From Helicobacteraceae bacterium (GTDB lineage: Bacteria; Campylobacterota; Campylobacteria; Campylobacterales; SZUA-545), in assembly GCA_031276985.1 (NCBI GenBank), contig JAISMA010000192.1:1-37845 (forward strand): a stretch of DNA of 37,845 bases, written 5' to 3'. Shown here piece by piece: positions 1 through 37,845 of the stretch (positions are counted from its first letter, which is position 1; each line of letters starts with the position of its first letter). The notes beneath the pieces are model-generated. The model was not told the DNA's origin. It saw only the letters and a list, made by a program, of their open reading frames with translations, and ran no database searches. A program made the translations under genes and the position numbers.

Positions 1-85
1 TCGTTAATTTTTTCAAAAAATGCAATTCCGACCCCTATTTTTCGTTTTGCCAAAAAGGTAAATTGCGAAAAATAAAGGAGGAACT

Positions 86-271
86 ATGGCGAACGAACCG
101 ATTGCGCCGTCTGCCGAAGAGCAAAAGCCCGATTTAGATCAGGTTTTATCTGAAAAAGCGGCGCGTCTGAAAGTTTTAGAGGGCGAGTTTGGAGCGTTAG
201 GGCAACAGATCGACTTTGGCGGCTATCTCGAAGCGTTTGAATACGTTTGCGATCCGATGAACGAGCGCTAA
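86..271 (+). CDS. small hypothetical protein (61 aa)
   Basis: ORF with AAAGGAGG Shine-Dalgarno 5 nt upstream of the ATG. No family recognised. Confidence 0.4.
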   Translation: MANEPIAPSAEEQKPDLDQVLSEKAARLKVLEGEFGALGQQIDFGGYLEAFEYVCDPMNER

Positions 272-499
272 ATGCAGAAGCGAAGAGATAACAATTGTCG
301 ACGGCGAAGAGCTAATGCTGATGAGCCTTACTATGCCAATAGCGCCTCTTATTTGCAAAGGCGCTAAACGAACTTTATTGCGATCGGTTTGCGCCGTTTG
401 GCAAAGCGCGACAAGGGTTTGCGATCGCGCCACGTTAGGCGTTTATTGCCGCGTTAAAGCGCGATCTCCTCGTTTAGCGGCGCTTGAAAAGAGCGCGAT

Positions 500-874
500 T
501 TACGCGATTGCGGCAATCGCCTCTAGCTCCACCATAGCGTTTCTTGGCAGTTGTTTGACCGCCACGGTACTTCTGGCGGGCTTGTGCGAGCCGAAAAACT
601 CCTCGTATAGCGAATTAACCAGCGTGAAATCGTTCATATCGACTAAAAAAAGCGTCGTTTTCAAAACCTTGTCCACGCCGCTTCCCGAAGCCTCTAAAAC
701 GGCTTTTAGATTGGCTAAAACCTGCTTTGTCTGATCGACTATGCCGCTACCGACAAACGAGCCGTCCGCCTTGAGCGCGATCTGTCCGCTTGCGAACACA
801 AGTTTGCCATGCGTTATCGCCTGCGAATATGGACCGATTGCCGCGGGCGCGTTAGGCGTTGATATGATTTTCAT
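500..874 (-). CDS. ridA: RidA/YjgF family reactive intermediate (enamine/imine) deaminase
   Basis: 124 aa. N-terminus APAAIGPYSQA and C-terminus PARSTVAVKQLPRNAMVELEAIA are typical of the YjgF/RidA family. Confidence 0.85.
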   Translation of the reverse strand: MKIISTPNAPAAIGPYSQAITHGKLVFASGQIALKADGSFVGSGIVDQTKQVLANLKAVLEASGSGVDKVLKTTLFLVDMNDFTLVNSLYEEFFGSHKPARSTVAVKQLPRNAMVELEAIAAIA

Positions 875-883
875 TGTCGCTCC

Positions 884-1408
884 TTAAAAAAGATCAAGAT
901 CGAAAGATAAACCCAAATAGATATGCTGAACGTCTTTTATCTTTACGTCTTCGGGCAGCGACCCAAAGCGTTTTAGATAGCGATACGCAAGCTCCATTTG
1001 CATATTTGGAAAGCGCTCGTCAAGCAGAATAAGACCAATCGACAAGCCGCCAACCGTTACCTTTTCCGCTTTTGGCGCTAATTCGTGCCGATATTCCAAC
1101 TGCCCCACGTCAAACCCCAAAAGCCCGTGAATGAACTCGTCGTCCGATTCAATCATATGTACGCCAAGCGTGGCGAGCGTGGCTTTTTTGTCCTTGTCGA
1201 AGTCGTCGAGCGCGCCTACTATGCGGACGCTTTCAAAAGCGTAACCCGCCGTCAATCCCGCGCCCCAAGGTCTTTTATCGTCCTTGTCCGTTCCGACGCC
1301 TTTATACGAGCCTTTTTGATCGGCTATGCCGTATCTTGCCCCAAATAAAATCCCCGCGTCCATAGCCGAAAACGTTACGCACGCGATCAACAACGCTCTA
1401 AACATCAT
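884..1408 (-). CDS. outer-membrane beta-barrel protein (small porin-like OMP)
   Basis: N-terminal signal peptide, alternating amphipathic strands, and a C-terminal ...GLSFDLDLF ending in Phe as in OMP beta-signals. Confidence 0.55.
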   Translation of the reverse strand: MMFRALLIACVTFSAMDAGILFGARYGIADQKGSYKGVGTDKDDKRPWGAGLTAGYAFESVRIVGALDDFDKDKKATLATLGVHMIESDDEFIHGLLGFDVGQLEYRHELAPKAEKVTVGGLSIGLILLDERFPNMQMELAYRYLKRFGSLPEDVKIKDVQHIYLGLSFDLDLF

Positions 1409-1465
1409 TGCATTCTCCTTTGAAAGCCAAAAAATAGCGAAAAACGCCTGAGAAACGCGGCGAAA

Positions 1466-2896
1466 CTATCCAATCCTGCCCTTTAGAAGTTCGTTTGTTT
1501 TTATCGGATTGGCTTTGCCGCCGCTTTGTTTCATCACCTGTCCCACAAAAAAGCCAAACAGCTTCGTTTCGCCGTTTTTGTATCGTTCCAAATTTGCCGC
1601 GTTCGCGCTTAAAACCGCGTCAATCGCGCTAATAATCGTCTCGTCGTCGCTAACCTGCGCTAACCCTAGCTTCTCGATTGCCGCGTCGATTTCGCCGCCG
1701 TTTTCAAACAGATAATCCAGCGCCTCTTTGCCCGCTTTTGCGCTGATAGTTCCGTCTTCTATTCTCTCGATTAGCCCGCCGAGCGTTTCAGGATTTATCG
1801 GGCTTTGGCAGATCGTCTTTTGCGCTTTGTTCAGTCTGCCGAGCAGCTCCGTCGTAAGCCAAGCGGCGGCGGTTTTCGGCGAGATTTTGCGGCGCATTAA
1901 CGCCTCGAAATAAGCGACAAGTTCCAGATCGCTTGTAATTACGCCCGCGTCGTACGCGCTTAACGCCCAATCTTTAATATACCTCGCGCGTTTTTCGTCG
2001 GGCAGTTCGGGCAGTTTTTTGGCGTTTTCTAGCATAGCTTCGTCAAGCTCTACGGGCGTTAGATCGGGATCGGGAAAATAGCGGTAATCCGCCGATTCTT
2101 CTTTGCCGCGCATAGGTCGCGTCTCGTTTCGCGCGCTGTCGTAAAGCCGCGTCTCCTGCCGCGCCTCTTTTTCGTACGCGCCCTCTTGCCAAGATTCAAT
2201 CTGCCTTGCGACCTCGTAATCGATCGCTTTTTGAATGAACTTAAAGCTGTTTAGGTTTTTGATCTCCACGCGGGGATACAGCTTCAAATCGCCCTTTGGT
2301 CTGATTGACACGTTGGCGTCGCACCTAAACGAGCCTTCCTGCATATTCGCGTCGCTAATATCCAGATAACGCGCGATCGAATGCAGTTTTTTTAGGAATC
2401 TGACCGCTTCGTCCGCGCTTCTCATATCGGGTTCGCTCACAATTTCTAATAGCGGCGTGCCGGCGCGGTTTAGATCGACGCGGGAGATCGCGCCGTCGTG
2501 AATGTTTTTGCCCGCGTCTTCCTCCAGATGAGCGCGGGTGATCCCAATGCGTTTTTGCGTTCCGTCGTCGAAATCAATCATCAAACTTCCGGTCTCCACA
2601 ATCGGATGATGCAACTGACTAATCTGATAACCTTTTGGCAAATCGGGATAGAAATAGTTTTTGCGATCAAAAACGCTTATTTTATGTACGATCGCGCCGA
2701 TCGCGTATCCAAAGCGAGCCGCTTTCGCAAACGCTTCGCGGTTTGGCGCGGGCAACGCGCCGGGCAGCGCCAAGCAGACGGGACACGTATGCGAATTCGG
2801 CGGATCGCCAAAACTCGTCGCGCAAGAGCAAAACATTTTCGTTTTGGTATTAAGCTGGACGTGAACTTCAAGTCCTATTACGGTTTCAAATTCCAT
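1466..2896 (-). CDS. gatB: Asp-tRNA(Asn)/Glu-tRNA(Gln) amidotransferase subunit B
   Basis: [25 protein letters not shown]... is the canonical GatB N-terminus. Start moved to the internal ATG at 2896, which has GAGGAAG upstream; the track ORF extends to 2929. Confidence 0.93.
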
Positions 2897-3446
2897 TGTG
2901 CTTCCTCGTAAAATATCTGATAGACGCAAACGCGAAAACGCCCGTTTTTTCTAGCGCCGACACTTCGCGATCGCTTGTTATTCCGCCTAGCGCGATCGTT
3001 TTTTTTCGTATTGTAGGATCAAGATCGTTAAGAAACTCCGCGCCTTTTGGCGCGCCCTTGTTCAAAGCCGCGAATATCGGCGAAAGCGCGGCGTACGACG
3101 CGCCGTTTTTGAGCGCGTTTCGCGCTTCGATCGCGCTATGACAACTTGCAATCGTAATTAGCCGCGATCGCGCCGCTAGTTTAATCTCGCTCTTGCGATC
3201 GGCGCTTAGATGAACGCCGCTTGCGTTGAGTTTTTTGGCTAAACGGCGACGATTGTGCAAAATTAGTTTTGCTTTGAAGCGTTTAGCTAGAAATAAAAAA
3301 CGTTTGGCGATGAGCGCGTAGTTTCGCGCTTTTTTATCGCGCAGGCATAAAAAATCGGGGCGAAAACGGCGGTAAGCCCTAGCGATCGCGTTGGACGAAT
3401 GAAAGCGCGGATAGTATTTTGGATCGGTAATAAGATATTTTTTCAT
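2886..3446 (-). CDS. thiamine-phosphate synthase family protein (ThiE/TenI-like)
   Basis: From MKKYLITDP...; contains [22 protein letters not shown] and ALGGI motifs in ThiE-like order. The upstream part of the 254-aa track ORF is Arg-rich and overlaps the neighbouring gene, so it is treated as a spurious extension. Confidence 0.6.
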
Positions 3447-3466
3447 TCGTCGCGTCGATTTCGCCG

Positions 3467-3739
3467 CTACTCGTCGCTTTTGTTTAGTCGTTTCGCAATG
3501 TTTTCTAACAGCGAGTTTTGCTTTTTTATCTCGTCGCAAATCTCGAACAGCTTTTTCGCGCTCTCCAAAATCACGATCGCGACAAAGCCCGGCACCAATC
3601 CCAGCACGGCGGCGCAAAGCGCGCTGACAAAACCTAACGGATAGACGCATATAAAGGCGAAATACGCTCCGCTAAACGCGCCGACCCAAGCCGCGCCGCC
3701 CACAAATCCCAACAACCATTCAAACGCGGCGATCTTCAA
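3467..3739 (-). CDS. small membrane protein (2-3 predicted TM helices plus a charged C-terminal helix)
   Basis: Hydrophobic N-terminal 60 aa and tight packing between atpB and the thiE-like gene. Confidence 0.45.
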   Translation of the reverse strand: MKIAAFEWLLGFVGGAAWVGAFSGAYFAFICVYPLGFVSALCAAVLGLVPGFVAIVILESAKKLFEICDEIKKQNSLLENIAKRLNKSDE

Positions 3740-3744
3740 GCGCT

Positions 3745-4458
3745 CTAATGACCCTCTTCTTCAATCATAACCGCGCCGCCGATATAGACGTAAGTTAAGA
3801 TCATAAAGATAAAAGTCTGCAAAAGCCCGAAGAAAAAGAGCATAAAAAACGCGGGTAACGGCGCGACTATCGGCGCGAGCATAAGCATTACCAGCAAGAA
3901 CATATCGTCGCCCTTGACGTTGCCAAAAAGTCGGAACGAGAGCGAAATTATGCGCGAAAGGTGCGAGATGATCTCGACGGGAAACATAAGCGGCGAAAGC
4001 GCTTTGACGGGACCGGCGAAATGTCCGAAATAACGCGCAAAACCGTTTGATCTAATGCCCTCGAAGTTGTAGTAAACAAACACGGACAACGCCAAAACCA
4101 TCGTGATGTTGATGTTTGAAGTCGGCGATTCAAAGCCAGGAATAATGCCGATCATATTTGACGTAAAGATAAAAAGCCCCAGCGTACAGATAAGCGGCAC
4201 GTATTTACGGGCGCGCTCCTCGCCCATTATGTCCGCGCCGAGTTTGTGCGTCCCCTCCACGAACCATTCCAGCGCGTTTTGCAAACCGCTTGGCACGCTT
4301 TTAAGTTTGCGCGTCGCGGCGAAAGCCAAAACCGCTATAACCAGCGCGACCAACACGCTGTGCGAAAGCATTTGATAGACAAAAAAGTACTTGTCGCCAT
4401 GCTCAAATCCGAAAATATGACCCAGCTGACCCAAGAAAGTAAAAACTCTCTCTTCCAT
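3745..4458 (-). CDS. atpB: F0F1 ATP synthase subunit a
   Basis: Polytopic membrane protein with the [15 protein letters not shown] motif containing the conserved Arg of subunit a. Confidence 0.9.
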
Positions 4459-4512
4459 TACCGCGCTCCCTTGAAAAGCAAAAAAGTTTTGATGAGCATA
4501 TCCTAGCCTTGC

Positions 4513-6516
4513 TTATAAACCGATCTCTTTTATGTCCGCAACTTGCAAAAACCGTCGATACACGCCCGATAGCAGAGCCAAGCGATTGGCGCGGACAGCG
4601 GCTTCGTTCGCGTTTACCATCACGGCGCTAAAAAAGCGATCCAGAGGTTTTTCAAGCGCGAAAAGCTCGCTCAAAAGTTGCGCGTAATCGCTTGCGTCGA
4701 TTTTCTCGATCGCCGCGAAAAGCTCTCGCTCCTCGTCGGTTTCAAATAGCGCAGGATCGGCTTTCGTCGCGGTTATATCTTGATCTTTTAATATGTTAGC
4801 CACCCGTTTGAATAGCGCGAAGTTGCTTTTGAAGTTTTCGCTTTTTGCGATCGCCTCCAGTGCGCGAACTTTTTTGGCGATCTCCAGAATGTCCTTTTCG
4901 CCCGCCGCGATAACGGCTTTGATTATGGATTGCGCGCCGTCCAAAACCGAATAGAGCCTATCTTTGAAAAAACTCTCCAGCGCGGCGTAATCAAACGGCT
5001 TGTAAAGATCGCCAAGCGTCTCGATCAACGCGCCGATTGGCAAAGACCATCCGCGATCAAGCGCAATGCGCGCTACGGAAGCCGCCGCTCTTCTTAAACC
5101 CAGCGGATCTTTGCTACCCGTCGGAATTAGCCCTATGGAAAACAGCGCCATTAAGCTATCGATTTTCGTCGCGACGGCAAGCAACGCGCCGCTTTGCGAT
5201 TTTGGCGGCGGCGAATCTTCGCCAAGCGGCAGATACTGCTCGTAGATCGCTTGCGCTACCGCTTCGTTTTCGCCTAGTTTCAGAGCGTAGCGCATGCCCA
5301 TAACGCCCTGAAGCTCCGTAAATTCATAAACCATTTGCGTAGCCAGATCGCGTTTAGACAGCGCGGCGGCGCGATCGGCAAACTCGTCTTTAACGCCGAA
5401 AAACGCTTGCAAACGCTTTACGATCGTCTGCTCTCGCTTCTGCTTGTCGTAGATTGAGCCTAGATTTTGCGCGTAACTAACGCGCTTAAGCGGCTCGTCT
5501 TGCAAACCGTTTTTCAGATCGCCATGCCAAAAAAAGAGCGCGTCGCTAAGGCGCGGACGCAAAACCTTCTCGTTGCCCGCGATCACCGCCGAAAAATCGT
5601 CCGTGAAAGCGTTGGAGACGACGACAAACTCGTTTGACAATTCGCCGTCTTTGAACGCGGCGAAGTAACGCTGATTTGTTTTCATCGAAGTAATGATAAC
5701 TTCGCTTGGAAGCTCCAGAAAACGGCGATCGAACTTGCCGATTAACGCGGTCGGATATTCGGAGATCGCCGTTACTTCGTCCAGCAGATCTTCGTCGATC
5801 TCGATGCGAACGCCGTTTGCCTCCTCTATTTGCTTGAATTGCGCCAGTATGATCTCGCGCCGTTTTTTCGCGCTCAATACCACGCCGCGCTCAAGCAAAA
5901 ACGACTCGTAGTTTTCCGCGCTTTTTACCTTTTGCGGCTCAAAGCTATGCGATCGGTGCGCGAAGGTAAAGTCGCCCGATTTAACGCCGAAAACCTCGCA
6001 GTCGATTTTCTCCTCGCCATGCAACGCAAGCAGCCAGCGCATAGGACGGATAAACTCGTACGGATAGCTTCCCCATCTCATAGTTTTGCCAAAGTCAAGG
6101 CTTTGCAAAAACGAGGTCAGCAGATCGCCCAAAACTTCCTTTAACGCTTTGCCCTCGATACGTTTTTCATAGCATAAAACTTCGCGCCCTTTTTGAGCTG
6201 CGCGTCCTAGCGCCTCAAACGCGACGCCGCATTTTTTCGCAAAGCCCAAAGCGGCTTCGGTCGGTTTGCCGCCCGCGATCGCGCTCGCCGCGTTCGGACC
6301 GTACAAAATTTCGGCGCGACTTGCCTGCGCGGAAGGAAACGCGGCGTGAAAAAAAGTCAGGCGGCGCGGCGTGAAATCAAACGAAAAGGACGAGTCAAAG
6401 CCAAACGCGACAAGCGCGCTTTGATATTTGTTGCTAATTTCGCCTAGCGATCGTATTAACGGCGCGGCGGGGACTTCTTCCAGCCCGATTTCAATCAAAA
6501 GCGGTTTCAACGACAA
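4513..6516 (-). CDS. glyS: glycine--tRNA ligase beta subunit
   Basis: 667 aa. N-terminus LLIEIGLEEVPA and internal RYFA, VLRPRLSDA and DPLGLRR motifs are typical of GlyS. Confidence 0.93.
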   Translation of the reverse strand: MSLKPLLIEIGLEEVPAAPLIRSLGEISNKYQSALVAFGFDSSFSFDFTPRRLTFFHAAFPSAQASRAEILYGPNAASAIAGGKPTEAALGFAKKCGVAFEALGRAAQKGREVLCYEKRIEGKALKEVLGDLLTSFLQSLDFGKTMRWGSYPYEFIRPMRWLLALHGEEKIDCEVFGVKSGDFTFAHRSHSFEPQKVKSAENYESFLLERGVVLSAKKRREIILAQFKQIEEANGVRIEIDEDLLDEVTAISEYPTALIGKFDRRFLELPSEVIITSMKTNQRYFAAFKDGELSNEFVVVSNAFTDDFSAVIAGNEKVLRPRLSDALFFWHGDLKNGLQDEPLKRVSYAQNLGSIYDKQKREQTIVKRLQAFFGVKDEFADRAAALSKRDLATQMVYEFTELQGVMGMRYALKLGENEAVAQAIYEQYLPLGEDSPPPKSQSGALLAVATKIDSLMALFSIGLIPTGSKDPLGLRRAAASVARIALDRGWSLPIGALIETLGDLYKPFDYAALESFFKDRLYSVLDGAQSIIKAVIAAGEKDILEIAKKVRALEAIAKSENFKSNFALFKRVANILKDQDITATKADPALFETDEERELFAAIEKIDASDYAQLLSELFALEKPLDRFFSAVMVNANEAAVRANRLALLSGVYRRFLQVADIKEIGL

Positions 6517-6634
6517 GCCTTATGAGAATTGTTGCGCGGATTGTAGGCAAAAGCCGCTTTGGATACAATGCGACACCTTAAACGACGAGCGTAATTTGAA
6601 GCCTGAAGAGATTCGAGCGATTGTAACGGCTTTT

Positions 6635-7438
6635 ATGGATCGCTTTTTTGGCGACGAGTTGAATATGGCTCAAACAGAGCTGGATTTCATCGACGCAAAC
6701 GGCTTTGAAAAACCCAAATTGGACTATCTTAAACTACGCCGTTTTCTCGTTACCGCCTATAACAGCCTTAAAACGATTGATCCGCATATTTTAGAAGACG
6801 GTTTGCTTTCTAAAATTCATCAGGATACGGATCGTATTTATGCGTATTTGATCGAATTTGGCAAAAAAAATAGACTTAGCAAATTGGCTTACGTCCGCGA
6901 TTTTTTGCCTAGCGTGCCGCAATATCACGCGCTACAAAACGAAGTTACCATAACCGAAGCGGCAAAGAAACGTTATCAGGCGAGCGCGGCGAGTTTAGAG
7001 CGCGAGATCGCCGAAACTCCCGCGCCCAAAACACCCGAAGAGATTGCGCGTCAAAAGTCGCTCAACTCAAGATATGTCGACGCGATCGACGGTTTTGCCA
7101 AAGCCAAAGAAAAACTTGTCGTTATCGCCGCGCAGTTGAAAGAATTGGAAGACGCGGCGAACGCCGAATTTTTTAAGCAATTTCGAGAATACGCCGACAA
7201 TATCGATTCCGCGTTACGCGAAATTATTCAAACAAAAAGCTATTATTTCGACAAATTGCTATGGGATTTAGCCGCCGATTCGCAGCTTATCGCCAAATTT
7301 TTCAGGCAGGCGCGAATAGAGGGCGGATATTGCACAAAAACTTTTATTAGCTACTATCTTCGCAATATCGACGTTAATAAAACGGGAACTTCGGATTGGC
7401 ACATATATCTTCACGAAGCGCTAAAGGTTTTTGAATGA
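6635..7438 (+). CDS. hypothetical protein with a coiled-coil region
   Basis: Long ORF. The 5' part of the track ORF overlaps glyS, so the first ATG outside it (6635) is used; an in-frame TTG at 6596 is an alternative. The stop overlaps the next gene's start (ATGA). Confidence 0.5.
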   Translation: MDRFFGDELNMAQTELDFIDANGFEKPKLDYLKLRRFLVTAYNSLKTIDPHILEDGLLSKIHQDTDRIYAYLIEFGKKNRLSKLAYVRDFLPSVPQYHALQNEVTITEAAKKRYQASAASLEREIAETPAPKTPEEIARQKSLNSRYVDAIDGFAKAKEKLVVIAAQLKELEDAANAEFFKQFREYADNIDSALREIIQTKSYYFDKLLWDLAADSQLIAKFFRQARIEGGYCTKTFISYYLRNIDVNKTGTSDWHIYLHEALKVFE

Positions 7439-8031
7439 GCGTATTTTACCACACAAAATATTCAAATTCCGAAATAAACAGACTGCTAGAGATTGGCTCG
7501 CGCCATGTAATTAAACCCATAAACAAAGCGGAAATAGATTCGATTGCGTCAAACGGAAAAATCGCTAACGATTTTGCGTCAAATTTTGATACGGCTATGC
7601 AAAAACTAATTGAAAACCGCTCAAAAATATACTTATTTGAAAATCTAGATCAAAGCGATATTGCGTTAATTGTAAAAAACGCGCGGCTTTTAACCTACGG
7701 CGCTCATGAAACGTTGTTTGGCGGCGGCGATCGCGGCAAAGAGATATTTTTTATTCTTTCGGGCGGCGCGGATATATTTGTCACCTTAAATGGCGGGCGA
7801 AACGAAAAGATCGCGCAAATTGGCGGCGGAACTTTGGTTGGCGAAACGGCGTTTATCAATCACAAACCGCGCGAAAGTACTTGCGTGTCCACAAGCGCCG
7901 ATACAAGCGCGATTAGTTTTGAGATTAACGAAGAGGCTATGGGCGAAGCCGCCGCGCCTTTTTTAAGATTGTATATAAATATAACGAACGCTTTAGCTAA
8001 AAAAATCGACGCCGCGATCCTGTCCGCATAA
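7435..8031 (+). CDS. cyclic nucleotide-binding (CAP effector domain) protein
   Basis: FFILSGG...IAQIGGGTLVGETAFINHKPRESTCVS matches the cNMP-binding phosphate-binding cassette (GE.A....PR.AT). No DNA-binding or other effector domain is evident. Confidence 0.75.
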   Translation: MSVFYHTKYSNSEINRLLEIGSRHVIKPINKAEIDSIASNGKIANDFASNFDTAMQKLIENRSKIYLFENLDQSDIALIVKNARLLTYGAHETLFGGGDRGKEIFFILSGGADIFVTLNGGRNEKIAQIGGGTLVGETAFINHKPRESTCVSTSADTSAISFEINEEAMGEAAAPFLRLYINITNALAKKIDAAILSA

Positions 8032-8084
8032 GGATACTTTCGTCAATATACGGCGTTTAATTTGCGTTTTGTTAGGAGAACGAT

Positions 8085-8480
8085 ATGCTTAGATTTGTAA
8101 AAATCGACGTAGCTTTTTGCGAGGGCGTTTCGCCCAAAAACGAGTTTTTAGGCTCGACGTTACGCGGCGCTTTTGGCGCGGCGCTAAAACGAACGGTTTG
8201 CGTAAATCCAAAATATCAATGCGAAGACGCAAACGGCGCGTCGGCTTGTAAGTGCGCGGCGGATTGTGTCTACGACGAATTTTTCATCCGCAAAAACATA
8301 TATCACGCCTATCGATTCAGCAAGCCAATCGGCCGCAAAAGCGGACTATTATTCGTCGCGTGAATGGCGGCAAAGAGCAAACGCTTACGCAACGCGAAAC
8401 GTTTCGGGAATGGATATTTGCCTTCCTTCGCGCCTTGCGCCGTTATCACAGCTGGCGCTTCGTCGCGGGTATGACAACGC
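8085..8480 (+). pseudogene. possible Cas6-like (DUF2276/COG5551-type RAMP) gene remnant, interrupted and truncated
   Basis: The first 92 codons read FLGSTLRGAFGAALKRTVC-x6-C-x8-C-x-C-x3-C-x-Y-x2-FF, which resembles the N-terminal Cys-rich region of that Cas6 family. The frame stops at 8363, and weakly similar sequence (FGNGYLPSF) continues after the in-frame TGA. Only about 160 codons fit before the convergent gene. AGGAG RBS at 8071-8075. Confidence 0.35.
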
Positions 8481-8563
8481 TGGCGTAATAAACGCCGCTA
8501 CGACAAACGCGGGAATGACGACGGGCGCGCGAAAAGGCAACGCGGGCGCGGCGAAGAAGCGCG

Positions 8564-10165
8564 TTATTGTTTAGGCGATTTCTCCTGCCAATATAGCGTC
8601 GGATACTTATAATCGCCAAACGCGCCCCAAACCCAAGGATTGGCGTCATTACCGCCAAAGCGCCAGCCAAGCCCGCCGTCGCTTTCGGATTTCAAATAAG
8701 TCGCGTTTAGCTCGAAATTAGCTTGCGTAGTACTATCGCCTTCTACGCCGTTAGCGCCCAAAGCGCTTACGTTCATTGAATCAAGCGCGAAATTGTTAAA
8801 TATACGCTCGGCGGGAGCTAAAGCGTCTTTATGTCCGATTATGCGATTTGCGTCGCCCGTCGCCGTAATTTTTGCGTTGATAGCGGCGTTGTTTGAAATT
8901 TTAATCCAATGTCCCGAAGCGCCGCCGACAATACCGCCAACTTTATAATCGCCGCCGATATTGCCTTCGGAATAACTATTTGCTATCAAAAGAAACCCGT
9001 TTCCAAAATCTCCTACGGCAAAGCCCGCGATTCCGCCCGTGAAATTACCTTCGCCGATAACGTTGCCTATCGAATAGCTATTATTGATTTCGCTGTTATC
9101 GTCGCCATGGTTATAAGCGTATCCCGCTATGCCGCCAACATGATTAACGCCCTTTATTCTCGCCGCGGAATATACGTTTTTCACTCTGCCTTCCAGAAAA
9201 TATCCGACGATTCCGCCCGTATTATTGCCGCCAATAATTTCGCCTTTGGAATAGCTGTCGTTTATATCGCCGTTTTCAACTCGTCCCGCGATCCCGCCCG
9301 CATAGTCGCCGCCTTTTACGTTGCCTTCAAATCCGCTAAGGCTTATTTTGCCGTCGTTAACTCCCGCGATTCCGCCTGTATGATCGCTACCGCTTACGTC
9401 GCCTTTGAATATAGCGCCGCTAATTACGCCGTTGTTGTTTCCCGCGATTCCGCCCGTATTAGAAACGCCGCTTATAGCGCCCTCGAAGCTAACGTTTTCT
9501 ATTAAGCCGTCGTTGATCGCGGCGATCGCTCCGCTATAGTAGCTAGAGCCGTTTATTTCTTTGCCAATCGCCGTTTTTACCGCGAGGTTTTTTACCGCGC
9601 CGTAGTTTCCAATCGTTTTGAATAATCCCACATGCGAATCGCCCTCGCCGTCAATCCATAACTCCGTTATAGCGTATCCGTTTCCGCTTAACGTTCCCAT
9701 AAACTTTTTTGCCGAGTCGTCGCATAACGAATCCCATTTGCTTTTCAGCGCAATATCGTTTAGCACAATATATTTATTTAGCGATCCGCAACTAGCGTTA
9801 ACATCTTTTAGATCGCTTTCGGTTCTTATTTCTGTTACGTTAGCGTCGGCGTAGAAATTTGTATCGCCTTGTAGCCAATATTCGCTCGTCTTTGAAATGG
9901 GCGTAACTTCGCCGCCTTTGTACCAGTTGTCCACTCCGTATTTCGCGGAATAAACGCTAAGGTTTATCGCCGATCGATCGCGGACAATATCTTTTTCCAG
10001 CAAAGAAAGATTGGTATCGTAAAAGGCGATTTCCGCGTTTGAACCGCTTGAATCCCCGCCGCCGCCGTAGCAACCGAATAAGCCAAGCGCGACAAACGCC
10101 GAAGCGAAAAGTTTAAGCCAGCCAAAACGCTTTAGCGCGTAAAAGCGCAATCGGGTCGCGGACAT
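8564..10165 (-). CDS. surface lipoprotein with GLUG-motif repeats
   Basis: Signal peptide with lipobox LFGC and a Gly/Ser linker. At least 8 tandem ~20-aa repeats are built around TGGIAG/VGGIAG (GLUG motif, as in IgA-protease-like adhesins). Confidence 0.75.
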   Translation of the reverse strand: MSATRLRFYALKRFGWLKLFASAFVALGLFGCYGGGGDSSGSNAEIAFYDTNLSLLEKDIVRDRSAINLSVYSAKYGVDNWYKGGEVTPISKTSEYWLQGDTNFYADANVTEIRTESDLKDVNASCGSLNKYIVLNDIALKSKWDSLCDDSAKKFMGTLSGNGYAITELWIDGEGDSHVGLFKTIGNYGAVKNLAVKTAIGKEINGSSYYSGAIAAINDGLIENVSFEGAISGVSNTGGIAGNNNGVISGAIFKGDVSGSDHTGGIAGVNDGKISLSGFEGNVKGGDYAGGIAGRVENGDINDSYSKGEIIGGNNTGGIVGYFLEGRVKNVYSAARIKGVNHVGGIAGYAYNHGDDNSEINNSYSIGNVIGEGNFTGGIAGFAVGDFGNGFLLIANSYSEGNIGGDYKVGGIVGGASGHWIKISNNAAINAKITATGDANRIIGHKDALAPAERIFNNFALDSMNVSALGANGVEGDSTTQANFELNATYLKSESDGGLGWRFGGNDANPWVWGAFGDYKYPTLYWQEKSPKQ

Positions 10166-10194
10166 AACGTCTCCTTTGAGCGTGGTTTGCGTTG

Positions 10195-10200
10195 ATTATA
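10195..10200 (-). promoter_or_regulatory. putative -10 box (TATAAT) for the GLUG lipoprotein gene
   Basis: Minus strand reads TTGCGCTATAAT-N17-AAAGGAG-N5-ATG. Confidence 0.3.
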
Positions 10201-10262
10201 GCGCAATTGTCGTTAGATGAAGATTGGTCGCAAAAGATCGCGGCGCTTTGTCGTTGAGATAC

Positions 10263-10318
10263 CTTTTTGGATGCGCCCCCCCGCGCTCTAGCTCTGCTTT
10301 GCAAGGCAGAGCGCGGAG
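10263..10318. repeat. Y module of the composite intergenic repeat, copy 1
   Basis: Near-identical to 11636-11690. Contains the palindrome CTCTGC-tttgcaag-GCAGAG nested in GCGCTCT...AGAGCGC. A degenerate X-like copy sits at 10196-10262. Confidence 0.7.
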
Positions 10319-10331
10319 CGACAAGAAGCGT

Positions 10332-10422
10332 GATCGCGCCCCCGCGAAGGCGCGCGATACGCCGATCCAGTAGCCGTAGCCAATCGATCGGCGCAACCGC
10401 TTTTTAAGAGCCGCGTTTTACC
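10332..10422. repeat. X module of the composite intergenic repeat, copy 1
   Basis: ~90 bp: GATCGCGCCCGCGAAGGCGCGC..CCAATCGG-N14-CCGATCGGCG..GTTTTACC. Four copies occur in the window. Its end contains the stop codon of the RNase H-like gene. Confidence 0.75.
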
Positions 10423-10810
10423 TTTTGCTCCGCCTCTCCGCCGCCTTTCTAGCAATATCGAGGCAACTCTCATGCATATCCGATTCGTCGCCGTCGCCTA
10501 TTCTTCTTGCCTTGACTGTGCGCTCTTTGCCGTTTGCCTTTTTCGCCGCGTCAAGTTGATCCAAAAGGTCTTCGTTTTTCTCTGGCTTTGTAATATCGCC
10601 ATTGATGCCTTTTTGGATATAGATGTTGTTGCTAATCACCTCGATTTCGCAAGATGCGGTCAGAACTTTCAGCGCCTCTATGACGGCGGTTAGCTCCATT
10701 TTGTGGTTGTCTGTCGTTTCAACCGGACCGCCGCTAATTAACGCGACCGCGCTCCATCCGCCCGGTATGTTCTTGTTTCCCAAACCCGCAGGAAAAACAC
10801 TGATTTTCAC
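10418..10810 (-). CDS. miniature RNase H-like protein, copy B (predicted catalytically inactive)
   Basis: GTG start with AAGGAG 6 nt upstream. Alignable to RNase HI (PGGW, NHKMEL, YIQKGI, CLDIARKAA), but the first Asp position is Ala (VFPAGL versus IFTDGS) and the third carboxylate is Asn (ISNN versus STDS). Confidence 0.7.
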   Translation of the reverse strand: MKISVFPAGLGNKNIPGGWSAVALISGGPVETTDNHKMELTAVIEALKVLTASCEIEVISNNIYIQKGINGDITKPEKNEDLLDQLDAAKKANGKERTVKARRIGDGDESDMHESCLDIARKAAERRSKR

Positions 10811-10863
10811 TTTGACTCCTTTTGTAGTTTTGCCAAAGCGATCGACGCTAGATTTTTCTTTGC

Positions 10864-11156
10864 ATCGCTTCGCAATGTTTGAGCAAGATTTAACTTGCCG
10901 ACTTTTTTGACATTTCGTTTAGCGCCGCGCCGCAACAGTTTGCTTTTTGCAGTTTTTGCGGCGTAAATCGCGGATTTTATGGAGGAGCGGGCATAAGAGC
11001 TTTTCCTTGCGCTTCGGTCAATCCTAGTTTCACGCCCGTTCCCTCTTGATTCAAAAAGTTAGCGATCGTAGCGCAAGCATTCTTAAACATTTCTTAAATA
11101 CGCGAAAATTATTTTGACGCTTGCCGCGAGGCTCTCTTTCGCCCGCGACGGAATTT
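10864..11156 (-). other. conserved non-coding module, copy B (candidate structured leader or ncRNA)
   Basis: No ORF of 60 aa or more. Colinear with 14284-14430 plus 14597-14751. Conserved 8-bp stem CGCCGCAA-N20-TTGCGGCG and GCAAG-N6-CTTGC hairpin. Confidence 0.4.
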
Positions 11157-11559
11157 TTAGATTGAGATTAGTTGCAAAGGATTTATGGGCAAACCGTCTT
11201 TGGTAACTTCAAAAACAAGCTCGTCGCTTACTCGCCCGATTGATTCGCGTTCTTTAAGCGATCGCGCCACTTTGATATTGGGCGAAATGCTGTCGAGATT
11301 GCGATAGATCGTGTGAATGTTGCCCTGATGTTCAACAATCACCACTTTGCCCAACGCTTTGATATTGTCGGCGAAAACCACTTTGCCGGGCAGCACGTTT
11401 CGGACAAGCGCGTCGCTTGAGCTTGCCCTGAGCGTTACGGAGTCGTTGTGTATTTTGATGTTGTAAACGGGATCAGTGTATGGACCAAACTCTTTCACGA
11501 GTTTTATCGGCGGGCTATCCAGCGGCGCTTTGACCTTTTTGCCGTCGTAAGCGCCCGCG
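11157..11559 (-). pseudogene. duplicated 3' fragment of envC (LytM domain, 134 codons plus stop)
   Basis: 396 of 403 nt identical to 14752-15154, with identical encoded protein. The N-terminal two thirds of the gene are missing. The 5' end is fused to an X repeat, and only a TTG without an RBS is available as a start. Confidence 0.8.
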
Positions 11560-11635
11560 AAGGCGCGCAATACGCCAATCGGTTAGCCGTAGCCATCCGA
11601 TCGGCGCAACCGCTTTTCAAGAGCCGCGTTTTACC
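11551..11635. repeat. X module, copy 2
   Basis: Matches 13121-13205 almost base for base. Its first 9 nt (GCGCCCGCG) coincide with the envC duplication breakpoint. Confidence 0.75.
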
Positions 11636-11690
11636 TTTTTTGGATGCGCCCCACGCGCTCTAGCTCTGCTTTGCAAGGCAGAGCGCGGAA
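11636..11690. repeat. Y module, copy 2
   Basis: Matches 10263-10318. Confidence 0.7.
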
Positions 11691-11719
11691 CGAACGGGTG
11701 GGCTAACGCCAAACGTTTC

Positions 11720-13096
11720 CTACTGATCTTTTACGATGCGAAGTCTGCGGTCGCCATAGTCGCCTTCCTCGCGCCAAGTCGCGTTTTTGCCGCGTCCGAC
11801 AAAATACCCGCAGTAACCTTTCTTTGGCTGATTCGCCGGATCAACCTGATCTTTTGCGGAATAAGCGCCGTAGCAATCGCCTGCCAACTGCTTTTCGTAG
11901 ACGAAGGAGAGCCCGTATTGATTGGTGTCGCCACGCTTGTATTTCTCTTCGCCAGCTTTATAGTTATCCCCCCAAAAGAATTTTGTCGTCGTACCTGCGC
12001 GCATCGCGTAGTCTAATTCAGCTTCGGTAGGCAGGCGGTATTTGGTTGTGTTTTCTTTTTTATTTAGCGCCGCAATAAACTTTTGCGCTGTTTCAAACCA
12101 AAAGCTGTCGACTTCCTCGTTTTCGCCTATTCCCCTCCCATACGCTTCGCCCGTAACGTCATACCACATTCCGCCGGTAATTTTAAGGTCTTTGGCGATG
12201 TAAAACGGCTTGGTTAGCGTTACTTTATGTTGCGGTATTTCGTTTTCATTGCATTGGCGTTTCATCTGTCCCAAAGCGACCGCTCTCGCGTTTGCGGGAT
12301 CGTCGTATGGATCGGTGCACCCCATTTGGAAGGAGCCTGGCGGAATCAAAACAAACTCCATGCCGATTGAGTTTTTGAATGTGGGTAGATTCTGAACCTC
12401 GACCAGCGGTTTTTTCAGCTCTTCGGCAAGTTTACGCTCCGCTTCCGCCTTTGCTTCCGCTTCTTTGCGTTTTACTTCGGCAAGTTTACGCTCCGCTTCC
12501 GCCTTTGCTTCAGGGGACAGTGCGCATCTGGCCGATTCCATTCCATTCGACGCCCAGTCCTTTTCTGTTTTCATAAGAGATATCTTCCCTTTTTCGCAGT
12601 GGAACGCGACGCCGCCAACGACAAGCTGTTTTTCCCCAAAAAGCGCTTCCAGCTCGCTCTTTTTCGCTCCGTATAAGTAGTTATTTGCTGGTAGCGACTC
12701 CGCATACGGAAACGGATACAGCAAATCGTAGCTCTGCAAAACTCCGGCCACTATGTGAAATACGTGGGCGGAGGACGAATCAACCTCCACCGTAACGTCC
12801 TTTTTGCCCGTAACGGTGTAGTTGAAATACACGAGAAAAGTACCGTCTTGCTGCTTTAGGCGATCGGTTATCTGCGCTTTGATCTCGAAAACAGCCATTA
12901 TAGCCTCCACCCAATCTTTCTCGCGACTATCTGTATATTGAGCAAATCTATATTGAACAAAGCTCTCCAACAAACGTTTCTCGTAGTTCTGCCGCACAAA
13001 ATCCTCGACTACCTTTTCGTCGGGCTTTTCGGCGCAACCGCTAAAGGCGATCATCGCAATAAGCGCGATCATAGTCGCGTACTTTCTTGTTTTCAT
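11720..13096 (-). CDS. lipoprotein with a C-terminal FGE-sulfatase (SUMF1/C-type-lectin-fold) domain
   Basis: Signal peptide with lipobox FSGC and an AKAEAERKLAE coiled-coil repeat. Also GMEFVLIPPGSFQMG, EIPQHKVTLTKPFY and YRLPTEAELDYAMRAGTTT, which are typical of PF03781-type domains. Confidence 0.8.
   Translation of the reverse strand: MKTRKYATMIALIAMIAFSGCAEKPDEKVVEDFVRQNYEKRLLESFVQYRFAQYTDSREKDWVEAIMAVFEIKAQITDRLKQQDGTFLVYFNYTVTGKKDVTVEVDSSSAHVFHIVAGVLQSYDLLYPFPYAESLPANNYLYGAKKSELEALFGEKQLVVGGVAFHCEKGKISLMKTEKDWASNGMESARCALSPEAKAEAERKLAEVKRKEAEAKAEAERKLAEELKKPLVEVQNLPTFKNSIGMEFVLIPPGSFQMGCTDPYDDPANARAVALGQMKRQCNENEIPQHKVTLTKPFYIAKDLKITGGMWYDVTGEAYGRGIGENEEVDSFWFETAQKFIAALNKKENTTKYRLPTEAELDYAMRAGTTTKFFWGDNYKAGEEKYKRGDTNQYGLSFVYEKQLAGDCYGAYSAKDQVDPANQPKKGYCGYFVGRGKNATWREEGDYGDRRLRIVKDQ
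12421..12511. repeat. in-frame 54-bp tandem duplication inside the FGE-domain lipoprotein gene
   Basis: cttcggcaagtttacgctccgcttccgcctttgcttc occurs at 12421 and again at 12475. It encodes the repeated (A)KAEAERKLAE. Confidence 0.7.
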
Positions 13097-13116
13097 TGTT
13101 TGACCTTTCTGTTTGT

Positions 13117-13205
13117 GATCGCGCCCGCGAAGGCGCGCAATACGCCAATCGGTTAGCCGTAGCCATTTGATTGGCGCAACCGCTTTTCGAGAGCCGCGTT
13201 TTACA
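13117..13205. repeat. X module, copy 3
   Basis: Lies immediately upstream (on the minus strand) of the RBS and ATG of the FGE-domain lipoprotein gene. Confidence 0.75.
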
Positions 13206-13280
13206 TTTTTCGCCGCCTCTCTGCCGCCTTTCTAGCAATATCGAGGCGACGCTTATGCATATCCGCTTCGTCGCCGTCGC

Positions 13281-13727
13281 CTATTCCTCTACGCTTTTTA
13301 CCGTTTGCTTTTTCGCCTCGTCAGTCCGATCCAAAAGGTCTTTGTTTTTCACGCGCTCTATAGCGTCATTGTTTTGGATATAGGCGTAGATTTGCCACAC
13401 AAAATCATCAGCGTCATTGAAGCCGTTTTGGATATAGGCGTAGATTTGCCACACAAAATCATCGACTACCTTTTGCTTTTTCGCCTCGTCAGTCCGATCC
13501 AAAAGGTCTTTGTTTTTCACGCGCTCTATAGCGTCATTGACGCCGTTTTGGATATAGGCGTAGATTTGCCGCACAAAATCATCAGCGTCATTGACGCCGT
13601 TTTGGATATAGGCGTAGATTTGCCGCTGATAGTCCTCGACCGTCTTTTTATCAGGCTCTGCGGCGTAACCGCTAATGGCAATCGACGCAATAAGCGCGAT
13701 CATAGTCGCGTACTTTCTTGTTTTCAT
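13281..13727 (-). CDS. chimeric secreted repeat protein (signal peptide fused to amplified RNase H-derived segments)
   Basis: Start taken at MKTRKYATMIALIA (13727), which has the same RBS and 5' region as the gene at 13096. The body is (DDFVRQIYAYIQNGVNDA)x4 interleaved with IERVKNKDLLDRTDEAKKQ x2, similar to IYIQKGINGD...KNEDLLDQLDAAKK of RNase H-like copy B. Confidence 0.5.
   Translation of the reverse strand: MKTRKYATMIALIASIAISGYAAEPDKKTVEDYQRQIYAYIQNGVNDADDFVRQIYAYIQNGVNDAIERVKNKDLLDRTDEAKKQKVVDDFVWQIYAYIQNGFNDADDFVWQIYAYIQNNDAIERVKNKDLLDRTDEAKKQTVKSVEE
13308..13643. repeat. nested tandem repeats (168-bp unit x2, each containing two ~54-bp sub-units)
   Basis: tcagtccgatccaaaaggtctttgtttttcacgcgctctatagcgtcatt starts at 13321 and again at 13489. 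ggatataggcgtagatttgcc occurs four times. Confidence 0.8.
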
Positions 13728-13747
13728 TGTTTGACCTTTCTGTTTGC

Positions 13748-13811
13748 GATCGCGCCGCGAAGGCGCGTAGTACACCGATCGGTTAGCCGTAGCCATTCGA
13801 TCGGCGCAACG
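13748..13811. repeat. X module, copy 4 (truncated)
   Basis: The first ~64 nt of X lie between the stop of RNase H-like copy A and the RBS of the chimeric ORF. Confidence 0.65.
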
Positions 13812-13813
13812 GG

Positions 13814-14242
13814 TTATCCCTTGTTCTTGAGCTTTTCAGCGACCTCTTCGGCGATCTTTTTGGCAATCTCTCGCGCGATCTTGTCGCATTGTTTAAGCTC
13901 CTCAATGGAATTTCTTTTCAGCCATTTCGCCGTTACCTTGTGCCGTTTGGCGACGGCGAGATACGCATCCCACAAATAGGGTTTTTCGCTGTCTTTTACC
14001 CCGTTATTGATCCCATTTACAACGATTTCGTTGTCTAAAGTTAGCTCTATCGAGCTAGGCTCTTTCAACAAAAGAAGCGCCGCTACAGCGGGCGCAAACT
14101 CCATTTCATAACTGGTAGCGTATGTAGCGCCGCCGCTTAATACTTGTTCCGCGCCGCCCTCGCTTCGCACGATCGCGCACCAACCGCCCGCGCCCGGATT
14201 AGGCACAGCGCTTCCGTCGGTAAAGATTTTAACTTGTCCCAT
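13814..14242 (-). CDS. miniature RNase H-like protein, copy A (DEDD carboxylates retained)
   Basis: Start taken at MGQVKIFTDGS (14242, AAGGA RBS). IFTDGS, YEMEF, TLDNE and QCDKIARE align with D10/E48/D70/D134 of E. coli RNase HI. The basic protrusion is shortened and the His124 position is not His. Confidence 0.8.
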   Translation of the reverse strand: MGQVKIFTDGSAVPNPGAGGWCAIVRSEGGAEQVLSGGATYATSYEMEFAPAVAALLLLKEPSSIELTLDNEIVVNGINNGVKDSEKPYLWDAYLAVAKRHKVTAKWLKRNSIEELKQCDKIAREIAKKIAEEVAEKLKNKG

Positions 14243-14485
14243 TTTTTGTTCCTTTCGATTTAATGACCGCCAAGCAATCAATGATCGCTTCGCAATGTTT
14301 GAGCAAGATTTAACTTGCTAGTTTTTAACGTTTCGCTTAGCGCCGCGCCGCAACAGTTTGCTTTTTGCAGTTTTTGCGGCGTAAATTGCGAATTTTATGG
14401 AGGAGCGGGCATAGGAGCTTCTCCTTGCGCGTTATGGCGGGTTGCGCTTGAAACGCTAAAACTATGAAAATTTAATCTATTGGCT

Positions 14486-14504
14486 GGGGGGGGGGGGGGG
14501 GGGG
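14486..14504. repeat. homopolymeric G19 tract (C19 on the transcribed minus strand)
   Basis: Counted directly: 19 consecutive G inside the copy-A-specific insert. Confidence 0.9.
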
Positions 14505-14649
14505 TGAAAGGCGTTTGAGCGCGTTTGGCTCGATCAACGAATACAAATTGTGCGGCAATACGGATTTTGCGAAAAGATTATTGGCTAACCATATCCGATT
14601 GGTTAATCCTGATTTCACGCCCATCCCCTATTGATTCATAAAGTTATCT

Positions 14650-14655
14650 ATTATA
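14650..14655 (-). promoter_or_regulatory. putative -10 box (TATAAT) downstream of envC, heading the non-coding module and RNase H-like copy A
   Basis: Minus strand reads GCTTGCGCTATAAT. The same TTGCGCTATAAT context occurs at 10195-10206. Copy B has TACGAT at the equivalent position. Confidence 0.3.
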
Positions 14656-14751
14656 GCGCAAGCATTCTTAAACGTTTCTTAAATACGCGAAAATTATTTG
14701 ACGCTTGCCGCCATTCTCGCCGCGAGGCTCTCTTTCGCCCGCGACGGAATT

Positions 14752-15978
14752 TTAGATTGAGATTAGTTGCAAAGGATTTATGGGCAAACCGTCTTTGGTA
14801 ACTTCAAAAACAAGCTCGTCGCTTACTCGCCCGATTGATTCGCGTTCTTTGAGCGATCGCGCCACTTTAATATTGGGCGAAATACTGTCGAGATTGCGAT
14901 AGATTGTGTGAATGTTGCCCTGATGTTCAACAATCACCACTTTGCCCAACGCTTTGATATTGTCGGCAAAAACCACTTTGCCGGGCAGCACGTTTCGGAC
15001 AAGCGCGTCGCTTGAGCTTGCCCTGAGCGTTACGGAGTCGTTGTGTATTTTGATGTTGTAAACGGGATCCGTGTATGGTCCAAACTCTTTCACGAGTTTT
15101 ATCGGCGGGCTATCCAGCGGCGCTTTGACCTTTTTGCCGTCGTAAGCGCCCGCGCCCGCGCCCTGATACGAAGCGCCGTAGTGTTTAACGGCGATTTTCG
15201 CGCCCGGTAGCGTATCTTGCGCCGTAATCCGCGATTGTTTCATATCGTCGACCGTTTTTTGGCGCACAATGTTTAGATCGGCTAATAACTGCCGTTCTCG
15301 ATTTTTTTGATCGATTAGTTTGTTAAGCTCGGCGAGATAGCCGTTTTTGCGTTTGTTTAGCGTTTCGATTAGTTTCGTTTGATCGCTTCTAAGCGCGCGT
15401 TGTCTCGCGTCGGCTTTAGCGAGAGCGTCAAGGTTGTTTTGCAGTTCGTCTATGCGGTTTTGCGCTTTTTTAATCTGCGCGATCTTATCGGCGTAGTTTA
15501 ATTTTAGTCGCGCCGTGTCTTTTTGCACGCGATCTCGCATTCTAAAAAATATCTCGATTTTCACCATATCCGCATCGCTTTGCGCCCCGCTTTTTTCCAG
15601 CACCAAACTTTGCGCGGCGTGATTAGCCAGCAGTTTAACAAGTCTTTGCTCGATTGCGTCTCGCTCCGATACAAGCACGTCTTTTTGCTTTTGCAAAGCG
15701 CTAAATTCGCCGCGCTCGCTTGAAACTTTTTGCGTTAGCGCTTTGATCTCTTTCTCGCCGACAAGCAACGCTTTTTCAATATCGGCGATCAGCGCGTTGG
15801 CGTTTGTAATCTCTTTGGATAGCGCGTCGACTTTGGTTTGAAGCGCGCCTTCGTCGCTTTGGCTTTTTTCAAGACGGTTTTGCGCCGCTTTGATCTCCGC
15901 TTCGATCTCGCCAAGGCTTTTGGCTTCGATCGCAACCGCTACAAGCGCTAAAATCGATAAAAACTTGAACAAGTTCAT
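14752..15978 (-). CDS. envC: EnvC-like murein hydrolase activator (coiled coil plus degenerate M23/LytM domain)
   Basis: Signal peptide, ~250-aa coiled coil and a C-terminal LytM fold. The usual HxH motif is replaced (ELVFEV). It lies immediately downstream of ftsEX. Confidence 0.8.
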   Translation of the reverse strand: MNLFKFLSILALVAVAIEAKSLGEIEAEIKAAQNRLEKSQSDEGALQTKVDALSKEITNANALIADIEKALLVGEKEIKALTQKVSSERGEFSALQKQKDVLVSERDAIEQRLVKLLANHAAQSLVLEKSGAQSDADMVKIEIFFRMRDRVQKDTARLKLNYADKIAQIKKAQNRIDELQNNLDALAKADARQRALRSDQTKLIETLNKRKNGYLAELNKLIDQKNRERQLLADLNIVRQKTVDDMKQSRITAQDTLPGAKIAVKHYGASYQGAGAGAYDGKKVKAPLDSPPIKLVKEFGPYTDPVYNIKIHNDSVTLRASSSDALVRNVLPGKVVFADNIKALGKVVIVEHQGNIHTIYRNLDSISPNIKVARSLKERESIGRVSDELVFEVTKDGLPINPLQLISI

Positions 15979-16805
15979 TGCGTTTCTTCGGCTTTCAAGA
16001 TTACAAACAAGACGCTGCCCAGCGCAATCGCAAGCGATACGCCAAAAAGCGTCAGCGACGAAAAGACGGGATCGTAACGAACGCCGCTTAACCCCGCTTC
16101 GCCCAATAATTTCCCGACGGTAGAATCGGCGGATAACAGATAAAATAAACCCCCTACGGTCAGCGAAGACAAAAATGAATCGACAATCGCCAGACGAATC
16201 AGCGCCGCGCTTCTAAGCAATAAAGGCGCGCCGAATATCGACATAATGTTTATGCGCTTGCTATGCTCAAAACGCCACACTTCCATTTGCCGCACGATCA
16301 GCAAGATCGCCGCGACAAACATTAGCGCCGCTAGAGCCGCGAGCATTGTTTTAATCAACGACAAAAGCCTGTAGATTTTATCCTGAGTTTTGGCGAACGT
16401 CTCGACGCGAACGATTGAATCGTTTTTCAGCAGTTGGCGCTCTATGTTTTCGCGTTCCGCGATGGAGGGATAGGAACTAAGCCGAAGGCTGTAAAAACGC
16501 GGCAGCGACGTTTTAAGATAGGCTAGATTCGCGTCGCTAAGCGCGTCTTTAACCTCGTCCAAAATCAGCGCGGAATCGATTATTTCCAGCGCGACGGCTT
16601 TTGGCGCGTCGATTGAAATATCGGATAATTCCAGCGGTTTTTTCGCCGCTAAAACGATCGCGTATTCGTCGCCTAATGCGATTTCATAATCGTTTGTTAC
16701 CTGCGAAAAAGTCGTAAAAGATTGAAAGGCGGCAAGCATAGTGGATAGCGCGAGTATTAACGACAGGTGGTTTTTAATAGTTGATTTCAACGAGTCGCCC
16801 CTCAT
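15975..16805 (-). CDS. ftsX: cell division permease FtsX-like protein
   Basis: One N-terminal TM helix, a periplasmic domain and three C-terminal TM helices. Located between ftsE and envC. Confidence 0.8.
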   Translation of the reverse strand: MRGDSLKSTIKNHLSLILALSTMLAAFQSFTTFSQVTNDYEIALGDEYAIVLAAKKPLELSDISIDAPKAVALEIIDSALILDEVKDALSDANLAYLKTSLPRFYSLRLSSYPSIAERENIERQLLKNDSIVRVETFAKTQDKIYRLLSLIKTMLAALAALMFVAAILLIVRQMEVWRFEHSKRINIMSIFGAPLLLRSAALIRLAIVDSFLSSLTVGGLFYLLSADSTVGKLLGEAGLSGVRYDPVFSSLTLFGVSLAIALGSVLFVILKAEETQ

Positions 16806-17448
16806 CGATACGAAAATGGCGATAGTTTACGCCCGCGATACTAGGCATTCTGTGCGTAACGATCACCACGGTTTTTCCAAGCTGGTTTACCGCCATAAAC
16901 AACTCATGCACAAGTTGCGCCGAAAAGTCATCCAGATTGCCCGTAGGCTCGTCGGCAAGAAGCAGCATTGGATTGTGCGAAAGCGCCCGCGCAACGGCTA
17001 CGCGCTGTTGCTCGCCGCCGCTTAATTCTTGCGGAAACCGATCGCGGCGGTGCGTTAAGCGCACGTGTTTTAACAGTTTTTCAACCTGATCTTTGATTCG
17101 TTTTTGATCGTAGCCCGCGATATAAAGCGGCAACGCGATATTGCGCTCAATCGACCACTCTTCGATTAAGCGGTAATCTTGAAACACGATTCCAAGTTTG
17201 CGGCGCAGGCGATCGATTGAGCTTTTGCTATCGGCGGGCATTTTCACGCCGCCTACGCGCAAATAGCCTTTTATCGGAGCGACCGCGCCGTAAAACGCCT
17301 TGATTAGCGTGCTTTTGCCGCTACCGCTCGCGCCCGTTACGAATATCAGATCGCCTTCGTTAATGGAAAACGAGAGATCGCGTAAAACGACTTCGCGGCT
17401 GTCGTAAGCAAGCGACAAATCTTTAGCGAAAGCGATTTCGTTAGCCAT
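16774..17448 (-). CDS. ftsE: cell division ATP-binding protein FtsE
   Basis: Walker A GASGSGKST, signature LSGGEQQR and Walker B LLLADEPT. Start taken at MANEIAF; the track ORF begins 4 codons earlier. Confidence 0.9.
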   Translation of the reverse strand: MANEIAFAKDLSLAYDSREVVLRDLSFSINEGDLIFVTGASGSGKSTLIKAFYGAVAPIKGYLRVGGVKMPADSKSSIDRLRRKLGIVFQDYRLIEEWSIERNIALPLYIAGYDQKRIKDQVEKLLKHVRLTHRRDRFPQELSGGEQQRVAVARALSHNPMLLLADEPTGNLDDFSAQLVHELFMAVNQLGKTVVIVTHRMPSIAGVNYRHFRIDEGRLVEINY

Positions 17449-18589
17449 AAAGCGTCTCAATCAAAGCGTTATGCGCCAAAAAATTAGAGGGCGAATGGAT
17501 TGGCTCGGACGGAAAATAAGCGACGCGATCGTTTTGCGCCAAAAGATACGCCGTTTGTAAAGCAAGCCGATCGCCCATAATTAAGCGCACAAGATAACCT
17601 TCGTTCGCAAGTTGCCACCGTCTATCGGCTTTTAGCAAAAACTTTTCCGAGTTTGCGATTAAGCCGCGCGCGATCTCGCCTTTTGGCTTGATTGCGTTTG
17701 GAAAGTCGAAATTATACGATATTGATCTCTGCGTTTGATCGCGCAGATTGGTTAAAAACAGATCGAATATCGTTTTGTTTAGTCGCCGCCAACGATCTTC
17801 GTATTTGCTACGCGTTATCGCCTCTTCGTTTGTTTTGGTCTCGATCGCCGCGTTTTCAAACTTTTTGGCGATTTCAAGGGCGCGGTTAAAATAGCTTTGG
17901 CTGTCGGTGCGAAGATGTAAAACGCCGTTTTTTTCCAATACGCGCAACGCTTCTTTAACGAAAGGCTCGCTAAAAATTCTACGATCGGGCGACTTGTCCC
18001 AAGGGATTGGAAAATGCGCGAAAACTCTTTCGGCGCAAGCGGAGGGCAGGGCGGCTAACAGCGTTTTGGCGTCGCACAAAAGCGCGGCGACGTTACCGAC
18101 GCCTTGTTCTTCGGCGCGCCGAAGCAACCGCATGGCGCTTGGTCTGTGTATCTCCGCGCCAAGATGAAGTTTGTCCGAAAAGCGTTTCGCGTTTTGCAAT
18201 ATGTGTCGTCCGCTGCCAAAACCCGCCTCGATCCATAACTTTTTGCCGCGATCGAATTTGGCGATAAATTCGTTTGGCTCGTAAAACAGATCGCTAAAAA
18301 CGACGCTTTTAATCTCGCCGAAGTTTTTGCGTATGATCGTCGCGCCGCTCGCGTTTGCAAACTCGACCAGCGCGAGTTTTACGCTTTCAAGAAACGGCGG
18401 GCGCGTCGCTTTATCGACCTTTAAGATCGTCGCGTCGTTTCGCGGCGAAAAATGAAGCAGAAAATTGCGATTTTGGGCTTGCACGCCCGCTACGCCCTCT
18501 TTGCCGATCGAGGCGAATAAAAACTTTAATCCCGCGCTTTCAAACGGCGTTTGCGCCGCCGCGAAATTCGCGGCTAAAATATGCGGCAT
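17441..18589 (-). CDS. trmB: tRNA (guanine-N7)-methyltransferase, long epsilonproteobacterial form
   Basis: C-terminal domain has EAGFGSGRH, FPIPWDK...RR and LHLRTD motifs characteristic of TrmB. Confidence 0.85.
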   Translation of the reverse strand: MPHILAANFAAAQTPFESAGLKFLFASIGKEGVAGVQAQNRNFLLHFSPRNDATILKVDKATRPPFLESVKLALVEFANASGATIIRKNFGEIKSVVFSDLFYEPNEFIAKFDRGKKLWIEAGFGSGRHILQNAKRFSDKLHLGAEIHRPSAMRLLRRAEEQGVGNVAALLCDAKTLLAALPSACAERVFAHFPIPWDKSPDRRIFSEPFVKEALRVLEKNGVLHLRTDSQSYFNRALEIAKKFENAAIETKTNEEAITRSKYEDRWRRLNKTIFDLFLTNLRDQTQRSISYNFDFPNAIKPKGEIARGLIANSEKFLLKADRRWQLANEGYLVRLIMGDRLALQTAYLLAQNDRVAYFPSEPIHSPSNFLAHNALIETLYG

Positions 18590-18596
18590 CGTCTCC

Positions 18597-19574
18597 CTAT
18601 TTTTTCGGTTGCGGCGGAGGCGGCGTAGCGCCTCGAACGGCTTTTTGCTGAAGCCGCGATTCTAAGCCGTCGGGATCGACGAACGTAACTTTATAAAACC
18701 GCGTCGCGCCTTCGCTCGCGATCGTTTCGCTCACGGAATTTCTTGGTTTAACCTCCGCGATTTGCGAGAAGCTGCCATCGGGCGAATCGGAAGCGTAAAC
18801 GCGATAAGTTCCGCCGCCGTCCTCTTTTAACCGATTCCATTTAATATCGATTTTGCCTTTGAGCTTCGTCGTGGCGCTTAAACCCGTTACCGTGGGCGGC
18901 AACTGCTTTGTCGCAGTGATGATCGCCTCGCTTGGTCGGCTTTTTAGCCCGTCAAACGTAACCGATACGATTCTGTATTCGTACTCCGCGCCGTCGGCTA
19001 AACCGTCGTCGATAAACTCGGCGTGAAGCCTGCCTTGCAGTTTGCCCGCGATCCGCCATTCGCCGCGCTTGGAATCGCGCCGTTCCACGATGTAGCCGCT
19101 GATTCGCTCGTTGTTGTGCGGTCTAAAGATGACCTTCGCTTTGCGCGGCAGGATATTGCCGCTCGCAAGCCAACTGATAGGCTCCGGCATTGGCAGGGCG
19201 GAAGCGCCGATCGCGGCGGATTTAGCCGATTCGCGCCCGTCTTTGGTGTAATAGGAAACCGCGTAGATGTACTGCCTGCCTTGTTTTATGTCGTTGTCGT
19301 CCAGAAAGTGATTGCTGAAGCGATTATGCGATCCGCCCACGCGGGTTAGCGGCGCGGAGCTGTCGCCGCGATAAACGATATATCCCGCGACGTTGTAATC
19401 GTCGACGCCTTCCCACTCCAAGCCGATAGCGGTTCTATCGCTCATAGCATCCAAGCGCGGCGGCGGCTTGAGTTTGTTATCTACCTTGAGATCCGACGGA
19501 ATTTTCGGTTGCGGAACGCACCCCGTCAATAGCGCCAAAGCGAGAAAGAACATTGCTCTCGCCAAGTATTTCAT
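18597..19574 (-). CDS. flpA: fibronectin type III domain lipoprotein (FlpA-like)
   Basis: Lipobox LLTGC and three ~90-aa repeats with FN3-like W..V/Y.VYR patterns. Same position as C. jejuni flpA between trmB and rluD. Confidence 0.55.
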   Translation of the reverse strand: MKYLARAMFFLALALLTGCVPQPKIPSDLKVDNKLKPPPRLDAMSDRTAIGLEWEGVDDYNVAGYIVYRGDSSAPLTRVGGSHNRFSNHFLDDNDIKQGRQYIYAVSYYTKDGRESAKSAAIGASALPMPEPISWLASGNILPRKAKVIFRPHNNERISGYIVERRDSKRGEWRIAGKLQGRLHAEFIDDGLADGAEYEYRIVSVTFDGLKSRPSEAIITATKQLPPTVTGLSATTKLKGKIDIKWNRLKEDGGGTYRVYASDSPDGSFSQIAEVKPRNSVSETIASEGATRFYKVTFVDPDGLESRLQQKAVRGATPPPPQPKK

Positions 19575-20460
19575 TTATACACCCCCCGTTAAGATTTAAC
19601 CGCTTCAAAAACGACTCAGGAAGCGGCGCTTCCACCGCAAGCGCCTCGCCGCTAGACGGACGGCGAAGGTAGAGCCGATAAGCGTGCAAAAGAATAGCGC
19701 CGATCTTATCTTGTGCGCCCTTATATCCGTATAACCGATCGCCTACGATATGAACGCCGATCGATTGCAAATGAACGCGAATCTGATGAGTGCGCCCGCT
19801 AAATAGCTTGGCGGCGATTAGCGCTTCGCCGTTTTCCAATTGAGCAAGCTCGATAAACGCGCTTTTTGCCTCGCGCCCGTTTGGAACGACCGCCATTTTT
19901 ACGCGGTTTTTCGGAGACCGTCCAATCGGGCGATCGACGATCAGATCGCGCTTCAAACCGCGATCGACAATCGCTAGATAATAGCGCCCCATTTCGCGGC
20001 TTTCAAGCTGGCGCGAAAGCGCGACGTGCGCGGCGTTTGTTTTGGCGATCGCGAGTACGCCCGTCGTCTCTTTATCGAGGCGATGAACAATTCCCAAACG
20101 CTCCTCGCCCGCGATATTTGAAAGCGCGAAACCTTTGGCTTTGAGCCAATCGACCAAAACCGCGCCCTTGTAACTTGGCGCGGAGTGCGCGACTACGCCG
20201 GCTGGCTTGTCGATTGCTAGTAGTTCGTCGTCTTCGTATAGAATCGGAATGTCGAAATCGACGCTAGGCGGCGCGTTTTCCTGCGGTTTCGGCGGCGTTT
20301 TCACGACTACGATCGCGCCTGACTTTAGCGTTTGCGACGGCTTTTTCGCGCCAATCACAAAGCCGTTTTTAATCAGTTTGAGCGCTTCGTTTCGCCCGAT
20401 TTTGAGCGCGTCGGCTACAAATCTATCGGCTCTAGTTTCCAGCGAAACTTGCAATCTCAT
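19477..20460 (-). CDS. rluD: RluD-type 23S rRNA pseudouridine synthase
   Basis: N-terminal S4-like domain, catalytic HRLDKETTGVL and GRTHQIRVH motifs. The 3' end overlaps flpA by 98 nt (see findings). Confidence 0.85.
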   Translation of the reverse strand: MRLQVSLETRADRFVADALKIGRNEALKLIKNGFVIGAKKPSQTLKSGAIVVVKTPPKPQENAPPSVDFDIPILYEDDELLAIDKPAGVVAHSAPSYKGAVLVDWLKAKGFALSNIAGEERLGIVHRLDKETTGVLAIAKTNAAHVALSRQLESREMGRYYLAIVDRGLKRDLIVDRPIGRSPKNRVKMAVVPNGREAKSAFIELAQLENGEALIAAKLFSGRTHQIRVHLQSIGVHIVGDRLYGYKGAQDKIGAILLHAYRLYLRRPSSGEALAVEAPLPESFLKRLNLNGGCINEILGESNVLSRFGAIDGVRSATENSVGSQGR

Positions 20461-20470
20461 CTAGCTAGAG

Positions 20471-21622
20471 CTACGCGATATTCTTTGCGTTTGGCGTTGG
20501 CAAAACGTTCTGCGCGAAACTCTCGAAAAGATAGCGCGATTCGCGCGGACCGGGACTTGCTTCTGGGTGGTGCTGCACCGAAAAAAACGGAGCGTTTTTG
20601 TACTTCACGCCCTCGATCGTATCGTCGAATAGATTGATATGCGTAATATCGGCTATGTCGGATATGCTTTCAGGCACGGAATAGTTGTGGTTTTGACTGG
20701 TGATTTCCACCGCGAGCGTTTGGAGATTTTTAACGGGGTGATTTGCGCCGTGATGACCGAATTTGAGCTTATAGGTTTCGTATCCGTGCGCGATCGCGAG
20801 CAATTGGTGTCCAAGACAGATTCCAAAGATTGGAATCTTGCGATCGATAAGTTTGCGTATTTGCGCGATCTGATCTTTAAGCGCGAGCGGATCGCCCGGA
20901 CCGTTGCTTAAAAACACGCCGCCAATTTCTTGGTTGTTAAAACGCGCTATAAGATCGTCCGCTTTGGCGTTGTACGGCGCGACTTCAACCTGCAAACCAG
21001 CCGCCGTTAATTCGTTTAATATGTTTAATTTCGCGCCGAAATCGTAAGCGACGACGCGCTTTGTAGCCAAAGGAGGCGGATCGTAGCTTTGCGTTTTCGC
21101 GTTCCACGCGCCGCGCGAGTGCGCGTAGGCTTTCGCGGCGCTTACTTCGCTTAAAAAGCTGTTTTGATTCATGCGCGGCGCTTTGTCCAAAACGGCGCGA
21201 AGATCGGCGTAAGAGCTAAATTCCGTCGACGCGACCGCCATCATTGAGCCGTCTTTGCGAATGATTTTTGCGAGAACTCTCGTATCGATATTGCAAACGC
21301 CGACAATGTTATTGCGCTTCAAAAAATCGCCCAAAGACTCTTCGGCGCGATAGTTTGACGGAACGCTTTGATAGTTGCGGACAAGAACGGCGCGGGCAAA
21401 AACGCCTCTGCTTTCGTCGTCGTTTTTGTTGACTCCGACCACGCCGATTTCGGGCATGGTAAAGACGATGAACTGCCCCGCGTAGCTTGGATCGGTAACG
21501 ATCTCCTGATAGCCGCTTAACGAGGTGTTAAACACGATCTCGCCGCTTGCCGTGCCTTTTGCGCCAAAACTTTCGCCTTCAAGCAGTATGCCGTTTTCAA
21601 GGTATAGATAAACCGCGCTCAT
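20471..21622 (-). CDS. carA: carbamoyl-phosphate synthase small (glutaminase) subunit
   Basis: FNTSLSGYQEIVTDPSYAGQ, GICLGHQLL (catalytic Cys) and HHPE motifs. Confidence 0.93.
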   Translation of the reverse strand: MSAVYLYLENGILLEGESFGAKGTASGEIVFNTSLSGYQEIVTDPSYAGQFIVFTMPEIGVVGVNKNDDESRGVFARAVLVRNYQSVPSNYRAEESLGDFLKRNNIVGVCNIDTRVLAKIIRKDGSMMAVASTEFSSYADLRAVLDKAPRMNQNSFLSEVSAAKAYAHSRGAWNAKTQSYDPPPLATKRVVAYDFGAKLNILNELTAAGLQVEVAPYNAKADDLIARFNNQEIGGVFLSNGPGDPLALKDQIAQIRKLIDRKIPIFGICLGHQLLAIAHGYETYKLKFGHHGANHPVKNLQTLAVEITSQNHNYSVPESISDIADITHINLFDDTIEGVKYKNAPFFSVQHHPEASPGPRESRYLFESFAQNVLPTPNAKNIA

Positions 21623-22257
21623 AACCCTAACTTTCTTAACTCTTCTTCGTAGTATTTGGCGAAAAGAATGTCGTATTCTTCCGTGCCGCGAACCACGTTG
21701 CGCTTGTAGCTTTTTAGCTTCTCATGCACTCTATTTTCGAGATCTTCTTGCCTGCGCCCGTATTCCAAAATAGCCTTGCCGATCAGGTTTTTAACGCGAT
21801 TTTCGTCGTCGTAGCGGATCAGATCGCCTTCGTACAGATCGTCTAATATCTTGTGCGCCAGATTGTTTGAACGGCTGTCGCTATCGAGAATCAGCCCTTT
21901 GGTTGCGGCGATTTTGCGCTTGATTAACCAAAAAAGTTTCTTAGCGTCAAAATTTGAGACCAGCCACTCAAACTCTTTGCGCTCCTCTTTTGCCAGCCGA
22001 TCTATGTTAAACAGCGCGGCGAGCGTCCCTCCGTCGTCGGCGATCGTTTTCAGAGCGCCCGCGTCTTCGAGTTCGTCTATGATGTCGTTTACTTCGCTAT
22101 CGACGACGCGCTCCAGCTTGATCTCCTCGTCGAGACGCTTCAAAGCCGCGCCAATGACGGGCGCGTCTCCTTGCGTTAAGGTTACAAGCCTGCTGTTTAC
22201 CAAGTCTCGGGCTATTTTTTCGGCTATGAATCTAATGTGTTCGCTTGATAGCCGCAT
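21619..22257 (-). CDS. DUF507-family protein
   Basis: N-terminus MRLSSEHIRFIAEKIARDLVNS resembles the DUF507 proteins conserved in Campylobacter and Helicobacter. Translationally coupled to carA. Confidence 0.45.
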   Translation of the reverse strand: MRLSSEHIRFIAEKIARDLVNSRLVTLTQGDAPVIGAALKRLDEEIKLERVVDSEVNDIIDELEDAGALKTIADDGGTLAALFNIDRLAKEERKEFEWLVSNFDAKKLFWLIKRKIAATKGLILDSDSRSNNLAHKILDDLYEGDLIRYDDENRVKNLIGKAILEYGRRQEDLENRVHEKLKSYKRNVVRGTEEYDILFAKYYEEELRKLGL

Positions 22258-22303
22258 AAGCCCTCCGAAGTGATTTTATTTTTGCATTCTACACGATCGG
22301 CGG

Positions 22304-22837
22304 TTAGTTTGCGTTTTTGGTCGCGTTTTGCTCCCTCGTAAAAGGCGGTCCCTTGTGCAAAATACCCGTGATTACGGCGGCGTTCGACGGCTCTATTCGG
22401 GCTAAAACGGCGGCGGCGGTTTTGGATTCTAAACGGCTTAATATGTCGGCGGCTAAGTATGGATCAAGCGCGTTCATAATTTCGCCCGCGTTGGACGCTT
22501 TCATACCGCCGTATAGATCGGTCAATTTGCCGTCTTTGGTCTCGTTGAAACGCGCCAAAAGCTCCTCTTGCGCCTTTAGCGCGGCTTCAATTTTGGCTCT
22601 TTCTTCCTCGATTGCCTTCAGATCGTCCGCGATCTTTTCCTCTCTAGCTTTTAAGACGTTGTCTTTTTCGGTCAAAATCCGTTTTGTCGCCTCGCCAAGC
22701 GCTTCAAGTTCGCCTTTGGATCGATCCAGACGATCGACTTCAAACAAAATCTCGTTTTTTCTCGCCTCGAAAATCGCGTTGCAATCGTCGGCGATCGCGG
22801 CGGCAAACAGCGCAAATCCAAAAATCGCCGCTTTCAT
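22304..22837 (-). CDS. periplasmic MotE/MgtE-N-like motility-associated protein
   Basis: Signal peptide, coiled coil and a C-terminal MNALDPYLAADILSRLESKTAAAVLARIEP resembling the MgtE_N/MotE helical repeat. Confidence 0.4.
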   Translation of the reverse strand: MKAAIFGFALFAAAIADDCNAIFEARKNEILFEVDRLDRSKGELEALGEATKRILTEKDNVLKAREEKIADDLKAIEEERAKIEAALKAQEELLARFNETKDGKLTDLYGGMKASNAGEIMNALDPYLAADILSRLESKTAAAVLARIEPSNAAVITGILHKGPPFTREQNATKNAN

Positions 22838-22850
22838 CGTTCGCTCCTTT

Positions 22851-23273
22851 TCATCGTCCGCTTTCGGTAACGTAGCGCAAGTTAATCGCTACGTCGTCAA
22901 GACGTTTTTCCTCGCTTTTTTTGGCGCGAAGCGCAAGCGCCGACCGCTCTTCCAAAACGAGGCTGTTTACCTTTTCATACTCGGCTAACGCGCGTTTTAG
23001 ATGAAAACGCGCCTGAAAAGCCCGCTGATGATGCGCGAAGATCTCTTTTTGCGCCGCTTTGATTTCGCGGCGATAGATCGCGCGGGTTTCCTCGAAGTTT
23101 TTCAAATCCCCAAACGCGCCGCTAATCGGCTGGGCGAGGGCGATCGTTTCGCTTTGCAGGATTTTGAGCGCGTTTTCTTTGCGCGTTAGCTCGTCTAGGA
23201 TTTTTCGCAACTCTTTTTGCAACTCCTCGACTTTGGCGTTTCTGATATTGGCAAGCTGAAGGAGCGATCGCAT
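22851..23273 (-). CDS. FliJ-like flagellar export protein (HP0256-like)
   Basis: 140-aa all-helical coiled-coil protein directly downstream of purA, as for H. pylori HP0256. Confidence 0.4.
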   Translation of the reverse strand: MRSLLQLANIRNAKVEELQKELRKILDELTRKENALKILQSETIALAQPISGAFGDLKNFEETRAIYRREIKAAQKEIFAHHQRAFQARFHLKRALAEYEKVNSLVLEERSALALRAKKSEEKRLDDVAINLRYVTESGR

Positions 23274-23276
23274 GGT

Positions 23277-24485
<1,209 letters not shown>

Positions 24486-24573
24486 TTATGGGCGCAATTA
24501 TAGCGCTCGCCGCAAAATCACAATCCATTCACATTGGATTTTTACTATGGCGCATCTTGTTTGGAGTAAAAAA

Positions 24574-24921
24574 ATGAAAAAATCCTTAATTCTGGTCGCG
24601 GCGCTAACGCTTGCGCCGCTGTGTTTTGGCTACGACCGCGGCGAACATTCGCATGGCGGGCGTAGCGAGGGTCATACGGAGGCGAGCGAAGCGCAACTCG
24701 TAAGCGCTACGGGCTACGTCCGCGCTATCGACGCGGAGAGCAAAAAGCTCACGATTGAGCACGATCCGATTCCCGATCTTAACTGGCCCTCGATGACCAT
24801 GCGGTTTGCCTACGAAAACGAAGGCGCGATCAAAGGGATCAAAAGCGGCGACAGAGTTAAGTTTAACTTTGTGCAACAAGGGCGCGTAAGCCTGCTAAAG
24901 ACGATTGAAAAAGCGCGATAA
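24574..24921 (+). CDS. cusF: periplasmic copper/silver-binding protein CusF-like
   Basis: Start at MKKSLIL (GGAG RBS) with a signal peptide. His-rich stretch, then GYVRAID...KLTIEHDPIPDLNWPSMTMRF, the CusF OB-fold metal site. Confidence 0.75.
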   Translation: MKKSLILVAALTLAPLCFGYDRGEHSHGGRSEGHTEASEAQLVSATGYVRAIDAESKKLTIEHDPIPDLNWPSMTMRFAYENEGAIKGIKSGDRVKFNFVQQGRVSLLKTIEKAR

Positions 24922-24950
24922 ACCTTGTCGATAAAATCGCTTGACTTTGC

Positions 24951-24956
24951 TATAAT
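24951..24956 (+). promoter_or_regulatory. putative -10 box (TATAAT) upstream of cusB
   Basis: TATAAT lies 18 nt upstream of the ATG at 24975, followed by an AGGAG RBS. Confidence 0.3.
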
Positions 24957-24974
24957 TTGGCTAGGAGCGCCGCG

Positions 24975-26087
24975 ATGAGGTTTTTTCTAACGCTTTTTTT
25001 GCTTGCGGGTTTGATACAAGCCGCCGAGCGGGACGAACGCAAAATTCTGTTTTGGTACGACCCGATGTACCCTAATACAAAGTTTGACGCGCCCGGTCCT
25101 TCGCCGTTTATGGATATGGATCTTGTGCCGAAATACGCCGACGAAGAGGAGCGCGAAGGGTTTAAGGTTGATATGGCGCAGCGACAAAATCTAGGGCTAA
25201 AAACCGTCGCTGTCGCCTATAGAGAGCTTGATTTTTCACAACGCTTTCCCGCCGTTTTGGAGTACAACGGACACAAAAAGGCGATTGTCCAGCACCGCGC
25301 CGCCGGTTTTGTGGAGAAAGCCTATCCGTTAACGGTTGGCGATTACGTCAAAAAAGGCGACAAAATCTGCGACGTTACGATTGTCGAATGGACGGAGGCG
25401 CAAAGCGAATTTATCGTTACGCAAAGCCAAACTTCGCTCAATCGGCTTCGGCTTGCGGGTATGAGCGACGAGGAGATCGAGGAGCTAAGAAAGCGCGGGA
25501 CGGTCAAAACGCGCTTCACGCTTAGAGCGCCGATTGACGGCGTTTTGCGGGAGCTTAATATGCGCGAGGGCATGAACTTTGAAAAATCGGGCGTGGCGGC
25601 GGTTATCGACGGCGTCGATCCGATTTGGATCAACGCGTTTATTCCGGAAAAACTCATCGGGCGCGTTGAAAACGCCAAATTCAGCGCGATCGTAGGCGAT
25701 AAAGAGTACGCGCTAAACGGCGCGAAATTGTTGCCAAACGTAAATCAGGAAACCAAAACGGCAAATCTAAGAGCCGAGCTTCCAAACGCCGATCTCAAGC
25801 TCAAGCCAAACGCCAATATCGTCGTTCAAGCCGCGATCAAAAGCGAACCGACGCTTGCCGTTCCAAGCCAAGCCGTTATCGACGACGGCGTTTTGCCGCG
25901 CGTTATCGTCGTCGATAGCGAGGGCTACTTTATTCCAAAGGCGGTGAAGATCGTCGCCGAATCAAACGGGCTAACCGCGATCGAAGGAGTTCAAGAGGGC
26001 GAAAACGTCGTCGAGACGGGCTTGTTTTTGATCGATTCCGAAGCTAACATAAACGGCGCTTTGGATCGCCTCAAGCGACATGATTAA
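24975..26087 (+). CDS. cusB: efflux RND periplasmic adaptor subunit (CusB-like)
   Basis: [26 protein letters not shown] is the characteristic CusB/SilB N-terminal motif, followed by a lipoyl/beta-barrel MFP architecture. Start moved to the ATG with the AGGAG RBS. Confidence 0.8.
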
Positions 26088-29000
26088 CCGCGTAATAAAT
26101 TCGTCGATCGACAATCGTTTTTTGGTTTTTGTAGCGGCGGCGCTAATAACCGCGATCGGCGTTTGGGCGATCAAAAACGCGCCGATCGACGCGCTGCCCG
26201 ATCTAAGCGACACGCAGGTTATCGTCCAAACGAGCTACGAAGGGCAAGCGCCGCGCATAGTGGAAGATCAAATCACATATCCGCTTTCAACGCTGCTTAT
26301 GGGAGCGCCACGCGCCAAAACCGTACGCGGATTTTCCGCTTTTGGCGAGTCGTTTATCTACGTGATTTTCGAGGACGGAACAGACCCGTATTGGGCGCGT
26401 TCGCGCGTTTTGGAGTATCTAAATCAGGTAAAACTGCCAAACGGCGTTACGCCTAAAATCGGTCCGGACGCGACGGGAGTCGGCTGGGTTTACGAATACG
26501 CGCTTATCGACAAAAGCGGCAAACTCGATCTGTCCGAATTACGAGATCTGCAGGATTGGTTTTTGGGCTACGAGCTTCGCGCCGTAAGCGGAGTGGCGGA
26601 AGTGGCGAGCGTGGGCGGCGCGGTGAAAGAGTTTCAGATCGTAGTCGACCCCGTGAAATTGCAGCAATACGGCGTGGAGTTTGGCGCGATCAAAGAGGCG
26701 CTTTCGCAATCCAACAGCGAAACGGGCGGCGGCGCGATCGAGATCGCCGAAGCGGAATATATGACGCTTTCAAGCGGATATTTGAAAACAATCGCGGATT
26801 TCGAGCGAATCTTGCTTAGAGGCGATCCAAGCGGCGCGAGCGTCTATCTCAAAGACGTGGCGCGGATTCAGATCGGCGCGAAGGCGAGGCGAGGCGTAAC
26901 GGAACTTAACGGCGAAGGCGAAACGGTCGGCGCGATAGTCGTTATGAGAAGCGGCGCAAACGCCAAAGACACAATCGCCGCCGTAAAAACCAGATTAAAC
27001 GAGCTAAAACCGTCGCTGCCCAATGGCGTGGAGATCGTGGAAACCTACGACAGAAGCGCGTTGATTGATCGCGCAATCGCCAATCTAACCGCCAAGCTTA
27101 TCGAGGAGTTTTTAGTCGTCGCGCTTGTTTGCGCGGTTTTTTTGCGCCATTTGCGATCGGCTTTCGTGGCGATCGTATCGCTGCCGCTTGGCGTTTTTAT
27201 CTCGTTTATCGTTATGAGTTTTCAGGGCATAAACGCCAACATTATGTCGCTTGGAGGCGTGGCGATCACAATCGGCGCGATGATCGACGCCGCCGTCGTT
27301 ATGGTGGAAAACGCGCATAAGGTTTTGGAGCGCAAGCGGCGCGAGGGCGTTAAGATTGACGAGGTTGAGCGCGTAAAGCTGATCGCTTCCGCCGCAAGCG
27401 AGGTGGGCGGCGCGTTGTTTATTAGTTTGCTTATCATCACGCTTTCGTTTATTCCCATTTTCACGCTTCAGGGCGAGGAGGGGAGGCTGTTTTCGCCGCT
27501 TGCTTTCACCAAAACGTACGCAATGGCGGGCGCGGCGATCTTGGCGATCACGGTTATTCCCGTTTTGATGATCTATCTTATTCGCGGCAAAATTCCAAAC
27601 GAAAACGACAACGGCTTAAACAGATTTTTGATCAAGGCGTATCGCCCCGCGCTGAATTTGGCGTTGGCGCATCCCAAAACGACAATTGCGATTGCGTTCA
27701 TTGCGCTTGGAGCGACGATCTATCCCATAAAACATATAGGCGGCGAATTTCTGCCTAGAATCGCCGAGGGCGATCTGCTCTATATGCCTTCCACGCTACC
27801 TAGCGTCTCGTCGGCGCAAGCGACTAAGTTGCTGCAAAACTCCGATCGGCTTATCAAAACCATACCTGAAGTCGATACCGTTTTTGGCAAAGCGGGACGC
27901 GCCGAGACCGCCACCGATCCCGCGCCGATGTCGATGATTGAAACCGCGATCAAACTCAAGCCGAAAGAGGAGTGGCGCGAAGGCGTAACGCTAAACGACA
28001 TAATCCGCGAGCTTGACGACCGCGTTCGTTTTCCGGGCGTGGCGAATCTGTGGGCGCAACCAATCAGAAGCCGCATAGATATGCTTTCAACGGGCGTGAA
28101 AAGTCCGATTGGAATCAAAGTTTCGGGGCAGGATTTGGAGACGATCGACAAAGCCGCCGAGCGTTTCGCCGCGATCGCCCGCGAAGTCGAAGGCGTTACG
28201 AGCGCGTTAGCCGAAAAATTAACGGGCGGCAGATATATCAACATTGATTTTGACCGCGAAAATCTGGCGCGTTACGATATGACGATAGCCAAAGCGCAGG
28301 AGATTGTCTCGTCGGCGATCGGCGGCAAAATCGTCGGCGAAGTCGTGGACGGAACGCGCCGCCGCCCGATAAACATTCGCCTTCCGCAGAGCTATCGCGG
28401 CAGCGTTTCGGCGCTCAAAGATATGCCCGTAATAACGCCAAACGGACGGCTGATAACGTTAAGCGACATAGCAAACATAACGGTAGGCGCGGGCGCTCCA
28501 ATGCTAAAAAGCGAAAACGCCCGCTTAAGCGCGTGGGTATACATCGACGTTCGCGGGCGCGATCTTGCCTCCGTCGTAGAGGACATACGATCAAAAATCG
28601 CCGATCGCGTCGATATGACGGGCGTTAGCGCGAGCTTCGCGGGGCAGTTCGAGCTTTTGCAACGCGCAAACGAGCGGCTTTCGACGATGATCCCTTTTAC
28701 GCTGGCGATCATATTCGTTTTGCTTTTTACGGCTTTCAAGAGATTTGACGAGGCGGCGCTGATAATGTGCGTCGTTCCTTTCGCGCTAATCGGCGGCTTT
28801 TGGCTTTTGTATCTGGCGGGCTGGAACTTTTCGGCGGCGGTCGGCGCGGGTTTTATCGCTTTGGCGGGTTTGGCGGCGGAATTTGGCGTGGTTATGCTGA
28901 TCTACCTAAAATCCGCCGTGAAAAATTCGCCGCGTCTCGTCGCGGACGCGGAATCGCTGGACGAAGCGTTGCGTTACGGCGCGGTTCAACGGGTGCGCCC

Positions 29001-29202
29001 AAAAGCGATGACGGTAACGGTGATTATCGCGGGATTGCTGCCGATTATGTTTGGCGACGGCGCTGGTTCGGAAGTGATGAGCCGCATAGCCGCGCCAATG
29101 GTTGGCGGTATGATTAGCGCGCCTTTGCTCTCTATGTTTGTCGTCCCCGCGGCGTATAAGCTGCTTTTGCTTAAGCGCATGAAAATCAAAAACCCGTCGT
29201 AA
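26080..29202 (+). CDS. cusA: CusA/CzcA-family heavy-metal efflux RND transporter
   Basis: 1040 aa with 12-TM RND topology, N-terminus [15 protein letters not shown], and a Met-rich periplasmic cleft typical of CusA. Confidence 0.93.
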
Positions 29203-29460
29203 TCCGCTTATCTACCTCAATTTCGCGCCAACTAAAACTTGCTCAAACGCGCATCTCCATCCCCGCAAAGGCGAGTATCCAGATTGAAAAGCCAAACAAC
29301 GATCGCCTTAAATGCCAGATTCCCGCATGCGCGAATATGGCGAGGTGGCGCAAATATGGGCGGGAGGTAAACGCGGTCGGCGTGAAAGAAGGCGCGAGAA
29401 CATTCGCGGATTTTGCGAAATCTTTACCAAGTTTTGACGAGTCTTGATAGAAGGTTTGGA

Positions 29461-29466
29461 TATAAT
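29461..29466 (+). promoter_or_regulatory. putative -10 box (TATAATCGCGCCA context)
   Basis: TATAAT lies 24 nt upstream of the ATG at 29491. The identical 13-mer precedes metG. Confidence 0.3.
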
Positions 29467-29490
29467 CGCGCCATTTCGCCAAAGGCTTGT

Positions 29491-30174
29491 ATGGAACTGC
29501 GTCAGCCCGAAAAAGGGTATCGCTACAACACCGATTCGATTTTGCTCTATCGTTTCGCGTCGCAAAGGCGGCTTAGCGGTTCGCTTTTGGACGTGGGGTG
29601 CGGTTGCGGAATCGTCGGTTTGTTGCTGGCTAGAGACTTTGGCGCGTCGCTTGTCGGCGTGGATATTCAGGAGGAAATGGTGAGTTTTGCCGTTCAAAAC
29701 GGAGCGTTAAACAACATCAAGGCGCGTTTTTTCGCCGCCGATTTTCGCAAGTTTGATATTGGCGAAAAGTTTGACGCGATCGTGTGCAATCCGCCTTTTT
29801 ATAGCGCAAAAACCGCCGCGAGCGCCGATCCGTCGCTCAAACTAGCGCGATACGCCTCCGCGCTTCCAATCGAGGACGTTTTGCGCCGCGCCTCCCGCCT
29901 GCTCAAGTCAAACGGCGAGCTGTTCTTTTGCTACGACGCGTCAAAAGTTTCGTCGCTGTTCAAAACGATGGGCGATCTGCGCTGGAAAACGCGCGCGATT
30001 CAATTCGCGCACAAGACAAGCGGCGAAAAGGCGCGACTGGTCTTTATCCGCGCCGATAAAACGCCCGCGAAAGCGACGGAGGTTTTGCCGCCGCTCATTT
30101 TACGCGACGAAAACGGAATAAACGCCGATATACGCGCAATCGGCAAAAAAGCGGGGACGTTATGCGTGGCTTAA
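29491..30174 (+). CDS. SAM-dependent N6-adenine methyltransferase, TrmN6/YfiC-like
   Basis: YRYNTDSILL, SAM motif LDVGCGCGIVGLLLA and catalytic NPPFY. Start taken at MELRQPEKGY. Confidence 0.65.
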   Translation: MELRQPEKGYRYNTDSILLYRFASQRRLSGSLLDVGCGCGIVGLLLARDFGASLVGVDIQEEMVSFAVQNGALNNIKARFFAADFRKFDIGEKFDAIVCNPPFYSAKTAASADPSLKLARYASALPIEDVLRRASRLLKSNGELFFCYDASKVSSLFKTMGDLRWKTRAIQFAHKTSGEKARLVFIRADKTPAKATEVLPPLILRDENGINADIRAIGKKAGTLCVA

Positions 30175-30533
30175 TCAAACAAGACGGGTTTAATTTCGCC
30201 TTCGATCCGCGCGCGTGCGAAAGTTGCGCCTCCAAATGTTGCGCGGGCGAAAGCGGCGACGTGTTTGCGAGCGACGACGAGATCGCCGCGATCGCCGCGT
30301 TTTTGGGCGAAGACGAAACGGCGACGCGAGGCATATATTTTCGCAAAGCCCGAAACGGCTGGTTAGCCAAAGAGCGCCAAACAAAGCGCGGTTTTGAGTG
30401 CGTTTTTTTGGGCGCTAACGGTTGCGAAATCTACGCGGCGCGCCCCGCGCAATGCCGAACGTTTCCGTTTTGGAACGGCATGAACGAGCGGTTGGATTGG
30501 TTGGCGCAAGAGTGTTTGGGAGCGGTTATATGA
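30162..30533 (+). CDS. YkgJ-family cysteine-cluster protein
   Basis: CESCASKCC plus CVFL..NGCEIY..RPAQCRTFPFW, the CxxCxxCC-family pattern. Confidence 0.7.
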   Translation: MRGLIKQDGFNFAFDPRACESCASKCCAGESGDVFASDDEIAAIAAFLGEDETATRGIYFRKARNGWLAKERQTKRGFECVFLGANGCEIYAARPAQCRTFPFWNGMNERLDWLAQECLGAVI

Positions 30534-31774
30534 AACGCCTTTTTATTTGCTTAATTTTAGCGTTTTTGGCAATCGTAAGTTTTGCGGCGGAATATAGCCG
30601 CGATCTGTACGAAATGTTGGCTACGGACGCGCAAAACAGAATGGATCACAACGCGTCCGCCGCCTATCGCCGCGTCATATACATAAACGAAGGCGATAAA
30701 CTTAGCCGTTACCGCTGGATCGAAACGCTGTTAATAGCGCAAAACTACGACGAAACAATCCAAGAGGCGACCGCCGCGCTTAAAAAAGACGACGACGTTT
30801 TTTTGCGTCGCGTTTTGGCTGCGAGTTATTACGCCAAAGGCGATCTGAAAAACGCGATCATAAACGCCAAAGCGCTGGCGAAAAAAGAGCAAAGCCTAGA
30901 CGCATATTTACTGCTTGGCGATCTATACGCGCTAAACAAAGAAAGCGCCAAAGCGCTTAAAGCGTACAGGAGCGCTTACGCGATTGCGCCAAACGAAGTC
31001 GCGCTTGACAAAATGGCGACGATACTAGCCAATAATCTTGGCAAACCAAAAGACGCGATTGCGTATTACGAAACCCACATTTCCGAACGCGGATGCGGCG
31101 AATTTCTTTGCGCAAGACTCGCCTCGCTATACGCTAAACTTAACGACGCAAGCGGCGTGGCGCGCACATATAAACGCATTTATAAATTGCGCCCAGATCG
31201 CGTAATCGGCGAGAAAATTATCGAGTTGTATCTCGTCGACAAAGACTACAAATCGCTTAGCGCGTGGCTTGAAGAGACGCGCTTCAACGACGATATACTG
31301 CTTGAGCTATACCGAAACGACAAACGCTTTGACAAAGCCGCCGCAATCGCCTCAAAACTTTACAGATCAAGCGGCAACATAGACTATCTGGCTTTAAGCG
31401 CTATGTTTGAATACGAAGCGGGAGACGGCGCAAATAAAGAGCTTGCCAAACGCGCCGTCGACGCGCTTGAAAAAGTCGTCGCAAAAAACCGACACCATAT
31501 ATATCTTAATTATTTAGGCTATATTTTAATCGATCACGATCTGGACGTAGAGCGCGGCGTGGAATACGTCGAACAGGCGCTAAGAATCGAACCCGACAAC
31601 GTTTATTACGTCGATTCTTTAGCGTGGGGATATTTCAAGCAAGGTCGCTACAAAGAAGCCTACGATCTAATCGTGAAAGTAACCGCCAAAAAAGAAGACG
31701 ATCCAACAGTGCAAGAGCATTACAACGCAATCAAAGAAAGCTACGAAAAATCGTTAATAGAAAGTTCCCGATGA
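30530..31774 (+). CDS. tetratricopeptide-repeat protein with signal peptide
   Basis: Start at [10 protein letters not shown] (ATGA overlap with the upstream stop). Multiple 34-aa TPR-like units (A..Y..A....P). Confidence 0.7.
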
Positions 31775-32568
31775 TACTCGACGAAATAGTTAGATTTACC
31801 CGCGAAAAACTAAAAGAGCGCAAAGCGGCTATGCCCGAAGAAACGTTAGGTCGCGCTATGGCGTTAAATCCGTTTTATCCGCTTGATACGATCGCGGCGC
31901 TAAAAAAAGAAGAAAACAAACCGCTTAAAATTATCGCCGAAGTTAAAAAAGCAAGCCCCTCTCGCGGCGATATATGCGAAAATTTTGACCCGATCGCAAT
32001 CGCAAACGATTACGAAAAAGGCGGCGCGGCGGCGATCTCCGTTTTGACCGAGCCGCGCTGGTTCAAAGGCGATTTGGAATATCTTTCGCTCATTCGCAGG
32101 CATAACCGTCTTCCGCTTCTACGCAAGGATTTCATCGTCGATCGCTATCAACTGCTTGAAGCGCTGGTTTACGGCGCGTCTTTCGCGCTTTTGATCGCTA
32201 GAGTGCTTACGCTAAAAGAACTTTCGTCATTGCTGGAACAGACGCGAAACTTAGGCATGGAAGCTCTCGTGGAGATTCACGACAAAGCCGATTTAAGCAA
32301 AGCGATCGCGGCGGGCGCTACGATCATCGGCATAAATCATCGCAATCTGGACACGCTGGAAATGGATATGAGCCTCTCCGAAAAACTCATCGCGCTAATT
32401 CCGCAGGGCAAAATCGTCGTCGCGGAAAGCGGTTTATACGCGCGCGAACAACTTTTGGAACTTAGCGAAATCGGCGTAGACGCATTTTTAATCGGCGAAC
32501 ACCTTATGCGTCAAGACGATCGCGCCGCCGCAACGCGGGCGCTAACGGAAAATTTATGTATCGTTTAG
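31771..32568 (+). CDS. trpC: indole-3-glycerol phosphate synthase
   Basis: Start at MILDEIV (ATGA overlap). [24 protein letters not shown] and NHRNL motifs. Confidence 0.9.
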
Positions 32569-33515
32569 CGCCGCTAATCGTATTTCTCGTCTGCGTTTTG
32601 CTGTTCATATCGGGAGCGCGTCATTTTGCGCCTTCGCCTTTGGAGCTTTTGCTTGGTCGCGGCGAGCGCGTCGAAATCAAGACGATAAAAACGCGGATCG
32701 CCGCGCCGCAAGAGATAGTCGTCAAGTCCGCCGAAACCAACGAAACCGCCGAGATCAACGCGAGCGCCGCCGAAATCGTCGAAACAACCGAAACCGACGC
32801 GGACAGTATCGACGCCGATTTGCCGCTAGAGCCAATCGATGCCAACGCGCCGCCAACCGAAGAGATCGCGCCGCCAAATCCGCCGACTCCGCCAAAACTC
32901 GACGCTTTGCAAAAACTGCTAACCAATTTAGGCTATCCATTCGCAAGCGGCGATCTGCAGACAAAATCGTGCGCCAACGGGCAGACGTGCGCGATCGACG
33001 GCGTTTTGCGCGGACTGAATTTTTCAGAGCTATACTGCCGCGCCGCCGCGTTTGCTCACGGGCGCGAAATGCCCAAATACGCGCCAAACCCGACGCAAAG
33101 TTTTGAGGCGCTGCAATTTTGGTTAAGCAAAAAACCCGTCGGATTAGACGCGATCTATCTCGCAAGCGAACCGTTTGTCTTAAGCGGATCGCTCTATACG
33201 GAGCGCGGCGCGTTAAAAGGCGCTTTGTCGCTTTCATACAACGCGCGCTGGCGTTTTCCGTGCAACATAGACGAAGGCTGGCAAAACGTCTCGCTCCCGC
33301 TTCGTTGCGCGGTAAGAAGGTGGCAAAACGCGCTTGATTGCTCGCTGGATCTCCGCGCTTTGATCGAATCGTTAAGCGGCGTTGCGGCAAAGGCAAGCGA
33401 ACCCGAAAGAAAAAAGCAAATCGACGATCTGCGCGAAAACCTGCAAGAGCAGTTCAAGCACAGAATCAGAGAGCGCCCGAATATCGAGGAGATCGATCTG
33501 CGCTACCTTTTCTAA
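32556..33515 (+). CDS. hypothetical membrane-anchored protein
   Basis: N-terminal TM helix, an acidic low-complexity linker ([25 protein letters not shown]) and a Cys-containing C-terminal domain. No family recognised. Confidence 0.5.
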
Positions 33516-33563
33516 TCCAGCTTTCTCGCTCGTTTCAGCGCCGAATGCAAAACCTGCCCCTTT

Positions 33564-33990
33564 GTCATTCCGCGCGTAGTCGCAGAATCCACTTTCTCGC
33601 GTATCTAGTAATTCGCGCAATTGCATCCGCGCGCTCAAAACATACCTTCGTATTAACCGCGCCCTCCCATCCCTCCGCGCCATCTCCGTCATTCCGCGCG
33701 TAGTCGCGGAATCCAAACATCGCGTAGCGATAACAAGCGCTTACAATTGGCGATTGATCCGCGATTGTCTTAAATGCTAGATTCTGCGACTTCGCGCGGA
33801 ATGACAAGCGGGCGCGGGGTTTATGCGATCCGATTGCTTTTTACTGATTTTGCGCCTTTTTGCGAAAGTTCAACTTATGCCGTCATTATGCGCGAAGTCA
33901 CAGAATCTAGTATTTAGGCGATCTCAAGCCAATCGTTATTCGCAAGTCTCTAATTTTTTATGTTTGGATACCAGCTTTCGCGGGAATGAC
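33564..33990. repeat. cluster of five palindromic REP-like units (GTCATTCCGCGCGTAGTCGCGGAATCC) in both orientations
   Basis: Copies at 33564-33590 (+), 33688-33714 (+), 33780-33805 (-), 33882-33907 (+, degenerate) and ~33975-33990 (-, partial). The core is ATTCCGCG-N6-CGCGGAAT. Confidence 0.75.
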
Positions 33991-34023
33991 GAGCGGACGC
34001 TAGAATTAGTAATAGCTTTTTCA

Positions 34024-34653
34024 TTATTTTTCTCCCAAAAGATCGTCTATATTAAACGTGCATAAAGCGCGATAATCCTTGCTTAGTCTTGGAAGCTCAT
34101 AAACTCCGCCAGATAGAGCTTTATCGTAAGCGAAAAATGCTTTTATTCTCTCTTTTGTGTTGAATTGAACGGTCTTAAAAGCGGTTGTCGTTATGATACT
34201 GTGATCAATAAGAATAGGTTCATTCATAAGAGTAGCTTCATCTTCAAAATACCAATTGCACGCTTGCGCCGCCTCAACAAGTTTCGTGGTTTCCTTTGCT
34301 TTACTCGGATCTTGAATCGCGATCTGAAAAGCCCTCGCTCCTTGAAACCCAATCTCAGTTACGATCCTATGATCGTCTTTGTATTTGAATATCAACCAGC
34401 GTTCCACATCGTCTCTAACGCCGTTATTGTTTGAATCAATTCCAAGAAGCGTCGAATCATTCACTTTCGGATCGGGATACGGCGGCAAAACAAACCCGTT
34501 CACAATCTCCCCGCCCTCTTTTGTATAACCCGACGAAATGTTCTCTTCAGAGCTTGCGGAGGATTTTGCGTCCGATTTGCTTTCGCAACCGCTAAAGCCA
34601 ACCGTCAAACCCAAAACCAACGCCAACGCCGCCGCAATTGCCTTCCATCCCAT
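34024..34653 (-). CDS. hypothetical lipoprotein
   Basis: Signal peptide with lipobox FSGC and a Ser-rich linker. No family recognised. Looks more AT-rich than neighbouring genes by eye. Confidence 0.6.
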   Translation of the reverse strand: MGWKAIAAALALVLGLTVGFSGCESKSDAKSSASSEENISSGYTKEGGEIVNGFVLPPYPDPKVNDSTLLGIDSNNNGVRDDVERWLIFKYKDDHRIVTEIGFQGARAFQIAIQDPSKAKETTKLVEAAQACNWYFEDEATLMNEPILIDHSIITTTAFKTVQFNTKERIKAFFAYDKALSGGVYELPRLSKDYRALCTFNIDDLLGEK

Positions 34654-34688
34654 AATAACCGCCTTTTTAGAGCTTAATTAAAATCATC

Positions 34689-34694
34689 ATTATA
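34689..34694 (-). promoter_or_regulatory. putative -10 box (TATAAT) for the lipoprotein gene
   Basis: Minus strand reads CAAATATAAT-N26-AAGG-N9-ATG. Confidence 0.25.
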
Positions 34695-34725
34695 TTTGAA
34701 AATGTTTGTTTAATTCGCTCGCGTT

Positions 34726-35643
34726 TTAGGAGAGGGCAAAAAGCGGCGGAGCGTCGAATTTTGGCAAAGCGTCGAATACTTTCCAAGTATCAAAGCCGTT
34801 CAGATAAGCGCATGTAAAGGCGGCGCGAGGATCAAAATCGCCGCTTGGAACGTAGATTTTCGCCCACGGCGCGACTCGGCGAATAAAGGCGATCGCCTCT
34901 TTAGCTTCGTCGTCGTTTGCGCGATCAAAAATTAGCGCTCTTTCGCCGTTTGATATTGGAAAAACTCTAAAGCGATCAAGCTCCGCTAGGCGATCAAATC
35001 TAAGCGTCGCCGAAAATCGCCGCGCAAATGCGATTGAATCGCGCAGTTCAGGCAAAAACAACGACGGCAACGCCAGCGCAAAACGCCTGCCCTCGTACAA
35101 TATATCCGTCCGCAAAATCGTCTCGCGCGCAATCGCAATCGGCGGCGCTTCGCCATTTGCGCTAAACGGCTCTATATGGATCGCCGCCTCGATTAAATCG
35201 GTTTGCTCTCCGCAGATAAAAAGCGGCGCGAAAGCATCTTTTCGGCTAAGAAGCGCGATTGCGTCTTTGCAGCTTGGATCGACCGCGACTCGTTTGTCGG
35301 CGATCACGCTTTTTGCGATTGCGGCGCTTGTTTTGGTTGCGCGAAAAACGGGGATATTGCGCTCAATCAGTAGATAACGCGCCAGCGACGAGAGCGATCT
35401 GTTCATATCGTCGACCGCGATCCACGCTATTTCGCCGTCTTTTGGCTGAAGCGATCGCTCGAAAACCGCCGCGAACGCGCCGTTTGCAATCGCCGCGTTT
35501 AACGCCGATTCGTCGCCGCTATGAAAATAGCAATCGCCGCGTCTCGTCGTTTGCGGCGAGAAACTAAAACCGCCAATCGCCTCGATTGACGGAGCGTTTA
35601 GCAGTCTGCCGCGCGCAACCTCGACAAGCGAGGCGATTTTCAT
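34726..35643 (-). CDS. hypothetical protein, translationally coupled to metG
   Basis: 305-aa ORF whose start overlaps the metG stop. The N-terminal ~70 aa are weakly reminiscent of a MurF-type N-terminal domain (G.S.D.R....GD.YF), but no ATP-binding motifs are seen. Confidence 0.55.
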   Translation of the reverse strand: MKIASLVEVARGRLLNAPSIEAIGGFSFSPQTTRRGDCYFHSGDESALNAAIANGAFAAVFERSLQPKDGEIAWIAVDDMNRSLSSLARYLLIERNIPVFRATKTSAAIAKSVIADKRVAVDPSCKDAIALLSRKDAFAPLFICGEQTDLIEAAIHIEPFSANGEAPPIAIARETILRTDILYEGRRFALALPSLFLPELRDSIAFARRFSATLRFDRLAELDRFRVFPISNGERALIFDRANDDEAKEAIAFIRRVAPWAKIYVPSGDFDPRAAFTCAYLNGFDTWKVFDALPKFDAPPLFALS

Positions 35644-37541
35644 TTAATCGGCGTTCCGTTAGCTACGGCGGCGTCGGGACGCGCAAGCCGCAAGCCGTTT
35701 TCATCCTTTGCCGCCAGTACCATGCCGTTGCTTTCATAGCCCATCAATTTGGCGGGTTTGAGATTGGTTACGACGCAAACTTGCGTACCCACAAGAGCTT
35801 CGGGCGCGTAAAACTCGCCGATTCCAGAGACGATTTGGCGCGGTTTGCCTTCGCCCAGATCGACTTTCAAAAGCAGAAGTTTGTCGCTTTTTTCAATCTT
35901 TTTCGCTTCCGCGACCAGACCGACTTTCATCTCGATTTTCTTAAACTCGTCGATTGTAATCAAGCCTGATTTCTCGTTGGCGGCGCTTGTCGCTGTCGGC
36001 GCTTCGGCTAAACGTAGCGAATCGACCCGCTCGAAAAGCGGCTCTTGCGCCTTGAGCGCGAACGAGGCGATCCAACCGCCTTGATCGATTAGCGCTTTTC
36101 GCGTCGGCGCGTTGATCGCAATCCCAAGCGCTTTGGCGATTAGATCGGCGTTTTTCGGCATAATCGGCGACAAAAGCGTCGCGCCTTTGGCAAGCAAATT
36201 GGCGATAAAAACCAGCAACTCGGCGACTTGATCGGCTTTGGCGTCTTTCATCTTTTCCCAAGGTTTGAAGTCGTTAATCGCTTTGTTGCCAATGGCGAAA
36301 ATTTTCCACAACTCCTCCAAATAGCGATGCAACTGCAACGCTTCAAACAGCGGATCAAGCGAGGCTATCAGAGCGTCGATCTGCTTTTTTTCCTCGCCAA
36401 AACGCGGCAGATTGACCGCTTTGATATTCAGCGCGAAGTACTTTTCCGCCATGCCCAGCAGACGATTTAGCAGATTGCCCAGATCGTTTGCCAGATCGGA
36501 GTTTATGCGATCGATTAACGCCTTTTGCGCGAAATCGCCATCCTGTCCAAACGGCACGTCGCGGAGCATAAAATATCTGAACTGCTCCAGCCCGTAAGCA
36601 TCCGCCACCTCGCGCGGATTGATGACGTTGCCTTTTGATTTGCTCATTTTCGCGCCGTCTCGCGTCCACCAGCCGTGCGCGGCGATTCGTTTTGGCAGCG
36701 CGAGATTAAGGCTCATCAAAAACGCGGGCCAATAGATTGCGTGAAAACGCAAAATATCCTTGCCGATAACGTGCGTCGCGTTAGACCAAAAGCGCGTATT
36801 TTTCTCGTCCGTTCCCCAGCCAAGCGCGGTAACGTAATTCATCAGCGCGTCGAGCCAAACGTATATCACGTGTTTTGGATCGTCGGCGCTTTTTGGCAGT
36901 TTGATTCCCCATTCAAAAGTCGTGCGCGTAATGGACAAATCCTCAAGCCCGCCCTGAACAAAGCGAATCACCTCGTTGCGCCGCGATCTGGGCAAAATCA
37001 GATTTTCGTCGCTTTCGTACCATTTAAGCAACCGATCTTGATAAGCGCTCATTCTAAAAAAGTAGTTTTCCTCTTTTAGCAGTTCCGTCGGCTTGCCGCA
37101 ATCGGGACACGCGCCGCCTTCCAATAGTTGCGAATCGCTCCAAAACGTTTCGCACGAAACGCAGTAGCGCCCCTCGAAATCGCCTTTGTATATGTCGCCG
37201 TTTTTGAGCATGATCTCGAAGGCTTTTTGAACGCCCGTTTCGTGATCGAAATCCGTCGTGCGGATAAAGCGATCGTAAGTAATGTCAAAATAATCCCATA
37301 ATCGCTTAAATTCGCCGCTGATTTTGTCGGCGTAAGCCTTTGGAGTTTCGTTTTTCGCTTTCGCCGCCTGCTCTATTTTTTGCCCGTGTTCGTCCGTTCC
37401 CGTGAGAAAATAGACCTCGCGCCCTCTTAATCTTGCCTCTCGCGCCAAAACGTCGCTGATAATCGTGGAATATGCGTGTCCGATATGCGGAACGTCATTC
37501 ACGTAGTAAATAGGACTGGTTACGTAAAACCGATCGCTCAT
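35640..37541 (-). CDS. metG: methionine--tRNA ligase with C-terminal tRNA-binding domain
   Basis: YYVNDVPHIGHAYS (HIGH), KMSKS, a zinc knuckle CVSC...CPDC, and a C-terminal Trbp111/EMAP-like domain. Confidence 0.95.
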   Translation of the reverse strand: MSDRFYVTSPIYYVNDVPHIGHAYSTIISDVLAREARLRGREVYFLTGTDEHGQKIEQAAKAKNETPKAYADKISGEFKRLWDYFDITYDRFIRTTDFDHETGVQKAFEIMLKNGDIYKGDFEGRYCVSCETFWSDSQLLEGGACPDCGKPTELLKEENYFFRMSAYQDRLLKWYESDENLILPRSRRNEVIRFVQGGLEDLSITRTTFEWGIKLPKSADDPKHVIYVWLDALMNYVTALGWGTDEKNTRFWSNATHVIGKDILRFHAIYWPAFLMSLNLALPKRIAAHGWWTRDGAKMSKSKGNVINPREVADAYGLEQFRYFMLRDVPFGQDGDFAQKALIDRINSDLANDLGNLLNRLLGMAEKYFALNIKAVNLPRFGEEKKQIDALIASLDPLFEALQLHRYLEELWKIFAIGNKAINDFKPWEKMKDAKADQVAELLVFIANLLAKGATLLSPIMPKNADLIAKALGIAINAPTRKALIDQGGWIASFALKAQEPLFERVDSLRLAEAPTATSAANEKSGLITIDEFKKIEMKVGLVAEAKKIEKSDKLLLLKVDLGEGKPRQIVSGIGEFYAPEALVGTQVCVVTNLKPAKLMGYESNGMVLAAKDENGLRLARPDAAVANGTPIK

Positions 37542-37568
37542 TGCCCGCCTTTGTAGTGATTGGCGCGA

Positions 37569-37574
37569 TTATAC
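37569..37574 (-). promoter_or_regulatory. putative -10 box (TATAATCGCGCCA context) for metG
   Basis: Minus strand reads GCGTATAATCGCGCCAATCACTACAAAGGCGGGCAATG. Confidence 0.3.
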
Positions 37575-37660
37575 GCTAAAGAGGCTGTGCGCGGGCGCGA
37601 TTTTCGTTTCGTTTTTTTTGACTCTGGCGGATAGCGGCGGACGCGAATCGTCGTCGAAAC

Positions 37661-37845
37661 TAATCGAGCAAAACGCGCAACGCCTGAAGCGAGCCTTGCG
37701 CCGTGAGATCGCACGTAACGGGCGTAAGCGAAACGTATCCGCTAATCACCGCTTCGTAATCGCCGTTGTCTGTGGGCAAAAAATCAAACGGATGCGATCC
37801 GAGCCAAAAGTACTCCTCGCCGCGCGGATTTACGCGCCTAGAAGC
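37661..37845 (-). CDS. surE: 5'/3'-nucleotidase SurE, C-terminal fragment (5' end outside the window)
   Basis: Manual translation gives ...NPRGEEYFWLGSHPFDFLPTDNGDYEAVISGYVSLTPVTCDLTAQ...LLD*, matching the SurE C-terminus (TD..A...GY.S.TP...DLT). It is not in the ORF track because it has no start within the window. Confidence 0.7.

Follow-up and report, generated by a model that had tools for sequence, protein, structure and literature searches.

EnvC is an FtsEX-bound activator of cell-wall amidases, and it works in the periplasm, where it is bound to FtsX. Among the systems that resemble an envC gene accompanied by a second, orphan copy of its own 3′ end, a close one is the icd/icdC pair at e14 in Escherichia coli K-12, in which an intact gene, accessory DNA and an orphan C-terminal fragment at a distance likewise occur together, and in which nearly all differences between the two copies, both derived from functional alleles, are silent or conservative, as they are here (Hill et al. 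1989, as described in PMC13626634). The likeness has its bounds: e14 is a prophage with a site-specific integrase and is able to excise, whereas at the locus studied here there is no recombinase, the homology extends far beyond the stop codon, the junction formed at a microhomology to a repeat found locally, and the cargo would be an alternative haplotype of this accessory locus.

A second comparison is offered by homology-facilitated illegitimate recombination, the hallmark of which, according to PMC8504540 (citing de Vries and Wackernagel 2002 and Prudhomme et al. 2002), is joining at microhomologies of 3–10 nt that are preferentially G+C-rich. The present locus is alike in having one junction (J1) at the 9-nt sequence CGCGGGCGC and another (J2) at AAAAGGTA, in having no dedicated recombinase, and in the placement of diverged DNA beside homologous sequence; the process has been demonstrated in other genera only, and for this lineage we infer the donor, the anchor and the competence of the host. 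The window examined here, by which we mean the whole stretch of 37,845 nucleotides that was analysed, is a single metagenome-type contig of 37.8 kb. Reading its sequence, we consider that the orphan envC tail is probably a non-functional relic of microhomology-mediated illegitimate recombination, an event that would have joined two haplotypes, ~8–10% diverged from each other, in tandem.

The envC cluster and the insertion behind it

The intact envC-like gene (14752–15978, minus strand, 408 aa) is the last gene of a trmB-ftsE-ftsX-envC cluster, in which ftsE (ABC_tran) lies at 16774–17460 and the FtsX-like gene (15975–16805) overlaps the envC start; among the 16 relative loci compared, 15 keep this gene order. 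The encoded protein begins with a signal peptide (N-terminus MNLFKFLSILALVAVAIEA), continues as a long coiled coil, reflected in coiled-coil-type matches to BRE1, DUF3450 and SMC, and ends in a C-terminal M23/LytM domain (Pfam Peptidase_M23, PF01551; E = 7e-10, 39.4 bits against a cut-off of 28.7). Its best PDB match is 8i6o_E (E = 1.4e-7, residues 32–368), deposited as ‘Membrane-bound metallopeptidase’, which we take to be the EnvC chain of the FtsEX-EnvC complex (PDB 8i6o / 8i6s). By inspection, the segment aligned to the HxH region reads SDELVFEV, and the metal-binding HxH motif may have been lost, in which case the domain would be degenerate. The likeness to the FtsEX-bound amidase activator consists of the signal peptide, the long coiled coil, the C-terminal M23 domain and a position directly after ftsE-ftsX. 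Similarity to characterised EnvC proteins is low: the NCBIfam model PRK11637 (EnvC) was matched with the fragment as query only, at 18.8 bits against a cut-off of 270, and because this curated equivalog model is not passed the name EnvC rests on architecture, on context and on the names EnvC or M23 peptidase that the sources give to the homologues. The orphan copy retains the LytM domain only.

The close homologues of this EnvC all come from metagenome-assembled genomes of uncultured Helicobacteraceae or Campylobacterota. No conspecific EnvC was found by protein search, in which the nearest sequence is 82% identical, and exact-protein look-ups of EnvC, the fragment open reading frame (ORF), the rnhA-type protein and the lipoprotein encoded by lipo2 (see below) returned zero matches; a scan of species-representative genomes gave 13 loci, all ≤80% identical, and one metagenome scanned for related sequence gave a single, unrelated match of 26%. 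In relatives that are 74–82% identical in EnvC, the gene is followed directly by one for a GLUG-motif protein, 47 nt after envC in the loci L014 and L015 and ~110 nt after it in L003. In the window this GLUG gene (8564–10165, minus strand) lies at the far edge of the interval 10166–14751, which is therefore a lineage-specific insertion of 4.6 kb, and it is inside this insertion that the orphan fragment sits. Neither a comparable orphan envC fragment nor a second envC copy within 10 kb on either side was present in the 16 relative loci.

With respect to mobility, no integrase, transposase or other recombinase was found among all ORFs of 10166–14751, on both strands and with small ORFs included, or among the flanking genes; the matches from the scan of the insert are limited to RNase_H, FGE-sulfatase and a weak DUF6891. 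GC content is 0.45–0.54 both within and outside the insert, and a derivation of the insert from plasmid or phage DNA was rejected, there being no blastn match in plasmid or phage collections. As a separate observation, in L014 (13591–21227), the closest relative, genes for a tyrosine integrase, TraG_N and a Rep3-like protein occur just past the GLUG and DUF411 genes; this set suggests an integrated conjugative or plasmid-like element, and hence a neighborhood that is variable in relatives too.

Silent differences and the selection behind them

The repeat consists of copy A (14752–15154, minus strand), which is the 3′ 403 nt of the intact gene and comprises the LytM domain and the stop codon, and copy B (11157–11559, minus strand), the orphan fragment of 133 codons plus stop. 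Ungapped alignment of the two gives 396 identical bases out of 403, with differences, in copy B coordinates, at 11256, 11274, 11289, 11310, 11373, 11475 and 11484, exactly the sites listed in the preliminary description of this DNA. All seven (five transitions, two transversions) fall at third codon positions of the envC frame on the minus strand and are synonymous, as that description had it; its products of ‘134-aa’ are indeed identical to each other, with a length of 133 residues plus the stop, that is 134 codons. Counting by the method of Nei and Gojobori gives S = 94.7 and N = 304.3 sites, with 7 synonymous and 0 non-synonymous differences, and hence dS = 0.078 and dN = 0.

Several origins of this pattern can be set aside. 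Under neutrality the probability that seven out of seven differences are synonymous is 4e-5 at kappa = 1 and 2.7e-4 at kappa = 8, which rules out chance. If the fragment had been neutral and the intact gene constrained, 62% of the changes are expected to be non-synonymous, and none in seven then has a probability of 1.2e-3; this rules out simple decay in place of a pseudogene fragment and agrees with the earlier argument that such a fragment should gain mostly non-synonymous changes. Gene conversion was rejected by reasoning, since it erases both classes of difference alike and since a neutral fragment should afterwards have gained mostly non-synonymous changes, against which the same p = 1.2e-3 applies. 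Functional orthologues compared over the same 134 codons have omega values of 0.04–0.11; by our arithmetic, such values at dS = 0.078 would predict ~1.4 non-synonymous changes and a probability of ~0.24 of seeing none, so that zero amino-acid changes is what two functional alleles would show. Judged from these codon counts, the differences between A and B are ones that have been filtered by purifying selection, and the dN/dS test thereby sustains the proposal that the two copies diverged under it.

Where this selection acted is a separate matter. Polarisation with outgroups assigns derived synonymous changes to both copies; at codon 28, for example, ACC of the outgroups corresponds to ACG in copy A and to ACT in copy B. 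Only a few of the seven sites can be polarised in this way, because dS to the outgroups is 0.6–1.5, and for the copy B lineage alone the signal of selection is weak (~2–3 derived changes out of seven substitutions in total, p ~0.02–0.07).

The fragment might have been kept by selection in its present place, either as a translated, degenerate LytM domain or as a silent cassette whose homology to envC allows recombination with that gene. Such a role would account for zero non-synonymous changes at dS = 0.078 and would fit an ORF (11157–11570) that stays open for 137 codons; furthermore, if the nearby repeats that are 6–20% diverged are of the same age, there has been time enough for decay. The signals needed for expression speak against it. 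The ORF has no ATG, and its sole start is a TTG at 11570, five codons after an in-frame TAA and buried in the strong hairpins of the adjacent repeat element D2 (see below); there is no Shine-Dalgarno sequence before this TTG and no promoter-like site on the minus strand between 11560 and 11720. The signal peptide and coiled coil of the intact protein are both absent from the fragment, although EnvC does its work in the periplasm and attached to FtsX, and none of the relatives compared has such a fragment. A fusion of the fragment with lipo2, the lipoprotein gene upstream of it, was also considered and rejected, the frames being different and separated by in-frame stops. Since an ATG, a ribosome-binding site and a promoter-like site are missing, as are the parts of the protein needed for the periplasm and for FtsX, a free-standing function of the fragment is unlikely from its sequence; the suggestion that it is expressed as a stand-alone LytM domain is accordingly disfavored, and selection in place, in either form, is in our estimate very improbable. 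The other suggestion made at the outset, that the fragment stems from the functional envC of another lineage, is in its general form the best-supported reading.

Two diverged units and their junctions

The preliminary description treated the repeat as a 3′ fragment of envC, which is correct for the envC tail, but the homology runs on past the stop codon, leftward to about 10880 / 14300, at 88–91% identity and with indels. The intergenic region downstream of the intact gene (IG_A, 14300–14751, minus strand) contains a C19 tract at 14486–14504; its homolog downstream of the fragment (IG_B, 10880–11156, minus strand) is without a stretch of 168 nt. Over the 280–450 nt concerned the two are 9–12% diverged, which is similar to the dS of 0.078. 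Gapped alignment of the entire units (15200→13700 for unit A against 11620→10200 for unit B) gives 98.3% identity for the envC tail, intergenic indels of 11 nt and 168 nt, the larger of which removes the C19 tract, an identity of merely ~50% (global alignment) or ~65% (local blastn) between the DNA of the RNase H-like genes that follow, with 26% at the protein level, and ~85% identity for D2, a structured element of ~65 nt. On the plus strand the C19 tract reads G19 and is located ~240 nt upstream of the rnhA-type ATG (14242); it could be phase-variable, as is common in Helicobacter and Campylobacter, or of a length that short reads resolve poorly.

The RNase H-like gene of unit A (rnhA type; 13814–14242, minus strand) matches Pfam RNase_H with E = 7e-12 and NCBIfam RNase HI with E = 1e-24, the latter below the family cut-off, and its closest homologs are housekeeping-type rnhA genes, 43% identical. 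In the gene of unit B (rnhB type; 10418–10810, minus strand) the first catalytic Asp is replaced, FPAG standing in place of TDGS by inspection of the sequences in the window and in the relative locus L022, and the rnhB type may represent a conserved inactive RNase H fold. Both types are old. Because the two genes are so deeply different, and because each type is found elsewhere, units A and B are better seen as different haplotypes than as a fresh self-copy.

This comparison bears on an older tandem duplication, in which a second complete envC would have existed, both genes being functional and diverging under purifying selection in one genome, until a recent deletion at the microhomology between D2 and envC left only the 3′ third of the downstream copy. 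Such a history yields the same silent-only pattern and the same single microhomology junction, in a region that evidently tolerates repeated partial duplications. It would, however, require a redundant envC outside the ftsEX operon to have been held at an omega near 0 for a dS of ~0.08; it leaves unexplained why the rnh-like proteins are 26% identical when their flanks are ~90% identical; and none of the relatives compared carries, within 10 kb on either side, the two envC genes that it calls for. We regard it as unlikely.

The two haplotypes that we favor as the source of the repeat would each contain parts of a module that is known from relatives. The gene lipo2 (11720–13096, minus strand) encodes a lipoprotein with an FGE-sulfatase-like domain (Pfam match) and has two homologs, in the Helicobacteraceae metagenome-assembled genomes that contain L021 and L022. 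In L021 the order is an rnhA-type gene, D2, a lipoprotein gene and the palindromic element D18, with a DNA identity to the window of 82–90% (L021 1–1685); in L022 (2482–4211) an rnhB-type gene, 48% identical to that of the window, overlaps the start of an FGE-type lipoprotein gene. From these arrangements, the rnh-like and lipoprotein genes form a conserved accessory pair, in which D2 is a natural internal spacer. Of this rnh-lipoprotein module, one copy in the window is complete and several others are partial. One further ORF, lipo1 (13281–13727, minus strand), is a mosaic, in which a signal peptide of the lipo2 type (74% identity between the two peptides) is joined to an rnhB-type 3′ half, from which its tandem repeats of 54 and 120 nt (13371–13648) are derived; it is probably another rearrangement scar with a non-functional product. 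Other partial duplicates in the region (D2, D4 and D6) are 6–20% diverged.

D2 has a core of ~65 nt within a repeat family of ~90 nt and follows every rnh-like gene. The copy next to the fragment (11551–11640, minus strand), defined by the repeat family, alignments and folds, is cut at J1; other copies are found at 10338–10427, 13121–13210 and 13751–13840 of the window and at 167–229 of L021, where the element separates the rnh-like gene from the gene for the lipoprotein. It is predicted to fold into a hairpin of 16 bp followed by a short G+C hairpin, the hairpin being kept in 94% of cells over five copies, and covariation among these five copies is not above that of shuffles. No Rfam family matches D2 at the gathering threshold or at E ≤ 1, nor is it a tRNA or tmRNA, and searches of viral contigs and of the 16 relative loci gave no match, L021 being the only other place in which it occurs. 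Its role could be that of a spacer, a processing site or a recombination hot spot. As candidates for a described system, an integron attC site and a cassette array were both tried and rejected: the box-like motifs GTTGCGC and GGCTAAC are, by inspection, off consensus and in the wrong order, the order RYYYAAC ... GTTRRRY required of attC does not occur, and an integrase is absent from the insert and its flanks.

J1 (11551–11559, minus strand) was defined by comparing the fragment with both of its parents, intact envC and full copies of D2. On the gene strand, intact envC reads GGGCGCGGGCGC followed by TTACGACGG, and a full D2 copy reads CCTTCGCGGGCGC followed by GATCAC; the fragment has CCTTCGCGGGCGC followed by TTACGACGG, that is D2 to the left of the join and envC to the right. 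The nine bases shared by the D2 end and envC read GCGCCCGCG on the plus strand; the extent first assigned to the repeat, 11157–11559, therefore includes at its end nine bases that belong equally to D2, and these are not unambiguously envC. J2 (11632–11640, minus strand), located 80 nt upstream of J1 on the gene strand, has a microhomology of 8 nt at which the end of a D18 element is joined to an rnh 3′ end and D2, and the D18 palindrome so joined follows lipo2. D18 is present at 10260–10321 (minus strand), again at 11632–11693, and at 1710–1770 of L021. With the mosaic lipo1 and two joins at microhomologies, the region is a patchwork of illegitimate joins. D18 itself, which comes after the lipoprotein module, is a nested perfect palindrome, CCGCGCTCTGCCTTGCAAAGCAGAGCTAGAGCGCGG; for lack of a U-run it is not a classical intrinsic terminator.

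The same features permit an evaluation of a site-specific island of the e14/icd type, which would have entered the 3′ end of envC with a replacement end of its own and left the displaced native end as the fragment. By analogy this is attractive, in that the accessory DNA, which the relatives lack, has an intact gene on one side and an orphan 3′ fragment on the other, and in that the silent-only differences recall those reported for icd and icdC at e14 (PMC13626634). Yet recombinases of any kind, integrase and excisionase included, are absent from the DNA between the repeats and next to them, the homology covers a further 280–450 nt after the stop codon, with homologous rnh-like genes and D2 coming next in both units, the partner at the junction is an intergenic element repeated locally, with a second junction 80 nt away, and the base composition is that of the flanks, with no phage or plasmid match. 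We consider an island of this kind quite improbable, and the comparison with islands that bring a replacement 3′ end, drawn in the preliminary description, fails on the same four points: recombinase, homology past the gene end, microhomology junction and composition.

An error of assembly, by which two co-existing strain haplotypes of the region downstream of envC were strung into one contig, is to our judgment as improbable as the island. The relatives are metagenome-assembled genomes, related contigs bear names of the k119 type, and the differences between the copies resemble strain polymorphism, all of which would be in keeping with such an artefact, a possibility named already in the preliminary description. 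J1, on the other hand, shares nine bases only, from which it follows that k-mers spanning it must exist in the reads, since they are not something that a graph assembler could make up; the longest exact run common to the copies (~100 nt) falls short of 119, the k that the related assemblies imply, so that no collapse or tangle is expected; and the copies are separated by 3.2 kb of unique sequence.

A proposed joining of two haplotypes

We suggest the following scenario for the joining of two diverged haplotypes at microhomology. Both would share a layout of envC 3′ end, intergenic region, rnh-like gene and D2, one of them carrying an rnhA-type gene and lipoprotein genes, and the other an rnhB-type gene, then D18 and the GLUG gene. 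While they diverged, each would have been attached to a complete, working envC, and the differences would be silent only because selection removed amino-acid changes as long as both genes worked; the fragment would be undecayed because the join is recent relative to the divergence between A and B. The DNA of a diverged strain may plausibly have entered by homology-facilitated illegitimate recombination. One end would then have been resolved by homologous recombination, in envC on the upstream side or in D2/D18/GLUG on the downstream side, and the other end joined, D2 to envC, at CGCGGGCGC. Either copy could be the incoming one, with the other as resident. We infer in this way that the haplotypes came from different lineages, in what order the events took place, and that the route was transformation. 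The partial duplicates that are 6–20% diverged (D2, D4, D6) could instead point to an old history in place rather than to recent import.

Template switching, or tandem segmental duplication, is a further process with resemblance to the locus, since junctions of 8 and 9 nt bracket a D2 filler and the partial duplication is in direct orientation; the second junction and the filler of 90 nt would fit it too. Replicative duplication within a genome yields identical copies. Given the neutral divergence of 8–12% and the non-matching rnh-like genes, template switching would need a further step.

A more elaborate possibility is that the locus downstream of envC is a cassette-exchange site, at which rnh-like/lipoprotein modules are swapped between strains and selection retains the envC tail, which would serve as a spare anchor, as a silent donor or as a translated sequence. 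The anchors of such an exchange would be the envC tail with the intergenic block on one side and D2/D18 on the other. Of all the readings presented here, this is the one to which we assign the lowest probability.

If two haplotypes were indeed joined as proposed, a silent-only pattern can arise in a fragment that is non-functional, as an allelic polymorphism that was inherited and then frozen when the haplotypes were joined. The scar is a known kind of feature, an ordinary recombination scar, and opens no new biological question; it would be a well-defined natural case of microhomology-mediated joining in an uncultured Helicobacteraceae lineage of termite-gut type, and, if confirmed with strain-resolved data, would suggest that recombination between strains shapes these genomes much as it does in Helicobacter. 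For annotation, we recommend that 11157–11559 be marked as a fragment of a pseudogene and that no M23 peptidase gene be called there, and the 4.6 kb from envC to the GLUG gene is best treated as a hypervariable accessory locus.

Simple repeats were noted at two loci of relatives: in L014 a (CT)n tract at the 5′ end of its GLUG gene (~11320–11340) and a (GA)~17 tract upstream of the rnh-like gene in L022 (2160–2195). These dinucleotide repeats suggest contingency-type simple repeats at surface-protein loci. In a distant part of the window (33556–33813), inverted copies of an element of ~26–34 nt, GTCATTCCGCGCGTAGTCGCGGAATC, resemble an intergenic element of L022, gtcattcccgcgtaggcgggaatcc (~1820–1950), and may represent a REP-like dispersed repeat of this lineage.

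Follow-up and report, generated by a model that had tools for sequence, protein, structure and literature searches.

A 4.6-kb islet between envC and a gene for a GLUG-motif protein (positions 10166-14751 of a Helicobacteraceae contig) carries RNase HI-like genes in different states, and we consider it probable, though by no means certain, that these represent an accessory RNase HI (copy A), a catalytically dead but selected derivative paired with a lipoprotein gene (copy B), and a broken duplicate of that derivative (copy C), brought into their present order by local rearrangement. Hereafter, the window refers to the whole 37.8-kb stretch of DNA that was analysed. Both ORFs pointed out in the initial annotation, copies A and B, are present on the minus strand. 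The genes that frame the argument are the following:

Positions 14752-15978, minus strand: intact envC-like gene for an M23 peptidase, following ftsE/ftsX; the duplicated fragment (see below) was copied from its 3′ end
Positions 13814-14242, minus strand: copy A, a 142-aa divergent RNase HI paralogue with an ATG start and the RNase HI fold
Positions 11720-13096, minus strand: FGE458, a 458-aa lipoprotein whose C-terminal domain is of the FGE-sulfatase type; its homologue in locus L020 comes after P0020, the relative of copy B
Positions 10418-10810, minus strand: copy B, a 130-aa RNase HI derivative, predicted to be catalytically dead, with a GTG start
Positions 8564-10165, minus strand: gene for a GLUG-motif protein, which follows envC directly in the related locus L003

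Genomic context of the islet

Housekeeping genes on the chromosomal contig include gatB, glyS, atpB, ftsE/ftsX-envC, carA, purA, trpC and metG, and a cus-type efflux system is encoded as well. The closest envC loci in the genome collection come from MAGs that carry the label Helicobacteraceae or Campylobacterota; in the nearest four, EnvC is 74-80% identical. Going by the isolate names, these related MAGs may be of termite-gut origin. No RNase H-like or FGE-type gene was found downstream of envC in any of 13 related envC loci, and in one relative (L003) the GLUG orthologue starts 113 nt after envC with nothing in between. Thus, the segment 10166-14751 is best regarded as an inserted, lineage-specific islet. 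A search of the islet against Rfam retrieved no meaningful RNA family.

Canonical Campylobacterota relatives (P0003 and P0006) are encoded upstream of rnc and aroC, in the order rnhA-rnc-aroC. Neither rnc nor aroC occurs in the window, and both copies lie outside this context. When scored with the NCBIfam RNase HI model NF001236, which has an equivalog cut-off of 160 bits, canonical P0006 reaches 209.4 bits, whereas copies A and B obtain 86.6 and 48.2 bits, respectively; the other relatives discussed below score 138.2 (P0005), 106.5 (P0002) and 59.9 bits (P0020). Although A and B miss the equivalog cut-off, both pass the gathering threshold of Pfam PF00075 (25.8 bits), and the RNase H fold was recovered for both in the structural comparison of predicted models. 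HMM searches and structure prediction, the check proposed at the outset, thus place both proteins with the E. coli RNase HI fold, and the initial view that neither is a housekeeping rnhA agrees with both gene context and model scores. Judged from this single contig, copy A could nevertheless be the sole RNase HI of the source genome. The two proteins are 26% identical to each other.

Divergence and constraint in copies A and B

Copy A matches nearly the whole Pfam RNase_H model (PF00075, E-value = 5e−12, 46.6 bits), and its best match among solved structures is E. coli RNase HI (E-value = 3e−17). The AlphaFold2 model has a pLDDT of 93 and retrieves E. coli RNase HI chains as the top Foldseek matches (E-value = 1e−15, TM-score 0.8). 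As first reported, all four catalytic carboxylates, corresponding to D10, E48, D70 and D134, are retained in the alignment, there is no His at position 124, and most of the basic protrusion is missing. The residue at position 124 is Asn, and the protrusion is shorter by about 13 residues between I78 and L103. The nearest relative, P0002 (146 aa, 53-58% identity), is encoded on a short metagenomic contig and has in common with copy A the motifs TDN, YEME and RNS..EL..CD, including Asn at position 124. Since P0002 retains a full-length protrusion, the deletion in copy A appears to be recent and specific to it. Comparison of the two genes gives dN/dS of about 0.25 (Z 3.0), a rough value, as are all the ratios given here, because dS of 1.2-1.5 is near saturation. 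Taken together, the sequence comparisons indicate that copy A is a divergent accessory RNase HI which is probably still active. It would cleave the RNA of RNA:DNA hybrids, presumably gripping the substrate less firmly owing to the missing protrusion and turning over more slowly with Asn in place of His124; copy A would probably be a low-affinity enzyme.

Copy B has a strong Shine-Dalgarno sequence (AAGGAG) ahead of its GTG start and matches the Pfam RNase_H model over residues 28-80 only (E-value = 1.5e−7, 32.1 bits), while the NCBIfam RNase HI model covers residues 16-127. Its AlphaFold2 model has a pLDDT of 75, and the top Foldseek matches are again E. coli RNase HI (E-value = 7e−8, TM-score about 0.73). 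The Ala and Asn noted earlier at the D10 and D70 positions were found in register, and in addition D134 is replaced by Leu, leaving E48 as the only carboxylate kept. In the motif CLDIAR, which corresponds to CDELAR, the Asp is displaced to the residue after position 134; position 124 is Gly, the β2-β3 hairpin is shortened, and the basic protrusion carries a deletion. Judging by these residues, copy B cannot operate by the canonical four-carboxylate mechanism.

A word-indexed search with copy B returned no match except copy B. By contrast, an exhaustive HMMER search of 1.84e9 representatives yielded one full-length relative, P0020 (127 aa, 51% identity, E-value = 3.5e−24), followed by ordinary RNase H domains with E-values of 1e−11 or worse. 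A profile search of 5.8e9 clusters confirmed the gap, P0020 being the single B-type relative of copy B, so that the B-type family consists of two known members. FPAG (D10A) and CL.IAR (D134L) occur in both proteins, as do the hairpin deletion and the shortened protrusion, and the core helix ELTAVIEALK persists in B-type proteins, whereas D70 is retained in P0020 and replaced by Asn in copy B. Because D10A and D134L are shared, the B-type active site must have been broken already in the common ancestor: D10 and D134 would have been lost before the two lineages split, and further changes of the active site would have followed in each lineage. For copy B and P0020 we obtained dN/dS of about 0.33 (Z 2.9), which averages both lineages, meaning that copy B itself could have left selection recently. 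On the same scale, EnvC is under stronger constraint (0.09-0.15), and the lipoprotein gene, with 0.24-0.31, is similar to the B-type genes. The carboxylates having been lost long ago and in common, and the ORF and fold having been kept under purifying selection, copy B may be viewed as a non-catalytic yet conserved derivative of RNase HI. The early designation of copy B as a pseudo-enzyme is thereby strengthened, and the protein, far from being fresh debris, does have a homologue. Copy B would then act by binding rather than cutting, and its ligand could be either a protein or a nucleic acid.

The gene that follows P0020 provides a further connection. P0020 is encoded on a contig (L020) of MAG Kf353_bin5 (GCA_031273735.1), which is also the source of the envC locus L001. 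The stop codon of P0020 and the start codon of the next gene overlap in the sequence ATGA; this gene codes for a 448-aa FGE-sulfatase lipoprotein that is 41-47% identical to FGE458 over the full length. This pair adjoins neuB and glycosyltransferase genes, away from envC; given these different neighbourhoods, the B-type gene and the FGE lipoprotein gene appear to form a unit that has been conserved across two genomes and relocated. The pairing suggests that the downstream FGE-sulfatase lipoprotein gene would be the ancestral partner of B-type genes. A metagenome scan with an FGE alignment found no additional B-type/FGE modules. With a family of two members, and with the window copy beside FGE458 being broken (see below), the pairing may also be dispensable or coincidental.

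A second divergent protein from the same group of bacteria bears on how these changes are to be understood. P0005 (MDR1911562.1), annotated as ‘ribonuclease HI’ in a Helicobacteraceae MAG, has D70Y and D134R, and most of its protrusion is missing; its gene follows rpsT-prfA and is not next to rnc. Based on the neighbouring accessions (MDR1911562.1 and MDR1911092.1, the latter being P0020), P0005 and P0020 probably come from one MAG. In a neighbor-joining tree, P0005 and the A-type and B-type proteins form a group with 96% support (50 bootstrap replicates), possibly inflated by long-branch attraction, which is sister to canonical Campylobacterota RNase HI. The A-type and B-type proteins would represent two small families that evolve fast and descend from RNase HI of the Campylobacterota type. 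P0005 hints that RNase HI catalysis has been loosened lineage-wide, or is being repurposed or abandoned, in this group of Helicobacteraceae.

Such a general loss of catalysis, which P0005 suggests, could also mean that B and C are simply decaying duplicates of RNase HI in a host-associated genome under relaxed selection, B being a functionless pseudogene still free of stop codons and A being the only working RNase HI of the lineage, moved here from the rnhA-rnc-aroC site. The absence of three of the four carboxylates from copy B, the visibly broken state of copy C, the tiny size of the B-type family and the junk-like chimeras that fill the islet all fit this explanation. However, copy B and P0020 are both intact and full-length at 51% identity, share their inactivating substitutions and display the dN/dS given above, from which it follows that the dead state is old and that the ORF was kept afterwards. 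The Shine-Dalgarno sequence of copy B and the synteny with the FGE lipoprotein gene, held at a different genomic location, likewise argue against decay, which we regard as rather doubtful. Preservation of copy B as a non-catalytic protein is therefore the reading retained below.

Duplication, remnant C and the D2 repeat

The initial annotation placed the two copies at equivalent positions of two units, here called unit 1 (with copy B) and unit 2 (with copy A). Comparison of these units brings in the following features:

Positions 14243-14751, minus strand: intergenic region of unit 2, which precedes copy A and is homologous to 10811-11156
Positions 13751-13840, minus strand: D2 element after copy A
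Positions 13281-13796, minus strand: ORF171, a chimeric ORF composed of a copy of the FGE458 signal peptide and the B-type middle repeat
Positions 13207-13559, minus strand: copy C, a frameshifted, internally duplicated B-type remnant detected with tblastn, blastn and the B-type HMM
Positions 13121-13210, minus strand: D2 element between remnant C and FGE458
Positions 11551-11640, minus strand: D2 element marking the duplication junction, flanked by D9 and the envC fragment
Positions 11157-11574, minus strand: second copy of the envC 3′ end, encoding part of an M23 peptidase; a 9-nt microhomology, CGCGGGCGC, connects it with D2
Positions 10811-11156, minus strand: intergenic region of unit 1, which precedes copy B and is homologous to the one in unit 2
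Positions 10338-10427, minus strand: D2 element (two-hairpin repeat) after copy B

The 3′ end of envC is duplicated together with the intergenic region (11016-11574 versus 14601-15170, 93% identity, with blocks of 88-100%). Upstream of the two genes, the flanks of A and B are 93% identical over 572 nt, the identity between the units breaking off at 10863/14283, about 50 nt ahead of the start codons. Relative to unit 1, the unit-2 region 14243-14751 contains about 170 nt of extra sequence, including a poly-C tract at 14486-14504. Downstream, the shared element is D2, the copies of which are 64-89% identical. The earlier statement that the flanking DNA is more than 90% identical therefore holds upstream but not downstream. 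In the conserved intergenic region, the signal of a fourth RNase H-like remnant at 10847-10990 was too weak for this candidate to be kept.

The relationship between the units is clarified by copy C. A tblastn search with copy B matched residues 91-129 at 13311-13207 (72% identity, E-value = 7e−11) and residues 64-91 twice in another frame, at 13556-13476 and 13382-13300. Accordingly, the 3′ end of copy C (13207-13314) is in one frame, and the middle segments (13290-13373 and 13470-13559) share their frame with ORF171. At the nucleotide level, 10330-10622 aligned with 13115-13383 at 80.5% identity, and the B-type HMM recognized 13207-13314 with an independent E-value of 1.7e−8. Copy C is located directly upstream of FGE458, i.e. 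in the ancestral partner position. The first ~47 residues of ORF171 derive from the 5′ end of FGE458, the signal peptide region, with ~80% nucleotide identity and loss of the lipobox Cys; the remainder consists of a B-type middle segment repeated in tandem (174 nt, 1.9 copies, 94% match). ORF171 is probably not a normal gene. By sequence, the true unit-2 duplicate of copy B is remnant C, not copy A, and the equivalence of the positions of A and B is only superficial. Because C rather than A is the duplicate of B, the presence of near-identical flanks around unalignable genes is no longer paradoxical.

These observations can be accommodated in a scenario, the order of events in it being a reconstruction. 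The ancestral arrangement would have been envC, intergenic region, A, B-type gene, FGE458 and GLUG gene. A segmental duplication by template switching, with microhomologies at its junctions, would then have copied the envC 3′ end together with the intergenic region and placed them before a second copy of the B-type gene. Subsequently, the original B-type copy beside the lipoprotein gene would have decayed to C and ORF171, the new copy B remaining intact. Copies A and B would be old paralogues that have come to occupy seemingly equivalent slots.

Repeats of this kind (93-98% identity over 300-570 nt) are a classic source of misjoins, and the islet is known from a single contig, with no second copy in the databases. 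The tandem units might thus have been created during assembly, by joining head to tail two strain variants, one with A and the lipoprotein gene and the other with B. The joins themselves speak against this: the one between D2 and the envC fragment involves the 9 nt given above, and the one between D2 and the D9 hairpin region involves an 8-nt microhomology, AAAAGGTA. Both are far below the k-mers used by assemblers, which argues against a misjoin, and are typical of biological illegitimate recombination. In addition, remnant C with its internal tandem repeat attests to a real local history of duplication. We consider an artefact quite unlikely and proceed from a genuine rearrangement.

D2 is a 70-90-nt element present in four copies, all within the islet, one after each RNase H-like 3′ end and one at the duplication junction. 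Two hairpins are predicted for it, and comparison of the four copies shows a single compensatory pair. A role as an RNA element was considered and set aside, one compensatory pair being too few and the element matching no Rfam family; D2 is also not a widespread repeat, being absent from 20 loci and the metagenome collection.

A structured repeat after each RNase H-like gene, relatives without the islet, the B-type/FGE pair at different loci in two genomes and the poly-C tract upstream of A could together be taken as traces of a mobile or conflict system: the RNase H-like genes might belong to a defence or anti-defence module or to a phage remnant, D2 might be the recombination site of integron-like cassettes, or a diversity-generating retroelement (DGR) might act on the FGE lipoprotein. 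FGE-sulfatase domains have the C-type lectin-like fold that is the usual target of DGRs, which counts in favor of the last version. However, the 37.8-kb window encodes neither an integrase nor a transposase nor a reverse transcriptase, and the neighbours are housekeeping genes. A DGR with the FGE lipoprotein as the variable protein was rejected, the reverse transcriptase being absent from the window and neither the window nor L020 containing a second copy of the FGE 3′ end that resembles a template repeat. Similarly, an integron or mobile cassette was rejected, as there is no tyrosine recombinase in the window and the D2 joins are microhomologies rather than a fixed core site as expected of site-specific recombination; the confinement of D2 to the islet points in the same direction. 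PADLOC-DB 2.0 produced zero matches for A, B, P0020, P0002, FGE458, the GLUG protein and ORF171, which speaks against a defence system. As for a phage origin, the generic RNase H family was the only PHROG matched, and two scans of viral contigs revealed no relatives. We therefore find a mobile or conflict system very unlikely, and the initial characterization of the genes as cassette-associated found no support. An islet rearranged in place, with copy A as an accessory enzyme and copy B as a selected derivative, remains the reading compared below with known systems.

Comparison with known RNase H systems

Copies A and B have the fold of, and clear sequence homology to, bacterial RNase HI (rnhA of E. 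coli type, NF001236, PF00075). They differ from it in scoring far under the equivalog cut-off and in lacking His124 and most of the protrusion; A keeps the four carboxylates, whereas B is devoid of D10, D70 and D134. Paralogy and degeneracy of RNase HI in bacteria are already known. In 16% of bacterial species more than one RNase HI gene is present (PMC1950709), contrary to the initial expectation that rnhA would not be duplicated. What is new here is a family of RNase HI proteins with a dead site that lost its carboxylates long ago, appears to be under purifying selection and is tied to the gene of a surface lipoprotein, as well as a second protein annotated as ‘ribonuclease HI’ that lacks two carboxylates in a related genome (P0005).

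Similarly to copy A, the RNase HI enzymes of Halobacterium NRC-1 and Sulfolobus tokodaii have neither the protrusion nor the catalytic His, and they are active, though weakly or atypically (PMC9719913, PMC1950709). Given that these type 1 enzymes function without both elements, activity of copy A, with its DEDD residues kept, is plausible. Unlike the archaeal type 1 group, copy A is a close derivative of the Campylobacterota/E. coli-type RNase HI.

A precedent for RNase HI paralogues that are kept although they seem not to function is provided by YpdQ and YpeP of Bacillus subtilis (‘Group A’ of Kochiwa et al. 2007), which are small and protrusion-less, have doubtful or absent activity and coexist with other RNases H (PMC1950709, PMC5224475). 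B-type proteins differ from these in belonging to another lineage, in having lost the catalytic carboxylates and in being linked to an FGE-sulfatase lipoprotein gene. Exhaustive and profile searches revealed no homology of B-type proteins to YpdQ/YpeP beyond that general to RNase HI.

Engineered catalytically dead RNase H serves as a probe for RNA:DNA hybrids, replacement of the Asp at position 10 by a non-acidic residue abolishing cleavage while leaving the fold intact. Copy B naturally carries the same kind of substitution at D10. Unlike the engineered probe, it has no protrusion and a shortened β2-β3 hairpin, which may reduce or remove binding. As to the initial suggestion that the copies may be hybrid-binding or sensor modules, which stays speculative, the loss of the protrusion points, if anything, to weaker binding of hybrids. 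It would be tempting to regard B-type proteins as dead RNase H ‘readers’ of hybrids or of a structured nucleic acid such as D2, controlling the expression or variation of the lipoprotein gene, with A as the ‘eraser’. We hold this to be highly improbable; if true, it would mean that bacteria employ the RNase HI fold in regulation, in a way not recognised before. If B-type proteins do not bind hybrids, the islet would represent a clean, small case of segmental duplication and decay mimicking a ‘cassette’ structure. If, on the other hand, hybrids are bound and left uncut, B-type proteins would be the natural equivalent of the engineered probe.

Rearrangement products and a repeated element

The islet, which lies between envC and the GLUG gene, contains the following features:

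11157-11574: envC fragment, a 137-aa ORF that duplicates the M23 peptidase region at the C-terminal end of envC
13281-13796: ORF171, a chimera of a copied signal peptide and a tandem repeat of a B-type fragment
10338-10427, 11551-11640, 13121-13210 and 13751-13840: four copies of D2, an element of 70-90 nt

The tandem repeat of ORF171 has a 174-nt unit present in 1.9 copies with a 94% match, and the unit is a piece of a B-type RNase H gene, the type comprising copy B (the catalytically dead RNase HI derivative) and its relative P0020. In the copied signal peptide, the lipobox Cys is replaced by Tyr. ORF171 is probably a rearrangement by-product rather than a normal gene. The 137-aa ORF, the start of which falls within a D2 element, is a duplication scar, although annotation would call it a small peptidase gene. 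A further sign of repeat-driven change is seen in the gene of FGE458, a lipoprotein with an FGE-sulfatase domain, where the Ala/Glu/Lys-rich linker is encoded with an exact 37-nt direct repeat (12421-12457 and 12475-12511, spacing 54 nt).

D2 is confined to the islet, with no copy found in 20 loci or in the metagenome collection. Two hairpins are predicted for it, with one compensatory base-pair change across the four copies, and comparison with Rfam matched no family. D2 may be terminator-like, a processing site or a recombination-prone repeat.

In addition, positions 10847-10990 (counterpart at ~14265-14405) weakly resemble the C-terminal third of B-type proteins. This region belongs to the conserved intergenic sequence upstream of both copy A (the RNase HI paralogue) and copy B. 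The sequence matches are weak (HMM iE = 0.0025; tblastn E-value = 0.001, the latter interrupted by a stop codon). The region may represent a fourth RNase H remnant of older date, or the similarity may be due to chance.

Relatives in other genomes

Three loci outside the window were considered:

L014, 8001-8411: P0005 (MDR1911562.1), annotated 'ribonuclease HI', from a related Helicobacteraceae MAG
L015, 670-900: a 76-aa predicted membrane protein, encoded directly after P0002
L020, 2485-4211: a B-type gene and an FGE-sulfatase lipoprotein gene with an ATGA overlap, MAG Kf353_bin5

In P0005, D70 is replaced by Tyr and D134 by Arg, the basic protrusion is truncated, and the gene follows rpsT-prfA, with rnc not adjacent. 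Judged by accession number, P0005 and P0020 probably come from one MAG. The stop codon of P0002, the closest relative of copy A, overlaps the start of the membrane protein gene, and its gene context is unlike that of copy A. In L020, it is the start of the lipoprotein gene that the B-type gene overlaps; the pair is found in a surface-polysaccharide neighbourhood, next to neuB and heptosyl/glycosyltransferase genes.

A poly-C tract upstream of copy A

At 14486-14504, the minus strand carries 19 consecutive C (G on the plus strand). The tract is located ~240 nt from copy A, on its upstream side, within a ~170-nt stretch that is present in the intergenic region of unit 2, the unit that holds copy A, but absent from unit 1, its counterpart with copy B. 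Tracts of this kind underlie phase variation in Campylobacter and Helicobacter.
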